Below, piece by piece: positions 1 to 64,000 of a DNA stretch of 64,000 nucleotides. The stretch is taken from the NCBI RefSeq assembly GCF_000142905.1, contig NW_013657632.1:62001-126000 (forward strand). The letters are read 5' to 3'. Every line of letters starts with the position of its first letter. The stretch's first letter is position 1. This DNA comes from Thecamonas trahens ATCC 50062. Taxonomy: Eukaryota; Protista; Apusomonadida. Below the pieces are notes generated by a model that was not told the DNA's origin, searched no databases, and saw only the letters and a list, made by a program, of their open reading frames with translations. The position numbers and the translations under genes were made by a program.

Positions 1-2014
1 GAACGAGCCGTCGACGGCGACGGTGGCGTCGCTGGTGGCGTCGATCGGGCTCTTTGGTGCGGTGCTGTATATGATGCCGAGCCGTGAGGCTGCCGACGGC
101 GGCCCGCGCGAGATGACGTTCCAGGACTTTAAGCGCGACTACCTCTACACCGGCAAGGTCGACCGGCTGGAGGTGATGAACGGCGAACAGGTGCGGGTGT
201 TTGCGTACGACTATGTTCCTGGTGGGGCGGACGGGACAGAGAGCGTGGCGCTCGAGGAGACGCCCGGCACCTCGATAGGGCTGGGCAAGGCGCCCAAGTT
301 TGTGGGTGTTTTCTCGATCGGGTCTGTGGAGACGCTTGAGCGGCAGATGGACGAGGCGCAGTGGGAGCTGGCACTTGCGCCGGAGGACTACGTGCCGATC
401 ACGTACAAGTCGGAGATGATGATGTCGTCGATCATGATGGCAGCGCTTCCGACGCTTGTGCTCATCGGGTTCTGGATCTGGGCCATGCGGCGGTTTTCGG
501 GAGGCGGAGCCGGGCCAGGCGGACCGGGCGGCTCGGGACCGGGCTCGCTCCTCTCGATCACCAAGGCCAAGACGACGACGGCCGGGAGCGTGGCGGTCCC
601 GGTCAAGTTTGCAGACGTGGCCGGAATGGACGAGGCCAAGCAGGAGATTGTCGAGTTTGTCGAGTTCCTTAAGCACCCGAGCAAGTTTACGGAGCTCGGC
701 GCCAAGCCGCCCAAGGGCGCGATTCTTGTGGGCCCGCCGGGAACAGGCAAGACGATGCTGGCCAAGGCCATGGCTGGTGAGGCCGACGTGCCATTTTTCT
801 CCATCTCGGGCTCGGACTTTATCGAGATGTTCGTGGGCGTCGGCCCGTCACGGGTCCGCGACCTGTTCAAGCAGGCGCGGGCGACGACGCCGTCAATCAT
901 CTTTATCGACGAGATCGACGCGATCGGCAAGAAGCGGTCGTCGGGCGGGTTTTCGTCGGGCGGGTCGGACGAACGCGAGAACACACTCAATCAGCTGTTG
1001 GTGGAGATGGACGGATTCGACTCCAAGGACGAGGTGGTGGTGGTAGCGTCGACGAACCGGGTCGACATCCTCGATCCGGCGCTGCTGAGGCCAGGGCGAT
1101 TCGATCGCCAGATCGCGGTGGACAACCCGGACATTCGCGGGCGCGAGGACATTTTCAAGGTTCACCTGGCCAAGGTCAAGCTCGCCGAGACGGACAGCGC
1201 GGCCGTGGACAAGCTCCGCGCGCGGCTTGCCGAGCTCACGCCCGGCTTTTCCGGCGCCGACATTGCCAACGTCGTCAACGAGGCCGCTCTGCTTGCTGGG
1301 CGCTACAAGGCGTCGGGTGTCGAGTACTCACACTTTGAGGCGGCCATCGACCGGGTCATTGGCGGCCTCGAGCGGCGGTCGCGAGTGCTCTCGCCCGAGG
1401 AAAAGGTACGCGTTGCGTACCACGAGGCCGGCCACGCACTTGTGGGCTGGCTGCTGGAGCACACCGACCCGCTGCTCAAGGTCTCGATTGTTCCGCGCGG
1501 GCAGGCTGCACTCGGCTACGCGCAGTACGTGCCCAAGGAGCGGTTCTTGTACGCCGAGGAGGAGCTCCGTGACCGGATCTGTATGATGCTCGGCGGTCGG
1601 GTGGCCGAGGAGCTCAAGTTTGGCGTCATCTCGACCGGAGCCCGCGACGACCTTGACAAGGTGACCAAGCTCACCTACTCGCTCATCACCAAGTTTGGCT
1701 TTTCGCCGTCGATCGGCCAGCTCTCGTTCCCGGACCAGGGCGAGATGGAGTTTGAAAAGCCGTACTCGGAGGAGACCGCTGCAGCCATCGACCTCGAGGC
1801 CCGCGCCATCATCGATGACGCCTACGCCCGTACCAAGGACGTCATCGGCGCGCACATGGACAAGCTCGAGGAAATCGGCAAGCTGCTGATGGAGAAGGAG
1901 GTGATGCGGACCGACGACATGCTCGCCATCCTCGGCCCGCGGCCGCACGACCCGCCAGCCGAGCCAGAGACCAAGGCGTCGAGCGCCCCGGCGGCGCCGG
2001 CCGACTCGGCCTAG
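1..2014 (+). CDS. AFG3L2: Mitochondrial m-AAA protease subunit (AFG3L2/paraplegin, FtsH family), 5' end outside window
   Basis: Two TM helices, Walker A GPPGTGKT, Walker [23 protein letters not shown]41 zinc motif HEAGH. Confidence 0.93.
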
Positions 2015-3294
2015 CGCCGCAGCCGGCGCCGGCGCTTGGCTCCGCGCCGGACCGCAGTAGAGGCGCCGGCGCCCGCTACCGGGAGCCGGACCAGGGTCCG
2101 CGCGCCGAGCACGAGGTGCTCGATCAGGCCGCGGGTTGTCATGTCGCGGAGTACAAAGTCGAGGTGGAGCGGGAGCTTGGTCAGCGACGGAGTGGCGAGC
2201 AGCCTGCGCAGCTCGAGCTCCTTGTACTTTGTCGACTTGATGACCCGCAGCACCTGGCTCACGCTCTTGGTGTACGCCACAATAAACGACGCGCCGTACG
2301 GCATGGCCATCCACACCTGATGGACGCCCGACGGAACCACCAGCCCGGCCTTGACCAGCTCTTGCAGCAACACCGGTGCTTGGTCGGCGTCAGCCGCACG
2401 GGCGGCAATAGACTGCACCGCGTTGCCATCAAGAAGAGCGTCGAGCCCGCCAGCAGCAGTGGCGATGCGCTGCCAGGCACTCGGCAGTGGCTCTGGCAGC
2501 GGGCGAGCGAGCGCAGCAAAGAGAGCCGCCGGCGTCAGCGCCTTGGCGGGCAAAACCAGCGCCACGTTACACACAAAGGCGCGGAATAGGGCAAGCAGCG
2601 ATGAAGCAGCAGCAGAGGCGGTAGGCGTGGCCGTCGGCGCCGCGGCTGACGCAGACGTGCGCACAAGGACGCGGCGGATCTGATCGAGGTAGTCGTCCAT
2701 AGCCATGACAAAGACGGTGACGGGCTCCGAGGGAAGCGAGAAGACCCGGACACGGCCCTCACGCTTGGCCGCCTCCAGCTCGCGGTCGACGGTGGTGCGA
2801 TCACTGAGCATCGAGTAGAGCGCGTGCAGAGTGGTGATGCGCAGGGCCATGCCGGCCTTGCGCTCGAGGGCGGGCTTGGCGCTCTTGGTCACCATGCGGG
2901 CGAGGACAACCTCGGTGTCGGACGGGAGGCTTGTCGATGCCACCGCAGCAGCCCATTCATCGTCGGTGAGGAGCGCGGGTGCGGGTGTGGGAGCTGGCGG
3001 TGGAGGGGAGGGCGATGGCGGTGACGGCGGCGGCGAGGCTGTGCCCGTCGCCGTGGCTTGTGCAGCTTGTCGCTTGCGCTTGCGCGAGTCGAAGCCGAGC
3101 GGCCGGTGGGGGCTGAGGACATGTGGCCAGGTTAGCCGGTGTGTATACGTAGGGGAGTGGAGGGGAGGAGGGAGGGGGGGGGGGGGGGAAGGAGTCAGTT
3201 GTTGGGCCAGCACGTGAGCGCCGGAGAGTACGAGTCGCATTGGCACTCGGGTCGCCGCCGTACGCTGAGCTCAGGCGGGCGCCGAGTCGCGGCG
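2011..3294 (-). CDS. STK19: STK19-like winged-helix protein; main exon 3112-2011, intron 3263-3113, 31-nt exon 3294-3264; start codon unresolved
   Basis: LHALYSMLSDRTTVDRELEAAKREGRVR and C-terminal VIKSTKYKEL...LHLDFVLRDMTTRGLIE resemble the STK19 family; GTACGG donor, GCTAAC branch and CAG acceptor are in phase. Confidence 0.7.
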
Positions 3295-3377
3295 CTAAGG
3301 CGCGTGGCGATGCAGGGAGCGAGTTAGCCCTGTGATGCTGGTGAGGACATGAGAAGGAGGGGGGGGGGGGGGGGCAG

Positions 3378-4787
3378 TCACGGTGCAGGCGGATGAGACG
3401 AGGATGTGGCCGTGGATGAGTGCGGGTTGTCGCGAGGAAGGATGTCCGGGATCTCTGCGGCGATGCCATAGAGCAGCTGGTTGGTGAAGGTCTTCCAGAA
3501 CAGCGAGTTGGCCTCTGCGGGTGGGAGCTTGTTGATGTCAGGGATGTTGACAGGCAGCGGAGCAGAGGCGACGGCGGCCGGGATGCGGAGCGGCTCTGGC
3601 GGCGGGGTGGGCGGGCGCGGCGGCGGCTTGAGGACGGCCCAATCAAGTGAGGCTTTGAGGGCAATGACCTCGCCTCCAAGACGCTCGACCGAAGCGCCGA
3701 GTGAGCGCATGGCGGTGACCTTTGCGCGAGTCGTGTCGGCGACGGAGCGGACGAGGTCGCGGCGGAGAAGGCCCATTTCCTGGACGACGGTGGCCTCGGT
3801 GGCTCGGTTGTCGTGATAGCCGGTAAACTCAAAGGTGGGCGAGAGGGCACGGGTGGCCATGAGCGGGGTGGGCGCCGTCTGAGAACCTGAGTTGTCGAGA
3901 GGCTTGGCACCAGCAAGCAGGGCGCGGCGCTTAGCATTGGTGTGGATGGCGTCGGACGGCAGGTCGCCGACCTCGTAGACGGCGCGACGGCGCTTGGAAA
4001 GCTGGTGCAGGCGGTAGTCACGGAGGCGCTCACGAGCCAAGTCCCACTCGTCGGGAGACGGTTCACGGAGCTCGTCGGGCTTGGCCATCGACGGCGCATC
4101 CCACTTGCCAGCGGCGACGAGGCTCTTGCACGCCCCGCACGTCTCATAGTGCTGATTGAGGTGCTGTCTGTGGAGAGCCAGAGACTCAGCATGGCGCATG
4201 ATCTTGGCGGATGCGGCGCGGGCCGACTTGGGCCGCCAGCCGCAGTCGTCGTGCGGGCAGACGACGGCCTCGGTCGTCTCTTCCGTCCCGTCGTCGCCCG
4301 ACTCGTCCGAGCCCGACTCAGCCGAGCCGGCAGCCTGGATGCGCTCCTTGACGTCGGCCACCAGCCAGTCGACGTCCTGCGGCGGAATGGGCCGCGAGAC
4401 GAGCCACGGATAGAGCCGGTCCATCATGTCCCGCTCAAAGTCGCCTTCCTCCACCGCCAGCCAGCAGATTGGACACGACCGCGAGTCGGCGTTGAGCTTG
4501 GCAAAGTGGCCCTCGTGCACCGTCGCCGTCCGCATGTGCTTGAACGCCGACTTGCGCCGGTCGCGTTGCGACGCCGCGTTGGACCACCACCCGCACTCGG
4601 GATGCGGGCAGAGGCCTGCGTTGACGGCATCCTGGATGGCCGCCTCCACCTCGGCAAGCACCGACGGCGCCAGCGCCGACTTGGCTGCCACCGCAGGCCG
4701 CTCTTCGCTCTCGACCGCCCCGGCCTCCACAGCCGCCGCCTCGCTCTCGCCAGTCTCCATGGCAACCACCCCGGTCTCGTTGTCCAT
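3378..4787 (-). CDS. Hypothetical protein with two CPHxxCGW...H..H..H...CxxC zinc-binding repeats and a coiled coil
   Basis: Long ORF with coding-like composition; CPHPECGW...KHMRTATVHEGH...CPIC and CPHDDCGW...RHAESLALHRQH...CGAC. Confidence 0.65.
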   Translation of the reverse strand: MDNETGVVAMETGESEAAAVEAGAVESEERPAVAAKSALAPSVLAEVEAAIQDAVNAGLCPHPECGWWSNAASQRDRRKSAFKHMRTATVHEGHFAKLNADSRSCPICWLAVEEGDFERDMMDRLYPWLVSRPIPPQDVDWLVADVKERIQAAGSAESGSDESGDDGTEETTEAVVCPHDDCGWRPKSARAASAKIMRHAESLALHRQHLNQHYETCGACKSLVAAGKWDAPSMAKPDELREPSPDEWDLARERLRDYRLHQLSKRRRAVYEVGDLPSDAIHTNAKRRALLAGAKPLDNSGSQTAPTPLMATRALSPTFEFTGYHDNRATEATVVQEMGLLRRDLVRSVADTTRAKVTAMRSLGASVERLGGEVIALKASLDWAVLKPPPRPPTPPPEPLRIPAAVASAPLPVNIPDINKLPPAEANSLFWKTFTNQLLYGIAAEIPDILPRDNPHSSTATSSSHPPAP

Positions 4788-5084
4788 GGTGAGTGGAGGT
4801 GGGGAGGGTAGGAGGACAGGTGTGTGACTGGGCGTGATAGTGTGTGTCGCTGCGGTCGCAGGCGGGTGCGGTTGTCCCGGGACGGCGGCGGAGGGAGGGA
4901 GGGAGGGCCCGCCTGCCCAACTCATGCTACCGCAATCGGCTCGTGCTGGTGGCGAGTCGAAAACCGAGACCGAGTCGGATCGCCGTCTTCGAACAAACGA
5001 ATGGCGTGTGCGAATGGGATTGGGCGCGGGGCGAATCCAGCTCGCGTTGTTTTTCACAGACATCCTCTCTCTGTCTCAATCACA

Positions 5085-6035
5085 ATGGTAGGTGACCGCT
5101 CCGAGGGTGCTCCGGGAAGACAAGGGTGCAGAGCCGGGTGAGGACCAGGAAGCGCACCACATTCGCTTGCACCACGAGGATGTGTATGCTTGCGGTAGAA
5201 TACGTTGGGGTCCTTGCGCGTGGTCCCTGGCCCTTGGGTGTCTGTGTTGGATGCGGTGCTGTCAGACGCTGGCGATATTTTCGTCCGACTCGGACAGTCT
5301 GCACCGCCTCTAGCCGCACCTCTTGGCACTGCAACAGCCGTGCAAGCTCGGGCTCGGGCGCCGGGACGTGCGCTGTAGCCCCGTGCGCAGCTGCTGATCG
5401 GGTGCAGGCCAGCAGGCCACTGGGCGGCAAGGTGGCGTCGCACACAGAGTGTGTGATGCTGTGTTTTTGAATGAGCGAGTCGCAGCAGCAGCAGCTCGGC
5501 AAGGGTGACGGAGCGTGTGTGTGCAGAGAACGAGACTCACCAGCGAGCAACTTTGTCCTCCCACCCATCTCTTGCCGTACCACAGTCGTGCGTCGAGCCT
5601 GATAACTTCCAGCACATTCTCCGTGTCCTCAACACCAACGTTGACGGCAAGCGCAAGATCGTCTACGCGCTGACTGCCATCAAGGGTGTGGGCCGCCGGT
5701 TCTCCACCATGGTGTGCAAGAAGGCCGACATCGACACCACCAAGCGCGCCGGTGAGCTGACGCCCGAGGAGGTCGAGAAGGTTGTGGACATCATCACCGA
5801 CCCCATGAAGTTCAACATCCCCGAGTACTTCTTCAACCGCCAGCGCGACTTTGCCACCGGCAAGACCATGCAGCTGTACTCGAACAACGTCGACATGAAG
5901 CTCCGTGAGGACCTCGAGCGCCTCCGCAAGATCCGCGCCCACCGTGGTATCCGCCACCTGCTCGGCATCCCGGTCCGTGGCCAGCACACCAAGACCACCG
6001 GCCGCCACGGCCGCGTCGTCGCCATGCGCAAGTAG
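5085..6035 (+). CDS. RPS18: 40S ribosomal protein S18 (uS13); join(5085..5087,5586..6035)
   Basis: [17 protein letters not shown]...AIKGVGRRF...HRGIRH...[11 protein letters not shown]; ATG followed by GTAGGT donor, GACTCAC branch at 5534, CACAG acceptor at 5585. Confidence 0.95.
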
Positions 6036-6073
6036 GCATCATAAACCGAAAACAAAAGAACGTCTTTGCAATG

Positions 6074-6916
6074 CTACCTTGTCTTTATCGTCACATCGAC
6101 GCCAGCCAGCGACTCGTCCGCGTCCTGCGAGACGGTTGCAAAAAAGGCGAGCAGGACAGAGATGAGCCGCGACGGCGCCAGCGACGCGTCGCGCGCCGAC
6201 TGCATCGGCATGGTCACCACCGCCAGCTCGCCGCCTCCGACCGGTGGGCGCGCCGCACCTGGGCTTGCGTCGGCGGCCATCGTCCGCACGCTCTCGCCGC
6301 CCGAGCTGGCAGTCACCGACGCCGCGCCCGGCGCCGGATGCGCGGCGGCGTGCCGCGGCGGAATGAGCTCGTCGCTGCCCCACAGCAGCGGCTCGACCGC
6401 CAGCGTCAGGAGCCGGCCCGTTGCCATCCGCAACGAGAGCGAGCGGGCAGCAAAGCCGAGGCCGAGCCAACCGAGCACGCCCGGCGCCACCCGTGCATCC
6501 TCAATCAGCAGACCGTCGAGCGCAGAGAGCGGGATCTGCGAAGACTCGCCATCCGAGCTCACCGCAGGCACAATGACCGTGTCGCGCGCCTTGTCGAACG
6601 ACCACACCCGCGCCTGCCGCGGAATGAGCCACCGCGCCAGCGCCAGCGCCGTCGCCCCAATCGCTGCCACACTCACGCCCGCCGCAGCCATCACCCGTGC
6701 CTGCCGAACTTCACCCGCGCCCGCCGCAACCATGCTGCTGGTTGGCAACCACGGGCGGGCCCAGGTGAGGCAGGCGAGCCAGGCGCCGCCTGCGCCGGCG
6801 GCCACCACGCCCACCGACGCCGCAGCAAGCGCCATCTGGCCCGCAGGCGTCTCCAACGCCCGCGGGTGGACCTCAAGTCGCAGCTGGACAGGTAAGTGCG
6901 ACGCGTCGAGCCGCAT
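6074..6916 (-). CDS. Hypothetical membrane protein (start uncertain)
   Basis: ORF filling the RPS18-LC8 gap with two Ala/Val-rich hydrophobic segments; no family recognised. Confidence 0.45.
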   Translation of the reverse strand: MRLDASHLPVQLRLEVHPRALETPAGQMALAAASVGVVAAGAGGAWLACLTWARPWLPTSSMVAAGAGEVRQARVMAAAGVSVAAIGATALALARWLIPRQARVWSFDKARDTVIVPAVSSDGESSQIPLSALDGLLIEDARVAPGVLGWLGLGFAARSLSLRMATGRLLTLAVEPLLWGSDELIPPRHAAAHPAPGAASVTASSGGESVRTMAADASPGAARPPVGGGELAVVTMPMQSARDASLAPSRLISVLLAFFATVSQDADESLAGVDVTIKTR

Positions 6917-7104
6917 ACCAACGCCGTGGGGGAGGGCGAAGGGGTGGAGTGTGAGGAAGCTCGGGCTGTCGGCCGGGGAGAGGGGGGGACACGCGGGCAC
7001 TCGTCCCTGACGCAACTGGGTTGGACCAGAGGCAGCAGCAGACCAACGAGGCAGAGGACGAGGAGAGAGCAGCTCACGCACATACATACGTAGCTCTGTA
7101 CATC

Positions 7105-7591
7105 ATGGCAGCGCGCGAGACAGTGGTGGTCAAGTCCATCCAGATGACTGACGAGCAGCGTGACTACGCCATCGACTGCGCAACCAACGCCCTCATTGTA
7201 CGGAGCGTCAGAGGGGGAGGCAGGGAGGGGCGGGGGGGGGGAGGGGGGGAGGGGAGGGGGGAAGTAGGAATGGAGGGGGAAGGAAGGGGGGGAGGGAGGG
7301 AGGCGCAGCAGTGCTGAGGCAGGTTGTGTGCACGAGCCCGGTGGGAGAGACTGACGGTGGCGGCGACGGGGGGAAACGGGCGGGAAACGCGGGGCGGGCG
7401 ACGGACAGGACTTTAACAACGAGCATGACATGGCGTCGTCGATCAAGTACAAGTTTGACGACTTTTACGCGCCGACCTGGCACTGCATTGTCGGCCGCAA
7501 CTTTGGCTCCCATGTCACCCACGAGGTTGACCACTTTATCTACTTTTACATCGGACAGATGGGCTTCCTCCTGTTCAAGACCGGAAGCTAG
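7105..7591 (+). CDS. DYNLL: Dynein light chain, LC8 family; join(7105..7197,7409..7591), 91 aa
   Basis: Spliced product [31 protein letters not shown]|[60 protein letters not shown]; GTACGG...CAG intron. Confidence 0.93.
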
Positions 7592-8421
7592 AGCCGAGTA
7601 AAGCCCGCAACCGCCCGCTGCATCTTGACCAGCGCCGTAGCCCTCAGCCGCCATGCATAGTACTGCTTCGCGAGCTCATACTTGCCCTCGTCAGCCTCGA
7701 GCGTCCGCCGATCGTACGGCGCCCGCCCAGTGTGCTGCCAGGCGAGCGTGCCGTAGAGTCGCTCGCCGAGCGACAGTTTGGCCCGCCACGCCCTCCGCCG
7801 GCCCGCGACCTCCTCCAGCAGCGGAGCAGTCTCGCGATACGTCTTCCATCCCCGCCACACAGCCTGGATTCGGGCTGCGGCTTGGCTCCGCGTCGCCCTA
7901 GCCTGCGCAGCCGCCCGCCAGCGGGCCCACGCGCGAGTGACCACCCGCGAAGCAACCTGCGCCGAGACCTGTGCGCCCGCTCGCGCCACGGCCACCTTGG
8001 CCGCGGTCGACGACGTCAGCCTCGGCGCCCGCGACCGGTTTGTTGGTGATGGTGCCAGCTGCCGCCGTGCTGCCCGCCGCGCCAGCGCCCGCGCTACGCC
8101 TGGAAACGCTGCCGACGGCGACGCCGGCAGCGCAGGCGCCGCCGACGACTTTGGCGCGCTCGCCACTCCTGCACCTACGCCGGCACCGCCCCGGTCCTGC
8201 CCGCTCGCGTTGCGGCTGCTCTCGAGCGCAGCAAGTGGAAGCGGTGCAAGGACGCTTCGCGGAAGAGCTACTGTGTCGAGGCATGCCCGCGGCTCGCTGT
8301 CGAGCACCTCGGTCAGCTGCGCGTACAGTGCGCCGAGGACCGAGGCGTGGCGCTCGATCTCGGCTGCGATGGCGGCCTCGATGGCGGCAACGGCCGCGGC
8401 ACGGTCGCTGGCGGCAGCCAT
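7588..8421 (-). CDS. IQ-motif protein, function unknown
   Basis: [16 protein letters not shown] is a canonical IQ motif; N-terminal coiled coil. Confidence 0.65.
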
Positions 8422-8517
8422 CCTGCTGGCGTTGCCGCTGCCGTCGGCGGTGCATGCACCTCCTAGCGCTGTCGCCGCAGGCCTTTCGCCCGCAGCGTGG
8501 CCCACTGCTCTCTGCAT

Positions 8518-9975
8518 ATGGCGGCGAGTCGAGTGGCCGGTGGCGTGGCGCCTGTGCCACGCGCCGAGCGCCCGCCAGGGGCAAGCCTCCTTGCGCTGCC
8601 TGCAGAGGTTCTGGTTGTTGTGATGGACGCGCTTCCGCTGCAGTCTGTCCTGGCGCTCCGTGCGACGTCGCGGCGACTGCACGAGGTAGTCCCGTTGGCG
8701 TCGCGGTGGTGGCGCGGCCCTGCGCTTGTCCTGGCGCCTGCCGCCGGTGCGGCCAGCCCGGCTTCCGTCGCCGCCGTCCTCGCCAACCGCCTTCCTGCCC
8801 GTCACCTCGATGTACTGCGGCTAGCGCCAGCCAAGCAAGTCGCGCTTGGGCATGCGCTGGATGACGTTGGCGTAGTCCTTGGCCGGCTCCGTAAGCTGGC
8901 TGTGTGCGAGCCGGCCGCCGCCGCGTGGGCGGCTGCCCAAGGCTCCGTCCTCGACCTCCACGTCGCCCAGCTGGCGATGAAGGCGGAGCGGAGGTGGGGA
9001 GACGAGCTGCTGAGTGACGCCACCCACTCGCTGGTGGTCTCGTCTGGACTGGCGCGGGCGACCATGTACGGATATCCGCGGCTCGACGACTTGGTAGTGG
9101 CGGCGGGCAGTCTGGTGCGGCTCGATTTGTCCGGTGTCATCCTCGGCGTCGGGCTCGCCTCGGACCTCTGCCCGTCGTTCACCGTCCTGAAAAGTCTTAC
9201 TCTCAACATCGTGAGACTTACAGAACTTGTGGGGCTTGTGGTTCCGCGAACGCCGGCCCTCTCTGTCTTGCGCGTTGCCGGCAAGCTTGTGGCGTCACAC
9301 AAAGACGACGACATGGCGCTGATCCTAGCGTGGGTGGCGGCCGAAGACGCCAAGTCCGGCGGGCAAGGACTGCGACAGCTAGAGGTCAACTCGAGCAAGC
9401 ATGTGAGCTGGAGCGCCGTTCGTGCGCTCATGATTGGCATGCCCCAGCTTCGCGTCGTCGGCATGCGGGATGTCCACTCGACGATGGACGGCAACGCGCG
9501 ATGCATCGAGGTTGCTGATAACAGCGAGCTTGCGAGCTTGGATCTCTCGTTCAACAAGCTCCTCCAGCATTGGCGACAGAACGTTGTGCTTGAAGGCTTG
9601 GTGCGACTCGACGTGTCGTACTGCTCGTTGCCGCGGGTGGCGCTGATCATGGTGCTCGAGGCGACGCCTGCGCTCGAAGCGCTCGAGGCGCGTGGCGAGT
9701 TTGCGGTCTCGGACTCGCTGGTCGACGATCTGAGTGATGTGTGGCAGAGCTCGCGGCTGCGGTACGTGGACGTTTCTGGGCGCGGTGGACGGATAACGGT
9801 CCGTGGGCTAGTTGCATGGCTGGAGCAGCTGGCGCAGATCAAGGTGCTTGACGTGCGCGGGCATGCCAAGCTGATGCGGCACGACGAGCTGGCGGACGCG
9901 CTGCGGGAAGAGTTTCCGCAAGTTGTAGTGAGGCTCGGGGGCAGCGGGGAGCGGAAGCATTTATCGTCTTGCTAG
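8518..9975 (+). CDS. F-box/leucine-rich repeat protein
   Basis: F-box LLALPAEVLVVVMDALPLQSVLALRATSRRL; LRRs LVRLDLS, LASLDLSFN, LVRLDVSYC, LRYVDVSG, IKVLDVRG. Confidence 0.85.
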   Translation: MAASRVAGGVAPVPRAERPPGASLLALPAEVLVVVMDALPLQSVLALRATSRRLHEVVPLASRWWRGPALVLAPAAGAASPASVAAVLANRLPARHLDVLRLAPAKQVALGHALDDVGVVLGRLRKLAVCEPAAAAWAAAQGSVLDLHVAQLAMKAERRWGDELLSDATHSLVVSSGLARATMYGYPRLDDLVVAAGSLVRLDLSGVILGVGLASDLCPSFTVLKSLTLNIVRLTELVGLVVPRTPALSVLRVAGKLVASHKDDDMALILAWVAAEDAKSGGQGLRQLEVNSSKHVSWSAVRALMIGMPQLRVVGMRDVHSTMDGNARCIEVADNSELASLDLSFNKLLQHWRQNVVLEGLVRLDVSYCSLPRVALIMVLEATPALEALEARGEFAVSDSLVDDLSDVWQSSRLRYVDVSGRGGRITVRGLVAWLEQLAQIKVLDVRGHAKLMRHDELADALREEFPQVVVRLGGSGERKHLSSC

Positions 9976-12418
9976 CACCGCTCGAAGATCTTGTACAAGT
10001 TCTCTAGCGCAGCGATCTGGAGAACGGTACCGTCGGTGGCAAAGCGCGACGGCGGGAAAACGATGAGCGAAGCGCGGGGAAGAGGACGTGCTCGATGGCC
10101 CATGCTAGGGTCGCTTGCGAGCCGGGCATGACGGCCTCGTCGAGGTGCTGCTCGGGCTTGATGGCGTAGAGCTGCGCAAGGGCGGTGAGAAAGGTGGCAA
10201 AGCAGGGAAGCTCGGCCGACCAGTCGACACTGTTGCCGAGCTGGAGGAGGAAGGCCGGGACGGCCCACATGGGCGGAAGAACCGAGGGGAGGAGCTGCGG
10301 AAGAGCGACGAGCGCGGCAGCGTCGGTGTCAATGACGACGCCAAAGTACTCTTCGAGCATCTCGGCCTTGGAAACGAGAAAGTCGGCGGTAGCAAGGGCG
10401 AGGACGTCCTTGGGCCCGTCGTCGGGCGACCAGCCTGAGGCGCGGTCGTCGAGGGCGATAGTGACGAGGTCGGCGAGCTTTGGCTTGTTGGAAAAGACAA
10501 AGCGCGGAAAGGCACCAAAGCCAGCAAGGCCGAGCTGGTAGTAGAGCGCCTGGCTGAGCTTGGGCAGGTCGAGGAGGTAGAGCTTGGTTTCGTGCTGGAC
10601 GAGCGCGTATGAGGCGTCGACGCAGCCGACAAACTTGTGACGGCGAAAGACGGCTGAGAGCCCGGCGTGCTCGTCGGCCATGACTTCCTCGCAGAGAGAA
10701 AGGACCGACATGAGGACGATCGACGGTGGCGGCGCCAAGATGCGCTTGCCACTAGCATTACTCGATGCAGGCGCCCGCGGCGCGGCGGGCGCCTTGGCCT
10801 TTTGGGCGGCAGACGTCTTGGCCCGCTTGGGCGGCGACGGAGACGGCGCGCGCGCCGAGCGCGCAGCCGGCCGCGGCGGTGACGGCGAGCGGCGACGCTT
10901 GCGGGGAGCCGGCTGCTGGTTGGACTCTTCCGGCGGAGGCGACGGGGCGCGGCGAAGGGTACCTGAACGGCGGGAGGACGAGAGCGGTGCTGGATCGGCG
11001 GCGCGGGCAGTGCCCGGCGGCGTCGGTCGCGCGTCTTCGGGTGTGGTCTCGGGCGAGGCAAAGAGGACATTCGGCTGGATGAGCTCGGCGGGCGTCGGGG
11101 CGTAAGGCGCGGTGGAGCCGGATGATGTCACGGCTGGCGGCTCTGGCTGCGACTTGTGGACAAAGGCGTCCATGGTCTGCGAGCGATGGTCAACGCGAAC
11201 CATGTGCTGCGGGGCGAGCTTGCTCGACGACGACGAGACGCGGCCGGCCGAGACCGGCTTGAGAGCCTCAAGGTCAGAAGCGGGGGCAGCCGCGGGCTGC
11301 TTCGGTGCGACGTCCGCAGCTGCTTGCGAAAAGGTTGGAAGCACAGCCTGCGAGTAAAAGGTGCGCGAGGCGTTGGCGTCGAGGAGGGCGGCGCGAATAG
11401 CGTCGGTGATGAGCGACACGATCTCGTCTTCGTGCATAAAGTGGACCTGCTTCTTGGTCGGGTGGACGTTGACGTCGACGGTCTCAGGTGGAAGCGCAAT
11501 GTCGAGGTAGACAAATGGGTGGGCCTTTTTGGGCAGGTACTCGGAGAAGAGGGCTTTGATGGCCTTGCGGACCGAGGGCACATCGACGGAGCGCGAGTTG
11601 ACAAACAGGACCGAGACCTCTTTCTTGGACGAGTAGTTTGCGTTGGAGACAAAGCCTGCAACCGAGGCGCCGTACTCGTTGGCGGCCGGCACGTCGATGC
11701 GGAGAAGCTCGCGCGAGAGCTCTGTGCCGTACAGCAGGGCGATGTTGTCCTTGACCGAGGCGCCGGTCTGGGTGTTGAGGACGGCGCGGGTGTCGCCAAA
11801 CTTCTTGAGTGAGAAGGCAACGCCTGCGTTGCGGAGCGCGTAGCGGGTGAGCACGTCCAGGACTCTGTTGAACTCTTCCGAAGTCGACTTGAGGGCCTTC
11901 CGCCGCGTTTTGACGTTGTAGAACAAGTCCTCGACCTTGATCGTCGTCCCGGTGTTGCCGGCGGTCGGCTTGGCCTTGCCCAGCAGCTTGCCGTCGGCAA
12001 ACGAGCCAGCAAACGCGCACTGGGCCTCGGGCGTCTTGGAGGTGATGGTCACGTGTGCCACGTGCGAGATCGAGGCCAGCGCCTCGCCGCGAAAGCCAAA
12101 GGTGCCGATCGACTTGAGGTCGTCGAAGGTGGTGAGCTTCGAGGTGGCGAACCGCTGGCAGACGAGCGGAAAGTCGTCGAGCCGGATGCCGTGACCGTTG
12201 TCGGTGATCTGTAGGACCTTGAGCCCGCCGCCCTTAACCACCACAGAGATGGAGGACGAGCCTGCATCGAGGGCGTTCTCCACAAGCTCTTTGAGCGCGT
12301 TGGCCGGCCGCTCGATGACCTCGCCGGCGGCAATGCGGTCGACGACGGTCTTGTCGAGCGCCTGAATGGGCCTATGCTCCAGAGTGTCTGTCTCACCTGC
12401 ACCGGAAGACGCCGCCAT
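9972..12418 (-). CDS. MLH1: DNA mismatch repair protein MLH1 (apparent 1-nt frameshift near 10056)
   Basis: IAAGEVIERPANALKELVENALDAG, GFRGEALASISHV, VDVNVHPTK; conserved LYKIFERC terminus lies in the -1 frame ending at 9972. Confidence 0.95.
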
Positions 12419-12653
12419 GGTGGGCAAAGGGAGGGGTGGGGGAAGGGGGGGGTGGGGTGGTTGGGTGTGTTGATTCTGACCGTGAACGGAAAAAGGTCGT
12501 GTTTCTGTGTGGCGGGGCGAGGTGGTGTGCGGGAGGGAAAGTTGGACGAGAACGTTCGTACGAAGCAAGTTGGTCGAGCGGCGAAGGGAAGAGGGGACAC
12601 GGCGGGGACCGGCGGGGATGGACAAGAGCACACCCATCTTCCAAACTCAAACT

Positions 12654-14872
12654 ATGGTACGCTTGGCATAGCTTGCAACTCTCAACGAGCATGTGGGGGG
12701 AAGGGGGAGAAAGGCCGAACGATGCGTCGCGGGGGGGGGGGAGGGGGGTGGTCGGTCGCTTTGGCGCCTCGTGTGGCTTGGATCGCGCGAAGAGTGCGAG
12801 GGTGTGAGACGCCGGTGCTGTGGACGCAGGACGAGAGAGATTGAGTGGAGCACAGGGCTAGGGCTATCACAAGCAAAGTGCCTCGCTTTCTTTGCTGTGT
12901 ATGCGCGCAAAGGGTGAACTAGCGTGTTTGGGGGGGAGGAAGGGTGGGAGAGGGCCGCAAAGGAGGGTAGATTTCTGGCGCGGACCAGCGCGAAAGGTCG
13001 CGTCGGCACCGTATGGGGAAGGAGATAGGCGGCGGTTGCATGGGTGAAGTGAGCCAAGGCACGTCCATACGTTGCCTCTCGGGCCAGGTCTGCGAGGGTG
13101 GTGAGCGCATGTTGTGGCGGGGTGTGCAGGCGAGGCGCGGGTCTGTGAGGGTGGGGCGATAATCCTCGAGTTTTTTGCGGGTGCGCAGGAGGATGGGACG
13201 GAGAAGGGCACGCGCGACTCACGAGGCAGGCTCGGGTGGTGGATGTATTATGGTGGGAGGATAGGCGAGCTTTGGACTGCAACCTGTGCAGATTCTTGGC
13301 GACCAGGGCTCTGAGGAGCGCGGGTCGCTCGCGCGGCTGTCGTCGTTTGTGGGCGCGATTGCGATTGGCGACCTCGTCAAGACGACGCTCGGCCCCAAGG
13401 GTATGGACAAGATCCTGCAGTCTGAAGGGATGGGCGCATCGCAGCGCGGTTCGATCACGGTGACGAACGACGGAGCGACGATTCTCAAGTCTGTCCTGGT
13501 GGACAACCCTGCTGCGAAGATTCTCATTGAGATCTCCAAGGTGCAGGACGATGTTGTGGGCGACGGGACGACGTCTGTGTGCGTGCTTGCGTCGCGGCTG
13601 CTGCGCGAGGCGGAGCAGCTTGTTAACCAGCGGATCCACCCGCAGGTGATCATCCAAGGCTTCCGCAAGGCTGCGGAGGTGGCGAAGGACGCGCTCGTGG
13701 AGTTTGCGAACCTGCGCGACGCTGAGGACACCGACGGTGTGCGCAACGACTTGCTCAACATTGCGCGGACGACGCTCTCGTCCAAGGTTGTCTTCCACGA
13801 CAAGAACTTTTTCGCGGAGATGTGCGTGGATGCTGTGATGCGGCTGCGCGGTTCGACGGACCTGGAGGCGATCCAGATCATCAAGAAGACTGGCGGCTCT
13901 CTGCGTGAGTCGTTCCTTGCCGAGGGCTTTATTCTCGAGAAGAAGATTGGTGTCGGCCAGCCGAAGCGGATCGAGAACGCTCGGATTATGGTGGCGAACA
14001 CGGCCATGGACACGGACAAGGTCAAGATCTTCTCGACCCGCGTCCGCGTGGACGAGTCTGCCAAGGTTGCCGAGATTGAGGCTGCCGAGAAGGACAAGAT
14101 GCGTGCCAAGGTGGAGAAGATCCTCGCGCACGACATCAACGTCTTTATCAACCGCCAGCTCATCTACAACTACCCGGAGGAGATCTTTGCCGACAACGGA
14201 GTGATGGCCATTGAGCACGCCGACTTTGACGGCATCGAGCGGCTGGCCATGGTGACCGGCGCCGAGATTGTGTCGACGTTTGACCATCCGGACAAGGTGA
14301 CGCTTGGCTCGTGCGACCTCATTGAGGAGATTCTCATTGGCGAGTCCAAGATGATCCGGTTCTCGGGCGTCGCCGAGGGCGCTGCCTGCACCATTGTGCT
14401 CCGCGGCGCGTCCAAGCAGCTTCTGGATGAGGCCGAGCGCTCGCTCCATGACGCGCTCTGCGTCCTCTCGCAGGCCATCGGCGAGCCGCGCACCATCTAC
14501 GGTGGCGGTGCATCCGAAATCCACATGGCTGCCGCCGTCGAGGCTGCCGCCTCGGTCCAGGGTGACAAGCAGGCGCTCGCCATGGAGGCCTTTGCGCGCG
14601 CGCTCCGCCAGATGCCCACCATCCTGGCCGACAACGCCGGCTACGACTCGGCCCAGCTTGTCGCCGAGCTCAAGGCTGCCCACGCCTCGGGCTCCTCCTC
14701 GGCTTGCCTCGACATGTACAACGGGTGCATCGGCGACGCCATCGACCTCGGCGTCCTCGAGTCGTACAAGGTCAAGTCCTCGGTCGTGTCCTCGGCCGCC
14801 GAGGCTGCCGAGATGATTCTCCGTGTCGACGACGTCATCCGCCAGCCGGTTCGCCAGCGTGCCCAGGAGTAA
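12654..14872 (+). CDS. CCT2: T-complex protein 1 subunit beta; join(12654..12656,13265..14872)
   Basis: [36 protein letters not shown]; splicing ATG|GTACGC...TAG| gives N-terminus [21 protein letters not shown], matching CCT2 N-termini. Confidence 0.95.
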
Positions 14873-14948
14873 GTATCCGTATGCTGTCGCGCTAAACCAT
14901 TGTTCGTGTCTTTGTGTCTGTCTCTGTTTACGGGGTGGGGGGGAGCGA

Positions 14949-15553
14949 CTACTCGGCGGCTTCCTCGCGCTGCTGGCGGATGGCCGGGATGTTCTCAAAG
15001 AGGCGCTGTTGAGAATTGAGAAAAGGCAGGAAGGAGGCGGGGAGTGGTGAGTGCGAGAGAGAGAAGGGGCGCAAGGGGGAGGGGAGGTTACAAGGGAGGT
15101 GGGGAGGGGGGGGGGAGAGGGGGAGGAGGGGGGGGGAAGAGGAGGATGCGGGCTGGCGGGGGGGGAGGAGGGGGGGTGGGGAGGGAGGGATGGGGGGAGA
15201 GGAATAGCGACGCCGCGGCAAGGGCGAGCAAGTACAGGGGTCCTAGGACAAGGTGTCCACATGGTGCGTAGCGTGGCGCGTGCAACGGGAGCACGGGCAG
15301 GGCTGGAGGCCTGGAGGAAGGGGGGGGTGGGGGCAGGGACGGCGGGAGCAAATTTGTGACGCGGCCAGGGGGAGGGCGGGGGAGGCAAGGCAGCAGAGGC
15401 ACGTACATCCTTGTTCTTGCCCCAGTAGAAGCCGTCGATGACGTTGCCAAGGACCATCTCGGTGGCAATGGCGCCGCCGGCAATGAGGACAGCAAAGGTG
15501 GAGGTGCGCTTGAGGAGGGTGCGGTAGACGGTGGACGCGAGCTTGGGATCCAT
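14949..15553 (-). CDS. QCR9: Cytochrome bc1 complex subunit 9; complement(join(14949..15005,15407..15553)), 67 aa
   Basis: VYRTLLKRTSTFAVLIAGGAIATEMVLGNVIDGFYWGKNKD|RLFENI; GTACGT donor, CACTCAC branch, CAG acceptor. Confidence 0.9.
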
Positions 15554-15759
15554 GTTGAGAGGTCGGAGGCGAGTGTAGCGGGTCGTCGGTGGCGAGTCGT
15601 TGGCCGAGCGGGCCGCGTGTGGGTGGGGAGTGGAGGTCGTTCTCCGTCAGCGGCGGACGGGCGGAGGGCAGACGAAGGAAGTAGAGCTGGCGGGCCTGGG
15701 CCCGTGCGAGACACCTGACGTTGCTTGGGGCGGCTTGATACAGCAGCTGGGCGAGCAAG

Positions 15760-17550
15760 ATGGACTGGGGCCAGGCGCGTAGCAGGGTCAGCCGCGGTGT
15801 CCACACGGCGCTGTCGCTTGACGGGGCCGGCGACGGGCCCGGGGCGTACCGCGAGTACTTGCGGACGCTCAGCGACATTGCGGTGCTGCTGAGCGATGCC
15901 GAGGCGCATGTGGGCGCGACACCGGTGGACGAGCGCGGAGCGACGCTCAAGCTTGTGGAACAGCTTATGTTTTTCGGCGGACAGTGCATGGAGCGGGTGC
16001 AGGCGCTCGCCCTGCCGCACCTGACGGCGCTGCCGCACGTGCCACGGCCTGCCGCACCTCGCCATGCTTCGTCGACCGTGGGTGCAGGCACGCCGCGAGT
16101 GGTGGTTCCGAGCGCCGGGCCGGCAATGATGGCAACAGTGGTGACTCCGCCGGGTGGCGGCGGACGGGCTGCTGCTGCGGGCTTGACGGTCAACGAGCAC
16201 CACGCGATCATGTTGCCGGTGCTCCAGGCGCAGGCGCAGAACGAGGCGATGATGGCGCGGCTGCGGCGGCGGACGGGTGGGCGCGGCGGCGATCGGTACC
16301 TGCAGACAATGCGCAAGGCGGCGGAGAACATGGCCATTGCGCGGAAGAAGCAGGAGCTGCTCACGGCAGTCTTGTTCAACCGCAAGAAGCAGGCCGAGGC
16401 TGCGGCGCTTGCCGAGGCCGACGCCTCGATTCCCGGGCAGATGCAGCTGTTTTTCGGCGAAGATCATCCACAGTGGCGGCAGTTCCAGCAGTGGAAGCAG
16501 TTCCAGCACTGGAAAGCGAGCCAGGGAGAGGCCGGGGGCGCGAGCGGCAGCGCGCCGAGCACGCCAACGCAGGGCATTGTGAGCACAGCACAGGAGCCAG
16601 CGCTACCGTCGCCGTCGTACAAGGCCGATCGCAACAACCCGTACGCCGACGAAGACGCCCAGTGGTGCGAGGAGCTGAGTTCTGCTGGAGACGACGTGCT
16701 CCTCGTCCACACCCACCTCGCACGGGTTTTGCACCTCGCTGACCATCCGCTCGGCAAGATGCTTGCCGAGTTCTCGACGCAATTTGCGGCCAAGTACGGA
16801 GCGACCAAAAGCAGCGGAGCGCATGCGACAAGCGAAAGCGAGCAGGCAAGCGAGGCGAGCTTGCCGCAGGCGGTGACCACGATCCAGTCGTTCGTCGCGC
16901 AGTTTTGCGAGTCAATCCTGGAAGCGTATCCCGAGGTGTCGGGTGTGTCGTGCGGTGCGGACCAGGTCCAGCTGACAGTGGAGGAGGCCGTGTTTCCGGA
17001 AGTGTACGCGCCGCTCTTCCGGCTGTACGTGAGCGCGTCTGCTGAGCGTGACACTGTGTTTCGGCTCAAGCTCACAACGCAGCTCAATGAGCTGCCGCCG
17101 TCGGCCTTTGGCATTGCGCCGCGGTTCTGGCTTGTGGGCGGCGGCGAGGGAGTGGGCCCCGAGTCGCTGGCACCGGAGCAGGTGCAGAGCGGGATGCTCG
17201 CATCGTACGCCAAAGTCATCTCGCAGTTCCGCCTAGTCTCGGAGGCGCGGTCGCCAGGGGAAAAGCTGATGGGCCTCGTCAAGGCCTCGCAGGTCATCTG
17301 CACCACGGTGGAGGACTACTACCGCACACATCCGCGCGACGATGTCGACGGAGCGTCGCTGGCTGTCGGAGCTGAGGATCTGCTTCCTCTCTTCTCGTAC
17401 CTCCTCATCCACGCGGCCATCCGCGACGTGTGGGCCATGTCGGCCTTTCTCACCGACTTTATCAACGAGTTTTACTGCATGGGCGAGGAGGGCTACGCGC
17501 TTGCGACAACCCAGACTGCGCTCGAGTACATCGACGGGTTTGGCGCGTGA
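15760..17550 (+). CDS. VPS9D1: VPS9 domain-containing protein 1-like (Rab5-family GEF)
   Basis: C-terminal VPS9 motifs SPGEKL, GAEDLLPLFSYLLI, GEEGYALAT; N-terminal ALSLDGAG...AYREYLRTL helix like VPS9D1. Confidence 0.82.
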   Translation: MDWGQARSRVSRGVHTALSLDGAGDGPGAYREYLRTLSDIAVLLSDAEAHVGATPVDERGATLKLVEQLMFFGGQCMERVQALALPHLTALPHVPRPAAPRHASSTVGAGTPRVVVPSAGPAMMATVVTPPGGGGRAAAAGLTVNEHHAIMLPVLQAQAQNEAMMARLRRRTGGRGGDRYLQTMRKAAENMAIARKKQELLTAVLFNRKKQAEAAALAEADASIPGQMQLFFGEDHPQWRQFQQWKQFQHWKASQGEAGGASGSAPSTPTQGIVSTAQEPALPSPSYKADRNNPYADEDAQWCEELSSAGDDVLLVHTHLARVLHLADHPLGKMLAEFSTQFAAKYGATKSSGAHATSESEQASEASLPQAVTTIQSFVAQFCESILEAYPEVSGVSCGADQVQLTVEEAVFPEVYAPLFRLYVSASAERDTVFRLKLTTQLNELPPSAFGIAPRFWLVGGGEGVGPESLAPEQVQSGMLASYAKVISQFRLVSEARSPGEKLMGLVKASQVICTTVEDYYRTHPRDDVDGASLAVGAEDLLPLFSYLLIHAAIRDVWAMSAFLTDFINEFYCMGEEGYALATTQTALEYIDGFGA

Positions 17551-17564
17551 CTGGCTTTGCGCCA

Positions 17565-18638
17565 TCAGCTGGACATGCTGCGGAGGGCACGGTAGGCGAG
17601 GAGGTGTGCGCCACGGAGGCCGACGTCCTCGTTCATGACAACGTAGACGGGAACCTTGCGAAGGAGCGGTGAGAGGCGGCCCTTGTCGTAGTAGGCAGCC
17701 ATAAACTCGGTCTCGCCGCGAATGCGGTTGATGTTCTTGGGCGCAAGGCCGCCGGCAACGTACAGGCCGCCGTACGGGAGCCACTTGAGGGCGGCAACGC
17801 CGACCTCGGAGCCGTAGGCCGAGAACAGGATGTCTAGCGCCCGTGAGCAGAGCTCGTCGCCCTCGGCGGCGGCCTCGGCAATAAGCGCACCGCGCTGGGC
17901 GTCGGCGGCAAGAATCCGCGCGTCGGCCGCGTCGCACACCGCGTGCGGAAACTTGGCCCGGAGAAAGTCGTAGATGTTGGCGAGGCCCGGGCCCGAGACC
18001 ACGCGTTCGACCGAGATGCGGTTCTTCTCCGAGAAGCGGTCCTTGAGAAACGCCAGCATCTCGAGCTCGAGCTCATTGCGCGGCGCAAACTCGGCGTGCC
18101 CGCCCTCGGACGGAAAGGCGACATAGTCTGCGTCGGGGCCCGCCGCCGCCAGAAAGCACTCGCCGAGGCCGGTGCCGGCGCCGACGCACGCGATGGGCGC
18201 GCCCGGGCGCGGCGCCACGTCCTGCAACGTCAGCAGGTCACTGTCACCGAGCGTGAGCAGGCCGTAGCCGAGCGCCAGAAAGTCGTTAGCAAGCAGCACT
18301 TTGGCGATGCCCAGCTCAGTCTCGAGCACATCCTCGGCAAAGCACCACGACTCGAGATTGGAGAGCACGGCCCGGCCGTCGTCGACCGGCCCGGCCACCG
18401 CCAGCGCTGCCACCGCCACCGAGCTTGGGTCAACCTCGGCGGCAGCCATAAACTTGCGCACCACGTCGACAAACGAGGTATGGTCCTCGTTGGCGTACTT
18501 GCTGAGGTAGACCTGTTCGCCAGGCGGAGACTGCCCTCGTTGCGGCGACGAGGTCGCGTCCGCCACTGCATACAGCACGAGCCTTGTGTTGGTTCCGCCG
18601 ATGTCACCCGCGAGAATATGCATAGGTCCCGACGACAT
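17565..18638 (-). CDS. glk: Bacterial-type glucokinase (Glk family)
   Basis: LAGDIGGTNTRL, LANDF, GAGTGLGE, PSEGGH, SVERVVSGPGL, GGLYVAGG. Confidence 0.92.
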   Translation of the reverse strand: MSSGPMHILAGDIGGTNTRLVLYAVADATSSPQRGQSPPGEQVYLSKYANEDHTSFVDVVRKFMAAAEVDPSSVAVAALAVAGPVDDGRAVLSNLESWCFAEDVLETELGIAKVLLANDFLALGYGLLTLGDSDLLTLQDVAPRPGAPIACVGAGTGLGECFLAAAGPDADYVAFPSEGGHAEFAPRNELELEMLAFLKDRFSEKNRISVERVVSGPGLANIYDFLRAKFPHAVCDAADARILAADAQRGALIAEAAAEGDELCSRALDILFSAYGSEVGVAALKWLPYGGLYVAGGLAPKNINRIRGETEFMAAYYDKGRLSPLLRKVPVYVVMNEDVGLRGAHLLAYRALRSMSS

Positions 18639-18880
18639 GGTGGTCCCCAAGTGCAGCCAAGCTCACTGACACGACCAAGGCGGGAAGCGGCAGAGAGGTT
18701 GTACAATCTCGCGAGTTGCGTCCACACGGACTGCAGGTGTCACGCAATGGCTGGCACGCCACTTTCGCAGCGGCCATCATCAACCGTTAAACGGTACCGA
18801 TGCCAGCGCTGACCACACTGGCTGCGAGAGGCGGCTGCTCTTTGGTTGTGGGTGAGCAGTGCAGCGGCAACGATAAGAGC

Positions 18881-18932
18881 ATAGAGCCACGCGATGGCAA
18901 GGGAAGCTCAGGGGGGGTATAGAGCCACGCGA
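18881..18932. repeat. 14-bp direct repeat ATAGAGCCACGCGA x2
   Basis: Exact copies at 18881-18894 and 18919-18932. Confidence 0.9.
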
Positions 18933-18958
18933 GGCCCGCTACGTTGCGAAAACAGAGC

Positions 18959-19108
18959 TATATACTTATATAAATTCAAATCTATAAAAATATGATTATT
19001 TGAACTTAAATTGGTGATTTATATATTTTGTCTGTTTTACAGTGTAGTTTATATATATGTATTATTTTTGTTGTTTTTGTATGCAATTTAGATGATTTTT
19101 CAATTTGT
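18959..19108. other. AT-rich island (~17% GC)
   Basis: 24 G+C in the 140 nt at 18961-19100, inside otherwise GC-rich DNA; not a simple repeat. Confidence 0.95.
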
Positions 19109-19356
19109 TCAAGAATGATGCACATGCTCCGAGCATACGGAGTCTGCCAGATCGGGTCGGCTCACCTCGCCTTGCCCTCCTTGTGCGCCTTCACAATTCC
19201 TTTCGCTCCTCGACTTGGCCACGCCTCTCTACGGCACTCACGTGTACCCCCTCTGTGTGCTATTCACTTTGCGCGCTGCAATCTCGCGTGTCGCGCGGAC
19301 GCGGTCACTCGACTACCACTCTCCACCATCCACGCCTACCGTTCACAGGCGTTGAC

Positions 19357-19511
19357 ATGGCCTCCTGCGAGCCACGCTGGCCACAATACTACTCCTCATT
19401 CACGCTTGCAGTCGCCGCTGTTGCTGTCGGTGCCTCGGTCTGCGTCTCCGCTCCGCACCTGCACCCGCACCCGAGCCCGCACCCGAGCCCGAACCCGCAC
19501 CCGAGCCCGAA

Positions 19512-19558
<47 letters not shown>

Positions 19559-20646
19559 CGCTTGCCTGCATCCGGCGATTGCGGTACATCTCAGATGATG
19601 GCCGCTGTGCGTTTGTTGATGAGGACACCAACACCTCATTCCTCTGTCCCGGGCTGCCGCGACGCCGGCTTTCCGCTCACCGACCTCCCGGCCAATCCCA
19701 TCGCGCGCGACTCCCATCGCGCGCGACGACTACGAGTCGAGTACCATCTTTGACGTCTCAGCCATGATCGGGCCGCGCGTTGCCGGTCTTGGTGACGGTG
19801 CCGCGCTGAGCGGACCGGCCCCGGCGCAGCTACGCGAACTCGAGGCTCGCAGAGGATGAGGCGTTTGAAGATACCAATCCCGGTGGTAATATTACGGCCA
19901 TTGGGGCGAGCGCTGCGGCATGTGAGGCTTTTATCGCCACCTATCTTGTTCCAGAGTTTGGAATCTATCCTGATCAGCTCGTCCGTGACGTTGTTGCTCT
20001 CTTTCGCATCGTCCTCGTCGACAAGCTCGCATACAACGGCCAGTGGCGATCGGCACTTCCAGACTACCTTCACTTTACGCTCTATCTGTCTGTCGCGCCA
20101 CACGATGCTGCCTATGTCCGCAAGGTCATCCATCACGAGTGGTTCCACATGGTCGACTTTGCTGAGTTTGGCAACGACCACATTGTCGATCCCGAGTGGC
20201 ATGCCTGTCTCCTTGCGCCCGATGTGTACTCGCCGCATGGCGGCGAGGGCATGCGCGGTGGAACTGCTGGTATCTGGGACCTAGACATTGACCCGGTGCC
20301 CTCCACTCGCAACCCGGGCTTTGTCACCGCTTACGCCTCCTCCGCTGCCATCGAGGACAAGGCCGAGGTATGGGCCGCCCTCGTCTGCTTCCGCCCGGCT
20401 TCGCTCGATGCTCTCCTCGGCTCGGACCCCGTCCTTGCCTCCAAGGCTGCGCTCCTCCGCGCCCGCGTCGCCGGTCTCACTCCGACCATGGGCCCCGCCT
20501 GGTTCGCCGCGCTCGGTGCCTTGCGTGAGCGCGCGTTCGACGAAGACGGTCGTCACTGGCAGCCCGTTCCGAACCGTCCGCCAAACACTCCGCCGTACTT
20601 TGTGCATGCGCTGACGCGCGCAAAGACATACAACCCGCCGCTGTAG
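19357..20646 (+). pseudogene. Frameshifted bacterial-type HEXXH zinc metallopeptidase with C-terminal WW-like motif
   Basis: Frame open 19810-20646 with no upstream ATG: ...PEFGIYPDQLVR...NGQWRSALPDY...RKVIHHEWFHMVD...GFVTAYASSAAIEDKAEVW; upstream coding-like segments lie in other frames, with a 16-bp tandem duplication at 19696-19727. Confidence 0.65.
19461..19557 (+). repeat. Hexamer repeat (CCGAGC/CCGCAC/CCGAAC)n encoding a PS/PH/PN linker
   Basis: Visible tandem array of about 16 units. Confidence 0.9.
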
Positions 20647-20652
20647 TGGCAT

Positions 20653-23036
20653 TCATTCGCCCTCGACGTGTCGCGCCACAAGCGCCGCCAGCGATGGGTT
20701 AGGAATCTTGCCGCTCCACTGTCGGCCCTGCTTGCCCTTAAAGTTGAGATCGACTGCCGACACCACTGTGATGCGGGTGCCATCGCCGCCGCCGCTGCCG
20801 AGCGGCTCCAAAAGGAAGCCGCCGCCCGGAAGAAACTTGCCCCGAACCCGGTCCGGCAAGTCGGACGCGTACGCCTCAGGCAACGTAAAGTCTTCGTCGA
20901 GCGAGGCGAGAACAACCGCCCGCGCCGCTGAGCCGTGTTTCGCCGCTAAGACCGCCTGGAGAAAGACAAAGTCACGGCTCGAGGCCGGCCACGGCATCCG
21001 CCGCTCCATCCACATCACGCTCATCGAGTCGGCAAAGTGTCGCAGCTCGTGCATGCCCGTTGCGCCCGTGTCCCACGCGAGCCGCGCCTGCGGCTGGGTC
21101 AGCACTCGCTCCACCTCGTCGATGCCGACGCTCGTCGTCGCAACAGACCGCACGCACGCCAGCTCGCCGTGGTGTCCGCGAAAGACCTCGTTACGCCCAT
21201 CGACATCTGTCGACACATCCTGAGACCACGGCGTCTCGTCGACCACCTGTCGCATCCGCCGCAGGGCTTCGTTTGCAAGCTCTGCGTACTTTGCCGGTGC
21301 TGCCCGAGTTCCGTTGACCGACGGTGGTGCTGCTCGCTCAAACGAGACAGACTTGCCACCGGTCCGATGACTGCTGCTTGCGCCCGCACGCCTGCCTCGG
21401 CCCCGCCCACGCGCTTGTCCGGTGTGACAACGGCCTCGGTGTACGAGAAGAACGGCGTCATGGCTGAGAGTGTGGTCCGCGGCACCACCGTGCCCGAGTC
21501 AACAAACTGCGCGAGTGAGGTAAGAACTCCAGGCAACGCGCCGTCGGGTCGGAAGAGCGGCACAATGGCCTGCGGCGGGTGCTCGCCAAGATCTGGCACG
21601 CACATCAGCGTCGCCACGCTTGTCGTCGGGTCATCTACAGACGGCGCAAGATGCAGTCCGTACATGGCCAGCTGGGCCCTCACCGCTGAGAACGAGATCT
21701 TTGAATCTTTCGCCGGGACGTTGACAGACACAATAGTGCACATGCACGCCCCGCCCTCGAGCGGCTCGTGCGACCGGAGCGCTACAAAGTCGCGCGAGCC
21801 GACAGGCCATGGCAGCGCCCACTCCATCCATACCAGGTCCACGTCCTCATCCACACTGCCCAGCGCCCGGTAGTCCTTGAGCGAGCTGTCCCAATCGAGC
21901 CGGGCCTCATCATTGCACCACAACGCAAGCACTTTGGCCGGCGTAGCCGCAATCGGCATCTGTGCCCGGAACATGTACGCTGAACGCGGATGTCCCCACA
22001 CCACAAGCCGGCTATCAGTCCGGGACGCTGTGCCGCCGCTCCATCCGTCATCAGACATCCAGCGCGCCAGCGCCACGCGCGCCTCGCGGGCTACCTCACG
22101 CGCCCGCCCGCTCGCCCGCAGTTCAGCAACTACGCCCGGCACAAAGCCCTGGATGATAGCACTCGCACTCGGCCGCTCCGCCCCTCCAACAGGCACTAGC
22201 TCGCCCGGCATGGCCGGCTCGCCGTCGCCGCTCTGGCCGCCTGCTGATGAAAAGTCCGCCAGCTCATGTCGTGGCGCCCGCCGCCCGTCTGTGCGTACTG
22301 GCGTTGGTTGCGACGCGTTGGTGTTGAGCCGCGCCGCAGCCGCGGCAGGAGCATGCATCCTGCTTCCTGTCGCCACCCCGCGCTTCTTCCGCCGCTTCTT
22401 CCGCCGCTTGCTCTTGCCTTGCCCTGCACTCGCCTGCGAGATCCGAGCGCTTGCCACACCCATCGTCTCGCCGTACGGACCGGTGTTGATGGACGAGCTG
22501 CGAGCTCCTAGCAACGACGGTGTCTCGAGCAGCAGCTGGACTCGCGCAATGCGCAGAAGCAGCTTCCACAGCAGCGCAAGCTCGGCCGCCGGTACCACCA
22601 CTCCAAACACCACCAGCGCAATCTCCAGTCCGCGCGCGCTTTCTGCAAGCCCCGAGCCCCAGGTCTCGCCGGCCCGTAGTCCGCGTGGCTGTGCTCCGTA
22701 CCTGAACGCCGCAGCCTTGGCAACGGCGTAGCCCACGCTCACGAGTGCAACAACGACCGCCACACCCAACGACCGCGTCCCCCGGCGGACCCCGTACCAT
22801 CCGCCCAGTACCACCGCCCGGCAACAGGCAAGGAGTACCAGGTCGCCCAGTGAAGCTGAGAACGAGAACGAGGTGAGCGCCCATGCCCAGAACTGGTCAG
22901 AGTGCGCACCCACAAACGCGCCCAGGACCGCAAAGAGCGCCGCAAAGCAAACCGCGTCGCACACGCTCATCGCCAAAATGCCCAGCTGCATAAACCGAAC
23001 ATCCGCGCGGAGCCATGGCAGCGAGTTGCCCTGCAT
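20653..23036 (-). CDS. STARD3/MLN64-like protein: MENTAL-like TM region plus two START domains (frame break near 21380-21455)
   Basis: SLGDLVLLACCRAVVLGGWY...VSVGYAVAK TM block; START motifs RLDWD...LPWPVGSRDFV and RLAWD...MPWPASSRDFV in two overlapping ORFs. Confidence 0.75.
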
Positions 23037-23269
23037 GCTCTCCGCCGCCAGCCTTGCCACGCCGTACACGTCACGCGCCCAAACTGTAGCCGCCTCTGCT
23101 GCTCTGTGCTGCTCACCGAGCGCCGCCTCGACCACGTGTCGCTCGTGGAACCGTACCTCGCTCCTTCGACTGTACCTGGTCTGCTGCCTAGCCTGTCGCT
23201 TCCTCGCTCTTGCCCCTTCTACCCTGCTCGACCTCGACGCCACTCTGCGTCGGCAAGACGAGTGACTCC

Positions 23270-23283
23270 CCACACACACACAA

Positions 23284-23367
<84 letters not shown>
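23270..23367. repeat. (CA)n microsatellite
   Basis: About 45 CA units. Confidence 0.97.
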
Positions 23368-23368
<1 letters not shown>

Positions 23369-23413
23369 AAGCTCACAGTATGATATGTTTATTGCAACGG
23401 CACGATTGCAGCT

Positions 23414-24825
23414 CTACCGCTTCCGTGGGGACACACGTTCGACCTCCTGATTCGAGTAGTACGTGTGCCCGTCGGGTGCAGGCTGATGCGGCGGGAGCAT
23501 GGTGGCTGGGCACACATCGATCTCGTACGGCCGGTACGAGGTGTGCGCCATCGACTCGCCCTCGAACGGAATGTTGTTCGGCACGTACTCGCGCTGCGGA
23601 CCCGACGCCCGCACCGGCGTAATCGGGAGAGGCACAAAGTCCGACCGGTTCGTCGTCGTGCCCTCAAACGGAATCGACTCGCGAGGCCGCCCGCTGTGCG
23701 CATCGCCATGCGGCTGCGAATGCGCGTACGCATCCTGCCCGTACTTGGGAAAGTCGGCATGCTGCGTCGACTCGCCCTCAAACGGCACCGAGTTGGGCAC
23801 GTAGTCGCGCCGCGGGCCAGCGGCATGGACCGGCTCGATCTTGTGCGGCACAAAGTCGGCCCGGTTCGACGTCTCGCCGGTAAACGGAATGTGCTCGCGA
23901 GCAACCGGGCCGGAAGCACCGGCCGTCGACGGGCGGGCGTACGCGCCCTGCCCGTACTTGGGAAAGTCGGCGTGCTGCGTCGACTCGCCCTCAAACGGCA
24001 CCGAGTTGGGCACGTAGTCGCGTCGCGGGCCGGCGGCGCGCATCGGCGTCACCGGATGCGCCACAAAATCGCGCCGCGACGTCGTCTCCCCCTCAAACGG
24101 AATCGACTCGCGAGCAGCGGCCATCGGCCCTCCCTGCGGTGCCGCGCGCGCGTACGCCGACGAGTCGTACCGCGGAAAGTCCTTGTGTGCCATCGACTCG
24201 CCCTCGAACGGAATGTTGTTCGGCACGTACTCGCGCTGCGGACCCGACGCCCGCACCGGCGTAATCGGGAGAGGCACAAAGTCCGACCGGTTCGTCGTCG
24301 TGCCCTCAAACGGAATCGACTCGCGAGGCCGCCCGCTGTGCGCATCGCCATGCGGCTGCGAATGCGCGTACGCATCCTGCCCGTACTTGGGAAAGTCGGC
24401 ATGCTGCGTCGACTCGCCCTCAAACGGCACCGAGTTGGGCACGTAGTCGCGCCGCGGGCCAGCGGCATGGACCGGTTCGATCTTGTGCGGCACAAAGTCG
24501 GCCCGGTTCGACGTCTCGCCGGTAAACGGAATGTGCTCTCGCGGCGCCGCCGACAGTGCAGCGGGCAGGGCTTGGCATAGGCATCCTGCCCGTAGCGTGG
24601 AAAGTCGGCGTGCTGCGTCGACTCGCCCTCAAACGGCACCGAGTTGGGCACGTAGTCACGTCGCGGGCCGGCCTGCTGGCGGGCCGAGACCGGCCACGCC
24701 GGGTAGTCGCGCTTATACTCGGAGAGCAAGTCGTTGGGGTCGTAGTGGGTCGTCTGGTGGGTGGGCACGGGGCACTTGTGCATGCCACACGTGCACACGT
24801 TGCAAATGCACTGCTCCTCGCTCAT
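23414..24825 (-). CDS. SAXO: SAXO/FAM154-family axonemal microtubule-stabilising protein (apparent 1-nt frameshift near 24568)
   Basis: N-terminal CICNVCTCGMHKCP; repeated PFEGESTQHADF/PFEGTTTNRSDF Mn-like modules; C-terminal CPA motif. Confidence 0.85.
23547..24538. repeat. Near-identical ~350-bp internal duplication in SAXO (23547-23896 and 24189-24538)
   Basis: Direct sequence comparison, 642-bp offset. Confidence 0.9.
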
Positions 24826-25252
24826 CTTGGATGCTCGTCTACACTTGCTCGACCTGCTTCTGGGTCCTTGCGCCAGGTGCGGGGGTCGGGTGTCCTCCAC
24901 TGTTGCCCCGCCGTTGTTGCCTCTCCCGCACCAACGGTCAGGCCCGACCCGCCGGGCAACAAACTTTCAACCGAATCATTCGTTTGCTGCCACCAGCCGC
25001 ACGCCTCCGCCTCGATTTGTCGATTTGTCACTGCCGAACACTGCTGCCGAACGAACAACAATGCTGCCAAACGAACAGCAACGCTGCCAGGAAGGGCCCA
25101 AGCATTAGCTGCCGAGTGTGGCCTGGTGACCGAGTGGCCTTGCCCCCCCTCCCCCCTACTACGCACACACCTCCCCCCCCCCCCACCCCACCCACCCACC
25201 CACCCCCACCCACCCACCCACCACCACCACCTACCACACCTGCCCCGCCACC

Positions 25253-27361
25253 ATGGTGTCCCGCCTCGACATAGGACGACACCCGCTCGACTACGGCTCG
25301 GACGCCGGGCACGTCGACAACCTGTTCTTCTACCTCTGGGCAAAGAACCCGGTGACCGGTGACGTCCCGCCGGGCGTTCTCCTTCCACACACGGCCGTCT
25401 TTCGCCGCTCCAAGCTCCACTCGTGGTTCTTCTCCTCGCGAAAGCCGCCGCATCACATCCTGCGCAAGCGGGCATCCGAGAGCACCATCGGCAACCTCGT
25501 CGAGGTCCTCGTCTCCGCCCACCGCGCCGGCACCTCGCGCTCGGGCATTGTCGCCTACATCGTGACCACCGAGGAGGGCGTGACAGGCGACCCGTTCACC
25601 TACGTCGAGTACCTGGACAAGCAGGCCGTCCTTGATCTTGCTTCGGGCCGCCGAGCCCTGCCCCGCTCCGGCTTCCTGCAGGCCTTTGTCGAGCCAAAGC
25701 ACGGCTTCAACTCGACGCTCCGCTGCTTTCTCCGTCCGGGCTCGTTCACTGTCGAACGCCGTGACTCGGTCCACAAGATCGGCGAGCGCCGCATCCCCTT
25801 TGACGCCCGCGGCGCCACACACGAGGGCCAGGTCCACAACTCCATCCCGGTCCCATTCTCCAACTCGACCTTTATCCGCCACCTCCGCGCCATCTGCCTC
25901 GGCATCGTCCGGCACGTCCACGCCACCTCGCCGCAGCAGTACTCCATCTCGTCCATGGCCGTCAACCTCAAGCGGAATACAAAGGACCAGTTTGTCTTTC
26001 TCTACGCCTCCTCGGTTGTCGTCGAGTCGCGCATGAACAAGATCGGCCTCCCCGACGACATCTGGTCCGTCGCCCTCTCGCTTCGCGGCTCTTCCTCGCT
26101 TGTTGGCCAGCGCCTTACTGCCGCAGCATCACGCCAGCGCGCCTCGGCCAAAGGCTCGTTCACCGCCTCGGCCATGCTGGCCCGCAAGCGCAAGTCCGAC
26201 CTCTCCGCCTGCCCGGGCTGCGGCTCACACATGCCGGCCTCGCTCATGTATCCAGTCACGTACAAGGCCGTCATCGCCCACTTTGACCTCTACCCTTCAG
26301 CTTACGCAGACTCGGACGCCTCGTTTCGTCGCACTGTCACATCACTCAACGCTTCGACTGTCTCGCGGGTCGCCTCGGGCACAACCTCGCTCCTCACCCG
26401 TCTCGACAAGCCGGCTGTCAAGGCCAACTCACCCAAGGCCAACAACTCGAGCGTCCCGCCACTTCTCAAACGGGTCATGAGCACCCGCATGTCAGACACT
26501 GAGTTTGCTCTGCACCGCTCAAACCCGGCCTTTCTCGCCCGCTCGCTCGCCGTCTGCGAAGCATGCTGTCTCGACATCACAGAGTCGGCCATGCGCCATC
26601 TCGGCAAGGTGCCGCAGCCGTACGTCATGGACATGGCCGCCCGCCGCCGCGACGTCATCCATGGCCTCGTTGTCAAGACCCGCTCGCGACACTCGGCTCA
26701 CAAGCGGAGAACCGCTGCTGTCCGTGACCGCCGCACCACTTCGCACTCGCTGTCCACAAAACCGCCGCCGCGCCGCCGCCGCCAGGCCCGCTCCCTCACT
26801 CCGATTGCACGCGACGCCTCCTCGCCGCAGCACTACTACCAGGATATCACCGATGAGTTCTCACGCCGGGAAGCCTCCCGCCGCTCCGAAAACGCCGCCG
26901 CCCGGAAGCTCACACGCATCATGCTCCTCGCTGAACACAACACAACTGACTCGGACGAAGACGACGTTGCCAGTGGCGGCTCAGACTCTCCCGACTCGAC
27001 CGCCGCCCGCCTCCTCCGCCGTCTCAACTCGACCAACTTGCACCCATCGCTCGTCGACCTCGACACATCCTCATCATCAGCCACCCTTGCCCTCCGCACC
27101 AGCAACTCTCCTGACTCGCCCTCAAAATTGCCTGCCTCGTCAGATCCCGTCCCGACTGTTATTCCGTCGCGCATCCGCAGTGGCCGCCGCCCGTCGCTGG
27201 CCCAGCTCGTTGTTCCAGTCAACCTCTCCACCCCGGCCTCGTCGTCGTCATCGTCGTCATCGTCGTCATCAGCCTCGTCCTCGCCAGACCCATCTCCATC
27301 GTCGTCACCGTCGCACCGAGCCGAGACCCTTGACGAGCTTGCTGCCGACACCTCGATCTAA
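25253..27361 (+). CDS. Hypothetical protein: globular N-terminal domain, split CxxC...CxxC motif, Ser-rich tail
   Basis: 702-aa ORF; FLQAFVEPKHGFNSTLRC, ARGATHEG, CPGC...VCEACC. Confidence 0.7.
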   Translation: MVSRLDIGRHPLDYGSDAGHVDNLFFYLWAKNPVTGDVPPGVLLPHTAVFRRSKLHSWFFSSRKPPHHILRKRASESTIGNLVEVLVSAHRAGTSRSGIVAYIVTTEEGVTGDPFTYVEYLDKQAVLDLASGRRALPRSGFLQAFVEPKHGFNSTLRCFLRPGSFTVERRDSVHKIGERRIPFDARGATHEGQVHNSIPVPFSNSTFIRHLRAICLGIVRHVHATSPQQYSISSMAVNLKRNTKDQFVFLYASSVVVESRMNKIGLPDDIWSVALSLRGSSSLVGQRLTAAASRQRASAKGSFTASAMLARKRKSDLSACPGCGSHMPASLMYPVTYKAVIAHFDLYPSAYADSDASFRRTVTSLNASTVSRVASGTTSLLTRLDKPAVKANSPKANNSSVPPLLKRVMSTRMSDTEFALHRSNPAFLARSLAVCEACCLDITESAMRHLGKVPQPYVMDMAARRRDVIHGLVVKTRSRHSAHKRRTAAVRDRRTTSHSLSTKPPPRRRRQARSLTPIARDASSPQHYYQDITDEFSRREASRRSENAAARKLTRIMLLAEHNTTDSDEDDVASGGSDSPDSTAARLLRRLNSTNLHPSLVDLDTSSSSATLALRTSNSPDSPSKLPASSDPVPTVIPSRIRSGRRPSLAQLVVPVNLSTPASSSSSSSSSSSASSSPDPSPSSSPSHRAETLDELAADTSI

Positions 27362-27370
27362 CTTTAATTC

Positions 27371-30300
27371 CTAGTCCAGACCCTCGACCTCGGCGCGGAG
27401 CCGTGCAATCACGTCCTCCGGCATCTCATCGGGCTCCTCCACCGCCGCATCAAGCACAGCCTTGTGTGCAAGGTACTTGCGCCGCTCCTCGGCCTGTGAC
27501 GGATGAATGCCAAGGTGGGTGAGGTAGACCTGAAGCTTGAGCGCCGGCACGCGAGTGTATGACGCAATGAACTGGAGCACCGCATGGAACTCGGGCTCGA
27601 GTGCCACATCCTCAAACGGCGCCTCGCTCAGCTCGTCGGCCGCCCGCATGTAGAACTGGTTGTTGAGCATGGCTCCGCTGCTGCCGTCGAGGATCAGCCG
27701 CTCCAGCGCGCTGATGTACTTTTGCAGCCACGATGAGACGTACACGCCCGACATGGCCATGTACTTGAGGAGGCCCTGATGAAACGCGCCCCACTCACGC
27801 TCGCGCTGGCTATCTTCCACACTCGTCGCCGCCCGTTTCCACACCGAGTCGACCCGCGCACCCTGCGCTGTCGCCGCCCTTGCGTACCGCGCCGCCCGAC
27901 TCGCAGCCTCAGTCGACTGGACAATAGCCTCATTGAGCTGGTCCTCGTGCGCCAGCACCCGTCGCCGATCCACCAGCCGCTCCTCTAGCGCTGCCGCAAG
28001 CTCAGCCGTCGCCACAATGTTGACCTCTTCAAACTCGCGCCGCCACGCATCGACACGGAGCTCCTGGCCCATGTGCCGAAAGTACTTACCCGGCACCATC
28101 GTCCGAGCCGCAGGCACGATGACATGGTCGGCAAGGTCACGCAAATGCTCCGGATTCGCCAGCAGCACCTCCCGCTCTGTGATGAGCAGCTGCTCACCAG
28201 TCTCTTTGTCCATGTCATCAATAGAGATCGCATGCAGTGACGCTAACGACTCGTACTGCGCAAGGCTCTCCGCCACCTCGGCCTCGGACGCAAAGCCCTT
28301 GGTCGCCACAAGATCCGCCAACGACATCGAGAGCATCGGGTTCTCCGGCGAGGACGGCCGGTGGCTCTTCTTCATCGGCGACACCACTCGCTGCTCGTAC
28401 TGCGCCAGCTTGCTCGTAAAACTCTCCAGCACCTCACCCTCAGCCTCTAGCGTCTTGCCCAGCGACTGCGCCAGCGCGCCCTGGGCCCCGTGCCTGTCGG
28501 CCCAAAAGTCTTGCTGCGAAATCGTCGACCGCGACATCGACTCCACCACTGTCCCCGTCGACGAGTTGGACGAGCCATCCAAGCTAGAACTAGAGCCAGG
28601 GCCAGAGTCTAATCCCAGGCCCAAGTTCAAGCCAGAGCCAGAGCTAGAGTTGGGGCTCAAAGGCGACGCTGACCCCGAAGACCGTGTCCACGATCTCGAC
28701 CTCGCTCTCGACCCTGATTTCGAATGCAGCGACGTCTGGACACGGAGGGAGCTGATGCTACCCTCTTGAGCGGCGTTCTCGGCCCTGTTCTTGCCCTTGC
28801 CCTTGCCCTTGCCCTTGCCCTTGCCCTTGCCCTTGTCTCTCCCTCTGCCTTTGTCCTTCTCAGACGATCCGAGCCGGCGTGAGCGCGAGCGCCGTCCCTT
28901 GCTGGACTCGGGGCTGTCTTGGCCCGCCGCGGCCGCTCCTTCGTCGTCCTTGGCCACGACAACTTCAGGCGGGGGGAGAGGCGTGCTTGCCTTGCGGGTG
29001 TACGGAATAACTGGCACACGCTGCGACCAGGGCCGGGTCGGTGCCGCTGCCGTCGCCGGCCTAGCCGAGCCGACAAACCGCTGCGACTGGAGCGCCACTT
29101 GCCGCTTGCGCATCGCCGACGCCGAGCCGGTCCGCAACTTTTGCGGCGATGCCTTGCGAGCGAGAGAGTCCTTGCGAGTCGATGTCCACGGCCGGGCGTA
29201 GCCCTGGCGCGTGCTTGCCCGGCGCTTCTGCAGCGTCTTTTTGGCCGTCTTGGGCCGCGGGACAGGAACCGAGGTGCTCGGCCTCGGCTGGCGCAAACGC
29301 GCAGCTGTGGCAGGCCGCTGCCTCGTCCGCACGCTGGAAATCGAGTTGGTTCGCGATCGCGCCCGCTGCCTTGCCTTCTCGCGCTTGGCGGCCGTCTTGG
29401 CCTCGACCACTGCCGTCACCCGCTTGTTCGTCAGCGCCGTCGCCGTGTTGGCACGCAGCTGAGAACCAAGCCACGCCGACCGCATGTCGTCAGCGGCAGT
29501 GTGGTCGCCGCCGTAGTAGCCCGCCACAGTCGCTGGCCGCGCAGGCATGCCGTTCTTTTCCGTCCGGCTACCGGCCCGCGACGCAGCACCCGTTTGCGAC
29601 CGCAACCGCGCCACATCGGCCTGTCGCAGCACTGGCCGTGGAAACGAGACAAACTCGGACGGCGTGACGCCCGACTTGGACGCAGACGGTCCCTTGAGCG
29701 AGACCGAGGCCGAAGTCGGCGCAAGGTAGTCGTACATGCCGGCATTCTCGTGAGCCGCGTACGAGACGTCGACGTCGGTCTCCAGCAGCGCACGCGCAAA
29801 CTTGAGCATTCGCGCCTCGTCATCCCCGTCGCCCACAAGCGTGACATCTTCGTACGCGTCTAGCCAGGTCTTAGATCGCAACAGTCGCCGCCGCTCGGTT
29901 GGCGCCCGAGGCAGCTGGACCTCCTCGGCCTTGAGAGCTTCGGCAAACTCGCGCTGGACAGCCTGCAGCGCCTGCAGTGACGCTTGCATGCCGAGCAGAG
30001 TCGACGACTCTTCATCCAGCATCTCCAGAGCGCTCGAGTCAACCTCACGCCGCCGCACCGGACCCGACGCCTGCTGACCCGACTTACCGCGACGGTCGCG
30101 CCGCCGGGTACCCAATCGCCCGGCAATGCCCTCGTCAGAGTCAGAGTCGGACTCTGAGTCTCCGAGAAGCGCCACCGTGTACGCATGAGCGGCTTCAGAC
30201 TCTTTCTGTACCGTCCGCCGCCGCCGCGGCGGCAGCGGCACCTTCAGCATCGCCGCCGCAGAGAGGGCGGCGCCGGCACCAAACTGATTGTAATTGCGCT

Positions 30301-30784
30301 TCTTGTGCGCAAGCTTGCGCATCGGCGGTTCGACCTTTTCGCCCAACAGAGACGACGCCAGCCGCGCCCGCCGCACCTCGGCCTCCACCCGCGCATACCG
30401 TCCGGCGAGCTTGGCCGCCCGCACGTTGCCTTTGATGCGCTGCCGCGCGGCGAGCCGATCAACCGCTGCTGCCGACTCGCGCAGCGCCGCTGCCCTCAGA
30501 TCCAGAAAGTCCTCGGTTCCTTCCTCGAACGCGGCCTCGGCGTTGGAGATCGATGGCACTGCAACTGGCGGAATCTTGGCCCACACATTGATCGGCTCCA
30601 GCTTGTTTTCGCCGTTTGCCCATGCCGCCACAGGCTCCACAAGCCCAGGCTGTCTACGCCCGACCGTTCGGAAGGGAGAGAACCCGCTTCGCTCGCCCGA
30701 GCCGTCGCCGCCACCCAGCCCGTCGCCGTCCCCAGGCCTTAGCCCCGTCCCAGCCACGGCCATGGCAATCTGCGACGAAGTCAT
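27371..30784 (-). CDS. Large low-complexity hypothetical protein with helical C-terminal domain
   Basis: Uninterrupted ORF over 1100 aa; repeated RPATA/RPST motifs, KG repeat. Confidence 0.7.
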   Translation of the reverse strand: MTSSQIAMAVAGTGLRPGDGDGLGGGDGSGERSGFSPFRTVGRRQPGLVEPVAAWANGENKLEPINVWAKIPPVAVPSISNAEAAFEEGTEDFLDLRAAALRESAAAVDRLAARQRIKGNVRAAKLAGRYARVEAEVRRARLASSLLGEKVEPPMRKLAHKKRNYNQFGAGAALSAAAMLKVPLPPRRRRTVQKESEAAHAYTVALLGDSESDSDSDEGIAGRLGTRRRDRRGKSGQQASGPVRRREVDSSALEMLDEESSTLLGMQASLQALQAVQREFAEALKAEEVQLPRAPTERRRLLRSKTWLDAYEDVTLVGDGDDEARMLKFARALLETDVDVSYAAHENAGMYDYLAPTSASVSLKGPSASKSGVTPSEFVSFPRPVLRQADVARLRSQTGAASRAGSRTEKNGMPARPATVAGYYGGDHTAADDMRSAWLGSQLRANTATALTNKRVTAVVEAKTAAKREKARQRARSRTNSISSVRTRQRPATAARLRQPRPSTSVPVPRPKTAKKTLQKRRASTRQGYARPWTSTRKDSLARKASPQKLRTGSASAMRKRQVALQSQRFVGSARPATAAAPTRPWSQRVPVIPYTRKASTPLPPPEVVVAKDDEGAAAAGQDSPESSKGRRSRSRRLGSSEKDKGRGRDKGKGKGKGKGKGKGKNRAENAAQEGSISSLRVQTSLHSKSGSRARSRSWTRSSGSASPLSPNSSSGSGLNLGLGLDSGPGSSSSLDGSSNSSTGTVVESMSRSTISQQDFWADRHGAQGALAQSLGKTLEAEGEVLESFTSKLAQYEQRVVSPMKKSHRPSSPENPMLSMSLADLVATKGFASEAEVAESLAQYESLASLHAISIDDMDKETGEQLLITEREVLLANPEHLRDLADHVIVPAARTMVPGKYFRHMGQELRVDAWRREFEEVNIVATAELAAALEERLVDRRRVLAHEDQLNEAIVQSTEAASRAARYARAATAQGARVDSVWKRAATSVEDSQREREWGAFHQGLLKYMAMSGVYVSSWLQKYISALERLILDGSSGAMLNNQFYMRAADELSEAPFEDVALEPEFHAVLQFIASYTRVPALKLQVYLTHLGIHPSQAEERRKYLAHKAVLDAAVEEPDEMPEDVIARLRAEVEGLD

Positions 30785-30947
30785 GGCAGGCGGCGGCAGG
30801 GAGGGTGAGGTGTTGGTTGCGAGAATGAGCGGTGGTGGCGGTGGCAGTGGTTGGGGAAGGCACCAGCAGCTGCAACGGAGAGCGATCGGGACAACCAGCG
30901 ACGGCCACGGCAGCCCGTCAGACTCAACTCGAACCGCAACGGCAGAC

Positions 30948-31594
30948 ATGGCAGCGCCGAGGTCGTTCTACCAGGGTGGTGGGGCTACTGTCGCCAACGC
31001 CATGCTGGCAAACACTGTGGCGGTATGGAACCTGCCACTCCCCTCCTCCTTCCCTTCCTCCCCCCCCCCCCCCCCCCGGCCCCCCCCATATGCCGTCACG
31101 CGCCATGCGCCCCAGACCGTTGGGACATTCCCTTCACCACCCCACACTCACTCGCACCCCGATCGAATCCCTCTCCCCACTCGCCCTCAGGAGAACAACC
31201 GCATCGCAGACGCACAGGCCCATGCCCAGCAGTACGTCCTCTTCCTCCTCCTCCTCCTCCCCCCTTCTCCCTCTCTCTCCCCACCATTCCCTCCCCGTTC
31301 CTCTCCCCCCTCCGGCTACTACTACACTCACCCCCTCCCCGCCGCACACACAGGATCCAACGCGCAGAGACAGAGACACTGTGGCGGTCAAAGCTTGATG
31401 TGGGGCTGCATGGGCGGACCCAGCGGGCTCAGGCAGCCATGCGCGAAGACGAGGTGAGCCTTGCCCGGAAGGAGCTGCTCATTCTGCGCAGGCGCGAGCT
31501 GAAAGAGCGCCTCGCCCGCGACGCTGCCGAACAGGAGGCTGCCCTGGCTCGCAACGGCCTCTCCATTTACCACGGTGTTGACGGTCTCGAGTAG
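30948..31594 (+). CDS. CFAP141: CFAP141 (C1orf189)-like ciliary microtubule inner protein; join(30948..31022,31191..31231,31354..31594), 118 aa
   Basis: Three in-phase exons with GTATGG/GTACGT donors and CAG acceptors; C-terminus EVSLARKELLILRRRELKERLARDAAEQEAALARNGLSIY resembles CFAP141. Confidence 0.72.
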
Positions 31595-31660
31595 ACCGGG
31601 CTGGTGATGGTGCGCCGTGGGGCAGATGCACGACCCCCCAGGCTGCGCGCTGTGCACACC

Positions 31661-32404
31661 TCAGGCGATGAAGGGAATGCCCGACGGGACGGTCTTCCGG
31701 AACTTGATGTAGTCCTCGTGGAAGAACTCGATGAGCTGCTCCTCCTCGTCAGGAATGCGGTCTGCGAAAAAGAACCACGAGGCGACGGCAAAGCCGATGA
31801 TGCACACCGGGTTGACGAGAACAACCTGGGTGGCGATGGACCAGTAGAAGAAGCCGACGTACGATGGGTGGCGGCAGATCGAGTAAATGCCTGAGGTGAC
31901 CAAGACGTGCTCGTCGCGCTTCTCGTACGCCACCAGATGGGTGAACGAGACGCCGGCGCTCCACATGGCGTACGTCCGCAGCGCCTGGCCGGCAACAACG
32001 ACCGCAAAGCCGAGCAGAGTCACCGGCCACAGGGCCTTGAGCCATGGCGCGAGCCAGAGCTCGAGAACAAACTCCAGCCACGAGGCGCCCATGGCTGTCC
32101 AGAACGCTTTGGAGTGGTTGATGAGGAACGAGTCCACAGAGAGCGTGTCTGGGTGGAACAGCGCCGTCAGCGAGTACTCGAGGGCGTGGAAAGTGCCCAG
32201 CGCGAGCAGGTAGAGGCCGAGCGGGACGACGCCGAGCCCACCGCCAGAGAACAGGACCAGGCACGCGCCCATACCCACAAGCAGGCCCAGCGCAAACGCA
32301 TGTGCCGCCGCAAGCGCAGGCCCGCGCGGCCGGAACGCAGGATTCCCCTTGATCTGCTTCAACACCTTGCCCGCCACTCCGCCCAATCCGGCAATTGCTG
32401 CCAT
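31661..32404 (-). CDS. ICMT: Isoprenylcysteine carboxyl methyltransferase (STE14)
   Basis: FHALEY, DSFLINHS, SFTHLV...EHVLVTSGIYSICRHPSYVGFFYW, RIPDEEEQLIEFF, VPSGIPFI. Confidence 0.95.
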   Translation of the reverse strand: MAAIAGLGGVAGKVLKQIKGNPAFRPRGPALAAAHAFALGLLVGMGACLVLFSGGGLGVVPLGLYLLALGTFHALEYSLTALFHPDTLSVDSFLINHSKAFWTAMGASWLEFVLELWLAPWLKALWPVTLLGFAVVVAGQALRTYAMWSAGVSFTHLVAYEKRDEHVLVTSGIYSICRHPSYVGFFYWSIATQVVLVNPVCIIGFAVASWFFFADRIPDEEEQLIEFFHEDYIKFRKTVPSGIPFIA

Positions 32405-32510
32405 AGTGTCTCTCCCCAAATGAGTCGAGTCTTTACCACAACACTCACACACCCACCCGATACACACACCCGCCCGGCGCACACGCCCGCCCGGCGCACA
32501 CGCCCCGCCC

Positions 32511-33431
32511 TTACACCACACCTGCAAGCCAGACAAGCACGCGACTCGCCTGCTGTCGCGCCGAAAGAAGAAACGTGCCAGCATCCAGACCGGGCTCCTT
32601 CCCAGCATCGTCCAAACCGCCCTCACCAGGCCCATCCTGACGAGCCTCTTGTGCTCCGCCGTTGTCCTCGGCCAGAGCTGCCAGTTGCTCGTCACGGCAC
32701 TGCGCGAGCACGCTTTTGGCCCGATCAAGCTCGCCCAGCGCGAGCTCCAACTCGTTGGCCATCCTCGCCTCGTACGCCACCTGCTCCGGCGGCGCGCCCT
32801 CGGGATAGGAACGGATGAGCGCAAGCGTGCTCTCGCACTGGCTTGCAGCCTCGTAAACCGCTCGGATCTGGTCGTTGAAAAACTCAGAGAGCAGCGAGCG
32901 GACCGTCGCCAGCTCGCGCCCGGCCTTGGATTCGAGCCCGCCGGCACCTGCCGCTGCGCCCGCTGCCACCCCGGACGCTGCAGCCAGAGACACCATCGCC
33001 GACGGCCGCATGCCCATCGCCTCGATGTGCGCCGCAAGCGTCTTGCCGAGTTCTTCCTGCCTTGCGGCCCTGCCCTCGGCACCCATGGCGCTCTCCACTC
33101 CGGCCGCAAACGCTGTCAGCGTCCGCGCAGCCCGCAGCGGGCGGACCAGCTCAGGCACCGGCCCAGCCGTCAGTGGGCGCGCCAGACCCTCCGCATCAAT
33201 AAAGTGCGACCACATAACACTGTCTGCCGCATCTCCGCCCATGCCCTTGCCGTCCAGTCCGTCGCCAGTCGCCTTTGCTGTCCCACCGCTCGAGGCCGCA
33301 CCAGACGCGTCACGCAGCCCGCTGACGCCACCACGCCCAGCCACGCTCGGCCTACCCGCCGCCCACTGCAGGCCACTAGCCCCGCGCCTACGACCACCAC
33401 CACCACCAGCAGCAGCAGCAGCAACAGCCAT
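32511..33431 (-). CDS. Hypothetical helical/coiled-coil protein
   Basis: ORF with coding-like amphipathic helices; start uncertain. Confidence 0.5.
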   Translation of the reverse strand: MAVAAAAAGGGGGRRRGASGLQWAAGRPSVAGRGGVSGLRDASGAASSGGTAKATGDGLDGKGMGGDAADSVMWSHFIDAEGLARPLTAGPVPELVRPLRAARTLTAFAAGVESAMGAEGRAARQEELGKTLAAHIEAMGMRPSAMVSLAAASGVAAGAAAGAGGLESKAGRELATVRSLLSEFFNDQIRAVYEAASQCESTLALIRSYPEGAPPEQVAYEARMANELELALGELDRAKSVLAQCRDEQLAALAEDNGGAQEARQDGPGEGGLDDAGKEPGLDAGTFLLSARQQASRVLVWLAGVV

Positions 33432-33577
33432 ACGCCCGCTACATGCCCGCCACCATACGCCACCGACCGCTCGCAGCATCCGTCCGTCGGCTAGCCCACA
33501 AGAGCTGCGACAGAGACAGGTGACCGACCAGCCGACTCGCCACACATGCCACACGCCAGCCACCTCTCCCTCTCGCC

Positions 33578-34516
33578 ATGCCCTGGCTCTGTCCCGTGTG
33601 CGACGTGTACAACACCGCCGGCCCGCCAGCCCATTGTCTCTCCTGCGACGCTCCGCACCCGGGTGCTGCGGCCGCCGTCGCTGCTGCTGCCGAAGACAGG
33701 GCGGCGGCGGCGGCGGCGTCGGCAGCCCGCCGGCGCGATCTGCCTGGCCAGGCTCTCGGCCCGCCGTGGACGTGCCCCTGCTGCGGCGAAGACAATGCCG
33801 ATGGCTTTGTCTGTGCTGCCTGCGCCTTCAAGAAGCCCTCGCAGACCTTTGCTCCCGCTGATCCGGCCGGGGGCTCAGCCGTCGTCCTTGCTGATGCCGC
33901 ACGCCGCGGCGAGCTGCTGCCATGGATATGCGCTGTGTGCTCGGCGTACAATGTGCCTGTGGCCGGCGGCGATGGTCACGTGCTCCCGAGCGACACCGCA
34001 TGCTCCATATGCACCGCACCACGCGCGTCTGAGAGCCAGCCACTTGAGCAGCCTGGCGATGGTGAGCGCTGGATCTGTCTCACCTGCTCCTGTACCAACG
34101 CTCCCGCCGATACCGAGTGCGTGGCCTGTGGCGACGAGCGAGTGGCCGGCTCGCGCACTGAGCGCGCTCAGGCCATGGCCGCCTCCTCTTCGCTCACTGC
34201 TGCCCAGGATGCCGAGCCGTGGATTTGTGCTTCCTGTCTCCACTACAACGTTGGCGGTCGTGTTGGCTGCGAGCGCTGTGCCGCTGACCGCGTCCGCGTC
34301 CGCTCCAACGTCGATCCGGCAACCGAACTCGAGACCGAGTTTGAAGTCCGCCGCGCCCTGGCCAAGGCCAAGACCTCCCGCCGCGCCCGCCGACCTTGGT
34401 CGTGTCCAGCCTGTGGCCACGTGTCGACTGATCCTATCTGCGCCGCCTGCGGCACGCTCCGTGTCGACGGCGAGGCCCGCACCGACTCACTCCCTCCAGG
34501 CTACTGGGACACATAG
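33578..34516 (+). CDS. Protein with six RanBP2/NZF-type zinc fingers
   Basis: Six W-x-C-x2-C...C-x2-C units (WLCPVC, WTCPCC, WICAVC, WICLTC, WICASC, WSCPAC). Confidence 0.85.
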   Translation: MPWLCPVCDVYNTAGPPAHCLSCDAPHPGAAAAVAAAAEDRAAAAAASAARRRDLPGQALGPPWTCPCCGEDNADGFVCAACAFKKPSQTFAPADPAGGSAVVLADAARRGELLPWICAVCSAYNVPVAGGDGHVLPSDTACSICTAPRASESQPLEQPGDGERWICLTCSCTNAPADTECVACGDERVAGSRTERAQAMAASSSLTAAQDAEPWICASCLHYNVGGRVGCERCAADRVRVRSNVDPATELETEFEVRRALAKAKTSRRARRPWSCPACGHVSTDPICAACGTLRVDGEARTDSLPPGYWDT

Positions 34517-34525
34517 CGCCCTGAT

Positions 34526-36568
34526 TTACTGCGACGACGAGAAGAACGACTCGGAGCCGGAGCATGCGCCCGAGTCTGAGCCAAGTTGCGGAAGCATACC
34601 GGCCGGCGCAGAGTAGGCGTGCGGCGAGTTCGGCGAGAGCGGCTCGACCGGCTTCGCCTCATGGTGCATCTCCCCCGACCTCGTTTCCCTTAGCTTGCGG
34701 CTCTCCGATGAGGACCAGGAGAACGAGGAGTCGCCGGATGCCTCGTCGTCATGCATTGCCAACACCTCGCGCGCGGTCTCTGCGGCTTTTGAAGCTGCGT
34801 GCGCCATGGCGTCCTCCGAGCTGACTCGCAGGAACTCTGAGTCGACTGCAGATGCGTCGAGCTCGGGTGTGTCTGCCGCCACCGGGCTCTTGGCAGGCAC
34901 GGCTCTCCGCCGCTTACGCCGCTTGCGGACAACTGCCTTGCCGTTCAACGACGAGTCGAGCGGCGGGCCCATGTACGGCGCCTCATCGGTGGTCGCGCCC
35001 GCAGACGCTTTTCCATGGCGGCGACCTCCCGGCGGCGACGGCGACCGAAACGTCTCACGCGGCGGGCGCGCTACCGAACTCGGTGCGCTCACCGTCCGAG
35101 ACCGGCTCACAGCCCGCCGCTGCCAGTACAGTGCCGCAGACGTCAGCGGCGCCTCCTGCTGCGAGATAAAAATGATTTCGACTTCGGGCAGAAACGAAAC
35201 GTGCCGGTTGCGGAGCTTCTCCTCTTCCACACGGATCTCCGAGACACATGACAACAGTGCCTTGGCGTCGCTCGCCGACAAAAGGCGGATCGAGAGTGTT
35301 TTGATCCGCCCAAACAAATCGGCCGTCGTCACCGCAAACACCTGCGCTTCAACTTTGAACGACACAAACTGCTCGATTGCGAGTGGCGTCGCCACCACCT
35401 CGGCGTTGCTCATCTTCATCAGCGTGAACATGCCGTTCTGGATGGTGACCAGCGCCTGGGTCTCGTCAGCAGCGTCCACACACACAAACTTGGCCATCCG
35501 CCCGCGCCGCCACGGCACACTCTTGTCGCCAATCGAGCAAGTCTCCCGCGGCGACGAGCTCGCGCTTGACGCTGCGCTCGAGTTGGTCTGCACGCGAAGA
35601 GCCGGCCCGCCCGAAGTCGACTGTGCTCGCCGCTTGCGCCGCACCCGGTGCTGCGCTGCGCTCATCCGCAGCCCGCCCACGTCGATAGACGCCCGTTTCG
35701 ACTTGGCCATCCCAGCATCGGCTGACTCCGGCCGCTTACTGCCTCCGCCCTTTGTGCAGCCCTTTGCTCTGCCGTCTGTGCCTGTCTTGTGACCAGCAAG
35801 CTCAGCACCTGCCGTCTTTGCCAGCACATCGTCCAGTCCCGGAGACGGAAGTGACAACCGCCGAAGCGACGCGCTTGCGTGCGCCGCCGAGTCGGACGAC
35901 CATCCGCTGGCCTCGCCCGAATCACCGCCTTGGGCCACCACCTGCACATCCAGCCCTGCACCCATCCCGTCCGACGCATCGGGCACGTCTGCATCGTCCG
36001 CTCCCTGAAAGTCGGTCGCCACAGGCGAGGTCGTCCGTGAAACCGGCGCCGATCGCAGGGCAAGCCTGTTGCTCCTGTCGCCATCGCTACCGCGGCAACT
36101 GCCGACTGCAGGACTCCGTCTCGACGTCGACGTCGACGTCGACCGCGACCGCGACCGCGACCTTCGCCGCCGCACTCTGCGCGGCCCGGTCCGCGGCCGT
36201 CCGTCCGCTGATCCAGCCCGTGCCGCCGGAGGCGTGCCAGGCACCGAGAGCAGACCCGGCGAGCCGGTCAACGAGCCCGGTGACCCGTCGACGCTTGTCG
36301 TCACGCCTGACACCCGCACGGCAATACGCTTCGATGCCCTTGCCCGCCCACTCCCACGCTGCGACGATTTCGCAATGATGTGTGCGCTCGGTGTCACAAC
36401 CTCGGCCTTGTCACCGGTCTCTAACACTGTCTCGGTCTCAGGGCCCTCGTCGGCGATGTCGGACAGACCTCCCGGGCCGCCCTCCACCTCCTCCATGCTC
36501 ACCACCGGCAAGCTGGACGCAGACCTGTGTCGGCGATGTCGCCGCACACTCTGTACCTTCCCGTGCAT
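34526..36568 (-). CDS. Hypothetical Ser/Arg-rich protein with possible PH-like domain and RVxF-type motif
   Basis: Beta-rich segment then C-terminal helix ASDAKALLSCVSEI, followed by RHVSFLPEVEI. Confidence 0.55.
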   Translation of the reverse strand: MHGKVQSVRRHRRHRSASSLPVVSMEEVEGGPGGLSDIADEGPETETVLETGDKAEVVTPSAHIIAKSSQRGSGRARASKRIAVRVSGVTTSVDGSPGSLTGSPGLLSVPGTPPAARAGSADGRPRTGPRRVRRRRSRSRSRSTSTSTSRRSPAVGSCRGSDGDRSNRLALRSAPVSRTTSPVATDFQGADDADVPDASDGMGAGLDVQVVAQGGDSGEASGWSSDSAAHASASLRRLSLPSPGLDDVLAKTAGAELAGHKTGTDGRAKGCTKGGGSKRPESADAGMAKSKRASIDVGGLRMSAAQHRVRRKRRAQSTSGGPALRVQTNSSAASSASSSPRETCSIGDKSVPWRRGRMAKFVCVDAADETQALVTIQNGMFTLMKMSNAEVVATPLAIEQFVSFKVEAQVFAVTTADLFGRIKTLSIRLLSASDAKALLSCVSEIRVEEEKLRNRHVSFLPEVEIIFISQQEAPLTSAALYWQRRAVSRSRTVSAPSSVARPPRETFRSPSPPGGRRHGKASAGATTDEAPYMGPPLDSSLNGKAVVRKRRKRRRAVPAKSPVAADTPELDASAVDSEFLRVSSEDAMAHAASKAAETAREVLAMHDDEASGDSSFSWSSSESRKLRETRSGEMHHEAKPVEPLSPNSPHAYSAPAGMLPQLGSDSGACSGSESFFSSSQ

Positions 36569-36769
36569 GTGCGCACCGTGAGTGTGGGTTTGGGGAAAGA
36601 CGGAGAAGGTGAGGGGGGGGGGGGGGGAGGAGGAGGGAGGACGGCAGTACCCTTGCCGAGTCCTCCTGACCCATGGCAGAAGTCTGTCCGTCTGTCTGTC
36701 CCGCCCGCACCAACATAGCACCACACACAGCCGCACAAGGGTTATGCACAGCACCAGCAGCTGCACCAG

Positions 36770-36786
36770 AAGACTACACGCACACA

Positions 36787-36820
<34 letters not shown>
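36770..36820. repeat. (CA)n microsatellite
   Basis: Visible CA run. Confidence 0.85.
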
Positions 36821-36821
<1 letters not shown>

Positions 36822-37201
36822 AATCCTACCAAACACCCAACACACCCGCCTGAAACCACCCGTACCGCTGTCGACATCCCCGCCACGTCAAGTGCGCTAC
36901 CGTCGACCGAAGTGCCCTTGCCACCCAACATCACCCAAGTTTGCCCACGCACCGCCACGCCACGCCATGCCATGCCATGCCAGGCCACACCACATGCCAC
37001 ATGCCACAGCCGCAAATCGAGTGAGCGAGCCACCCAAACAAAGAGCCACAGCGAATGGCACAATAGCTCGAGAAGATAGATAGCGAGCTCACTCTGCGAC
37101 CGACTCACCACGCAGACAACCATACACACCTCACACAATCACAGACACAACTTCACCACACAACCTCACAACCACACAACCGCTGCATACTGCTCTTCGC
37201 T

Positions 37202-39424
37202 ATGGGTGGGGGCGCCGGACTTGTGCTCGGCCTTTGCATTCTCGTTCTGCTTGCTGCTCCTCCCCACTCGGCTGCCCACCCCGTCGCCTGCCCGGGACTC
37301 GTACGCGCCGCTGATCCGGCTGCCACCGAAGCATACGTGATCGCCGGCATGGGAGAGGAGGTCCTGGTGTGTCTTGAGGATGCGGTGCAGGAATGGTTTG
37401 CGTCAGAGTCGGCTGGATACCAGCTCAACCACCTCGCCACCATGTACACCATCGCGGGACACCTGCCGGCCGCCGTCCAGACCGCCACTGCTGTCCTCGG
37501 CTTTGTCGCCCCTGACCTCGCCACCATCCCCGACATCACCGCGCTTGTCGACTACGTCTATGACGGCGTCGAGCAACCGCTCGATGACGACAGTGCGCTT
37601 GGCTCGTCAGCCGCGTTGGTGGAGCCCGAGTTCCCCATCGAGCTGGCCGCAGACGCGCTCTGCATCCTCTCCGATGTCGCCTCGGCCGCTCTCCAGCACG
37701 TGCGGGCACTGCGCCTTGCGCGACGTGCACTTGCGATCAGCCCCGACTCGTATGATGCCTGCCTTCGCGTCGCGGGGCGGTCTCTGGATGCTGGCTTTCC
37801 CGAAGACACGCTGGCTCTGGTCAACGACTGTATGCCTCCGCCTACCGCCTCTCCCGCGCATGCTGCTCTCCGCCACACCGTTGCCGGCGACGCCGCACTC
37901 AAGCTGGAACGCTGGTCCGAAGCTGTTGATGCACATCTGGCTGCGCTCAGCTCCGATCCGGCCAACTCGGACCTCAAGTGGAACCTGCTTTCTGCTACGT
38001 TCAGGCTGGCATCGTCAACCGTGTCTGGCATCGCGCTCTCGTCCAACGCCATTGACCCGGATCTCGCTGCAGAGCTGAGCGCGGCAGCTCGCTTGCTGCA
38101 CGCCAATGGAGCGACGGCGACTGGCCTCGAGCTGTTGGCCATTGCGGTGCGGCTGCCGCGGTCGTCAGTCAAGGTCAAGCTCGCCGCCTACGCCGCCATG
38201 GCGTCGCTCCAGCTCGAATCGGGCGCCAACGAAGCTGCTCTCTCGAGTCTAGAGACCGGCATTTCCATTGCGCCCAAGTCACCTGTCGCACACGCTCACT
38301 TGGCGGTGGCACTGGCCGATGCCGGTGATCCTCGCGCGGCGCTCGAGGCCTTTGCCACCGCCCGGCGCCTGATCACCGCCCGCGACCAGCTCTCATTTGC
38401 GCAGTACGAGAAGCTCGGCCTTGTGGCCCACACCAGCGGTGCCTTTGAGCTCGCCGGTGCAGCATTTCGCAACGCCTCGCGCCTTGCACCGACTACGCCG
38501 CGGGCCTTTATCAACTGTGGTGTCTCGTACGCCCGCGCCGATCAGCTTCGCGCGGCGCTAGCCTGCTTCCAGCGTGCACACGCTCTCGACCGGCACGACG
38601 TCGATGTAGTGCTTGAGACAGCAAGTCTGGCTGCACGTCTCAACCGCTCGTCAGCAGCCATTCTCTACACCCGCGGCATCACTATTCTTGGCCATCGCAT
38701 CTGGCCGCTGTCGCGTGCCACCCAGGGCCACAAGCAATTCCCATCCGAGGTTATTACTTACGCCAAGCTGCGGCGGGGCCTGGCGCGATGGCACGCCGAG
38801 CGCTCTGGTGAAGAGCACCTTGCCCTCGCGTCGTACAAGCTTGCTTTTGACGTGCTGCAAGGCCGCAACTGGCCGCTGGCACTCGAGTACGGCCGCTTGC
38901 TTGCTAGAGACGACACGCTTGCGGTTGCTGAACTTCGCTTGCTGATGGCCCGTGTTCAGCCTGTCGCGCCGGTGGCAGAGTTTGCGGCGCTCAACACACT
39001 GCTGGCACTCGCGCCGCCGCCATCGCCCCTGCCGTCGCTCTCGTGGCGGTCGGCTCTAGCCAACCTACAAATCGGCTGCCAAGCCGCATGCAACGTGACG
39101 GCTGATTTCGACGAGCTGAGCGCGACGATCAAGGCAGCGCGCCGTGCAGAAGCCCACATGCAGGCACTCCTCGCCCATGCTACCGCTGCAGAGAGTGCCA
39201 AGGCCGAGATCGAGGCCTCGCTGAATGCCGAGAATGATCCCACTCGTCGTGCGTACATTCAGTCTGCCCTGCACGATGCCACCATGACCGCGCAGCAGGC
39301 GAGCGCCACCGTCGCCGCTGCTGAAGCTGCGGCATCCGCCAATGAGCGGCTTGTCGCCGACACTCTGGCAGAGCTTGCTCCCCGTGTCATCCGTAAGCTG
39401 CTGGATGCGTGGTCATCGGCGTGA
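37202..39424 (+). CDS. Signal-peptide-bearing TPR protein
   Basis: N-terminal hydrophobic leader; multiple TPR-like units (AHAHLAVALADAGDPRAALEAF, AFINCGVSYARADQLRAALACFQRA). Confidence 0.75.
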   Translation: MGGGAGLVLGLCILVLLAAPPHSAAHPVACPGLVRAADPAATEAYVIAGMGEEVLVCLEDAVQEWFASESAGYQLNHLATMYTIAGHLPAAVQTATAVLGFVAPDLATIPDITALVDYVYDGVEQPLDDDSALGSSAALVEPEFPIELAADALCILSDVASAALQHVRALRLARRALAISPDSYDACLRVAGRSLDAGFPEDTLALVNDCMPPPTASPAHAALRHTVAGDAALKLERWSEAVDAHLAALSSDPANSDLKWNLLSATFRLASSTVSGIALSSNAIDPDLAAELSAAARLLHANGATATGLELLAIAVRLPRSSVKVKLAAYAAMASLQLESGANEAALSSLETGISIAPKSPVAHAHLAVALADAGDPRAALEAFATARRLITARDQLSFAQYEKLGLVAHTSGAFELAGAAFRNASRLAPTTPRAFINCGVSYARADQLRAALACFQRAHALDRHDVDVVLETASLAARLNRSSAAILYTRGITILGHRIWPLSRATQGHKQFPSEVITYAKLRRGLARWHAERSGEEHLALASYKLAFDVLQGRNWPLALEYGRLLARDDTLAVAELRLLMARVQPVAPVAEFAALNTLLALAPPPSPLPSLSWRSALANLQIGCQAACNVTADFDELSATIKAARRAEAHMQALLAHATAAESAKAEIEASLNAENDPTRRAYIQSALHDATMTAQQASATVAAAEAAASANERLVADTLAELAPRVIRKLLDAWSSA

Positions 39425-42043
39425 CGGCTTGGTCGGCGTCCGGAGCGATGCAAGCAGCGTACGCGGGTCCAGAATAGCATCGACGATTTCGTCGTCGCCA
39501 TCGCCATCCTCGGCCGTGTTTTTGAGCATGGCCTCGATGGCTTCGTGGCGCGAGTACGAACGCTTCCGCTCGTTGTCGGCGCGGTGGCGCCTTCGCAAGT
39601 TGCTGATCGAGCGTGACATGAGGGCTTCGGCGGCGGCGTCGTGCTTGGCTTTGGCCTCGCGCCAGGTAGTCACGCCGCGCTTGAAGCGGTGGAGGAAGGA
39701 GAAGAGTGTGTCGAAAAGCGACTCGGGTGCGACGGATCGCGGATCCTCGCCCAGCGACGTCGCAAGCTCGGCAAACTCCTTCTGAATGCTCTCCAAAAGT
39801 GGCTCCAGCTTGGCAATGGCTTCACCGTGCTCGTCGACAAAGTCGAACATGATGCCCTCAAACGGCTCGCCCATGTCGCCGCGCTCCAGATGGGCCTCCA
39901 GTGCCGCAAATGAGCGGCGCAGCTGCTCCAGCTCGAGTGTCACGCGCTCGGTCGAGACGGCTGCTGCAACGTCAACGGCCTCCAGCGCCGCCGGCAGATC
40001 GAGCAATACCTCGAGATCGGGCGACGAGCCGATGACGTCGATGACATAGTCGAGCGCGTTCTCCGGGCCATCGCCACTTCGCGCGTTCTTGGCCCTTGTC
40101 CTGGCTAGCACCAGCAGCGAGTCAAGCTGGATGGACGTCTGGTTGCCGCGGAACGAGCCACGATTCATGTAGTTGGCGACCGCCAACACAAGCGCCATTA
40201 ACTTGCGGAGCCCATCTGAAGTGGTCACATCGCGAATAGCCTTGATCATGGCATCCAGATCGCCCTGAACCGACGCCAGTTGCTCGGGCAGCTCGCGCTT
40301 CAGAATAAAGGCGTCAATACGGTCGCTCAGCCGCGGAAGCGAGCTCAACTCCTTGAGAATGGCGTCGGCAGCATGGAGTTTGGTCCCGCTCTCGCTCACC
40401 GCTGACTCACGCGCCAACGCAGCCGCTTCCTCTGCCGTCGGCACCAGCTTGAGTAGCATCTTGGTTTGGTCCTCGGTCAGCCGCGTCTCGTCGAGGTTCA
40501 GAATTATGTCCTTGATCTGGCTCGCTGAGAGCTTGAGGAACTTTTGCGCAATGCACACAGCCCGCTGGCGCTTGGCCGACAGGACCGAACGGGCAGCCGG
40601 CGTAGGCGACATCGACCGACTCGAGCCAACAGAGCTAACCGATGACCGCCGGTCCAAGCTCGCTGTCGACGCACCCGAGTTGACCCGCGAGCCAAAGAGC
40701 TGGTGGATCTCGGGCAGCTTGAGATGCTGGTACATCTCGCCCACAATGTCGTCCTGACTCCAGAACGAGCGCACAAGCCGCTTTTTGGGAAGCCCCTTGA
40801 CGTCCAACGGCATGAGCTTGCCATCCAGCCCGCGTGGAACTTCGGGCAAGTCACGAATGGCTGACGGCACCACCGTCGGTACCGACTTGCCACGGGTAAG
40901 TCCAGGCGGCGGCGGCGGTGGCGGTCCACTGCCGGGCGGTGGCGGAGCCGGCGGCGGAGCCGGCGACGGAATAAGAATCGACGGCGATGATGCCGCCAGC
41001 GATGGGCCCTGCAAATCGCCGACAAGAAGTCGAACCGAGTCGTCGTCGCCATCGACTTCGGAGCCGCCACGCAACTCCTCTGGGACGGCAGTCTCTGCCG
41101 CGGCGCGCTGCTTCTTAAACTTGGCAAACGCTGCCTGGGCAGCCACCAGCTCATCGCGGCTGGCGGCCAGCTCCTGAGCAAGCTTGGAGCACTTTGAACA
41201 CTCGCCGTCGGGCCCGCTTCCGGCGCCACTGATGAGGGCGGTGACATGGTCAATGAGCGTAGGCGTGTCGTCGACGTTATACGGCTCGAGATTAAAATGC
41301 GTACAGAGGACGGTGCGGATCTCGACAAGCTTGAGGTCCTTCATCATCCGGATTTTGGTCCGGTACCGCTCGAGCTTAGCGGCGAGCTGTTCGCTGAGCT
41401 CGCGGAGGCGATCAGTCTCGTCTTTGGCGGCTGCAAGCGCCTCCTGGGTTGCGGCCAGCTCCGCAGCGACTGCGGACGGACCGGCCGCCTGCGTGCTCGA
41501 CGACGACGCGTCTTGCTCCCACATCAGTTCACGAAGACGCGACTTGAGCAGCTGATTGACCTGGACCTTCTTCCGCAGCTTGTTCTCCAGCGCCTCGACC
41601 CTGGCATCGTTACCCGACTTGAGCTCCTTAACCTCCAGCTTATACTCGTGTAGCACAGCCTTGGTGTTGCTCAGCTTGGCCTTGAGCTTGGTGATGACGA
41701 CTCGCGCCCGCTCGATGTCCAAGCCCTCGAGGGCACGATCGACTGCGAGAGCGTAGGCATCGTCCGGCTCTGGCGGCGCGGTCACCTGCTCATGCTGCGG
41801 CACATCGATGGCGGTCAGGTGCTTGGGCTTTGTGAACAGGCCATGATCCGGAGCGCACACAAAATACACAGTGCCGTCGACCGAGCCATTGTTCTTCCCG
41901 TCAGGCGTCTCCAGCTCCACCCCGATGACGGGGCGAGCATCGGTGAAGGGCCGGTCGTCGCCGACGTACCGCACCACGCCACGCAATAGACCCTTGTACA
42001 GCACAGCCTGGCCCACAGCCACCCCAGACTCTGCCACAGCCAT
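39413..42043 (-). CDS. Formin with N-terminal CAP-Gly domain, coiled coil, FH1 and FH2
   Basis: GVVRYVG...IGVELETPDGKNNGSVDGTVYFVCAPDHGLF; poly-Pro FH1; FH2 motifs VLSAKRQRAVCI, LVPTAEE, ANYMN, FLHRF. Confidence 0.9.
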   Translation of the reverse strand: MAVAESGVAVGQAVLYKGLLRGVVRYVGDDRPFTDARPVIGVELETPDGKNNGSVDGTVYFVCAPDHGLFTKPKHLTAIDVPQHEQVTAPPEPDDAYALAVDRALEGLDIERARVVITKLKAKLSNTKAVLHEYKLEVKELKSGNDARVEALENKLRKKVQVNQLLKSRLRELMWEQDASSSSTQAAGPSAVAAELAATQEALAAAKDETDRLRELSEQLAAKLERYRTKIRMMKDLKLVEIRTVLCTHFNLEPYNVDDTPTLIDHVTALISGAGSGPDGECSKCSKLAQELAASRDELVAAQAAFAKFKKQRAAAETAVPEELRGGSEVDGDDDSVRLLVGDLQGPSLAASSPSILIPSPAPPPAPPPPGSGPPPPPPPGLTRGKSVPTVVPSAIRDLPEVPRGLDGKLMPLDVKGLPKKRLVRSFWSQDDIVGEMYQHLKLPEIHQLFGSRVNSGASTASLDRRSSVSSVGSSRSMSPTPAARSVLSAKRQRAVCIAQKFLKLSASQIKDIILNLDETRLTEDQTKMLLKLVPTAEEAAALARESAVSESGTKLHAADAILKELSSLPRLSDRIDAFILKRELPEQLASVQGDLDAMIKAIRDVTTSDGLRKLMALVLAVANYMNRGSFRGNQTSIQLDSLLVLARTRAKNARSGDGPENALDYVIDVIGSSPDLEVLLDLPAALEAVDVAAAVSTERVTLELEQLRRSFAALEAHLERGDMGEPFEGIMFDFVDEHGEAIAKLEPLLESIQKEFAELATSLGEDPRSVAPESLFDTLFSFLHRFKRGVTTWREAKAKHDAAAEALMSRSISNLRRRHRADNERKRSYSRHEAIEAMLKNTAEDGDGDDEIVDAILDPRTLLASLRTPTKPSRR

Positions 42044-42137
42044 GGAAGGGTAGTGAGATTGGGATTGGGGTAGTGGGGTAGTGGGGTAGTGGGGGCGGGG
42101 GGGGGGGGGGGAGGGAGTAGGTAGGAACGGTACGGAA

Positions 42138-42237
42138 NNNNNNNNNNNNNNNNNNNNNNNNNNNNNNNNNNNNNNNNNNNNNNNNNNNNNNNNNNNNNNN
42201 NNNNNNNNNNNNNNNNNNNNNNNNNNNNNNNNNNNNN
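42138..42237. other. Assembly gap (N run)
   Basis: 100 N. Confidence 0.99.
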
Positions 42238-42490
42238 GTATATAGCAGCGAGCCTATATATCCATAGCTATCTACATATATCCGTATATCTACATAGATA
42301 TATATATATCTACCGCAGATACGTAGATAGATATTTATATATAGCTTTATTTCGCTATACATATACCCACATACACACATAGAGATATATAGACACATGC
42401 ATACAGACATACATATACACATATATAGAAACATAGATAAAGATACAGACATATACATATATACATATACATATATAGAGAGAGACATAG
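42238..42490. repeat. AT-rich degenerate (TA/CATA/GATA)n low-complexity tract beside the gap
   Basis: Visible composition. Confidence 0.85.
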
Positions 42491-42789
42491 GCAGAGATGG
42501 ATAGGGGGGAGATAGGAGAAAGGTGGTGTTTGGCGGGTGAATGGGTGGGTGGGTGGGTGGTGGCTACGGTGCGGCACCTGTGGCATTTCGCCGAATGATG
42601 GAAGGGGGGGGGGAAGGGGGGGAGGGGGAGGAGGGCCACCAGCCCACCGCCCCAACTCCTGCCACCACACACACACAGACACGCACACGCATACACACAC
42701 ACCTCACCACAGCCACTAGCCTCACCACAACCACAACCACCACACACACACACACATACACACACATACTCTCTCTCTCTGTCTCTGCC

Positions 42790-45240
42790 ATGCCCAAGAA
42801 GCTCTACCTGCACTATGAAGGCACTCCCGACTTTACCTACATCGCCCAGGTGGAGGCCGGAACTACCGTGGCTGCCCTTGCTGCCTCCTTTGCCACCGCA
42901 TACGCCTCCGCCCATCCTGCTGCTGGGCTCACGGGTCTAGTCCTCACCAATGACGAGTACGCCCCGTCTGTCTGTCTCTCTCTTTCTCTTTCCTCCTTCC
43001 TTCCCTCTCCTCCCTCTCCCTTTCCTCCCTACTCACCCCACCCCTCCCACAGTGGCCTCCCGCTCGCCGATGCAGACCTCGAGGATCTGGACGCGGGCGA
43101 TGACGTCCTGATCGAGGCGGAGGTCAGCAAGCCCCAGACGTCACAGCAGAGCCCGGCTCTATCCCCTTCCGCCCCGTCGGCTTCTGTGTCTCCTGCGGCG
43201 TCTACTTCTGCTCGCCACACGGCCGCGGCGGCGGTGGCCCAGGCCGCGGCGTCGTCGTCGTCGCAGGCGGCCAACATGTCGACGGCGGTTGAAGTCGTCT
43301 CGCGGTCGCTGACCACCGCTCAGGCACTCACGGCCAAGAAGGCGTACCGCCGCGCCATTGAGGTCTATGAGCAGATCATCGCAGCCATGCCGCAGCTCCC
43401 GCAGCCGTACATTGGCATGGCCCAGATCTTGATCGCCATTCGCGACTTTGCGGCAGCGACGAACATTGCCGATCGCGGCCTAGCCATGCTGGCAGAGAGC
43501 CCACCGCTCCTGGCTGCCATCGGCCTCGACGTGGCGCAGGCCCGTATCTCGCTCCTTCGCCTTAAGGCCTCAGCTCTCGGCGACGCCAAAAAGTACAAGA
43601 AGGCCATTGCTGTTTTCACCGACGCCCTCGAGCTCGCCGACAAATCCGACAAGGCTGCTGATGCTCTTGACATCCAGGTCGCTATCGGCGAGGTCCTCTA
43701 CGCGTCTGGCGAAGAGGACGCTGGCATCACCCTCTTCCAGAATGTGCTCAAGATCAACGAGTCGCACTTTGACGGCCTTTACAACTTTGCGATTGCCTGC
43801 GGCGACCGTGGCCGCCCGCTCGAGGCCCTCAGCGTCTTCCTGAAGCTGTTGGTGGCAGAACAGAAGCACAAAGGCGTCCGTGCCCGCATCACCGACATCG
43901 TCATGGCCGACGGTGGTATGGACCTTCTCGACGCCGCCATCCAGGACGCCGCAAAGTCACCGGCAGCGCTCGCCTTTTTGGGCCTGCTCATCAAGGAAAA
44001 CTCGGCGCTCGACAGCTCAGTTGCGCTTTACGAGCGCGCACTCGCCGGCGCGCCAGACTCGGCCTCGTATGTCCTTAATCTGGTCCACGGCTACGAGATT
44101 TGCGCTCAGTACGGTCAGGCATGGGCAGCAGCTATGAAGTTCTGTGCTGCCAACTCCGCGCTCGGCGTGGGCGGCTTGACCTGTGCCCGAGTTCTCAAGG
44201 CGCTCGGCGGTCTCAGCTCGCCGATCGGGCTTCCCACGGCCTCGGCCTTTCTACCTGACTCGGACATTGTTGCGGCTGCTGGCTGTAGCTACGACCCTAC
44301 GCTTCCATACAACACGCTCGAGCTGGTGGCTGGCGGTACAAACCTCTCGGACTCGCCGGCGACCGCTGCCGGCATGCTTGATGACGCCGAACTGGTCGAG
44401 GTCATCGGGTACGACGCCCGTGAACTGGACCTCCTTGCTCTATTCTGCACCTTGGTCAAGATCCTGTTTAACGTCGGCGCTCTCCCGCCCACCGCCGCGC
44501 TCATCCCACTCATCGACGAGATCCGTGGCACGCGCCCCATTCACCGGACTACCATCCGCAACGAGCATGCGTATTACTGCTGTATTGCCCAGCTTCTCGC
44601 GTACCCGACTTCTGTGCCGGATCCGGAGATGCCAGTGGTGTACGTTGCCGGCGACTCGCACTCGCAGACGCCCGCCTGGCGTGTGGTCGCCCTCAATGGC
44701 ACTCCGCACCTCCTCGTACCCCGCCTTGTCACCGGGCTCAAGATTTGGCACCTGCGCGAGGAATCGCGATTCTACCCCAAAGCCAACTTTTGGCGGGTCA
44801 TCGACACCATTCCCGACGGCGCCACTGTTCTCACTATGTTTGGCGAGATTGATTGCCGCGAGGGCTTCCTCGTCGCCGTCGCCAAGCGCATCTACGAGAC
44901 CGTCGAGGAGGCTGCCCGCGTCACCGTCAACATCTACATCAAGACCATGCTCCGCCTCGTCAATGACCGCAAGCTCACATTCCTCGTCCATCCGGCCGTC
45001 CCAGTCCTCAACGAGACCCGCTCGGTAGTCACCATGTTCAACACCGTGCTCGGCGCCAAGCTGACACAGCTCAATCATGCGTCGATCAAGTGGCTGCCGT
45101 TCTTCGACGCCATGCTTGACCCGGCTGACAGCTCGGCGCTCAACCCCGCCTTTGAGCTCGACGGAACTCACCTCAACCCGACGTACCTCGACGTGCTTCA
45201 ATCCGGCCTTGATGCTGCTCTGGCCAACTCTACTTCATGA
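42790..45240 (+). CDS. Ubiquitin-like/TPR/SGNH-hydrolase-like protein; join(42790..42956,43053..45240)
   Basis: In-frame 96-nt GTACGC...CAG intron; TPRs; C-terminal VYVAGDSH and LDGTHLNP motifs. Confidence 0.75.
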   Translation: MPKKLYLHYEGTPDFTYIAQVEAGTTVAALAASFATAYASAHPAAGLTGLVLTNDEYAPSVCLSLSLSSFLPSPPSPFPPYSPHPSHSGLPLADADLEDLDAGDDVLIEAEVSKPQTSQQSPALSPSAPSASVSPAASTSARHTAAAAVAQAAASSSSQAANMSTAVEVVSRSLTTAQALTAKKAYRRAIEVYEQIIAAMPQLPQPYIGMAQILIAIRDFAAATNIADRGLAMLAESPPLLAAIGLDVAQARISLLRLKASALGDAKKYKKAIAVFTDALELADKSDKAADALDIQVAIGEVLYASGEEDAGITLFQNVLKINESHFDGLYNFAIACGDRGRPLEALSVFLKLLVAEQKHKGVRARITDIVMADGGMDLLDAAIQDAAKSPAALAFLGLLIKENSALDSSVALYERALAGAPDSASYVLNLVHGYEICAQYGQAWAAAMKFCAANSALGVGGLTCARVLKALGGLSSPIGLPTASAFLPDSDIVAAAGCSYDPTLPYNTLELVAGGTNLSDSPATAAGMLDDAELVEVIGYDARELDLLALFCTLVKILFNVGALPPTAALIPLIDEIRGTRPIHRTTIRNEHAYYCCIAQLLAYPTSVPDPEMPVVYVAGDSHSQTPAWRVVALNGTPHLLVPRLVTGLKIWHLREESRFYPKANFWRVIDTIPDGATVLTMFGEIDCREGFLVAVAKRIYETVEEAARVTVNIYIKTMLRLVNDRKLTFLVHPAVPVLNETRSVVTMFNTVLGAKLTQLNHASIKWLPFFDAMLDPADSSALNPAFELDGTHLNPTYLDVLQSGLDAALANSTS

Positions 45241-48200
45241 GGTAAGACCGCAAGTGCGCAATGCTCTGCGGCTGCTTCACGCTGATGGTGTTGATGACCC
45301 GCACAGGCGCCGCACCGACGTTGATCTGCGTCAAGTACGTCACCATCGTCTGGCTTGGATCGTCCGCCAGCGGCTTCAGATGCCAGCCAGAGGCGTAAAC
45401 CTCACCGCGGACCACCGACTCGTCCTCGGGCTTCTCCGGCACCGTAATCGAGCGACCGGCAGCCACAAAACTCCCGTCCGCCGCCGCAGCTTGGTGCAGA
45501 ACAACCACAAAGTCCCGCGCGTGTGTCAGCAAGCACGCCTTAGCCTCGTGCAGCATCCACACAACCCGTGTCTGGTCATCGATCTGGTTGATGATCGAGT
45601 AGTCGCGCAGCAGCCGGTCATACTCGAGTCGGTGTGCCATGTTGCACAGCGTAGTGTAGATTGTTGCCGCAGGCAGTGGAATAACGCCCTTGCCCAGAAA
45701 AGCGTGGATTGAGTAGCCTGGTACACGCTTGCGGAACGTCACCACATCGTTCTTGTCGTTGACATACGACCATCCGTGGGCTTCGGCCACACTCTTGGTC
45801 TCCTTGTAGTTGCTTGGTGTGACCGCGGCCATGCTCTCTGCTGTGTGCTGCACATCGAGCGCCGCCATCATGCCGGTTTGCCGGATTGCTGCCAAATGCT
45901 CCGGCAAGGCCGGTATCGGGGCCTCGGTTTCGTTATTGGCCGCAGCCTGCTCGACCTCCTCCTTGGCCGTGTCGTCGTCGATCTTCAACACAGTTGGCGG
46001 AGTATTAGCAACTGCCGGCGGTGGTGGCGGTGTAAAGACGTAGTCTTCAAGCGGCATGTTTGCCACAACCGACCGCAGCCCATCGATGCACATCGGTGCC
46101 TTGGACGTCGCTTTGTTCACCACAGATGCCGGCAGCGAGCCCGCAAGATCCACTTGCGCCGCATACGTCGCTCGGCACTGCAGCGGCTCGCCCTCCACAG
46201 GCTCGAGAATCCACCCGCCAATCTCCACCCGTGCTCGTACATGAGACTTCTTCGGCTCGCACACCGCGTCGTCCACAGAGAAAAACGCAATCACAATCGT
46301 CCCGTCCTCGTACTCCTTCTCGTGCTGGAGCGTCAGGAAGTCCCGCGCCGTCGTTGGCCACACTCGCTTGAACGACGAGTAGTTGAGCATTGTCCACTCG
46401 TCGAGCTCTTCCACAGTGTATGCGTCGTCAAGCATGTCGTCGTACTCGCCCTTGCGCGAGATGTCACGAACGACCTCGGCGATCGCCCTCGGCGGCGCGT
46501 TGATCATCCCGGTCCCCTTGACCTGCTGCAACGGCGAGCCATCGACGGTCTTGCGGAGAATAACCACGTCATTGGCCTCATGGAATGGCTCCCAGCCGTT
46601 TGGTGTGTTGACCATGTCACGGACCTGGTCGTGTGACTCGAGGCAGATAGCCGCATACCGATGTGTGGGTGTGTAGCCCGAGTCAACGCCCCATGTCGTT
46701 CGGGTCCTCTGCAGGCGCCGGCAACGATCCAGGATCATCCGCGTCGATCTTCAACACAGTTGGCTTGATGACGCAGCCGGTACAGGCGGTGGTGGCGGTG
46801 TAAAGACGTAGTCTTCAAGCGGCATGTTTGCCACAACCGACCGCAGCCCATCGATGCACATCGGTGCCTTGGACGTCGCTTTGTTCACCACAGATGCCGG
46901 CAGTGAGCCCGCAAGATCCACTTGCGCCGCATACGTCGCTCGGCACTGCAGCGGCTCGCCCTCCACGGGCTCGAGAATCCACCCGCCAATCTCCACCCGT
47001 GCTCGTACATGAGACTTCTTCGGCTCGCACACCGCGTCGTCCACAGAGAAAAACGCAATCACAATCGTCCCGTCCTCGTACTCCTTCTCGTGCTGGAGCG
47101 TCAGGAAGTCCCGCGCCGTCGTTGGCCACACTCGCTTGAACGACGAGTAGTTGAGCATTGTCCACTCGTCGAGCTCTTCCACAGTGTATGCGTCGTCAAG
47201 CATGTCGTCGTACTCGCCCTTGCGCGAGATGTCACGAACGACCTCGGCGATCGCCCTCGGCGGCGCGTTGATCATCCCGGTCCCCTTGACCTGCTGCAAC
47301 GGCGAGCCATCGACGGTCTTGCGGAGAATAATCACGTCATTGGCCTCATGGAATGGCTCCCAACCGTTCGGTGTGTTGACCATGTCACGGACCTGGTCGT
47401 GTGACTCGAGGCAGATAGCCGCATACCGATGTGTGGGTGTGTAGCCCGAGTCAACCCCCATGTCGTTCGGGTCCTCTGCTGGCGCCGGCAACGATCCAGG
47501 ATCATCCGCGTCGACCTTGTCTGCGTTGAGGCTTGATGACGCAGACGGTACAGGCGGCGATGGCGGGGTAAAAACGTAGTCTTCAAGCGGCATGTTTGCC
47601 ACAACCGACCGCAGCCCATCGATGCACATCGGTGCCTTGGACGTCGCTTTGTTCACCACAGATGCCGGCAGCGAGCCCGCAAGATCCACTTGCGCCGCAT
47701 ACGTCGCTCGGCACTGCAGCGGCTCGCCCTCCACAGGCTCGAGAATCCACCCGCCAATCTCCACCCGTGCTCGTACATGAGACTTCTTCGGCTCGCACAC
47801 CGCGTCGTCCACAGAGAAAAACGCAATCACAATCGTCCCGTCCTCGTACTCCTTCTCGTGCTGGAGCGTCAGGAAGTCCCGCGCCGTCGTTGGCCACACT
47901 CGCTTGAACGACGAGTAGTTGAGCATTGTCCACTCGTCGAGCTCTTCCACAGTGTATGCGTCGTCAAGCATGTCGTCGTACTCGCCCTTGCGCGAGATGT
48001 CACGAACGACCTCGGCGATCGCCCTCGGCGGCGCGTTGATCATCCCGGTCCCCTTGACCTGCTGCAACGGCGAGCCATCGACGGTCTTGCGGAGAATAAC
48101 CACGTCATTGGCCTCATGGAATGGCTCCCAGCCGTTTGGTGTGTTGACCATGTCACGGACCCGGTCGTGTGACTCGAGGCAGATAGCCGCATACCGATGC

Positions 48201-48634
48201 GTGGGAGCGTACTCAGGCACAGCCTCTGTCATCACCTCTTGCATCAGCTCCGTGCGCTTCTGTGGATCGTCTCTCCTGGACACCGAAGAAGTGTGGGCGG
48301 CGACGGCGGTGGCCGCGATGACCGCACTCGCACCCACAGCACCACTCGCCGCACCATGTGCAGTACTCCCCGAGCCCCGAGCCGACCGGACGGGCTTCTG
48401 TCGAGCGATCCGCTCCAACTTCTTCTCCACCTCGCTGTATCTCTCACAATAAGTCTGTGCCCATCACCACATAAGCTTTCCATGGCATGCCGGTGGGGGG
48501 GGGGGGAGGTCGAAGGTCGGCTCGTACCGTATGCGACCGGCGTGCATGGTGTGGACAGAAAAGGCGGTGGCAGCAGCAGCTAGCCCTGCCGTGGTCATGC
48601 ATAGGAGAACAAGGAGCCACCAAGCGATCTCCAT
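45230..48634 (-). CDS. N-terminally anchored protein with four START lipid-transfer domains; complement(join(45230..48434,48528..48634)), local break at 46687-46765
   Basis: Exon 1 MEIAWWLLVLLCMTTAGLAAAATAFSV; GTACGA...CAG intron in phase; START motifs RKGEYDDML, VWPTTARDF, GWILEP x3 plus a divergent fourth copy. Confidence 0.85.
46020..48201. repeat. Three near-identical tandem copies, 768-bp period
   Basis: Identical shadow ORFs at 46056/46824/47592; very few substitutions between copies. Confidence 0.95.
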
Positions 48635-49074
48635 CCTTCGGGTGGGGTCGGGCTCGTCTGAGATGAGTGTGGCTGCGGGCTGAGGGACAAGGCCTGTGAC
48701 TCATTCTGTGCCTTCGCCGCGAAGACACGGCCATCAACACGAGGGGATGACAATGGGAGTGCCACCGATGGACGACATGGTCTTATACACATGCTAACAG
48801 TGGGTATGATGGTGTTACTTGGTGGTTGGAGCTGAAGATGGGTGTGGTCACAGCCTTTGTCAACATCATCACCATTGTCGCCATTGTCGCCAACGTCGAC
48901 ATCGTCGTCGAAGGACTGGCCATGACTGTTGTCGAGTGGCATGCCCCAGATGAAGAAGCGCAGCTGTAGTCATCGGTGCAGAGGTGTCAGACCAAACATA
49001 TGCCGGATTTCCCTTTCTCTCACCCTGTGTCGCTTCCGACGATTCGGTGCACACTGTGTGGCATTAGTATCGCT

Positions 49075-49782
49075 TCATGGACTGGTTCCGTCAAAGTAGA
49101 GGCGATCGGCAGCCACGACAGGGCGAGTCCGGGACACGCCTTCGTGATAGCGCAACCGCTGGAAAGTGAGTGACTTGATCCGGGCTGCATCGCGCTCGGA
49201 CGCGGCTTTGTTGGCAGCAGCAGCGACCTCGGCGTTGTGGTTGTTGATCTTGCGGATGCGCGCAGTCCGAGTCTCACGAGCAATGGTTGCCTCTGTTCGA
49301 TCACGGTCCGAGACAGGCGACGACAGATATGATGTGCGGTATGCCTTGTCTGGCGAGAGGTAGAACGGCGAGATTGGCGAGGGTGAGAGGGTGGCGCCTA
49401 CAAGACTCCGTCGACGCTCGCGGACTGAGCGCCGAAACCGTCGCCCACCCTTCTCGGTCTCGGCTCTCCGGCTGCGGTGCCGTCGCAGCTCGGCGCCTGC
49501 GCCTGCCTCTCTGATCGCCAGCACCGACTCTGACCGCCGCACCGCAGCTTCCACTCCATCATCTTCAGAGTCTTCATCCAAACGATTGCGGTAGAGACTG
49601 GTGTGGAAGGGTGGTGAGACCGGGCGATTCCGCCGCCACGTCCGCTTGCCAACGGCTCGAGCAGGCTCGCGCTTCCTTGCCATGGACGGTAGAGACCTCT
49701 GCTTCTTGTTGACTGACGCTGGTGGCCGTCTCCGTAGCCGTAACACCTTTGGTCCATGCGTCGACGCTATTGGTGTGTACAT
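49075..49782 (-). CDS. Hypothetical basic protein with C-terminal coiled coil
   Basis: ORF ending in helical RDAARIKSLTFQRLRYHEGV. Confidence 0.5.
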   Translation of the reverse strand: MYTPIASTHGPKVLRLRRRPPASVNKKQRSLPSMARKREPARAVGKRTWRRNRPVSPPFHTSLYRNRLDEDSEDDGVEAAVRRSESVLAIREAGAGAELRRHRSRRAETEKGGRRFRRSVRERRRSLVGATLSPSPISPFYLSPDKAYRTSYLSSPVSDRDRTEATIARETRTARIRKINNHNAEVAAAANKAASERDAARIKSLTFQRLRYHEGVSRTRPVVAADRLYFDGTSP

Positions 49783-49930
49783 ATGCCTGTCGTGTTCACG
49801 ACGAGTGAGTCGAGAAGGTGTCCGTTGGACGGTCATTGGTTGATCACTGCTCAGTCGGGGCTAACAGAGAGTTGCACGAGAGCAGGTACCAGAAACGTTG
49901 ATGTAATGTTATGGAGAAGATGAAAGCAGG

Positions 49931-52264
49931 TTACGAGACAACGGCTTCGCGCAGCTCGGCAACAGCACGACCAGTGCCGGCGCGTGAAGCCTGCTCGCGC
50001 TGATCGATCCGAAGCTTGACTGACATGTCGACGAGGAGTGAGAGATCGTAGATGAGAGCGGCAAAGGCAGCAAAGACAGCAAGCCAGCCAAAGTCTGGCG
50101 AGGTAGCGAGGGAAACGGCAAAGATGGTGTGCGGAACAAGTCGGAGAAAGACTGACCCGGCGATAGCAGCGACCCATGTGAGGATGTACCCGAAACGTGG
50201 GATCGGCGACGAGGCGAGACTCGTGCCGCGCGCGCGGACAATGGTTCGCACATCCATGGCAACGCTGCCGATGTCGCCCAGCATGAACATGGCCAGCGAG
50301 CCAACACCAAAGCCAGAAAAGGTGACAGCCCATGCCCACGGCTGGATGAAGAACAGAACCAGCGCGCGCCATGATGCCACCCCGCTACGGAGCATGACAA
50401 CAAGCTCGCCGAGGTAGAGTCCGGCACCCGCCAGCACCGCGAAGCCATGAGCGGTTTCGCGCGCATCGTGGCCATGGCCACGCGCGACAGCAGCAGGTTC
50501 GGCGGCAGCGAGGGCGACCCAGGCAAGGGCAAGACCACTCCAAAGAAAGGCATGGACCTTGTGATGACCACCGTCGCCGACGGTGTTAAAGCCAGCAACG
50601 GCAGCGGCAAGCGCTATCGGCATGATGAGCATGTGCAGCCCGGCATGGGCCGCACTCGACGCCACCGCCACCATCCAAAGCGACACCACAAATGGTGCGA
50701 CCCAGGCCAGGCGCTTGTTGCGCGGCTTGGCTCGATCTTCAGCGAGTCCGGGGAGGGGCAGTTCATCTGTTGGCGGCGCTGGCGCCTTCTTGACATACCG
50801 AAGATGCCAGTCGTGGATGGCGCCTTGCGCAAAGCCGACCTCGCAGTACGCAAAGTAGAACTCCCACATCTTGACGAAACGTGTACCGAGTGACTCGGTG
50901 AGAGAGGCACGATGAGATAAGAAACGCTCCCGCCACATCCGGAGAGTGATGGCGTAGTCAGGCCCGATGTCGTCGACAGACTCGAGCTCCAAGCTCGTGT
51001 CGCCAGTCGCCCAAGCCAGCGCGTCAAGGCACGGCAGGTGGCCGCCCGGGAAGATGAACCGCCGGATAAAGTCCGATCCACGCATGTACGCCTCATACCG
51101 GCTGTTGGGCAGGCCAATGACCTGGATCAGTGCACTGGCGTCCGTGTTGGGCTTGAGCATGCGGTCGACAACCTCAAAGTAGCCCGGAAGGTGCTCGTGG
51201 CCAACAGCCTCAAGCATTTCGATCGAGACAACTCGATCAAAGCTGCCTGGCAGCTGCAGCGAGGTCGGGACCGGGAGTTCGTCATCGGCGCCCACCCGCT
51301 TGGAACCGAGTCCCATCAGCCGGTAGTCACAAAGGCAAAGCTCGATGGATGCGTCGAGGCCGAGGGCAGTGACCCTCTTCTGCGCAAGCGCAAGCTGCTC
51401 ACGCGAGATGGTGATGCCAACGAGACGGATGCCGGGAATGGTCGACGCAGCCCGGATGGCAAATGAGCCCCAGCCACACCCGATCTCCAGAATCGAGTCG
51501 CCAGGCTGGATGCCAGCGCGCGCGATGACTGCGTCGAGTTTGGCCAGCTGCCCCGCCTTGAGCGGGAGCTCCGGCGTTGCGTCAAAGTCCCAGTCGGCGG
51601 GGCCGAAACGGCGCGCCTCGCACGCGGTAGTGTGAATGCCAGACGAGTACGACATAGTGTCGTCGAGGAAGAGCTCGTACATGTCGTTGCCAAGATCGTA
51701 GTGCTCTTCGATGTTTTCACGCGAGCCACCAATCGTGTTGGACCGGAGCTGATGCCGCATGTTGTTGACCGCATTTCCTGCGCAGTACAGCGCCGATGCC
51801 GCGGCCAGGGTGGGCATACCGGCCACGAGCGCAGCCAGAGGGCCGGCGTCCAGCAGTTCGGTCGCCCGCCCGAGGTTGTGAGTCATGATCTCCAGCAGCG
51901 CCACCAGGCCTGCGTCAGCCACAAGTTTTTCCGTGCTCGGCCCTTCCATGCTTGCGTCAGCCGGCGCACTCCTGCTGACCACGATCTCAGCCACGTCAAA
52001 CATGCCGCGCATGTAGGCATCACCCAGCCCGATGTCCGAGTCACAGACTACCATGGAGAGCATGTCGGCGTCGTGGATCCAGAGGACAACCGCTCGTTCG
52101 CCGGCGTCGACTGCCTTGGCTGCCGTTGGGTGGCCGAATTGTCCCAGCTCCGAGCCTGACGGGAGTACCACCCGCATGTGGCCGTGGGAGATGCTCTGGT
52201 CGAGCACCTGCTCAAAGAGACGCACATGCGTCGTTTGCGTCCAGTTTAGGCCTGAGTACGCCAT
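49931..52264 (-). CDS. cfa: Cyclopropane-fatty-acyl-phospholipid synthase-family methyltransferase fused to a multi-pass TM (TLC-like) domain
   Basis: IGLGDAYM, NIEEHYDLGNDMYELFLDDTMSYS, LEIGCGWG, SIEMLEAVG, FIFPGG, WEFYFAYCEVGF; then about 6-7 hydrophobic helices. Confidence 0.9.
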   Translation of the reverse strand: MAYSGLNWTQTTHVRLFEQVLDQSISHGHMRVVLPSGSELGQFGHPTAAKAVDAGERAVVLWIHDADMLSMVVCDSDIGLGDAYMRGMFDVAEIVVSRSAPADASMEGPSTEKLVADAGLVALLEIMTHNLGRATELLDAGPLAALVAGMPTLAAASALYCAGNAVNNMRHQLRSNTIGGSRENIEEHYDLGNDMYELFLDDTMSYSSGIHTTACEARRFGPADWDFDATPELPLKAGQLAKLDAVIARAGIQPGDSILEIGCGWGSFAIRAASTIPGIRLVGITISREQLALAQKRVTALGLDASIELCLCDYRLMGLGSKRVGADDELPVPTSLQLPGSFDRVVSIEMLEAVGHEHLPGYFEVVDRMLKPNTDASALIQVIGLPNSRYEAYMRGSDFIRRFIFPGGHLPCLDALAWATGDTSLELESVDDIGPDYAITLRMWRERFLSHRASLTESLGTRFVKMWEFYFAYCEVGFAQGAIHDWHLRYVKKAPAPPTDELPLPGLAEDRAKPRNKRLAWVAPFVVSLWMVAVASSAAHAGLHMLIMPIALAAAVAGFNTVGDGGHHKVHAFLWSGLALAWVALAAAEPAAVARGHGHDARETAHGFAVLAGAGLYLGELVVMLRSGVASWRALVLFFIQPWAWAVTFSGFGVGSLAMFMLGDIGSVAMDVRTIVRARGTSLASSPIPRFGYILTWVAAIAGSVFLRLVPHTIFAVSLATSPDFGWLAVFAAFAALIYDLSLLVDMSVKLRIDQREQASRAGTGRAVAELREAVVS

Positions 52265-52476
52265 CTCTCGCTTATGAAACTTGCTGTGAGTGCCTGTAGG
52301 TGGTGCTGTCGACAGGTGTAGCAAGCAATCGGCTTTGACGAGCCTGTCGTGCAGTGCGGGACAAGCCGTGACAGCGAAAAAGGCAGCGCGTGTACTCCTT
52401 TTCTTTGTTGTTGTTGCTGATTTCAACGTTTCTGGCTGACCAGGCGCGAGGTAGGAGGCCCAGTGTTGTTTCGGCC

Positions 52477-55242
52477 TCAGCTGCGGTCGGGCGAAGTGGC
52501 TGTGGCGGCCGTTTCGAGTTCGTCGGCGTTGACGATCTGGATAAATGTGTCCTCGAGGGTGGTGCGCGAGAGAGACCAGTCGAGGATGCACAGCTCGTCC
52601 TGGACGGCGGCGACATCGCGGAAGATCGAGGCAAGCGGGACTCCTAGCCGCGGGACCGAAAACACCATGCGGCCGCCAAAAGCATGGACCAAGTTTGCCG
52701 CAGGCAGCAGATCACGCACAAAGGTCCGGAGCGCGGCAATGGCGTGGGCGTCGTTGGTCGTGACTAGCGTCAGCCGGTACCCAGAGCCAAACTCGTCCTT
52801 GAGCTCGCGAGGCGTGCCGCAGCAGATGAGCCGGCCACGTGACATGATGCCGATGGTGTCACAGAGACGCTCTGCCGTTTCCATCGAGTGCGTGGTGAGG
52901 ACGAGGGTTCGAGAGTTCTTGATCCGCGCGAGCACGTCCCAAAGCGCACGCCTCGAGCCAGCATCGAGGCCTGCCGTCGGCTCGTCCAGGAAAAGGATGC
53001 GCGGCGAGCCCAGAAGCGCCACTGCGAGCGTCAGCCGCCGCTGGACGCCAGCCGAGAGCGTAGCCGCCCTCGATGCGCGCATCTGCGGCGCGTTGAGCTG
53101 CACTTGGGCCAGTGCAGATGCCACATGGGTCTCCAGGAGGTGAGGAGGGATGCCCCGGAGCCGCGCAAAGAATCGCACGTGCTCGACCACAGTGAGCTCC
53201 GGCCAGAGGACGCAGGTCTGTGGACAGACTCCGATGAGCGGCGCGATAGCGTCCGGATTGTCGGTCACAGCATGCCCACCCACAAGCACCACTCCTGAGC
53301 TCGGCTTGAGAACTCCCATCAGCATCTTGATCAGGGTCGTTTTGCCGGCTCCGTTGGGCCCCAGCAGGCCAAAGACCCGGCCACTGATGTTGAGCGTGAG
53401 GTCCTCGACCGCGTGCTTGGCACGCCGGCCAGAGGTGTACGTCTTGCACAGCCGCTCAGCAACAATGACAGGCTCGCCGTTGAGATCCGGCTCCCACATT
53501 GGATCCGCTACCCACGCTGAACCGAGCTCGGGCTCGCCACCAGACGAGTGCGATCCATCAGCGGATCGCACCTCTCGCCCAAACCCGAGCGCCTGTCGTC
53601 GCGCAGAGTCCGCAAACGCCCGCAGGCCTGCAAGTCGCGCCTCGCGCGCGTGAGCCGCGTTCCGTTCCTCACGCACAAGGACAGAAGTAAGCGCAGCGTG
53701 GACTCGTCTTGGTGAGCTGGCCTCGTCGTCGCCCCACAGCTCGCCGTGACTTGGTCCACCGCTTGCACTCTTCCGCGAGCAGCAGAAGAGCCAGTGTTTG
53801 GCAATGCCGCCGCCGCGGAGCGGGAGAACCCGGTTGAGGTACAGGCCGCACGCCATGAGCGCAACCGCTTCCACAGCCAGCATGCCCAACGAGAGCACCA
53901 GCTTGGACTTGAGCCGGCTTGCCGAGGCCATCGCGCCGAGCGATGCCGCCGTCTGATAGCCCATGCCGTTCGAAACCAGCATGTACTGGTTCCACAAGAA
54001 AAGCGCTCGCATAAACGCAGCTGGCGGAAAGACGAGCAAGAGGTAGGCCGGCCAATCCGAGGTCAGAGCCTGGGTCTGGACAGCCTGCTCAAAGGCCGGA
54101 GCCAGAAAGACCGCCACGTACAGCACGGCGCCGGTCATGCGCGTCGACGAGAAGACCGCAGAGAGGACCAAGGCGAGGCCGACCAGTGTCACGCCCCACA
54201 GCAGCGAGATGCCCAACGTGCCGCCGAGACCGTAAGTAAAAAGCGGGTCACCCGACGCGATGCCGAGGCCGAGGCAAAGGAGCATGATCGGAACATACTC
54301 GGCAAAGCTGAACGCCACATACGCCGTCCAGTACGTTGTTGCTTGCAGACCGTACACTCGCATGTACTCGAGATACGACGAGGCACGCTCTTCCACAAGC
54401 ATGCACGCAAAGAGCGGGAGCATCCATGAGAGCGCTTGGCCGTACATGGCGTATGTGCCGGACCACAGAAGCCAGGACGGGACCGCCAGCGCGTCGTTGG
54501 TCGACGGTAGGGTCTGGTACGCGGGGTAGATGGCAAAGGTAGCGTTGAGTGCAGCTAGCAGAGGTTCCGCAAGCATGCCGAGCATCTTCATCCCACGCGC
54601 ACCGCCGTCGACAACCGCAAACAGATCCATCGACGGGCCAAACTGAAGCGTTGCCGCCACAGAGAGGGTGTCGGTTGCCCAGCTGACGTTGTGGAGCTCG
54701 AGGGCACCAAGCGGAAGCGAGTACGCAAAGTCAGCCGCATGTGCCTTGGAGACAAAGCCTGCAGACTGGGTGGCGGCGGCGGCGGCGCGCTCGGCACGAT
54801 ACATGGCGTCCAGGAGAGCATCGACGTCAGCCGGCGATGATCGGGGCTCCATGAATGGGATCTCGCCACCGCTCGAGCCGTTGGCAAAGACAAACGGACG
54901 GCGACTCAACGAGGCCCACTGTGGAAGTCGAGAGCTGTCGTCTCTGCCGGCTGCGCTTGTTCTTGACTCGTTCCTTGTGGGAAAGGGGCCGAGGTCATGA
55001 GCTGACGGTGTGGTGACCACCCAATCGTAGGTGAGCGACTCGGCGAGATAGTGCGGGACAGGCGGCGGCGGCGGTGACGAGAAAGCCGTGAGCGCCGCCA
55101 AGAGAGTAGGCAAGAGGAGCACAAGGCCCATGGTGTAGAGAGGGAGTAGGATGTGGCAGGCTGTGACTCCGCGAGCCCGCAGCCGCACAAGCGTCCACCG
55201 TGTGACCAGCGCCCGTAGCTGGTGCCGCCATACCCCGGCCAT
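52477..55242 (-). CDS. ABCA: ABC transporter subfamily A, half-size
   Basis: N-terminal QLRALVTRW plus TM1 and exocytoplasmic loop; LVEERAS...MRVYGL; GLLGPNGAGKTT, LSAGVQRRL, LDEPTAGLD, LTTHSMETAE, TTLEDTF. Confidence 0.92.
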   Translation of the reverse strand: MAGVWRHQLRALVTRWTLVRLRARGVTACHILLPLYTMGLVLLLPTLLAALTAFSSPPPPPVPHYLAESLTYDWVVTTPSAHDLGPFPTRNESRTSAAGRDDSSRLPQWASLSRRPFVFANGSSGGEIPFMEPRSSPADVDALLDAMYRAERAAAAATQSAGFVSKAHAADFAYSLPLGALELHNVSWATDTLSVAATLQFGPSMDLFAVVDGGARGMKMLGMLAEPLLAALNATFAIYPAYQTLPSTNDALAVPSWLLWSGTYAMYGQALSWMLPLFACMLVEERASSYLEYMRVYGLQATTYWTAYVAFSFAEYVPIMLLCLGLGIASGDPLFTYGLGGTLGISLLWGVTLVGLALVLSAVFSSTRMTGAVLYVAVFLAPAFEQAVQTQALTSDWPAYLLLVFPPAAFMRALFLWNQYMLVSNGMGYQTAASLGAMASASRLKSKLVLSLGMLAVEAVALMACGLYLNRVLPLRGGGIAKHWLFCCSRKSASGGPSHGELWGDDEASSPRRVHAALTSVLVREERNAAHAREARLAGLRAFADSARRQALGFGREVRSADGSHSSGGEPELGSAWVADPMWEPDLNGEPVIVAERLCKTYTSGRRAKHAVEDLTLNISGRVFGLLGPNGAGKTTLIKMLMGVLKPSSGVVLVGGHAVTDNPDAIAPLIGVCPQTCVLWPELTVVEHVRFFARLRGIPPHLLETHVASALAQVQLNAPQMRASRAATLSAGVQRRLTLAVALLGSPRILFLDEPTAGLDAGSRRALWDVLARIKNSRTLVLTTHSMETAERLCDTIGIMSRGRLICCGTPRELKDEFGSGYRLTLVTTNDAHAIAALRTFVRDLLPAANLVHAFGGRMVFSVPRLGVPLASIFRDVAAVQDELCILDWSLSRTTLEDTFIQIVNADELETAATATSPDRS

Positions 55243-55545
55243 CCTCGCCGGCCTTGGGTTGGCTCTGGTCCTTCTCCAGCCTTCCTGCTGTGGCTAATGG
55301 TGAGAGGAGCTCACGAGCCGGGTTCTGGAGACGAGAAGTGTTGCCGTGTTGGTCCTGCTGAGGAAGTCTAGCCCGCTCTGCTGACCCTTCCGCACGTGGT
55401 CGCTCTCGAATGACCCGCGGCTGATCATTGCCCGCTCGCGCGTGACTCGAGCGGTCCCGCAGCGTAGACGCCCTCTCCTTGCCTGTTTTGAAGATGTTGA
55501 AGGTGTTTGTTTGCTGTTGTGGGCGCATTGCGTTGGAGGACAAAG

Positions 55546-57591
55546 CTAGAAGAGCGCAAAGTCCTCACCGTCATCGACGTCGAGATCGGCCTCTTCTGAG
55601 TAGTCGTCGTCAGCAAGCTCGGGCGCGTTGCCGACAGAGATGAGCGGGACGCCGTTGAGGAGGTTCTCCAGCTGATGCTGGACCTTGCACTCGGAAGTGT
55701 TGAGGCGGTAGACCTCGTGCCAGCGGATCTTGCCAAACTTGTCGATGAGGAAGACGTGCGGAAGGTTGAGGACCGACTTTTGGATGAGGTCCTTGATGGC
55801 CCCGACCACGGCCTTGCCAGCGTCCCACGCCACCGTCATGCCGGCCTCCTTGAGCGGGGCGGCGACAGCGTCGTACTTAGGCTTGGTGAGGAAGCCGCGG
55901 GCATAGTCCTCTTGCGGGTCAGCCGAGATGGCTGTGATGTGGATCGAGTCCTCGTACTTGTGCTTGAGCCCGCGGACGGCGTAGTGGACCGGGTACCCAG
56001 CCTTGTCCCACTTGGCCCAAAAGTAGAGCACGTTGACCCGCCCCGGAATGATGGCCGGCTCGGTGCCGACCAGATACACCAGCGAGTCAAGCGGCGGAGC
56101 TCGCTCACCAAAGCTAGGGTCGTCATCGTAGACTGCATAGTCGATGCCCGACGTCGACGCCACCACCGGCATCGGTGGCTCGGCATGAGACGGCGAGACC
56201 GGCGCAACCTCAGGCGGACGCGGCGCCCGCGACGGCGTCGAGGCTCCACCGGCCCGGCTATCGTCGAACCGGTGCTCTTCGTCGTCGTCCTCCACAAAAA
56301 TCGGCCGTGACTTCTTCTTGCTCGATGGTCTCGACAGCGATGAGTCCGAGGTCTGGATCCGCAGCGGGCGCACACCGCCGGAGGACTTGCTGGGTGAAGC
56401 GGACGCAGAAATGGTCGCGCCAAGCTCAAGGTCGGCCATCAAGTCGGCTTCGTGGTCAGCCACCTCGGCGTCGCGGTCGGGGAGGGCAGTGGGAAGGACA
56501 AAATCGCCGATACCAATGACACCGCACGCCACACGGGCTCCGGCGTTGCCGGTGGTCTTTGAGTCGGCCGCTGAGCCCTTGCCGAGGTCGTCCGGATCGG
56601 CATGGACGACCACAGCCCGGCCCACCACCGAGCGCGGGCCCGAGAGCGAGATGTGCTTGTCGGCAAAGGTGCACGCCACCATGCCCGACGCAGACGCCAG
56701 AACGTTACCGAGATCGCCGGCGTGACGGACAGCATCAAGCGGACCACCGTGGGTGCAGCCCTCGGGGTTAAAGTGTCCGCCTGCAGACTTGCATCCTTGC
56801 GAGAGGTCGCCAAACGCGTGGACGTGGAAGCCGTGCAGACCAGCAGAAAGGCCCGAGATGACGACGTGGACCACAACCGCAGCATCGGGCGAGGCCTGCT
56901 CCATCATCACCTTGCCGCGCACGCCTTCGCCAACGAGCACCGCAGTGGCCGAGGTAATGGCGTGGGCGGCCGGCGCGGACGTCGCAGCAGCCGTCGTCGC
57001 AAACGAGCCCGCCGCGGTCGTGCCTGAGTCCCCAACCACAGTCCACTGCCCGATGCTGGCGCTCGGAGCGACAGCCGGGTGCGGCAGGCCAAACGGTGGC
57101 AGGCAACCGCTCGTACCCGTGCTCGCGCCCATCCACACCGGCATGCCGTACGACGAGCCAGGAGCAAGCGAGCCAAAGAACGGGCCAGGACGGGAGGCAG
57201 TCCACGACGCTGCTGCGTGCCTAGCACGACGCTCCTCGCGACCCGCCAGCGACTTGACCTTCTTCTTGGACGACGACGACGACGACGACGACTTCTTCTT
57301 GCTGGCCTTTTTGCCCTTACCCTTGCCCTTGGCCTTGATGGCGGTCTGGTCGTTGTTCGTCCGGGTCATGGCTTCGAACCATCCAGCAGGCAGAGCAATG
57401 CCTCCACCAGGCATCGACTGGTAGTAGCCTGCTTGAGCCATGGCTCCACCGGCCGGCACCATGCCTGCAGTGTACGTCGGGTAGCCGCCGGGGTTGGTCG
57501 CCGCACCCGACAACGTTGCGTTGCCAGCAGCCGTGTAGAGAGCCGCAGCGTACTGCTGCTGCGACGGCGAGTACGGGTTCCAAGCGTACAT
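55546..57591 (-). CDS. SOD1: Cu/Zn superoxide dismutase domain fused to a C-terminal thioredoxin-like (TlpA/redoxin fold) domain, with long N-terminal extension
   Basis: [51 protein letters not shown]; then GERAPPL...VLYFWAKWD...[15 protein letters not shown]. Confidence 0.85.
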
Positions 57592-57865
57592 AACGGGTGT
57601 GACACGCAGAGTAGTAGTAGAAGAGGAGAAGGGAGGAGAACTGGAGGAGGAAGAGCCGTGTGTCCACCCGCTCCCTCCCCTTCTTCGCTGGTCTGTGTTC
57701 GGTTGTCGGCAAGCCGGCTGGCTACGACCTTTTCCTCCCGTCTCGCGATCAGCCGCGATCGATCACATTCTGATCAAGGCCTCCTCCTTTCCCTCCCCCC
57801 CCCCCCTCTGCTTCAGCATAAGAAGCGGCATACACACACACTCTTCTTCTTCCGCTTTGTGCTGC

Positions 57866-60721
57866 ATGACTTCACGACGGGGTGGAGGCTCGTCGTCGTT
57901 GGGGGGAAATGCAGCGTGGCGTAACATGCATCTGGGTGGAGGGACGGCACTTTCGCTGCATGGCTCGTTCCTGCCGGGTCCTCCGCTGGCGGCGACGACG
58001 GGCAGCGCAGGCGTGGCAGCCCACCCGTCAGGACTGGTGGCAGTGGCGGGCGGGCGAGTGCTCTCACTCAACCAGCCACTGCCGCTCCCACCGCTGAGTG
58101 CACCGGCGCCGCTGGAGGGCGTGCATGCGGTGGCAGCTGTCTCACTGCGGACGCCCGACCCCCTCGGTGGTCCGCTGGCTTGGTCGCACGCACTGCTCGC
58201 TGCGCCGCTTGCGGCTTCACCATCCATTGCCGTTGTTGGCATCGACGACGTGCTAGCAGCGGCGGCGACGGCACCGCTGTCATCGTCATCGGCAACCGCA
58301 CACACAGTCGGGATCCGCGACTCCACCTCGCTGCCCGGCGCCCAGCCACGGAGCGTGCTCGGCGGGACTGATGGGCGCGGAAGTGGTGCATCAACGTCGT
58401 CACGTCGGCGGAGCCGTCGTGGTGGTAACTCAAAGCAAGGAAATGATGGCAGCACACTCCCGGCGGTAGCGCCGCGCCTGTGGCTCGAGCCCAGCGGCGG
58501 CTCGGAGATGGGATTGTCGCCGTTTCGGGCTGTGGCGGCTGCACCCGCGCCGCAGGGCACTGATCCGCTCTTTGCCGCTCTTCACGGTGGCACTGTGCTT
58601 GTGTGGGCAGTGGGTGATGGACGTGGAGCACTTCAGGCTGGAATCACTGTTTCCAAAGCGCCAAACCTTTGCGTCGACTGGTCACCGCTCTCGCGCGATG
58701 TGCTGGCGGTTGCCGGCGTCTCAGGCTCGATCAAGCTGGTCGACTTGCGAGCGTCAGAGGGGCTGAGCTGGCGGGCGGCAACAGCGCATGGAGGAAAGTC
58801 GGTGACCTCGCTTGCATGGTCGCCTCTGGTGCCGTCGTGGCTGGCATCTGCTGGCGACGACGGTGCAGTTAGGGTGTGGGACGTTCGGCGGAGTACGCGA
58901 CCTGTCCTGGATCTTGCCGCAGCGTCGCTACCCGGCCCACCAACCTGCCTTGCGTGGTCACCCTCGCACGCAGATCATCTCGGGGTCGGCACGCTCGATG
59001 GCTCGGTTGCCGTCCTCTCGCTCGCGCGCCCGCCGCACTTTACGATTGCCGACGCATCGCTCGGGCCGCTCTCAGCCTTTCCAGTCTGCGCGCTTGCTGC
59101 AGCTTGTACACTTCCAGAGGCATACCATGCAGTCACACTCAGCGGAGAGCTCATCTCATTTGCGCTTGACGAGATGACCTTGGCGGCTCTGGCCGAGCCC
59201 GGTGCTGAGGTCGGGCTCGCCCGATATGCTGGATCGGGCAGCGCGAGCGACATTGCTACCGCGGTGTATGGGCGCAAGTTTGACGAGGGGTTCAGGGCCA
59301 TTGCTGACGGTGCTGCACGGTTGCAGGCACGACACAGGACAAGCGATGCTGGAGCGCTTCTGGACCTCTGTGTCCCACGCACGGCCCCCGGCGTGTTTGA
59401 CGAGGGCAATGAGGGCGCGCTGGACGACGACGAAGCTCGGGCCGCGTTTGGCTCTGACCTCGTCTCGTTTACCTTTAACGTTCCGCCGAACTTTCCGTCA
59501 CGAATGGCCTCGCTGCCGTCGCGTGGAACGCGCGAGGCACTTGCTCGGCTCAACCTCTCGCTGCGGCTGCACTCGTGGGTGGCGGCTGAAGACGTGGCTG
59601 CTCTCCTGGGCGCGTTGGACACGATTGTGAACGCGACGTCGGAGGCGCTGGCTGGCAAGACGGCGCTCCGCATTCCTGTAGCGACGCTGGTGGACATTGT
59701 AGACGTGCTGGCTGCAGCAGGCAAGCACGTGGCAAGTCTTGACTTTGGCCTTCGGCTGGCGGCCGAGTTTGAGACCCACGGACGATGGCCTGAGTTTGTG
59801 CCGCTTGCCGAGGCGCTGCTCACGCCAACGATCTACGACGCTGAGCTGGCGCCGCTGGGAGGGGCTGATGTAGCAGGCGAGGAGACGCCTGCTGCTGCAA
59901 GCTCGTCATCAACGACGACAAGCACGCTGCGGCTGCCGACGACGACACAGACTCTCCGCAAGCCGCGCAGTGTGGTTCCGGAGGCACAAGTGGCGGGTGC
60001 CGTGTCGCCGCGCAGTTTTCGCGCGGCCGACGACACCGAGGTGGCCAAGCACACCGTGGCACTGTCGGGAGCGCTCGAGTCTGCCAAGTTTGTGGTCTCA
60101 CAACTCAAGCTGGAGCGGTCGCTGCGTCTGGCGCTGGACACGCCCAACTGGGCAGACGCTGTGGTGGATCTTGTCGACTCGTCGGGCGTCCAAGCCCACA
60201 CTCTGCTCTCAATCCGAGTGCTGGAGGCGTACCTACAAGCACTGATGATCCGGCAGCAGTCAGGGATGGCGTTTGTGTTTGCGTCGAGAATTGCGCACAA
60301 GCTCGCGGACTTTGTGTCTGGCCTCGCGCTGTGGGCGTACGTGGACAACCACATTGTGCCGGGGCTGGAGCGGGCGGTTGAGCTTGCGGTTGAGCTTGCG
60401 GGCGAGAGCAAGGATCCGGACGCGGTGGTCGATGTTGTCATCGACGTCGTGTACATTGTGTATCAGCTGGAGGAGGCGACGGACAATGCGGCGAGAATTG
60501 CGGGATGGATCGACAAGCTCAGCGAGAGCTTGGAGAACGCGCTCGAGGCACTGTGTATGCAGTCGAGCGAGGCCGAGGAGGAGGCTGTGCTCATCGCGAA
60601 GGACCTCATCGAGGACGTGGCGAGCTTGGCCAAGAATCCACGCGGGACCCGGCCGCACGTGTTCAGCGCAGCGGTGAACGACCTCGTCAACATGCTTGAC
60701 ACGTTTCTGCCGCCGGAATAG
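57866..60721 (+). CDS. WD40-repeat protein with helical C-terminal region
   Basis: VDWSP, AHGGKSVTSLAWSP...LASAGDDGAVRVWD, CLAWSP. Confidence 0.8.
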   Translation: MTSRRGGGSSSLGGNAAWRNMHLGGGTALSLHGSFLPGPPLAATTGSAGVAAHPSGLVAVAGGRVLSLNQPLPLPPLSAPAPLEGVHAVAAVSLRTPDPLGGPLAWSHALLAAPLAASPSIAVVGIDDVLAAAATAPLSSSSATAHTVGIRDSTSLPGAQPRSVLGGTDGRGSGASTSSRRRSRRGGNSKQGNDGSTLPAVAPRLWLEPSGGSEMGLSPFRAVAAAPAPQGTDPLFAALHGGTVLVWAVGDGRGALQAGITVSKAPNLCVDWSPLSRDVLAVAGVSGSIKLVDLRASEGLSWRAATAHGGKSVTSLAWSPLVPSWLASAGDDGAVRVWDVRRSTRPVLDLAAASLPGPPTCLAWSPSHADHLGVGTLDGSVAVLSLARPPHFTIADASLGPLSAFPVCALAAACTLPEAYHAVTLSGELISFALDEMTLAALAEPGAEVGLARYAGSGSASDIATAVYGRKFDEGFRAIADGAARLQARHRTSDAGALLDLCVPRTAPGVFDEGNEGALDDDEARAAFGSDLVSFTFNVPPNFPSRMASLPSRGTREALARLNLSLRLHSWVAAEDVAALLGALDTIVNATSEALAGKTALRIPVATLVDIVDVLAAAGKHVASLDFGLRLAAEFETHGRWPEFVPLAEALLTPTIYDAELAPLGGADVAGEETPAAASSSSTTTSTLRLPTTTQTLRKPRSVVPEAQVAGAVSPRSFRAADDTEVAKHTVALSGALESAKFVVSQLKLERSLRLALDTPNWADAVVDLVDSSGVQAHTLLSIRVLEAYLQALMIRQQSGMAFVFASRIAHKLADFVSGLALWAYVDNHIVPGLERAVELAVELAGESKDPDAVVDVVIDVVYIVYQLEEATDNAARIAGWIDKLSESLENALEALCMQSSEAEEEAVLIAKDLIEDVASLAKNPRGTRPHVFSAAVNDLVNMLDTFLPPE

Positions 60722-60737
60722 TGAAACGAGGCATCCG

Positions 60738-62414
60738 TTACTTGTCGAGAAGCGATTCGTCGACGAGGTTGAGAGTGGTAAAGACAATGCCGAGCAGGCC
60801 GCACACGACGCCGACGGCGGCAGCGACCCATGTAAAGCCGCGCTGCAGCGACGAGGCCGACGAGCGGCGGGTGATGACCCAGTAGGCGACGGCCGGGATG
60901 ACGTAGACGATGGAGACGCCGTTGATGGAGCCGTTGTAGTCGACGACGACGCCGATGTTGGGCACAACAATGGCAATGCCAGCAAAGAGCAGCGTGGTCA
61001 CGACGGAAATAATAGAGAGAAGGCGGAACGAGTGCTTGGACTTTTCGACAAAGAGGTCGAGAACGTTTTCGCGGAGCGCGTGGTTAACCAGCGGGTAGGT
61101 GGAGAGGATGTTGACCGACATGGCGAGGCGGGCGGCGAGGACAAGCTTGGACTTTTGTGGGTACGACTCAAGAATGTCCGAGAGCGTGTTCGTGCCAAAG
61201 GTAAAGTAGCCGATGATGGCGACCGAACCATAGACCGTAAAGCAGAGGACAAGGGTGGCGATGACGCAGATCATCATGCGCCGCGGTGAGCGGTTGTTGA
61301 GCTCGCGATAAAATGCCGGCAGATTGAACTGGGCCGTGAACGAGATGACGGTGAGCGGAAAGGCGAGGAAGAAGCGTGGTGTGGCGTTGACAACCTCGAC
61401 GTCAGCCTTTGAGATCTCGCCCGAGTGCTGACTGAAGAACTGAAAGATGACGACAAAGACGACGTAGAGGATGGCTGCGACACCAAAGAACGATGTGTGG
61501 CGCAGGGCGTGCAGGTTCTTGAGCAGGGCGTAGGGGAGGAGAATGCAGCCCATGGCGGCAATGACCAGCCGGCGGTTGAGAAGGATCGAGTCCGGATGCA
61601 GCCAGTAGCCGAGCGCCGAGGTAACAAAGTCGCCGAGCAGGACGAGGTAGCCGATCGAGGCAAACGAGGTGTAGCCGATGATGAGCGCCTGGGTGACAAA
61701 GCCAGTCCGCTCACCGAGAACAGACTCGACCATGCCACGGAACGAGAACTTGGCGGTCTGCTGGACGCAGACAGTGAGGACCCAGAAGGACCAGATGGAC
61801 ATGAGGCAGGCAAAGGTGAGGATGCCCATGCCACCGCCCCAGCCTGCGCAGCGGAGCGCAAAGGGGAGCGTGAGAATACCCGAGCCCATGATAGTGTTGG
61901 TCAAGTTGATAATCGTCGAGAGCATGCTTGCGTGCGCAAGAATGGGCACGCCATCGTCGTCCATGTACTGCAGCGTCCCGTCCGAGTCGGAGAGCTTGAG
62001 ATGCGCACGAAGATGAGCCCCGATGGTCCCGTAGCCACCGGCATACACCGGGAGCGTTCCCCCTGCAGGACCAGCACCAGCAGGCGCCTCTCCAGGCAGC
62101 AGCGCGCCGCCCGAGTGCAGCCCTGTGCCCGAGTGCAGCGTACCCGGGGTGGATGCCTCCGAGTTGAGCGAGAGCGATGACGGCGGGGTCCTCAAGAGCG
62201 AGGGGCGCGACGGGGCGGCGTAGGGCGAAGGGACTGGAGCATAGGGTGCGGGAGCATATGGGTTGTTTGACGTCGCCGAGCCTGCCACTCCTCCCGTGTG
62301 CGCCAGCGGAGGCGAGTCCGACACAGCAGGCTCACCGCCAAAGGTCTTGCGCTTGATGGGCGAGGTGGGGTTGATTGACGGCGGGGTGTGCAGGGCACGC
62401 CGCGGGGAGGACAT
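60738..62414 (-). CDS. Amino-acid transporter (Aa_trans, SLC38/AVT family)
   Basis: NLTNTIMGSGILTLPFA, LHALRHTS, SFTAQFNLP, GYFTFG; about 11 TM helices. Confidence 0.92.
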   Translation of the reverse strand: MSSPRRALHTPPSINPTSPIKRKTFGGEPAVSDSPPLAHTGGVAGSATSNNPYAPAPYAPVPSPYAAPSRPSLLRTPPSSLSLNSEASTPGTLHSGTGLHSGGALLPGEAPAGAGPAGGTLPVYAGGYGTIGAHLRAHLKLSDSDGTLQYMDDDGVPILAHASMLSTIINLTNTIMGSGILTLPFALRCAGWGGGMGILTFACLMSIWSFWVLTVCVQQTAKFSFRGMVESVLGERTGFVTQALIIGYTSFASIGYLVLLGDFVTSALGYWLHPDSILLNRRLVIAAMGCILLPYALLKNLHALRHTSFFGVAAILYVVFVVIFQFFSQHSGEISKADVEVVNATPRFFLAFPLTVISFTAQFNLPAFYRELNNRSPRRMMICVIATLVLCFTVYGSVAIIGYFTFGTNTLSDILESYPQKSKLVLAARLAMSVNILSTYPLVNHALRENVLDLFVEKSKHSFRLLSIISVVTTLLFAGIAIVVPNIGVVVDYNGSINGVSIVYVIPAVAYWVITRRSSASSLQRGFTWVAAAVGVVCGLLGIVFTTLNLVDESLLDK

Positions 62415-62489
62415 GGCGAGAGGGGAGGGAGGGGTACAGGGCGATGGGTGGTGGTGGTAGTGGTGGTGGTGGTAGTAATGGGAGTGGGA

Positions 62490-62748
62490 GTGGTGTGTGT
62501 GTGTGTGTGTGTGTGAGGAAGGGGGGTGGAGGGGAGAGGCAGGCAGTGGGTGGGGGTAGGCGGGGAAGGGGAGTTGCTGGCGTGGCACGAGGCAACGGCA
62601 GCATGACTGGCACTTTGGGTGGGGCGGGAGGGGGGGGTGGGAGGAGGGGGGGGGAGATGGTGTCTGGTGATACGTAGGGATCGGAAACGGAGAGACAGGG
62701 TAGAATTCCTTGTATGATGGGGGTATGTGTGAGTATATGATGTGTATG

Positions 62749-62792
<44 letters not shown>

Positions 62793-62830
62793 TGTGTGTG
62801 ATGTGTGTGATATTTGATGTGTGTGTGAGT
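62490..62830. repeat. (GT)n microsatellites and poly-G tracts
   Basis: GT runs at about 62493-62515 and 62750-62827. Confidence 0.9.
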
Positions 62831-63401
62831 GTGGTCATGATCAGCATGTGTGTCCCTTGTGTCGGGGGGGAAGGGAGGGCGGGGAGGGAGGGTGGAGAGG
62901 AAAGCAGACATAGCTGGTGTCAGACGTGGTGGTGGTGGTGGTGATGGTGGTTGCACACTCGACTCTGGTGGGCAAGTGCGAGTCTGTCTGGGCTTGGGCT
63001 GTGCTCTGCTTGTCTGTGGTCTACCGTCTAAGTCTGTTGGCTCTGGTTGTCGTCACCTAGTCCGTGGTTGTCGCCGCCTGTGGCGCCTGTGGTCGTCGCC
63101 TCCTTTGGTCATTGTCGCCACCTTGCAATCATTGTCGCCGCCACCTGTGGTCGTTACTATCTTACTGTGACCGCGTTGCAGGCAGGATTGATCTGATCGT
63201 GTGGCTCACTTGCTGCGACGGCACTGTGATTGCACGCGTCGTCATCACGGAGAGCGTGTCGGTTGCCTGTGCCGAGTCGGAGCTATGTCGCGGGAGACGG
63301 GGTTCGCGCAGGAATCAGAGTCGTCGGCTCGGTTGACGTATCCAGCATCGGACGGCACTATTCGAGTCTCGTTCTCCGAGTATCTGCGTGCATGGGCGTC
63401 G

Positions 63402-64000
63402 ATGGCTACGGCAGGTCCGGGGTCAGACGTGCTAGGTCCGGGGTCGGACGTGCTGGCTGCGGGACCTCGGCCCGAGTTGGCAAGCAGTGCTCCAGTGCAG
63501 TTCCAGACTAGAGCTGAAGCTGCTCATCCGTACGTCCGCCAGCTGGTGCGTGGCCGCTTTGCTCCGCCGCCACCACAACGAGTGGACCCTGTCAAGTTTC
63601 GCAAGAAACGCATGGCGCAGATGCGGTCTATGTACCGCACTGGCGCGGCAGCATCGCGGAACTGGGGCGACGCTGGCTCGGCATCGCCGGGCTCCGCCTC
63701 TCCATCGTCGCTGCTATCGCCGTCGCTCTCGCCATCGCTCTCACCGACGTATTCTCCGTCGCACTTGCCTTCGCACATGCTGTTCATCTCGACCTCTGTC
63801 TCTGACAACGACGAGGACTCGTGCTCGGACAGCTGCCCCGAGTCGTCGAGTGGAGTGCTGCCGGTGCCAAGCCTGCCGATGCCGATTCACGCCGGAGTGC
63901 CTCCTGAAGACGATGAGCGCCAGGTGTTTATCACCTCGCTGGAGGAGCGCCGGAGGCGGCTGGGCAAGCCGGAGCGAACCATGTCGTCGCCGCTCATGGC
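63402..64000 (+). CDS. Hypothetical Ser/Pro-rich protein, runs off window end
   Basis: Open frame MATAGPGSDVLGPGSDVLAAG...KFRKKRMAQMRSMY... with no stop before 64000. Confidence 0.5.
   Translation, partial: MATAGPGSDVLGPGSDVLAAGPRPELASSAPVQFQTRAEAAHPYVRQLVRGRFAPPPPQRVDPVKFRKKRMAQMRSMYRTGAAASRNWGDAGSASPGSASPSSLLSPSLSPSLSPTYSPSHLPSHMLFISTSVSDNDEDSCSDSCPESSSGVLPVPSLPMPIHAGVPPEDDERQVFITSLEERRRRLGKPERTMSSPLM

What the first reader, a model, noticed from the sequence alone, without database searches (positions are those of the whole stretch)
39413..42043. CAP-Gly-formin fusion: a single-chain microtubule-end to actin-nucleation link
Seen in one uninterrupted ORF: CAP-Gly with GKNNG motif, a long coiled coil, poly-Pro FH1, FH2 and a short DAD-like tail, with no GBD/FH3. 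Established: CAP-Gly binds tubulin/EB C-terminal EEY/F tails, and in animals CLIP-170 recruits mDia1 in trans to polymerise actin from microtubule plus ends. I know of no characterised formin with this architecture. Inference: a hard-wired version of that module, possibly driving pseudopodia from microtubular roots.
Basis: partly seen in the sequence, partly recalled or inferred. Interest (0 to 1): 0.8.

Follow-up and report, generated by a model that had tools for sequence, protein, structure and literature searches.

The report
CAP-Gly formin gene of Thecamonas
The window really holds one uninterrupted gene that joins a microtubule-type CAP-Gly domain to a complete actin-nucleating formin. 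It is Thecamonas trahens AMSG_08755, already catalogued as an unclassified formin, and at least three other formins in the same genome share the design, but nobody has described or tested the combination.

Summary
Window 39413-42043 (-) is one 876-aa ORF with CAP-Gly (residues 10-75, E 3e-17), three long predicted helices (110-317), two poly-Pro tracts (354-381), FH2 (439-788, E 3e-51) and a conserved basic tail. No GBD/FH3 is detectable.

Exact FH2 strings identify it as Thecamonas trahens AMSG_08755, listed without subtype in Pruyne 2017. That paper never mentions CAP-Gly.

A 903-aa marine-metagenome ortholog is colinear end to end and keeps the same TPR neighbour, so this is not a gene-model artefact.

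The genome has 19 FH2 loci. Three more carry CAP-Gly and FH2 in one ORF, with FH3 and in two of them GBD, and a fifth probably does. The scan noted that fifth one separately (s1-746493, another contig).

Their FH2 domains are not one clade (AU p 0.0005).

- **FH2 residues:** the knob Ile is kept (I498) and the post residue is basic (R650).
- **CAP-Gly caveat:** this CAP-Gly has lost the conserved pocket Trp (V39) and reads GKNNG, so binding to tubulin EEY tails is plausible but unproven. The genome's alpha-tubulin does end in EEY.

I found no paper describing a CAP-Gly formin, but I could not run a full architecture census. My verdict is a real, unremarked variant of a known kind; its function is inferred.

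The parts
39413..42043 (-). Whole CDS, 876 aa plus stop (= Thecamonas trahens AMSG_08755)
   Evidence: ORF. Exact FH2 strings in the supplementary alignment of PMC5628938. Colinear 903-aa ortholog P0002.
41819..42016 (-). CAP-Gly domain, residues 10-75, including GKNNG at 41885-41899 (residues 49-53)
   Evidence: Pfam PF01302, E 3e-17. Aligns with CLIP-115/170 CAP-Gly; F33, F70 and K72 are kept, and the conserved Trp is replaced by V39.
41093..41716 (-). Helical, probable coiled-coil region, residues 110-317 (helices 110-180, 191-250, 286-317)
   Evidence: AF2 secondary structure. Heptad a/d hydrophobic bias and 44-63% identity to the ortholog. No GBD/FH3 homology.
40901..40984 (-). FH1, residues 354-381, with two poly-proline tracts
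   Evidence: Read directly from the sequence; 79% identical in the ortholog. A profilin gene is present in the genome.
39680..40819 (-). FH2 domain from the lasso (residue 409) to the Pfam end (788), with a Ser-rich linker at 453-485
   Evidence: Pfam PF02181, E 3.4e-51; mDia1 and DAAM1 alignments. I498 is the knob Ile, R650 the basic post residue, W428 the second lasso Trp, and V415 replaces the first lasso Trp.
39416..39643 (-). C-terminal tail, residues 801-876: basic stretch plus DAD-like IVDAILD...LRTPTKPSRR (residues 850-868 = 39440-39496)
   Evidence: 57% identical to the ortholog. No Pfam Drf_DAD hit.
42138..42237 (.). Assembly gap of 100 N in the upstream intergenic region
37202..39424 (+). 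Neighbouring TPR gene whose ortholog also lies next to the formin ortholog (microsynteny). Its 3' end overlaps the formin's by 12 nt.
   Evidence: BLASTP 3e-43 to L001:3186-5696; gene table.

Best explanation
This is a genuine, conserved, single-exon gene of the apusomonad Thecamonas trahens (AMSG_08755). It encodes an unconventional formin with the order CAP-Gly, coiled coil, FH1, FH2, basic tail.

Shown:
- Both domains lie in one ORF.
- The whole length is conserved in an independent environmental ortholog.
- The FH2 keeps the actin-contacting Ile and a basic post residue.
- Profilin and an alpha-tubulin ending in -EEY exist in the genome.
- The same CAP-Gly plus FH2 combination recurs in at least three other formins of this genome.

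Inferred:
- The coiled coil and FH2 make a dimer that nucleates and processively elongates actin filaments using profilin-actin delivered by the short FH1.
- The paired N-terminal CAP-Gly domains dock the dimer on acidic-aromatic C-terminal tails, most likely tyrosinated alpha-tubulin. Actin assembly would then be sited on or beside microtubules.
- Without GBD/DID it is not under Rho-released DID-DAD autoinhibition, so localisation rather than unlocking would be its main control.
For: - **Domains:**
- **Identity with AMSG_08755:**
- **Ortholog P0002:** 48-53% identical over 99% of the length, with CAP-Gly 56%, helices 44-63%, FH1 79%, FH2 core 56% and tail 57%. It has a conserved TPR neighbour.
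- **FH2 residues:** I498, R650 and W428 are kept. Arg occupies the post column in 14 of 35 aligned formins, including an animal DAAM2 and a plant formin.
- **Paralogs with CAP-Gly and FH2 in one ORF:** contigs C9, C22 and C12, and probably C31.
- **Partners in the genome:** alpha-tubulin tail ...DYVEEY and profilin.
- **Precedent in animals:** CLIP-170 binds mDia1 (PMC2606960, listed).
Against: - This CAP-Gly lacks the conserved Trp of the aromatic pocket (V39 here, Ala in the ortholog). The ortholog also deletes the conserved Phe, and the motif is GKNNG or GKHDG rather than GKNDG.
- The first lasso Trp of FH2 is Val.
- There is no transcript, localisation or biochemical evidence.
- The AF2 model is of low confidence (pLDDT 50).
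- The EB1 exon frame found ends in -AVEA, so a CLIP-like route through EB1 is doubtful.
Confidence: 0.6

Rival explanations
1. The gene is real and is an active formin, but this CAP-Gly has been repurposed. Having lost part of the aromatic pocket, it would bind some other ligand: another C-terminal tail, a proline-rich segment as reported for one CYLD CAP-Gly (from memory), or a partner of the CAP-Gly-rich proteome of this organism. The protein would then not be a microtubule-to-actin link.
For: - Trp is replaced by Val or Ala, and the ortholog deletes the Phe-bearing loop.
- The paralogous CAP-Gly formins keep the Trp, so this lineage is the divergent one.
- The genome holds about 73 CAP-Gly matches, which suggests diversified uses.
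Against: - The GK(N/H)(N/D)G loop, F70 and K72 are kept, and the domain is 56% conserved between the orthologs.
- The best PDB matches are the EEY/F-binding CLIP CAP-Gly domains.
Confidence: 0.28
2. The FH2 is not an actin nucleator here. The protein would act mainly as a dimeric microtubule-binding, bundling or capping factor, as some formin FH2 domains and tails bind microtubules directly.
For: - The FH2 sits on a long branch (1.4 changes per column to the clade with its ortholog).
- It scores only 175 bits, against 200-308 bits for most paralogs.
- The first lasso Trp is lost and GNYMN reads ANYMN.
Against: - The knob Ile, basic post residue, second lasso Trp, and FH1 with poly-Pro tracts are all kept and conserved in the ortholog.
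- Several other Thecamonas formins also lack the first lasso Trp.
Confidence: 0.08
3. The fusion is an artefact, meaning two adjacent genes joined by misassembly or sequencing error.
For: An assembly gap lies 94 nt upstream of the ATG. No transcript data were available.
Against: - The gap is outside the CDS.
- An independently assembled metagenomic ortholog, on three contigs from two assemblies, has the same colinear ORF from Met to stop.
- The inter-domain region is as conserved as the FH2.
- Three paralogs show the same combination in single ORFs.
Confidence: 0.03

Closest known systems
CLIP-170 with mDia1 (animal complex formed in trans)
   Same: A CAP-Gly microtubule-end-binding module is combined with an FH1-FH2 actin elongator. 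CLIP-170 interacts with mDia1 (PMC2606960). From memory, Henty-Ridilla et al. 2016 showed actin polymerisation from microtubule plus ends.
   Different: Here the two activities are on one polypeptide. There is one CAP-Gly per chain rather than two. There are no Ser-rich basic linkers, zinc knuckles or ETF tail, and no sign of CLIP-170's formin-binding segment. This CAP-Gly lacks the pocket Trp, and no GBD/DID regulation is present.
Diaphanous-related formins (mDia, DAAM, FMNL)
   Same: They share FH1-FH2 with the conserved knob Ile and basic post residue. They give the best PDB and database matches. There is a helical dimerisation-like region before FH1 and a C-terminal motif loosely like DAD.
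   Different: No GBD or DID/FH3 is detectable, and an N-terminal CAP-Gly is present instead. The FH2 does not group with any animal subtype with support, and Pruyne 2017 left its subtype undetermined.
Thecamonas trahens CAP-Gly DRF paralogs (contigs C9, C22, C12, probably C31)
   Same: They come from the same genome and have an N-terminal CAP-Gly with a C-terminal FH2 in one ORF. Two of them also read GKNNG.
   Different: They are 1646-2021 aa or more. All three keep FH3, C22 and C12 also keep GBD (C9 shows no GBD hit), and all keep the CAP-Gly Trp. Their FH2 domains fall in other lineages of the tree, and one clade is rejected (AU p 0.0005).
Microtubule-binding plant formins such as AtFH4 with its GOE domain (from memory)
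   Same: A formin carries an extra, lineage-specific domain that ties it to microtubules.
   Different: The added domain is unrelated and the lineage is different. I made no sequence comparison here.

Membership tests
Formin (FH2 protein) | FH2 domain above the curated threshold | tested here: met
   PF02181 at 175 bits against a cut-off of 34.8. mDia1 and DAAM1 chains match at E 5e-28 to 1e-24.
Formin (FH2 protein) | Conserved actin-contacting Ile of the knob and Lys of the post (Bni1 I1431/K1601 type; residue numbers from memory) | tested here: met
   I498 aligns with the Ile of the N-x-x-I-x-L motif. R650 aligns with the D-T-K/R column, where Arg occurs in 14 of 35 aligned formins.
Formin (FH2 protein) | Lasso with two Trp residues for head-to-tail dimerisation | tested here: inconclusive
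   The first Trp is V415, also Val in the ortholog and non-Trp in six other Thecamonas formins. The second Trp, W428, is kept. Dimerisation itself was not tested.
Formin (FH2 protein) | Proline-rich FH1 just upstream of FH2 | tested here: met
   Two tracts within residues 354-381, 79% identical in the ortholog. Profilin is present in the genome.
Diaphanous-related formin | N-terminal GBD and DID/FH3 | tested here: not met
   No Drf_GBD, Drf_FH3 or FHOD FH3 at E<=1. hhalign against the paralogs' GBD/FH3 gives probability 0.75%. AF2 shows long helices rather than armadillo repeats.
Diaphanous-related formin | C-terminal DAD (MDxLL core plus a basic stretch) | tested here: inconclusive
   IVDAILD followed by LRTPTKPSRR resembles the core. 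The ortholog reads IVSNIID. There is no Pfam Drf_DAD hit, and the motif is too short for statistics.
CAP-Gly domain protein | CAP-Gly fold or sequence above the curated threshold | tested here: met
   PF01302 at 62.7 bits against a cut-off of 26.5. 33 PDB CAP-Gly chains match at E<=1e-3.
CAP-Gly domain protein | GKNDG loop and aromatic pocket (Phe, Trp, Phe) that hold an EEY/F tail | tested here: inconclusive
   The loop reads GKNNG here and GKHDG in the ortholog. F33, F70 and K72 are present. The Trp is replaced by V39, or Ala in the ortholog, which also lacks the Phe loop.
CAP-Gly domain protein | Binding to tubulin or EB EEY/F tails | not testable with these tools
   The genome's alpha-tubulin ends in -EEY. 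The complex prediction gave no verdict (see Tried and rejected).
CLIP-170-type +TIP | Tandem CAP-Gly domains with Ser-rich linkers, C-terminal zinc knuckles and an ETF tail | tested here: not met
   There is a single CAP-Gly, no CLIP1_ZNF hit, and the protein ends in ...KPSRR.

The most novel reading that the evidence does not exclude
Apusomonads have hard-wired the microtubule-to-actin hand-off that animals achieve with CLIP-170 plus mDia1, and have done so repeatedly. CAP-Gly is attached to at least three separate FH2 lineages in one 28.7-Mb genome, next to a reported CAP-Gly myosin and about 73 CAP-Gly domain matches. Actin assembly templated by tyrosinated microtubules would then be a main organising principle of the apusomonad cell, for example ventral pseudopodia growing from microtubular roots. 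This short GBD-less member would be the constitutive, localisation-controlled version.
Probability: 0.3. Interest if true: 0.75.

Novelty: new variant of a known kind. Interest (0 to 1): 0.55.

Why it matters
Cross-talk between microtubules and actin is usually built from separate proteins. A natural single-chain CAP-Gly formin, from the sister lineage of animals and fungi, would give a minimal system for testing whether tethering a formin to tubulin tails is enough to site actin assembly. It would also show that the CLIP-formin logic is older or more easily evolved than the animal complex suggests. The recurrence of the combination in several formin lineages of one genome argues that it is selected rather than accidental. 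The limits are that the gene is already in public annotation, its function is only inferred, and this particular CAP-Gly is the most degenerate of the set.

Tried and rejected
- **Trypanosomatid host:** I first guessed this from the GC content and intronless ORFs. It was rejected once the FH2 strings matched T. trahens AMSG_08755. HSP90 gave only weak taxonomic hints, with Amastigomonas at 72%.
- **Word search with the whole protein:** it found only one full-length relative. Poly-Pro words probably filled the candidate list.
- **Third word search, with the C12 paralog:** it returned nothing at all, not even the query itself, so it is uninformative.
- **Representative-library search:** 5492 hits, but only the top 150 can be seen. 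Among them only the query and P0002 carry both domains. This is not a full census.
- **Metagenome scan:** no further ortholog.
- **ESM Atlas:** no large cluster with both families lies near this protein or near the C12 paralog. The Atlas searches only clusters of 50 or more members.
- **Complex prediction of CAP-Gly (1-95) with the last 40 residues of alpha-tubulin:** no verdict (score 0.01). This is evidence neither for nor against binding.
- **AF2 of the full length with a two-row alignment:** low confidence (pLDDT 50). I used it only for secondary structure.
- **Chalkia 2008:** could not be read.

Full report
**Observation.** Window 39413-42043 on the minus strand is one 876-codon ORF starting with ATG, with no stop and no N.
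- Pfam places CAP_GLY at residues 10-75 (62.7 bits, cut-off 26.5) and FH2 at 439-788 (175 bits, cut-off 34.8).
- Against PDB sequences, the C-terminal half matches mDia1, DAAM1, INF2 and FMNL3 FH2 chains (E down to 5e-28). The N-terminus matches CLIP-115, CLIP-170, CLIPR-59, KIF13B and p150 CAP-Gly domains.
- Between the two domains, a low-confidence AlphaFold model predicts three long helices at 110-180, 191-250 and 286-317. A simple register scan shows a/d hydrophobic bias in each.
- Residues 354-381 hold two poly-proline tracts.
- No GBD or FH3 model matches even at E<=1. A profile-profile comparison of the helical region with the GBD/FH3 regions of four paralogs gives probability 0.75%.
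- The tail (801-876) has a basic stretch and an IVDAILD...LRTPTKPSRR motif that loosely resembles a DAD. It is too short to test.
- A 100-N gap lies 94 nt upstream of the ATG in pyrimidine-rich, repeat-rich intergenic DNA. It does not touch the CDS.

**Identity.** Three FH2 strings of this protein occur letter for letter in the row 'Tt AMSG_08755' of the supplementary FH2 alignment of Pruyne 2017 (PMC5628938). The genome (28.7 Mb, 131 contigs) is therefore Thecamonas trahens or a near-identical strain.
- In that paper's table the protein has subtype 'n.d.'.
- The main text contains no occurrence of 'CAP-Gly'. It says only that remaining apusozoan formins are Drf-type, 'often supplemented with additional domains'.
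- The locus tag appears in no main text of the searchable library.

**Is the fusion real?** Four lines of evidence say it is.
- The only full-length relative in a 5.8-billion-protein word search and in a 1.84-billion-representative HMMER search is P0002 (903 aa). It is encoded on three contigs from Tara Oceans and ENA marine assemblies.
- P0002 aligns from the first Met to the last residues. Identity by region is CAP-Gly 56%, helices 59, 63 and 44%, FH1 79%, FH2 core 56% and tail 57%. The inter-domain part is as constrained as the catalytic domain.
- The adjacent TPR gene (window 37202-39424) is orthologous to the gene next to P0002 (E 3e-43), although its orientation differs.
- The start codon agrees with the ortholog's.

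I rate an artefact at about 3%.

**A family, not a singleton.** The genome has 19 FH2 loci and 73 CAP-Gly matches.
- Three further open frames hold both domains.
  - C9 (2021 aa): CAP-Gly, FH3, FH2.
  - C22 (frame of 1773 aa): two CAP-Gly matches, GBD, FH3, FH2.
  - C12 (1646 aa): CAP-Gly, GBD/FH3, FH2.
- On C31, an ORF with two CAP-Gly domains overlaps, in another frame, an ORF with GBD-FH3-FH2. This is the 'giant' candidate that the scan noted earlier (s1-746493).
- In a careful FH2 tree, the CAP-Gly formins fall in at least three places: C9 with C31; C22 with C12 and the CAP-Gly-less C44; and this protein with P0002 on a long branch.
- The AU test rejects a single clade (p 0.0005). Long branches are in play.
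- So either CAP-Gly was joined to formins more than once or moved between paralogs, or an old fusion was lost several times.

**Functional residues.**
- *FH2*:
  - The knob Ile is kept (I498).
  - The post Lys column holds R650. Arg is there in 14 of 35 aligned formins, including an animal DAAM2 and a plant formin.
  - The second lasso Trp is kept (W428). The first is V415, as in the ortholog and in several other Thecamonas formins.
  - GNYMN reads ANYMN.
- *CAP-Gly*:
  - The loop is GKNNG here and GKHDG in the ortholog. Two paralogs also read GKNNG.
  - F33, F70 and K72 are kept.
  - The conserved Trp before G-V-E-L is V39, or Ala in the ortholog. The ortholog also lacks the eight residues that carry the Phe. 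The paralogs keep the Trp.
- *Possible partners in the genome:*
  - Alpha-tubulin ends in ...DYVEEY and beta-tubulin in ...YEPEY.
  - The one EB1-domain exon frame ends in ...EAVEA.
  - Profilin is present.

**Mechanism.** The most likely reading (about 0.6) has three inferred steps.
- The protein forms a coiled-coil and FH2 dimer that nucleates and elongates actin with profilin.
- The two CAP-Gly heads position it on acidic-aromatic tails, most plausibly tyrosinated alpha-tubulin.
- Having no GBD/DID, it is controlled by where it sits rather than by Rho release.

None of these steps is shown. The main rival (about 0.28) is that this degenerate CAP-Gly binds something else. Minor rivals are an FH2 that does not nucleate (0.08) and an artefact (0.03).

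**Comparison and novelty.**
- In function it would resemble the animal CLIP-170-mDia1 pair (PMC2606960) on a single chain.
- It is a member of the formin family.
- It is not a Diaphanous-related formin, because GBD/FH3 was tested and not met.
- It is not a CLIP-type +TIP, having a single CAP-Gly, no zinc knuckle and no ETF tail.
- Full-text searches found eight papers with CAP-Gly, formin and FH2, none about a fusion, and none with CAP_GLY and FH2.
- Two broad surveys of formin architectures do not mention CAP-Gly.
- Nearby Atlas clusters of 50 or more members never combine the two families.
- I could not run a complete architecture census, and the gene is already in public annotation.

I therefore rate it a new variant of a known kind, with interest 0.55.

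Noticed in passing
G000 whole genome: There are about 73 CAP-Gly domain matches in a 28.7-Mb genome, many in tandem within one open frame. This is a marked expansion of the domain in Thecamonas.
   Followed up: partly
L032 and L034 (G000:C1:222061-225450; C38:232462-235827): Alpha-tubulin ends in ...DYVEEY. Beta-tubulin also ends in an acidic-aromatic tail, ...YEPEY, so both could be CAP-Gly ligands.
   Followed up: no
L031:1423-1650:+ (G000:C3): The only EB1-domain match lies in a 75-codon frame that ends ...DEAVEA before a stop, without a terminal aromatic residue. A further exon cannot be excluded.
   Followed up: no
L027:2852-6238:- and L026:2002-8559:- (G000:C31): A 1129-aa ORF with two CAP-Gly domains overlaps, by about 200 nt and in another frame, a 2186-aa open frame with GBD-FH3-FH2. 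This is either a frameshift or intron in a giant CAP-Gly formin, or two genes.
   Followed up: partly
P0153 and P0161 (representative library): Unnamed proteins carry three (P0153, 1021 aa) or two (P0161, 1641 aa) complete FH2 domains in tandem, which is unusual for formins.
   Followed up: no
window 42240-42700: The divergent intergenic region upstream of the formin is low-complexity (TATATG/CATA repeats, GT/CA runs, poly-C). GC drops to about 55%, and the region holds the assembly gap.
   Followed up: no
window 39413-39424: The convergent formin and TPR genes overlap by 12 nt at their 3' ends, which shows how compact this genome is.
   Followed up: no
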